Assembly (NCBI GenBank): GCA_043228905.1
Contig: JBHGNT010000661.1
Location: 1-18,151, forward strand
From: Azolla caroliniana
Lineage: Eukaryota; Plantae; Polypodiophyta
Length of the DNA: 18,151 nt
Direction: 5' to 3'
The position numbers were made by a program, and so were the translations under genes. The notes under the pieces are model-generated. The model did no database searches, was not told where the DNA came from, and saw only the letters and a list, made by a program, of their open reading frames with translations. Below, piece after piece: positions 1 to 18,151 of the stretch; position 1 is the first letter of the stretch, and each line of letters opens with the position of its first letter.

Positions 1-234
1 TACGCGCACGCGCGAGTGCGCACATTTACCTATGTATGTATAAATGTTATGTTGCTCGACAAGCTCTCGCGCGAGGAGGAGGAGTACCCGCTACAGGTTG
101 CGCCCAGATTGTCTGGTGACAATACGACACCTAGGACTAGCCTAGACGTGTGGGAGGGTGGACTAGTTGGTATGGGTCTTGGGCAAGAGTTGTACGCAGG
201 ACACACACGTTATGGTAATGGGAGTGGTGAGTGA

Positions 235-276
235 CATGCATGTGCTCTGATTGCATGGCCATGTGTATATATTAAA
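235..276 (+). promoter_or_regulatory. Core promoter of copy 1: two RY elements plus TATA box
   Basis: CATGCATG at 235-242, TGCATG at 252-257 and TATATATTAAA at 266-276, the last starting 77 bp before the ATG at 343. Confidence 0.75.
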
Positions 277-342
277 GGTGGAGGGAGCAATGTCAATACA
301 ATCCATTAGGAGACAAGCACCGGGATCATAAGGACAATCGCA

Positions 343-1103
343 ATGGCAAAGCTTACTTCCGTATTCCTCATGGCCGTGATCATGCTCGCCGCGTGTACCG
401 CGGCCAATGCTAGGTCTGTAGGGCGGGACCGTGAAGAGGAGCGACGCGATCGACGTCGTGAGGGAGACATTGACGAGGAGAGGCGCGATCGACGCCGAGA
501 GGGGGAGTGCGATGACGAGAGGCGCGAGCGACGTCGTGAGGGGTTCCTTGAGGAGGGGCGCCGCTACAGAGACAACAAGAGAAGCCGTGGTCGCGATGAG
601 CCACGTGGACGAGGAAACTGAGGCGAGAGTGCGGTGATTTCATCGACAAGCAGATCCGAGAGCTACAAGAGCGCTCCGAAAGAGAGGAAGGTGAACAAGG
701 ACGTCGCTCCCCATGGATCGAAAACACTCGATACTCAAGACCCTCGGAACGGTGCTGCAGGAACGTCGAACGAATCCCCGCCGAAGATCGATGCGATCGC
801 CTACGTGATGCCTTGTATGCTGACGAGGAGGAACGACGCAATGATGAAGGCCGACGCCATGGCCAACAATCAAGGGAACACCGTAGCTGGGAGGAAGAGG
901 ACGAGGAGCGCGAGAGAGATAGCAGCCGTGAGCGACGAGAGGGTGACGAACGCCGCCACCGCATGTCTCGACGACAAGAGGACGAACGTCAACAACGTCG
1001 CCAATTCAAGGCCGATGACGAGGAAAGAGCTCTAGGCGTCGCCGCCTCCCGCCTACTCCAACAGTGCGATCTTCGCCCTCGTGCTTGTATTCGTCGCTTC
1101 TAA
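343..1103 (+). pseudogene. Frameshifted copy of the 2S-albumin-like storage protein gene (or a local sequence error)
   Basis: Compared with copy 2 it has a 27-bp deletion at 582/583 (removes DSEEERERR), an extra G at 607-608 and an extra A at 615-617. These give a premature TGA at 619-621 (92 aa). The downstream sequence matches the intact copies through TAA at 1101-1103. Confidence 0.75.
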
Positions 1104-1170
1104 ATAGTACATAAACCTTGTTCAAATTATTCTCGTGGTCTCTCTCTAATTTCTCGTAAGTGTTTACGAA
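1104..1170 (+). terminator. Probable short 3' UTR / polyadenylation region (representative)
   Basis: AT/pyrimidine-rich stretch directly after TAA, with an AATAAA-like CATAAA at 1110-1115 and T-rich tracts downstream. There is no canonical AATAAA. Confidence 0.35.
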
Positions 1171-1202
1171 CAAGTGCGTCTCCCCAATCGCGCATTACAC
1201 CC

Positions 1203-1264
1203 ACACGAACGTAAACACGAGCACCAACGTCCCTCCAACACGAACGTAAACACGAGCACCAACG
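1203..1264 (+). repeat. Perfect 27-bp direct repeat, 2 copies with period 35, downstream of the stop codon (representative, present in every unit)
   Basis: ACACGAACGTAAACACGAGCACCAACG at 1203-1229 and 1238-1264, separated by TCCCTCCA. Confidence 0.95.
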
Positions 1265-1611
1265 CATAGAATTTGCCTATAGGGACCGCAAACCACCCAA
1301 ACGGAAAAAAAAACATCAAAGCAGGACACCCATACCGCACACGCCACGGCAACGGCTAAGGCTAAGGTCAACTTGTACACGCGGCGAATGTGAACTTGCT
1401 TCCACACTTGCCCGATAGGACACTCCTAGTGTGGTAGTCCGGTTAGCTTTCCTTGTCGTCGTCGTTACCAACCCCTCGTCCGTCCGAACGAGCGAGTACG
1501 GACACCGGTCTATCTACGTTCATCGATGTAGCACACTCGGGAGCCACCACTCGTCCCGCAGTAGCCTCCGCGTGCTTAGTGTCTCGGCACTAGCGCGTTC
1601 TAGTTTAATGT

Positions 1612-1841
1612 GCACGTGCCCGCACACCCCTACGCGCACGCGCGAGTGCGCACATTTACCTATGTATGTATAAATGTTATGTTGCTCGACAAGCTCTCGC
1701 GCGAGGAGGAGGAGTACCCGCTACAGGTTGCGCCCAGATTGTCTGGTGACAATACGACACCTAGGACTAGCCTAGACGTGTGGGAGGGTGGACTAGTTGG
1801 TATGGGTCTTGGGCAAGAGTTGTACGCAGGACACACACGTT
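1612..1841. promoter_or_regulatory. Upstream G-box/ABRE-like ACGT elements (representative, present in every unit)
   Basis: Palindromic GCACGTGC at 1612-1619, GACGTGT at 1775-1781 and ACACGT at 1835-1840 (ACGTGT on the minus strand). bZIP-type sites typically partner RY elements. The motifs are short, so individually weak. Confidence 0.5.
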
Positions 1842-1864
1842 ATGGTAATGGGAGTGGTGAGTGA

Positions 1865-1906
1865 CATGCATGTGCTCTGATTGCATGGCCATGTGTATAT
1901 ATTAAA
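1865..1906 (+). promoter_or_regulatory. Core promoter, representative (copy 2): RY/Sph elements plus TATA box. The same module lies at 3520-3561, 5175-5216, 6830-6871, 8485-8526, 10140-10181, 11795-11836, 13450-13491, 15105-15146 and 16760-16801.
   Basis: CATGCATG at 1865-1872, TGCATG (CATGCA on the minus strand) at 1882-1887 and TATATATTAAA at 1896-1906. RY is the established binding site of the B3 factors ABI3/FUS3/LEC2 in storage-protein promoters. Confidence 0.75.
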
Positions 1907-1972
1907 GGTGGAGGGAGCAATGTCAATACAATCCATTAGGAGACAAGCACCGGGATCATAAGGACAATCGCA

Positions 1973-2758
1973 ATGGCAAAGCTTACTTCCGTATTCCTCA
2001 TGGCCGTGATCATGCTCGCCGCGTGTACCGCGGCCAATGCTAGGTCTGTAGGGCGGGACCGTGAAGAGGAGCGACGCGATCGACGTCGTGAGGGAGACAT
2101 TGACGAGGAGAGGCGCGATCGACGCCGAGAGGGGGAGTGCGATGACGAGAGGCGCGAGCGACGTCGTGAGGGGTTCCTTGAGGAGGGGCGCCGCTACAGA
2201 GACAACAAGAGAGACTCCGAAGAGGAAAGGGAACGTCGTAGCCGTGGTCGCGATGAGCCACGTGACGAGGAACTGAGGCGAGAGTGCGGTGATTTCATCG
2301 ACAAGCAGATCCGAGAGCTACAAGAGCGCTCCGAAAGAGAGGAAGGTGAACAAGGACGTCGCTCCCCATGGATCGAAAACACTCGATACTCAAGACCCTC
2401 GGAACGGTGCTGCAGGAACGTCGAACGAATCCCCGCCGAAGATCGATGCGATCGCCTACGTGATGCCTTGTATGCTGACGAGGAGGAACGACGCAATGAT
2501 GAAGGCCGACGCCATGGCCAACAATCAAGGGAACACCGTAGCTGGGAGGAAGAGGACGAGGAGCGCGAGAGAGATAGCAGCCGTGAGCGACGAGAGGGTG
2601 ACGAACGCCGCCACCGCATGTCTCGACGACAAGAGGACGAACGTCAACAACGTCGCCAATTCAAGGCCGATGACGAGGAAAGAGCTCTAGGCGTCGCCGC
2701 CTCCCGCCTACTCCAACAGTGCGATCTTCGCCCTCGTGCTTGTATTCGTCGCTTCTAA
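1973..2758 (+). CDS. Arg/Glu-rich 2S albumin-like seed/spore storage protein precursor (prolamin superfamily), copy 2
   Basis: Good plant start context (GCAATGGCA) and a 'MAKL' hydrophobic signal peptide ending ANA (about aa 1-23). Cys pattern C105...C146C147-x9-[D]RC159...LLQQC250-x6-C257. Intronless, with an RY+TATA promoter upstream. Confidence 0.88.
   Translation: MAKLTSVFLMAVIMLAACTAANARSVGRDREEERRDRRREGDIDEERRDRRREGECDDERRERRREGFLEEGRRYRDNKRDSEEERERRSRGRDEPRDEELRRECGDFIDKQIRELQERSEREEGEQGRRSPWIENTRYSRPSERCCRNVERIPAEDRCDRLRDALYADEEERRNDEGRRHGQQSREHRSWEEEDEERERDSSRERREGDERRHRMSRRQEDERQQRRQFKADDEERALGVAASRLLQQCDLRPRACIRRF
2063..2179 (+). repeat. Intragenic 39-bp (13-aa) tandem repeat, 3 copies (representative, present in every copy)
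   Basis: EEERRDRRREGDI / DEERRDRRREGEC / DDERRERRREGFL (aa 31-69), followed by a partial EEGRR. Confidence 0.9.
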
Positions 2759-3627
2759 ATAGTACATAAACCTTGTTCAAATTATTCTCGTGGTCTCTCT
2801 CTAATTTCTCGTAAGTGTTTACGAACAAGTGCGTCTCCCCAATCGCGCATTACACCCACACGAACGTAAACACGAGCACCAACGTCCCTCCAACACGAAC
2901 GTAAACACGAGCACCAACGCATAGAATTTGCCTATAGGGACCGCAAACCACCCAAACGGAAAAAAAAACATCAAAGCAGGACACCCATACCGCACACGCC
3001 ACGGCAACGGCTAAGGCTAAGGTCAACTTGTACACGCGGCGAATGTGAACTTGCTTCCACACTTGCCCGATAGGACACTCCTAGTGTGGTAGTCCGGTTA
3101 GCTTTCCTTGTCGTCGTCGTTACCAACCCCTCGTCCGTCCGAACGAGCGAGTACGGACACCGGTCTATCTACGTTCATCGATGTAGCACACTCGGGAGCC
3201 ACCACTCGTCCCGCAGTAGCCTCCGCGTGCTTAGTGTCTCGGCACTAGCGCGTTCTAGTTTAATGTGCACGTGCCCGCACACCCCTACGCGCACGCGCGA
3301 GTGCGCACATTTACCTATGTATGTATAAATGTTATGTTGCTCGACAAGCTCTCGCGCGAGGAGGAGGAGTACCCGCTACAGGTTGCGCCCAGATTGTCTG
3401 GTGACAATACGACACCTAGGACTAGCCTAGACGTGTGGGAGGGTGGACTAGTTGGTATGGGTCTTGGGCAAGAGTTGTACGCAGGACACACACGTTATGG
3501 TAATGGGAGTGGTGAGTGACATGCATGTGCTCTGATTGCATGGCCATGTGTATATATTAAAGGTGGAGGGAGCAATGTCAATACAATCCATTAGGAGACA
3601 AGCACCGGGATCATAAGGACAATCGCA

Positions 3628-4413
3628 ATGGCAAAGCTTACTTCCGTATTCCTCATGGCCGTGATCATGCTCGCCGCGTGTACCGCGGCCAATGCTAGGT
3701 CTGTAGGGCGGGACCGTGAAGAGGAGCGACGCGATCGACGTCGTGAGGGAGACATTGACGAGGAGAGGCGCGATCGACGCCGAGAGGGGGAGTGCGATGA
3801 CGAGAGGCGCGAGCGACGTCGTGAGGGGTTCCTTGAGGAGGGGCGCCGCTACAGAGACAACAAGAGAGACTCCGAAGAGGAAAGGGAACGTCGTAGCCGT
3901 GGTCGCGATGAGCCACGTGACGAGGAACTGAGGCGAGAGTGCGGTGATTTCATCGACAAGCAGATCCGAGAGCTACAAGAGCGCTCCGAAAGAGAGGAAG
4001 GTGAACAAGGACGTCGCTCCCCATGGATCGAAAACACTCGATACTCAAGACCCTCGGAACGGTGCTGCAGGAACGTCGAACGAATCCCCGCCGAAGATCG
4101 ATGCGATCGCCTACGTGATGCCTTGTATGCTGACGAGGAGGAACGACGCAATGATGAAGGCCGACGCCATGGCCAACAATCAAGGGAACACCGTAGCTGG
4201 GAGGAAGAGGACGAGGAGCGCGAGAGAGATAGCAGCCGTGAGCGACGAGAGGGTGACGAACGCCGCCACCGCATGTCTCGACGACAAGAGGACGAACGTC
4301 AACAACGTCGCCAATTCAAGGCCGATGACGAGGAAAGAGCTCTAGGCGTCGCCGCCTCCCGCCTACTCCAACAGTGCGATCTTCGCCCTCGTGCTTGTAT
4401 TCGTCGCTTCTAA
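3628..4413 (+). CDS. 2S albumin-like storage protein precursor, copy 3
   Basis: Translation identical to copy 2. Confidence 0.88.
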   Translation: MAKLTSVFLMAVIMLAACTAANARSVGRDREEERRDRRREGDIDEERRDRRREGECDDERRERRREGFLEEGRRYRDNKRDSEEERERRSRGRDEPRDEELRRECGDFIDKQIRELQERSEREEGEQGRRSPWIENTRYSRPSERCCRNVERIPAEDRCDRLRDALYADEEERRNDEGRRHGQQSREHRSWEEEDEERERDSSRERREGDERRHRMSRRQEDERQQRRQFKADDEERALGVAASRLLQQCDLRPRACIRRF

Positions 4414-5282
4414 ATAGTACATAAACCTTGTTCAAATTATTCTCGTGGTCTCTCTCTAATTTCTCGTAAGTGTTTACGAACAAGTGCGTCTCCCCAATCG
4501 CGCATTACACCCACACGAACGTAAACACGAGCACCAACGTCCCTCCAACACGAACGTAAACACGAGCACCAACGCATAGAATTTGCCTATAGGGACCGCA
4601 AACCACCCAAACGGAAAAAAAAACATCAAAGCAGGACACCCATACCGCACACGCCACGGCAACGGCTAAGGCTAAGGTCAACTTGTACACGCGGCGAATG
4701 TGAACTTGCTTCCACACTTGCCCGATAGGACACTCCTAGTGTGGTAGTCCGGTTAGCTTTCCTTGTCGTCGTCGTTACCAACCCCTCGTCCGTCCGAACG
4801 AGCGAGTACGGACACCGGTCTATCTACGTTCATCGATGTAGCACACTCGGGAGCCACCACTCGTCCCGCAGTAGCCTCCGCGTGCTTAGTGTCTCGGCAC
4901 TAGCGCGTTCTAGTTTAATGTGCACGTGCCCGCACACCCCTACGCGCACGCGCGAGTGCGCACATTTACCTATGTATGTATAAATGTTATGTTGCTCGAC
5001 AAGCTCTCGCGCGAGGAGGAGGAGTACCCGCTACAGGTTGCGCCCAGATTGTCTGGTGACAATACGACACCTAGGACTAGCCTAGACGTGTGGGAGGGTG
5101 GACTAGTTGGTATGGGTCTTGGGCAAGAGTTGTACGCAGGACACACACGTTATGGTAATGGGAGTGGTGAGTGACATGCATGTGCTCTGATTGCATGGCC
5201 ATGTGTATATATTAAAGGTGGAGGGAGCAATGTCAATACAATCCATTAGGAGACAAGCACCGGGATCATAAGGACAATCGCA

Positions 5283-6068
5283 ATGGCAAAGCTTACTTCC
5301 GTATTCCTCATGGCCGTGATCATGCTCGCCGCGTGTACCGCGGCCAATGCTAGGTCTGTAGGGCGGGACCGTGAAGAGGAGCGACGCGATCGACGTCGTG
5401 AGGGAGACATTGACGAGGAGAGGCGCGATCGACGCCGAGAGGGGGAGTGCGATGACGAGAGGCGCGAGCGACGTCGTGAGGGGTTCCTTGAGGAGGGGCG
5501 CCGCTACAGAGACAACAAGAGAGACTCCGAAGAGGAAAGGGAACGTCGTAGCCGTGGTCGCGATGAGCCACGTGACGAGGAACTGAGGCGAGAGTGCGGT
5601 GATTTCATCGACAAGCAGATCCGAGAGCTACAAGAGCGCTCCGAAAGAGAGGAAGGTGAACAAGGACGTCGCTCCCCATGGATCGAAAACACTCGATACT
5701 CAAGACCCTCGGAACGGTGCTGCAGGAACGTCGAACGAATCCCCGCCGAAGATCGATGCGATCGCCTACGTGATGCCTTGTATGCTGACGAGGAGGAACG
5801 ACGCAATGATGAAGGCCGACGCCATGGCCAACAATCAAGGGAACACCGTAGCTGGGAGGAAGAGGACGAGGAGCGCGAGAGAGATAGCAGCCGTGAGCGA
5901 CGAGAGGGTGACGAACGCCGCCACCGCATGTCTCGACGACAAGAGGACGAACGTCAACAACGTCGCCAATTCAAGGCCGATGACGAGGAAAGAGCTCTAG
6001 GCGTCGCCGCCTCCCGCCTACTCCAACAGTGCGATCTTCGCCCTCGTGCTTGTATTCGTCGCTTCTAA
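5283..6068 (+). CDS. 2S albumin-like storage protein precursor, copy 4
   Basis: Translation identical to copy 2. Confidence 0.88.
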   Translation: MAKLTSVFLMAVIMLAACTAANARSVGRDREEERRDRRREGDIDEERRDRRREGECDDERRERRREGFLEEGRRYRDNKRDSEEERERRSRGRDEPRDEELRRECGDFIDKQIRELQERSEREEGEQGRRSPWIENTRYSRPSERCCRNVERIPAEDRCDRLRDALYADEEERRNDEGRRHGQQSREHRSWEEEDEERERDSSRERREGDERRHRMSRRQEDERQQRRQFKADDEERALGVAASRLLQQCDLRPRACIRRF

Positions 6069-6937
6069 ATAGTACATAAACCTTGTTCAAATTATTCTCG
6101 TGGTCTCTCTCTAATTTCTCGTAAGTGTTTACGAACAAGTGCGTCTCCCCAATCGCGCATTACACCCACACGAACGTAAACACGAGCACCAACGTCCCTC
6201 CAACACGAACGTAAACACGAGCACCAACGCATAGAATTTGCCTATAGGGACCGCAAACCACCCAAACGGAAAAAAAAACATCAAAGCAGGACACCCATAC
6301 CGCACACGCCACGGCAACGGCTAAGGCTAAGGTCAACTTGTACACGCGGCGAATGTGAACTTGCTTCCGCACTTGCCCGATAGGACACTCCTAGTGTGGT
6401 AGTCCGGTTAGCTTTCCTTGTCGTCGTCGTTACCAACCCCTCGTCCGTCCGAACGAGCGAGTACGGACACCGGTCTATCTACGTTCATCGATGTAGCACA
6501 CTCGGGAGCCACCACTCGTCCCGCAGTAGCCTCCGCGTGCTTAGTGTCTCGGCACTAGCGCGTTCTAGTTTAATGTGCACGTGCCCGCACACCCCTACGC
6601 GCACGCGCGAGTGCGCACATTTACCTATGTATGTATAAATGTTATGTTGCTCGACAAGCTCTCGCGCGAGGAGGAGGAGTACCCGCTACAGGTTGCGCCC
6701 AGATTGTCTGGTGACAATACGACACCTAGGACTAGCCTAGACGTGTGGGAGGGTGGACTAGTTGGTATGGGTCTTGGGCAAGAGTTGTACGCAGGACACA
6801 CACGTTATGGTAATGGGAGTGGTGAGTGACATGCATGTGCTCTGATTGCATGGCCATGTGTATATATTAAAGGTGGAGGGAGCAATGTCAATACAATCCA
6901 TTAGGAGACAAGCACCGGGATCATAAGGACAATCGCA

Positions 6938-7723
6938 ATGGCAAAGCTTACTTCCGTATTCCTCATGGCCGTGATCATGCTCGCCGCGTGTACCGCGGCC
7001 AATGCTAGGTCTGTAGGGCGGGACCGTGAAGAGGAGCGACGCGATCGACGTCGTGAGGGAGACATTGACGAGGAGAGGCGCGATCGACGCCGAGAGGGGG
7101 AGTGCGATGACGAGAGGCGCGAGCGACGTCGTGAGGGGTTCCTTGAGGAGGGGCGCCGCTACAGAGACAACAAGAGAGACTCCGAAGAGGAAAGGGAACG
7201 TCGTAGCCGTGGTCGCGATGAGCCACGTGACGAGGAACTGAGGCGAGAGTGCGGTGATTTCATCGACAAGCAGATCCGAGAGCTACAAGAGCGCTCCGAA
7301 AGAGAGGAAGGTGAACAAGGACGTCGCTCCCCATGGATCGAAAACACTCGATACTCAAGACCCTCGGAACGGTGCTGCAGGAACGTCGAACGAATCCCCG
7401 CCGAAGATCGATGCGATCGCCTACGTGATGCCTTGTATGCTGACGAGGAGGAACGACGCAATGATGAAGGCCGACGCCATGGCCAACAATCAAGGGAACA
7501 CCGTAGCTGGGAGGAAGAGGACGAGGAGCGCGAGAGAGATAGCAGCCGTGAGCGACGAGAGGGTGACGAACGCCGCCACCGCATGTCTCGACGACAAGAG
7601 GACGAACGTCAACAACGTCGCCAATTCAAGGCCGATGACGAGGAAAGAGCTCTAGGCGTCGCCGCCTCCCGCCTACTCCAACAGTGCGATCTTCGCCCTC
7701 GTGCTTGTATTCGTCGCTTCTAA
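6938..7723 (+). CDS. 2S albumin-like storage protein precursor, copy 5
   Basis: Translation identical to copy 2. Confidence 0.88.
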   Translation: MAKLTSVFLMAVIMLAACTAANARSVGRDREEERRDRRREGDIDEERRDRRREGECDDERRERRREGFLEEGRRYRDNKRDSEEERERRSRGRDEPRDEELRRECGDFIDKQIRELQERSEREEGEQGRRSPWIENTRYSRPSERCCRNVERIPAEDRCDRLRDALYADEEERRNDEGRRHGQQSREHRSWEEEDEERERDSSRERREGDERRHRMSRRQEDERQQRRQFKADDEERALGVAASRLLQQCDLRPRACIRRF

Positions 7724-8592
7724 ATAGTACATAAACCTTGTTCAAATTATTCTCGTGGTCTCTCTCTAATTTCTCGTAAGTGTTTACGAACAAGTGCGTC
7801 TCCCCAATCGCGCATTACACCCACACGAACGTAAACACGAGCACCAACGTCCCTCCAACACGAACGTAAACACGAGCACCAACGCATAGAATTTGCCTAT
7901 AGGGACCGCAAACCACCCAAACGGAAAAAAAAACATCAAAGCAGGACACCCATACCGCACACGCCACGGCAACGGCTAAGGCTAAGGTCAACTTGTACAC
8001 GCGGCGAATGTGAACTTGCTTCCGCACTTGCCCGATAGGACACTCCTAGTGTGGTAGTCCGGTTAGCTTTCCTTGTCGTCGTCGTTACCAACCCCTCGTC
8101 CGTCCGAACGAGCGAGTACGGACACCGGTCTATCTACGTTCATCGATGTAGCACACTCGGGAGCCACCACTCGTCCCGCAGTAGCCTCCGCGTGCTTAGT
8201 GTCTCGGCACTAGCGCGTTCTAGTTTAATGTGCACGTGCCCGCACACCCCTACGCGCACGCGCGAGTGCGCACATTTACCTATGTATGTATAAATGTTAT
8301 GTTGCTCGACAAGCTCTCGCGCGAGGAGGAGGAGTACCCGCTACAGGTTGCGCCCAGATTGTCTGGTGACAATACGACACCTAGGACTAGCCTAGACGTG
8401 TGGGAGGGTGGACTAGTTGGTATGGGTCTTGGGCAAGAGTTGTACGCAGGACACACACGTTATGGTAATGGGAGTGGTGAGTGACATGCATGTGCTCTGA
8501 TTGCATGGCCATGTGTATATATTAAAGGTGGAGGGAGCAATGTCAATACAATCCATTAGGAGACAAGCACCGGGATCATAAGGACAATCGCA

Positions 8593-9378
8593 ATGGCAAA
8601 GCTTACTTCCGTATTCCTCATGGCCGTGATCATGCTCGCCGCGTGTACCGCGGCCAATGCTAGGTCTGTAGGGCGGGACCGTGAAGAGGAGCGACGCGAT
8701 CGACGTCGTGAGGGAGACATTGACGAGGAGAGGCGCGATCGACGCCGAGAGGGGGAGTGCGATGACGAGAGGCGCGAGCGACGTCGTGAGGGGTTCCTTG
8801 AGGAGGGGCGCCGCTACAGAGACAACAAGAGAGACTCCGAAGAGGAAAGGGAACGTCGTAGCCGTGGTCGCGATGAGCCACGTGACGAGGAACTGAGGCG
8901 AGAGTGCGGTGATTTCATCGACAAGCAGATCCGAGAGCTACAAGAGCGCTCCGAAAGAGAGGAAGGTGAACAAGGACGTCGCTCCCCATGGATCGAAAAC
9001 ACTCGATACTCAAGACCCTCGGAACGGTGCTGCAGGAACGTCGAACGAATCCCCGCCGAAGATCGATGCGATCGCCTACGTGATGCCTTGTATGCTGACG
9101 AGGAGGAACGACGCAATGATGAAGGCCGACGCCATGGCCAACAATCAAGGGAACACCGTAGCTGGGAGGAAGAGGACGAGGAGCGCGAGAGAGATAGCAG
9201 CCGTGAGCGACGAGAGGGTGACGAACGCCGCCACCGCATGTCTCGACGACAAGAGGACGAACGTCAACAACGTCGCCAATTCAAGGCCGATGACGAGGAA
9301 AGAGCTCTAGGCGTCGCCGCCTCCCGCCTACTCCAACAGTGCGATCTTCGCCCTCGTGCTTGTATTCGTCGCTTCTAA
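8593..9378 (+). CDS. 2S albumin-like storage protein precursor, copy 6
   Basis: Translation identical to copy 2. Confidence 0.88.
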   Translation: MAKLTSVFLMAVIMLAACTAANARSVGRDREEERRDRRREGDIDEERRDRRREGECDDERRERRREGFLEEGRRYRDNKRDSEEERERRSRGRDEPRDEELRRECGDFIDKQIRELQERSEREEGEQGRRSPWIENTRYSRPSERCCRNVERIPAEDRCDRLRDALYADEEERRNDEGRRHGQQSREHRSWEEEDEERERDSSRERREGDERRHRMSRRQEDERQQRRQFKADDEERALGVAASRLLQQCDLRPRACIRRF

Positions 9379-10247
9379 ATAGTACATAAACCTTGTTCAA
9401 ATTATTCTCGTGGTCTCTCTCTAATTTCTCGTAAGTGTTTACGAACAAGTGCGTCTCCCCAATCGCGCATTACACCCACACGAACGTAAACACGAGCACC
9501 AACGTCCCTCCAACACGAACGTAAACACGAGCACCAACGCATAGAATTTGCCTATAGGGACCGCAAACCACCCAAACGGAAAAAAAAACATCAAAGCAGG
9601 ACACCCATACCGCACACGCCACGGCAACGGCTAAGGCTAAGGTCAACTTGTACACGCGGCGAATGTGAACTTGCTTCCGCACTTGCCCGATAGGACACTC
9701 CTAGTGTGGTAGTCCGGTTAGCTTTCCTTGTCGTCGTCGTTACCAACCCCTCGTCCGTCCGAACGAGCGAGTACGGACACCGGTCTATCTACGTTCATCG
9801 ATGTAGCACACTCGGGAGCCACCACTCGTCCCGCAGTAGCCTCCGCGTGCTTAGTGTCTCGGCACTAGCGCGTTCTAGTTTAATGTGCACGTGCCCGCAC
9901 ACCCCTACGCGCACGCGCGAGTGCGCACATTTACCTATGTATGTATAAATGTTATGTTGCTCGACAAGCTCTCGCGCGAGGAGGAGGAGTACCCGCTACA
10001 GGTTGCGCCCAGATTGTCTGGTGACAATACGACACCTAGGACTAGCCTAGACGTGTGGGAGGGTGGACTAGTTGGTATGGGTCTTGGGCAAGAGTTGTAC
10101 GCAGGACACACACGTTATGGTAATGGGAGTGGTGAGTGACATGCATGTGCTCTGATTGCATGGCCATGTGTATATATTAAAGGTGGAGGGAGCAATGTCA
10201 ATACAATCCATTAGGAGACAAGCACCGGGATCATAAGGACAATCGCA

Positions 10248-11033
10248 ATGGCAAAGCTTACTTCCGTATTCCTCATGGCCGTGATCATGCTCGCCGCGTG
10301 TACCGCGGCCAATGCTAGGTCTGTAGGGCGGGACCGTGAAGAGGAGCGACGCGATCGACGTCGTGAGGGAGACATTGACGAGGAGAGGCGCGATCGACGC
10401 CGAGAGGGGGAGTGCGATGACGAGAGGCGCGAGCGACGTCGTGAGGGGTTCCTTGAGGAGGGGCGCCGCTACAGAGACAACAAGAGAGACTCCGAAGAGG
10501 AAAGGGAACGTCGTAGCCGTGGTCGCGATGAGCCACGTGACGAGGAACTGAGGCGAGAGTGCGGTGATTTCATCGACAAGCAGATCCGAGAGCTACAAGA
10601 GCGCTCCGAAAGAGAGGAAGGTGAACAAGGACGTCGCTCCCCATGGATCGAAAACACTCGATACTCAAGACCCTCGGAACGGTGCTGCAGGAACGTCGAA
10701 CGAATCCCCGCCGAAGATCGATGCGATCGCCTACGTGATGCCTTGTATGCTGACGAGGAGGAACGACGCAATGATGAAGGCCGACGCCATGGCCAACAAT
10801 CAAGGGAACACCGTAGCTGGGAGGAAGAGGACGAGGAGCGCGAGAGAGATAGCAGCCGTGAGCGACGAGAGGGTGACGAACGCCGCCACCGCATGTCTCG
10901 ACGACAAGAGGACGAACGTCAACAACGTCGCCAATTCAAGGCCGATGACGAGGAAAGAGCTCTAGGCGTCGCCGCCTCCCGCCTACTCCAACAGTGCGAT
11001 CTTCGCCCTCGTGCTTGTATTCGTCGCTTCTAA
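10248..11033 (+). CDS. 2S albumin-like storage protein precursor, copy 7
   Basis: Translation identical to copy 2. Confidence 0.88.
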   Translation: MAKLTSVFLMAVIMLAACTAANARSVGRDREEERRDRRREGDIDEERRDRRREGECDDERRERRREGFLEEGRRYRDNKRDSEEERERRSRGRDEPRDEELRRECGDFIDKQIRELQERSEREEGEQGRRSPWIENTRYSRPSERCCRNVERIPAEDRCDRLRDALYADEEERRNDEGRRHGQQSREHRSWEEEDEERERDSSRERREGDERRHRMSRRQEDERQQRRQFKADDEERALGVAASRLLQQCDLRPRACIRRF

Positions 11034-11902
11034 ATAGTACATAAACCTTGTTCAAATTATTCTCGTGGTCTCTCTCTAATTTCTCGTAAGTGTTTACGAA
11101 CAAGTGCGTCTCCCCAATCGCGCATTACACCCACACGAACGTAAACACGAGCACCAACGTCCCTCCAACACGAACGTAAACACGAGCACCAACGCATAGA
11201 ATTTGCCTATAGGGACCGCAAACCACCCAAACGGAAAAAAAAACATCAAAGCAGGACACCCATACCGCACACGCCACGGCAACGGCTAAGGCTAAGGTCA
11301 ACTTGTACACGCGGCGAATGTGAACTTGCTTCCACACTTGCCCGATAGGACACTCCTAGTGTGGTAGTCCGGTTAGCTTTCCTTGTCGTCGTCGTTACCA
11401 ACCCCTCGTCCGTCCGAACGAGCGAGTACGGACACCGGTCTATCTACGTTCATCGATGTAGCACACTCGGGAGCCACCACTCGTCCCGCAGTAGCCTCCG
11501 CGTGCTTAGTGTCTCGGCACTAGCGCGTTCTAGTTTAATGTGCACGTGCCCGCACACCCCTACGCGCACGCGCGAGTGCGCACATTTACCTATGTATGTA
11601 TAAATGTTATGTTGCTCGACAAGCTCTCGCGCGAGGAGGAGGAGTACCCGCTACAGGTTGCGCCCAGATTGTCTGGTGACAATACGACACCTAGGACTAG
11701 CCTAGACGTGTGGGAGGGTGGACTAGTTGGTATGGGTCTTGGGCAAGAGTTGTACGCAGGACACACACGTTATGGTAATGGGAGTGGTGAGTGACATGCA
11801 TGTGCTCTGATTGCATGGCCATGTGTATATATTAAAGGTGGAGGGAGCAATGTCAATACAATCCATTAGGAGACAAGCACCGGGATCATAAGGACAATCG
11901 CA

Positions 11903-12688
11903 ATGGCAAAGCTTACTTCCGTATTCCTCATGGCCGTGATCATGCTCGCCGCGTGTACCGCGGCCAATGCTAGGTCTGTAGGGCGGGACCGTGAAGAGGA
12001 GCGACGCGATCGACGTCGTGAGGGAGACATTGACGAGGAGAGGCGCGATCGACGCCGAGAGGGGGAGTGCGATGACGAGAGGCGCGAGCGACGTCGTGAG
12101 GGGTTCCTTGAGGAGGGGCGCCGCTACAGAGACAACAAGAGAGACTCCGAAGAGGAAAGGGAACGTCGTAGCCGTGGTCGCGATGAGCCACGTGACGAGG
12201 AACTGAGGCGAGAGTGCGGTGATTTCATCGACAAGCAGATCCGAGAGCTACAAGAGCGCTCCGAAAGAGAGGAAGGTGAACAAGGACGTCGCTCCCCATG
12301 GATCGAAAACACTCGATACTCAAGACCCTCGGAACGGTGCTGCAGGAACGTCGAACGAATCCCCGCCGAAGATCGATGCGATCGCCTACGTGATGCCTTG
12401 TATGCTGACGAGGAGGAACGACGCAATGATGAAGGCCGACGCCATGGCCAACAATCAAGGGAACACCGTAGCTGGGAGGAAGAGGACGAGGAGCGCGAGA
12501 GAGATAGCAGCCGTGAGCGACGAGAGGGTGACGAACGCCGCCACCGCATGTCTCGACGACAAGAGGACGAACGTCAACAACGTCGCCAATTCAAGGCCGA
12601 TGACGAGGAAAGAGCTCTAGGCGTCGCCGCCTCCCGCCTACTCCAACAGTGCGATCTTCGCCCTCGTGCTTGTATTCGTCGCTTCTAA
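11903..12688 (+). CDS. 2S albumin-like storage protein precursor, copy 8
   Basis: Translation identical to copy 2. Confidence 0.88.
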   Translation: MAKLTSVFLMAVIMLAACTAANARSVGRDREEERRDRRREGDIDEERRDRRREGECDDERRERRREGFLEEGRRYRDNKRDSEEERERRSRGRDEPRDEELRRECGDFIDKQIRELQERSEREEGEQGRRSPWIENTRYSRPSERCCRNVERIPAEDRCDRLRDALYADEEERRNDEGRRHGQQSREHRSWEEEDEERERDSSRERREGDERRHRMSRRQEDERQQRRQFKADDEERALGVAASRLLQQCDLRPRACIRRF

Positions 12689-13557
12689 ATAGTACATAAA
12701 CCTTGTTCAAATTATTCTCGTGGTCTCTCTCTAATTTCTCGTAAGTGTTTACGAACAAGTGCGTCTCCCCAATCGCGCATTACACCCACACGAACGTAAA
12801 CACGAGCACCAACGTCCCTCCAACACGAACGTAAACACGAGCACCAACGCATAGAATTTGCCTATAGGGACCGCAAACCACCCAAACGGAAAAAAAAACA
12901 TCAAAGCAGGACACCCATACCGCACACGCCACGGCAACGGCTAAGGCTAAGGTCAACTTGTACACGCGGCGAATGTGAACTTGCTTCCACACTTGCCCGA
13001 TAGGACACTCCTAGTGTGGTAGTCCGGTTAGCTTTCCTTGTCGTCGTCGTTACCAACCCCTCGTCCGTCCGAACGAGCGAGTACGGACACCGGTCTATCT
13101 ACGTTCATCGATGTAGCACACTCGGGAGCCACCACTCGTCCCGCAGTAGCCTCCGCGTGCTTAGTGTCTCGGCACTAGCGCGTTCTAGTTTAATGTGCAC
13201 GTGCCCGCACACCCCTACGCGCACGCGCGAGTGCGCACATTTACCTATGTATGTATAAATGTTATGTTGCTCGACAAGCTCTCGCGCGAGGAGGAGGAGT
13301 ACCCGCTACAGGTTGCGCCCAGATTGTCTGGTGACAATACGACACCTAGGACTAGCCTAGACGTGTGGGAGGGTGGACTAGTTGGTATGGGTCTTGGGCA
13401 AGAGTTGTACGCAGGACACACACGTTATGGTAATGGGAGTGGTGAGTGACATGCATGTGCTCTGATTGCATGGCCATGTGTATATATTAAAGGTGGAGGG
13501 AGCAATGTCAATACAATCCATTAGGAGACAAGCACCGGGATCATAAGGACAATCGCA

Positions 13558-14343
13558 ATGGCAAAGCTTACTTCCGTATTCCTCATGGCCGTGATCATGC
13601 TCGCCGCGTGTACCGCGGCCAATGCTAGGTCTGTAGGGCGGGACCGTGAAGAGGAGCGACGCGATCGACGTCGTGAGGGAGACATTGACGAGGAGAGGCG
13701 CGATCGACGCCGAGAGGGGGAGTGCGATGACGAGAGGCGCGAGCGACGTCGTGAGGGGTTCCTTGAGGAGGGGCGCCGCTACAGAGACAACAAGAGAGAC
13801 TCCGAAGAGGAAAGGGAACGTCGTAGCCGTGGTCGCGATGAGCCACGTGACGAGGAACTGAGGCGAGAGTGCGGTGATTTCATCGACAAGCAGATCCGAG
13901 AGCTACAAGAGCGCTCCGAAAGAGAGGAAGGTGAACAAGGACGTCGCTCCCCATGGATCGAAAACACTCGATACTCAAGACCCTCGGAACGGTGCTGCAG
14001 GAACGTCGAACGAATCCCCGCCGAAGATCGATGCGATCGCCTACGTGATGCCTTGTATGCTGACGAGGAGGAACGACGCAATGATGAAGGCCGACGCCAT
14101 GGCCAACAATCAAGGGAACACCGTAGCTGGGAGGAAGAGGACGAGGAGCGCGAGAGAGATAGCAGCCGTGAGCGACGAGAGGGTGACGAACGCCGCCACC
14201 GCATGTCTCGACGACAAGAGGACGAACGTCAACAACGTCGCCAATTCAAGGCCGATGACGAGGAAAGAGCTCTAGGCGTCGCCGCCTCCCGCCTACTCCA
14301 ACAGTGCGATCTTCGCCCTCGTGCTTGTATTCGTCGCTTCTAA
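13558..14343 (+). CDS. 2S albumin-like storage protein precursor, copy 9
   Basis: Translation identical to copy 2. Confidence 0.88.
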   Translation: MAKLTSVFLMAVIMLAACTAANARSVGRDREEERRDRRREGDIDEERRDRRREGECDDERRERRREGFLEEGRRYRDNKRDSEEERERRSRGRDEPRDEELRRECGDFIDKQIRELQERSEREEGEQGRRSPWIENTRYSRPSERCCRNVERIPAEDRCDRLRDALYADEEERRNDEGRRHGQQSREHRSWEEEDEERERDSSRERREGDERRHRMSRRQEDERQQRRQFKADDEERALGVAASRLLQQCDLRPRACIRRF

Positions 14344-15212
14344 ATAGTACATAAACCTTGTTCAAATTATTCTCGTGGTCTCTCTCTAATTTCTCGTAAG
14401 TGTTTACGAACAAGTGCGTCTCCCCAATCGCGCATTACACCCACACGAACGTAAACACGAGCACCAACGTCCCTCCAACACGAACGTAAACACGAGCACC
14501 AACGCATAGAATTTGCCTATAGGGACCGCAAACCACCCAAACGGAAAAAAAAACATCAAAGCAGGACACCCATACCGCACACGCCACGGCAACGGCTAAG
14601 GCTAAGGTCAACTTGTACACGCGGCGAATGTGAACTTGCTTCCACACTTGCCCGATAGGACACTCCTAGTGTGGTAGTCCGGTTAGCTTTCCTTGTCGTC
14701 GTCGTTACCAACCCCTCGTCCGTCCGAACGAGCGAGTACGGACACCGGTCTATCTACGTTCATCGATGTAGCACACTCGGGAGCCACCACTCGTCCCGCA
14801 GTAGCCTCCGCGTGCTTAGTGTCTCGGCACTAGCGCGTTCTAGTTTAATGTGCACGTGCCCGCACACCCCTACGCGCACGCGCGAGTGCGCACATTTACC
14901 TATGTATGTATAAATGTTATGTTGCTCGACAAGCTCTCGCGCGAGGAGGAGGAGTACCCGCTACAGGTTGCGCCCAGATTGTCTGGTGACAATACGACAC
15001 CTAGGACTAGCCTAGACGTGTGGGAGGGTGGACTAGTTGGTATGGGTCTTGGGCAAGAGTTGTACGCAGGACACACACGTTATGGTAATGGGAGTGGTGA
15101 GTGACATGCATGTGCTCTGATTGCATGGCCATGTGTATATATTAAAGGTGGAGGGAGCAATGTCAATACAATCCATTAGGAGACAAGCACCGGGATCATA
15201 AGGACAATCGCA

Positions 15213-15998
15213 ATGGCAAAGCTTACTTCCGTATTCCTCATGGCCGTGATCATGCTCGCCGCGTGTACCGCGGCCAATGCTAGGTCTGTAGGGCGGGACC
15301 GTGAAGAGGAGCGACGCGATCGACGTCGTGAGGGAGACATTGACGAGGAGAGGCGCGATCGACGCCGAGAGGGGGAGTGCGATGACGAGAGGCGCGAGCG
15401 ACGTCGTGAGGGGTTCCTTGAGGAGGGGCGCCGCTACAGAGACAACAAGAGAGACTCCGAAGAGGAAAGGGAACGTCGTAGCCGTGGTCGCGATGAGCCA
15501 CGTGACGAGGAACTGAGGCGAGAGTGCGGTGATTTCATCGACAAGCAGATCCGAGAGCTACAAGAGCGCTCCGAAAGAGAGGAAGGTGAACAAGGACGTC
15601 GCTCCCCATGGATCGAAAACACTCGATACTCAAGACCCTCGGAACGGTGCTGCAGGAACGTCGAACGAATCCCCGCCGAAGATCGATGCGATCGCCTACG
15701 TGATGCCTTGTATGCTGACGAGGAGGAACGACGCAATGATGAAGGCCGACGCCATGGCCAACAATCAAGGGAACACCGTAGCTGGGAGGAAGAGGACGAG
15801 GAGCGCGAGAGAGATAGCAGCCGTGAGCGACGAGAGGGTGACGAACGCCGCCACCGCATGTCTCGACGACAAGAGGACGAACGTCAACAACGTCGCCAAT
15901 TCAAGGCCGATGACGAGGAAAGAGCTCTAGGCGTCGCCGCCTCCCGCCTACTCCAACAGTGCGATCTTCGCCCTCGTGCTTGTATTCGTCGCTTCTAA
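15213..15998 (+). CDS. 2S albumin-like storage protein precursor, copy 10
   Basis: Translation identical to copy 2. Confidence 0.88.
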   Translation: MAKLTSVFLMAVIMLAACTAANARSVGRDREEERRDRRREGDIDEERRDRRREGECDDERRERRREGFLEEGRRYRDNKRDSEEERERRSRGRDEPRDEELRRECGDFIDKQIRELQERSEREEGEQGRRSPWIENTRYSRPSERCCRNVERIPAEDRCDRLRDALYADEEERRNDEGRRHGQQSREHRSWEEEDEERERDSSRERREGDERRHRMSRRQEDERQQRRQFKADDEERALGVAASRLLQQCDLRPRACIRRF

Positions 15999-16867
15999 AT
16001 AGTACATAAACCTTGTTCAAATTATTCTCGTGGTCTCTCTCTAATTTCTCGTAAGTGTTTACGAACAAGTGCGTCTCCCCAATCGCGCATTACACCCACA
16101 CGAACGTAAACACGAGCACCAACGTCCCTCCAACACGAACGTAAACACGAGCACCAACGCATAGAATTTGCCTATAGGGACCGCAAACCACCCAAACGGA
16201 AAAAAAAACATCAAAGCAGGACACCCATACCGCACACGCCACGGCAACGGCTAAGGCTAAGGTCAACTTGTACACGCGGCGAATGTGAACTTGCTTCCAC
16301 ACTTGCCCGATAGGACACTCCTAGTGTGGTAGTCCGGTTAGCTTTCCTTGTCGTCGTCGTTACCAACCCCTCGTCCGTCCGAACGAGCGAGTACGGACAC
16401 CGGTCTATCTACGTTCATCGATGTAGCACACTCGGGAGCCACCACTCGTCCCGCAGTAGCCTCCGCGTGCTTAGTGTCTCGGCACTAGCGCGTTCTAGTT
16501 TAATGTGCACGTGCCCGCACACCCCTACGCGCACGCGCGAGTGCGCACATTTACCTATGTATGTATAAATGTTATGTTGCTCGACAAGCTCTCGCGCGAG
16601 GAGGAGGAGTACCCGCTACAGGTTGCGCCCAGATTGTCTGGTGACAATACGACACCTAGGACTAGCCTAGACGTGTGGGAGGGTGGACTAGTTGGTATGG
16701 GTCTTGGGCAAGAGTTGTACGCAGGACACACACGTTATGGTAATGGGAGTGGTGAGTGACATGCATGTGCTCTGATTGCATGGCCATGTGTATATATTAA
16801 AGGTGGAGGGAGCAATGTCAATACAATCCATTAGGAGACAAGCACCGGGATCATAAGGACAATCGCA

Positions 16868-17653
16868 ATGGCAAAGCTTACTTCCGTATTCCTCATGGCC
16901 GTGATCATGCTCGCCGCGTGTACCGCGGCCAATGCTAGGTCTGTAGGGCGGGACCGTGAAGAGGAGCGACGCGATCGACGTCGTGAGGGAGACATTGACG
17001 AGGAGAGGCGCGATCGACGCCGAGAGGGGGAGTGCGATGACGAGAGGCGCGAGCGACGTCGTGAGGGGTTCCTTGAGGAGGGGCGCCGCTACAGAGACAA
17101 CAAGAGAGACTCCGAAGAGGAAAGGGAACGTCGTAGCCGTGGTCGCGATGAGCCACGTGACGAGGAACTGAGGCGAGAGTGCGGTGATTTCATCGACAAG
17201 CAGATCCGAGAGCTACAAGAGCGCTCCGAAAGAGAGGAAGGTGAACAAGGACGTCGCTCCCCATGGATCGAAAACACTCGATACTCAAGACCCTCGGAAC
17301 GGTGCTGCAGGAACGTCGAACGAATCCCCGCCGAAGATCGATGCGATCGCCTACGTGATGCCTTGTATGCTGACGAGGAGGAACGACGCAATGATGAAGG
17401 CCGACGCCATGGCCAACAATCAAGGGAACACCGTAGCTGGGAGGAAGAGGACGAGGAGCGCGAGAGAGATAGCAGCCGTGAGCGACGAGAGGGTGACGAA
17501 CGCCGCCACCGCATGTCTCGACGACAAGAGGACGAACGTCAACAACGTCGCCAATTCAAGGCCGATGACGAGGAAAGAGCTCTAGGCGTCGCCGCCTCCC
17601 GCCTACTCCAACAGTGCGATCTTCGCCCTCGTGCTTGTATTCGTCGCTTCTAA
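16868..17653 (+). CDS. 2S albumin-like storage protein precursor, copy 11
   Basis: Translation identical to copy 2. Confidence 0.88.
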   Translation: MAKLTSVFLMAVIMLAACTAANARSVGRDREEERRDRRREGDIDEERRDRRREGECDDERRERRREGFLEEGRRYRDNKRDSEEERERRSRGRDEPRDEELRRECGDFIDKQIRELQERSEREEGEQGRRSPWIENTRYSRPSERCCRNVERIPAEDRCDRLRDALYADEEERRNDEGRRHGQQSREHRSWEEEDEERERDSSRERREGDERRHRMSRRQEDERQQRRQFKADDEERALGVAASRLLQQCDLRPRACIRRF

Positions 17654-18151
17654 ATAGTACATAAACCTTGTTCAAATTATTCTCGTGGTCTCTCTCTAAT
17701 TTCTCGTAAGTGTTTACGAACAAGTGCGTCTCCCCAATCGCGCATTACACCCACACGAACGTAAACACGAGCACCAACGTCCCTCCAACACGAACGTAAA
17801 CACGAGCACCAACGCATAGAATTTGCCTATAGGGACCGCAAACCACCCAAACGGAAAAAAAAACATCAAAGCAGGACACCCATACCGCACACGCCACGGC
17901 AACGGCTAAGGCTAAGGTCAACTTGTACACGCGGCGAATGTGAACTTGCTTCCGCACTTGCCCGATAGGACACTCCTAGTGTGGTAGTCCGGTTAGCTTT
18001 CCTTGTCGTCGTCGTTACCAACCCCTCGTCCGTCCGAACGAGCGAGTACGGACACCGGTCTATCTACGTTCATCGATGTAGCACACTCGGGAGCCACCAC
18101 TCGTCCCGCAGTAGCCTCCGCGTGCTTAGTGTCTCGGCACTAGCGCGTTCT

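Follow-up and report, generated by a model that had tools for sequence, protein, structure and literature searches.

A head-to-tail array of near-identical, arginine-rich 2S-albumin-like genes in DNA from the fern Azolla caroliniana

The window (the whole 18,151 bp stretch of DNA that was analysed) lies in a real head-to-tail array whose unit carries an intact 2S-albumin-like gene, rich in arginine and with six conserved cysteines. The copies probably number in the hundreds, are probably kept uniform by concerted evolution and probably serve to load spores with nitrogen. A literature search found no published description of such an array.

Array structure

The window resolves into 11 units, each consisting of a 786 bp CDS and an 869 bp spacer that together make up the 1,655 bp period, in agreement with the initial annotation of at least 11 units with promoter, CDS and 3′ region. 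The units start at positions 1, 1631, 3286, 4941, 6596, 8251, 9906, 11561, 13216, 14871 and 16526. Units 2–10 are 1,655 bp and unit 1 is 1,630 bp, the window end trims the final 29 bp of unit 11, and no end of the array lies within 1..18151. In the reference unit the GC content is 59% for the CDS and 52% for the spacer.

1..18151, + strand: head-to-tail array, 11 units, period 1,655 bp
1631..3285, + strand: reference unit (unit 2), 1,655 bp
343..621, + strand: unit 1 CDS with frameshift, from a loss of 27 bp after 582 and additional bases at 607 and 615
1973..2758, + strand: intron-free CDS, 261 aa, 2S-albumin-like (PF00234), from ORF and Pfam
3628–4413, 5283–6068, 6938–7723, 8593–9378, 10248–11033, + strand: identical CDS copies of units 3–7, by sequence identity
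11903–12688, 13558–14343, 15213–15998, 16868–17653, + strand: identical CDS copies of units 8–11, by sequence identity
3059, no strand: sole variable site among units 2–11, A/G, with G in units 4, 5, 6 and 11

Units 2–11 differ at exactly one position, spacer included, as had been claimed: unit position 1429 (window 3059, 4714 ... 17954), which reads A A A G G G A A A A G in units 1–11, giving a pairwise diversity of 0.0003 per site for units 2–11. The order of A and G along the array was not significantly clustered (p 0.14). None of the 11 units is interrupted by an insertion, which bears out the earlier observation for transposons. A 5S- or tRNA-linked repeat was rejected, as Rfam identified no RNA genes in 1600–5000 and ARAGORN no match on the related contigs L001–L004.

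The 261 aa ORF is intact and encodes the same protein in 10 of 11 units. We also noted a frameshift in unit 1, undescribed in the initial annotation, where a 27 bp loss and two single-base insertions stop the reading frame at 92 aa. These indels are absent from the indel rows listed for the sequencing-run contigs, and the lesion could reflect faulty reads or consensus where the window begins, or else mark an inactivated copy of a rare kind.

Independent runs and copy number

The head-to-tail joint from 3285 to 1631 was present in contigs of all six DNA or unlabelled runs compared (X1, X3, X13, X16, X10 and X14), and also in three separate metagenome assemblies. Run X1 yielded a single contig of 1,685 bp, corresponding to the 1,655 bp unit plus 30 bp. 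The whole or partial unit occurred in 20 of 24 listed runs (two of which were flagged as a possible source), with at least half of its words in 18, across 14 studies. The depth of the main unit relative to the median of low-depth diverged contigs was 119, 174, 310, 837 and 844 in five runs (full spread over runs, 119–1,439), where the denominator consists of diverged look-alike contigs, perhaps themselves multi-copy or rare variants and not a true single-copy baseline, and comprises one contig in X1 and two in X10. Depth was high in leaf DNA across many samples, and the relative depth of the array families varied from run to run. These ratios suggest hundreds of copies, with the caveat of the depth tool that contig depth is not copy number. 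The array itself is real: the joint recurs in six of six runs at median depths about 120–840 times those of the diverged look-alike contigs, which disposes of the single-copy depth and of the concatemer or assembly artefact that the initial annotation had named as its refutation. How many units the window contains, and in what order, may be partly assembler-made.

The encoded protein

1973..2041, + strand: likely signal peptide, residues 1–23; hydrophobic stretch judged by eye
2057..2173, + strand: three Arg/Glu/Asp repeats of 39 nt (13 aa) each, N-terminal extension
2285..2743, + strand: six conserved cysteines, motif C2, C3C4, C6, C7, C8 (C105, C146, C147, C159, C250, C257)

On its sequence the gene is classed as 2S-albumin-like and not as a canonical 2S albumin, because only six cysteines are conserved. 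Its PF00234 match of 21.7 bits equals the gathering cut-off (E 2.5e-4) and places it in the prolamin superfamily; four of six relatives scanned passed at 31.7–35.7 bits, with P0011 and L003 (19.3) just under the cut-off. The canonical eight-cysteine motif C..C../..CC..CxC..C..C is incomplete, as there is no conserved C1, the C5 position aligns to Asp, and C56 is replaced by Tyr in L002 and L003. Passages of PMC2570561 give the disulfides of 2S albumins as 1–5, 2–3, 4–7 and 6–8, so that both absent cysteines form one missing pair, and put the precursor at about 18–21 kDa, compared with 29.8 kDa here after residue 23. The single 786 bp ORF in an intron-free tandem arrangement does conform to a 2S albumin feature (described in part of PMC4366206). 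The storage-protein likeness of the earlier 2S albumin assignment stands, but canonical identity does not, given six of eight motif cysteines and a 30 kDa Arg/Glu-inflated proprotein.

Arginine makes up 29% of the protein, nitrogen 22%, and Arg, Glu and Asp together 60% of the proprotein; there are 1.97 N per residue versus 1.68–1.72 in three shorter fern-type relatives. A long Arg/Glu insert separates C159 and C250, and insert length differs freely between arrays, while signal-peptide residues 1–23 show zero amino-acid changes relative to L002 or L003. The protein would enter the ER and form three disulfides (C105–C146, C147–C250 and C159–C257) before storage in protein vacuoles, and its Arg/Glu inserts would lift the nitrogen share to 22% while keeping the charge nearly balanced. 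Asn136, a candidate site by its pattern for cleavage into small and large chains, is not kept in the Adiantum relatives.

Canonical 2S albumins have a compact five-helix fold; for the window protein two AlphaFold models gave a cysteine core with pLDDT under 50, pTM of 0.27 and 0.36, and long low-information helices; a Foldseek search with this low-confidence model returned no matches. The family profile matched the Moringa seed protein Mo-CBP4 best in the PDB (E 0.0018, C2 to C8), and the closest PDB matches include defence proteins. A Conotoxin Pfam match (E 0.06, under the cut-off and lying over the signal peptide) was rejected, and the 61 aa spacer ORF and shifted and antisense ORFs were treated as by-products, the spacer alignment having frame-breaking gaps.

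Single-sequence homology searches returned just one and two unnamed matches and a region search for relatives none (0 of 9); only the profile search reached Adiantum (E 2e-4 and 5e-4). The sole named relatives are hypothetical proteins of the fern Adiantum capillus-veneris (GOP47_0008549, 0011519/20, 0011524/25, 0011995/96 and 0030837), among which three pairs of neighbouring locus tags encode identical proteins; the copies are located on 164–170 Mb scaffolds. Atlas scores of 0.76–0.82 were used as leads only.

Spacer and promoter

1865..1907, + strand: proximal promoter, two RY-like elements and a TATA-like box (RY motif per PMC2770497)
1865–1872 and 1882–1887, + strand: RY-like elements, by motif match
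from 1896, + strand: TATA-like box, by motif match
2759..3627, + strand: spacer, 869 bp, with 3′ region, sub-repeat and the next gene's promoter; CHG-poor, CpG not depleted
2855–2919, + strand: 30 nt sub-repeat inside the spacer

The proximal promoter block was found in L001, L002 and L003, with window positions 1855–1910 alike at 48/56 in L002 and 50/56 in L003. Each unit would be transcribed on its own, with activation at the conserved RY and TATA block by a putative ABI3-type B3 factor. Two runs from a relative, X19 and X20 (a single study, with an organism label other than the window's and an RNA label that is a guess), cover only the gene body, 1959–2763, and nothing at 1855–1910. Among the listed runs that hold the unit, no RNA run bears the organism label of the window itself, which counts neither for nor against expression. 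Missing cover over the mid-spacer was discarded as evidence, because the relative's spacer falls below the 80% placement threshold and only 1855–1910 is informative. A bacterial promoter scan (1 site versus 0.7 expected) is irrelevant to this DNA.

CHG sites are depleted in the spacers (z −4.5 to −6.4), CHG and CWG both being low in all three arrays, and CpG is not decayed (observed/expected 1.0–1.45). The CHG depletion could be a record of long-term repeat-type methylation, in which case many copies may be silent.

Probable concerted evolution

Related samples carry collapsed head-to-tail units of their own, and two related arrays were compared with that of the window. Contigs L001–L003 are each gene-spacer-gene or self-closing, with coverage of 441–657 in the assembler names; unit lengths across arrays are 1,655, about 1,730 and 1,857 bp. 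Between arrays dS is 0.15–0.21 and dN/dS is 0.12, 0.17 and 0.13 (Fisher p 3.6e-7 or lower), falling to 0.08 in the Arg/Glu extension alone; the CDS is under purifying selection between arrays, with no sign of diversifying selection. Spacers are 76–83% alike, or 78–83% in aligned columns versus 95% for the CDS, and the mid-spacer is barely alignable while the promoter block is conserved.

The description as an rDNA-like array holds. The units lie head to tail with gene and spacer in each, diversity within the array (0.0003 per site) is far below the dS between arrays, and the spacer changes length and evolves faster than the gene. The median depth ratios of 119–844, on a baseline not verified as single-copy, may point to hundreds of copies per genome. 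The initial annotation had offered either very recent amplification or ongoing concerted evolution. A single recent burst was rejected since the sister arrays had already diverged, and the diverged spacers, dS and dN/dS (0.12–0.17) together favour long-standing concerted evolution under purifying selection, so that array uniformity is likely kept in rDNA style. Spacer variant 2964 A>G accounts for all of the depth in X1 and 8,216/34,400 in X16, and is absent in X3 and X13; because one run is fixed for a variant that others lack, unequal exchange and gene conversion would seem to spread variants through the array.

Alternative explanations

Satellite-like over-amplification, with few active genes and most copies a methylated silent repeat hitch-hiking via gene conversion, is unlikely, although the strong CHG and CWG depletion in all three array spacers and the run-dependent depth of the families would fit, and in Ceratopteris, also a fern, CHG methylation is a hallmark of repeats (part of PMC9477723). 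Against it stand the low dN/dS between arrays, lowest in the Arg/Glu extension, 10 of 11 intact copies, undecayed CpG, and a promoter block conserved where the mid-spacer barely aligns. A genuine, active array whose product is mainly a defence protein, antifungal or inhibiting proteases or amylases, we consider quite improbable. The best solved relatives are the chitin-binding Mo-CBP4 and cereal amylase/trypsin inhibitors, and some 2S albumins are antifungal (passages of PMC2570561 and PMC4366206), but the 60% Arg/Glu/Asp content, the 1.97 N per residue, the free variation of insert length, the RY promoter and the lack of any sign of diversifying selection all point away from defence.

A mainly extrachromosomal or somatically amplified unit (eccDNA, rolling circle), of which the window would be a concatemer, is highly improbable. 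Circular and tandem forms look the same in contigs, X1 yields one closed 1,685 bp contig and the window shows no flank; yet the window mixes two variants along its length, unexpected from one circle, depth is high in leaf DNA from many samples, and the Adiantum copies sit on scaffolds. The unit, with one conserved ORF and no replication gene, has no relative among viral contigs or prokaryote genomes (none confirmed out of 8 and out of 127 candidate stretches) and does not qualify as a virus, plasmid or transposon. Multiplication of one gene by collapsed or looping assembly is scarcely credible: near-perfect unit identity, error-like indels in unit 1 and absent flanks would be expected of it, but the joint is present in all six runs and three metagenome assemblies, at a depth far above other homologous contigs.

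Putative storage role and significance

For the real, uniform array that we prefer, spores and not seeds are the likely sink of the putative protein reserve, because the named relatives are fern proteins. We infer that gene dosage serves nitrogen storage: in a fern spore, which consists of a single haploid cell, template number would limit output and high dosage would help, whereas in a seed many cells share the task. A wider proposal, which we advance tentatively and with rather less than even confidence, is that ferns provision single-nucleus spores by heritable rDNA-scale amplification, with at least two families of fern-specific six-cysteine 2S-albumin-like genes, each in hundreds to more than 1,000 active copies (about a megabase), held uniform across species through concerted evolution and sharing the tandem habit with Adiantum.

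A 2023 genome survey counted 0–21 2S albumins per genome, none in a fern (PMC10006428 Supplementary Data 7), and, with none in seed-free plants, placed their origin in seed plants, which the present array would contradict if confirmed; collapse of arrays in assemblies would explain fern genomes scored without 2S albumins. Land plants rarely keep protein-coding genes as numerous and as uniform as rDNA; storage-gene counts in the sources used run from 0 to about 21 per genome. If confirmed, the array would provide what are probably the gene sequences behind the 2S-type spore reserves of ferns, which have been known to biochemistry since matteuccin, and a compact 1.66 kb protein-coding model for measuring concerted evolution and purifying selection jointly through dN/dS, which is measurable here, unlike in rDNA. 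The conserved RY promoter makes a proposed origin of the seed-maturation programme from spore maturation directly testable.

Comparison with known systems

Arrays of 45S/5S rDNA and animal histone genes consist of head-to-tail gene-plus-spacer units at high copy with spacer sub-repeats, uniform within an array and with spacers that diverge between lineages. The window array resembles them in unit layout, uniformity, spacer divergence and sub-repeats, but unlike 45S/5S rDNA its cargo is one gene for a probably secreted protein, likely transcribed by polymerase II and likely stage-specific. The Adiantum capillus-veneris relatives (8 annotated genes seen) have the same six-cysteine pattern and invariant C-terminal motif as the window family, but are 128–132 aa long without the long Arg/Glu inserts.

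As far as the sources used describe them, 2S albumin seed storage proteins, among them Moringa Mo-CBP3/Mo-CBP4 and napin, share with the window protein and its gene the CC doublet with the motifs beside it, intron-free tandem genes, polar-rich composition and an RY-type promoter, and have a signal peptide of the kind that residues 1–23 would form here. The window protein differs in lacking C1 and C5, in its 30 kDa versus 18–21 kDa and in its 29% Arg, and its gene in the likely hundreds of near-identical copies versus 0–21 2S albumin genes per genome (PMC10006428). Matteuccin, a 2.2S 2S-albumin-like reserve protein in ostrich-fern spores (Rodin and Rask 1990, cited in PMC4973428), represents the likely functional class, a likeness by description and not by sequence; the citing passage mentions no gene array, unlike the window gene. 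Rye omega-secalin (Sec-1) and cereal prolamin clusters are likewise clustered multi-copy storage genes of the same superfamily, and the portions of PMC3273464 and PMC8035075 used here give about 15 omega-secalin copies, with Sec-1 spread over about 12 Mb and seven active genes in one assembly, versus a nearly invariant 1.66 kb unit in the window.

Array structure and copy number

The whole window consists purely of tandem repeats with a 1,655 bp period, and the initial annotation, which had described at least 11 units of this length with a single differing site among units 2-11, is borne out on both counts.

1, 1631, 3286 ... 16526 (window coordinates, forward strand): starts of the 11 units

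The one variable site in units 2-11 lies in the spacer (A in six units and G in four, interspersed), and nucleotide diversity inside the window is 0.0003. An identical intron-free protein of 261 aa is encoded by 10 of the 11 units. Unit 1 lacks 27 bp and carries two extra bases, each duplicating the adjacent base, so that its ORF is truncated at 92 aa; since these changes were absent from the indel rows listed for eight sequencing runs, they are likely errors at the edge of the sequence, a rare dead copy being possible. No RNA gene was found by Rfam in window 1600-5000.

The unit or part of it was present in 20 of 24 listed runs from 14 studies (at least half its words in 18), two of the listed runs being a possible source of the window. 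Eight of the 24 were compared with the window contig by contig: six DNA or unlabelled runs, and two (X19 and X20) labelled as RNA by our guess. The joint between the last base of one unit and the first of the next (3285 to 1631) recurred in all six DNA or unlabelled runs, at depths of 910 (X1), 14 (X3), 7,474 (X13), 12,619 (X16), 580 (X10) and 5,595 (X14), and in X1 the entire unit formed a single 1,685 bp contig, which departs from the window by one difference. This recurrence makes the assembly or concatemer artefact against which the initial annotation had cautioned extremely improbable; that the unit exists mainly as extrachromosomal circular DNA we regard as very unlikely. Main-contig depth was also divided by that of low-depth, diverged look-alike contigs of the same run, among the contigs listed, with medians of 119 in X1 (one contig), 174 in X10 (two contigs), 310 in X14 (six), 837 in X13 (five) and 844 in X16 (eight); individual ratios in these five runs ranged from 119 to 1,439, and X3 was excluded as too shallow. 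Because the look-alikes may not be single-copy and contig depth is no copy number, our figure of hundreds of copies is an estimate; an rDNA-like copy number is likely.

Predicted protein

After its likely signal peptide the 261 aa protein consists of 28.6% Arg, 20.6% Glu and 10.5% Asp, with nitrogen at 22% by mass and a pI of 6.0. Its match to PF00234 falls exactly at the cut-off. A profile search returned 11 relatives, the only named ones being two clusters from the fern Adiantum capillus-veneris, matches that support a fern origin of the window. The window protein and the Adiantum relatives have six cysteines in common, together with a motif at the C terminus that is invariant; at position 5 of the 2S albumin cysteine motif stands Asp or Glu, and cysteine 1 is not conserved. 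As 2S albumin disulfides join cysteines 1-5, 2-3, 4-7 and 6-8 (PMC2570561), exactly one disulfide would be missing. The best match of a ten-member family profile was the Moringa seed protein Mo-CBP4 (E 0.0018, spanning C2 to C8), whose small-chain end agrees with the 2S albumin of PMC4366206. Structure prediction gave low confidence over the cysteine core, and Foldseek returned no match. We assign the predicted product to the prolamin superfamily as a 2S-albumin-like protein with six cysteines, distinct from the canonical eight-cysteine 2S albumins; the storage-protein likeness noted in the initial annotation holds.

In Adiantum, three pairs of neighbouring locus tags encode identical proteins, and tandem homogenised copies may thus be a wider fern habit. 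Two homologues with the conserved six-cysteine core (P0011 and P0012), one long (246 aa, Glu/Arg/His-rich) and one short (130 aa), are further fern-type family members. A 190 aa relative (P0001) has Cys, His or Gln in place of many Arg residues and changes frame within its C-terminal half, which suggests a dispersed copy that has decayed at CpG sites.

Sister arrays and the signature of concerted evolution

A metagenome scan confirmed four of 187 candidate stretches (L001-L004). L001 is identical in type to the window's unit (the main unit), L003 is a 1,857 bp unit closing on itself, and L002 extends from a gene's 3′ half across a spacer into the following gene and has a unit of about 1,730 bp. 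Against the window CDS, dS was 0.185 for L002 and 0.152 for L003 (dN/dS 0.12 and 0.17), and between L002 and L003 it was 0.208 (dN/dS 0.13), with Fisher p ≤3.6e-7 in all three comparisons; aside from large gaps, aligned spacer columns are 78–83% alike, against 95% for the CDS. By this substitution pattern the CDS shows purifying selection. In X1 one of the spacer variants is fixed; X16 carries it at part of its depth, and X3, X13 and the window lack it. Arrays that are uniform within and differ between samples carry the signature of concerted evolution, so that of the two origins initially offered, concerted evolution is favoured and a single recent burst is excluded as the full explanation. 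L002 and L003 may belong to sister species or may be paralogous arrays.

An L003-like variant accompanied the main unit in three of the six DNA or unlabelled runs (X3, X10 and X13), at depths of 4.5-8 versus 14 in X3 and about 2,400-2,900 versus 7,420 in X13, and was missing among the listed rows of X1, X14 and X16. It may reflect hybrids, a mixture of samples or a third array that is polymorphic, and might serve to mark species and hybrids. In X16, several spacer variants of considerable depth (2920, 2964, and indels at 1702, 1828, 2981 and 3009) occur in none of the 11 window units, making regional sub-families likely. L004 (1-1317) contains a gene 3′ end and spacer start, followed by 34% GC sequence unlike the array, possibly an array end or a long-unit variant, although coverage is 332 per its name.

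A more diverged second family, with about 84-88% likeness in the N-terminal portion (window 1990-2270), was seen in X1, X10, X13, X14, X16 and both RNA-labelled runs, X19 and X20, with proteins P0008 and P0017-P0021 considered. Its depth was comparable to that of the main unit, at 324 versus 910 in X1, 1,057 versus 580 in X10 and about 3,700-4,650 versus 4,300-5,600 in X14. It is likely a second array, of which P0008-type C-termini (67-70% identical) may be part.

Putative promoter, base composition and proposed mechanism

A putative promoter block is found in three of the four loci, L004 being without that region.

-108 to -66 relative to the ATG: RY-like elements (two) and a TATA-like box

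In seed-storage promoters an RY motif lies close upstream of the TATA box (PMC2770497). X19 and X20, from one study under another organism label, yielded L002-like contigs over 1959-2763 only, and no contig at 1855-1910, where related DNA is similar enough to match; their summed depths are about a thousandfold apart. Such contigs show neither transcript starts nor levels and hint weakly at stage-specific transcription.

CHG and CWG are strongly depleted in the spacers of the window (2759-3627), L002 (322-1172) and L003 (1100-1857), with z from -4.1 to -6.4 computed on these loci only. Both are depleted in the CDS too; CpG is not, and the AT-rich tail of L004 lacks the depletion. The spacer depletion may record repeat-type methylation; Ceratopteris repeats are marked by CHG methylation (PMC9477723).

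Such methylation would suit mostly silent, satellite-like copies, a reading we hold to be unlikely. That the product is a defence protein seems more doubtful still. Our verdict is that the array is real, under selection and evolving concertedly, and carries a fern-type storage-protein gene; its best explanation is quite probably a selected, concertedly evolving storage array that loads spores by gene dosage. Unequal exchange and conversion would homogenise the array, B3 factors would control transcription, and the protein would enter the ER, form three disulfides and be stored in the vacuole. Dosage would be the selected trait because fern spores consist of one haploid cell each, whose nucleus alone has to provide the reserve. 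2S albumins are known from fern spores (PMC4973428, citing matteuccin).

Comparison with known systems

No report of the array was found in the full-text literature searched, outside which most subscription journals lie, and 'albumin' is absent from the main text of PMC6786969, PMC12400808, PMC8386757 and PMC9477723, four papers on ferns whose supplements may list the gene. Animal histone arrays and rDNA are parallels to the present array. According to PMC10006428, earlier plant forms yielded no seed storage genes, and the 19 genomes in its Supplementary Data 7 have 0-21 2S albumins, with 0 in Azolla filiculoides. Among storage genes, about 15 copies are reported for rye omega-secalins (PMC3273464), seven active genes across 12 Mb for rye Sec-1 (PMC8035075) and a tandem array of vicilin-like genes for Cycas (PMC9023351).
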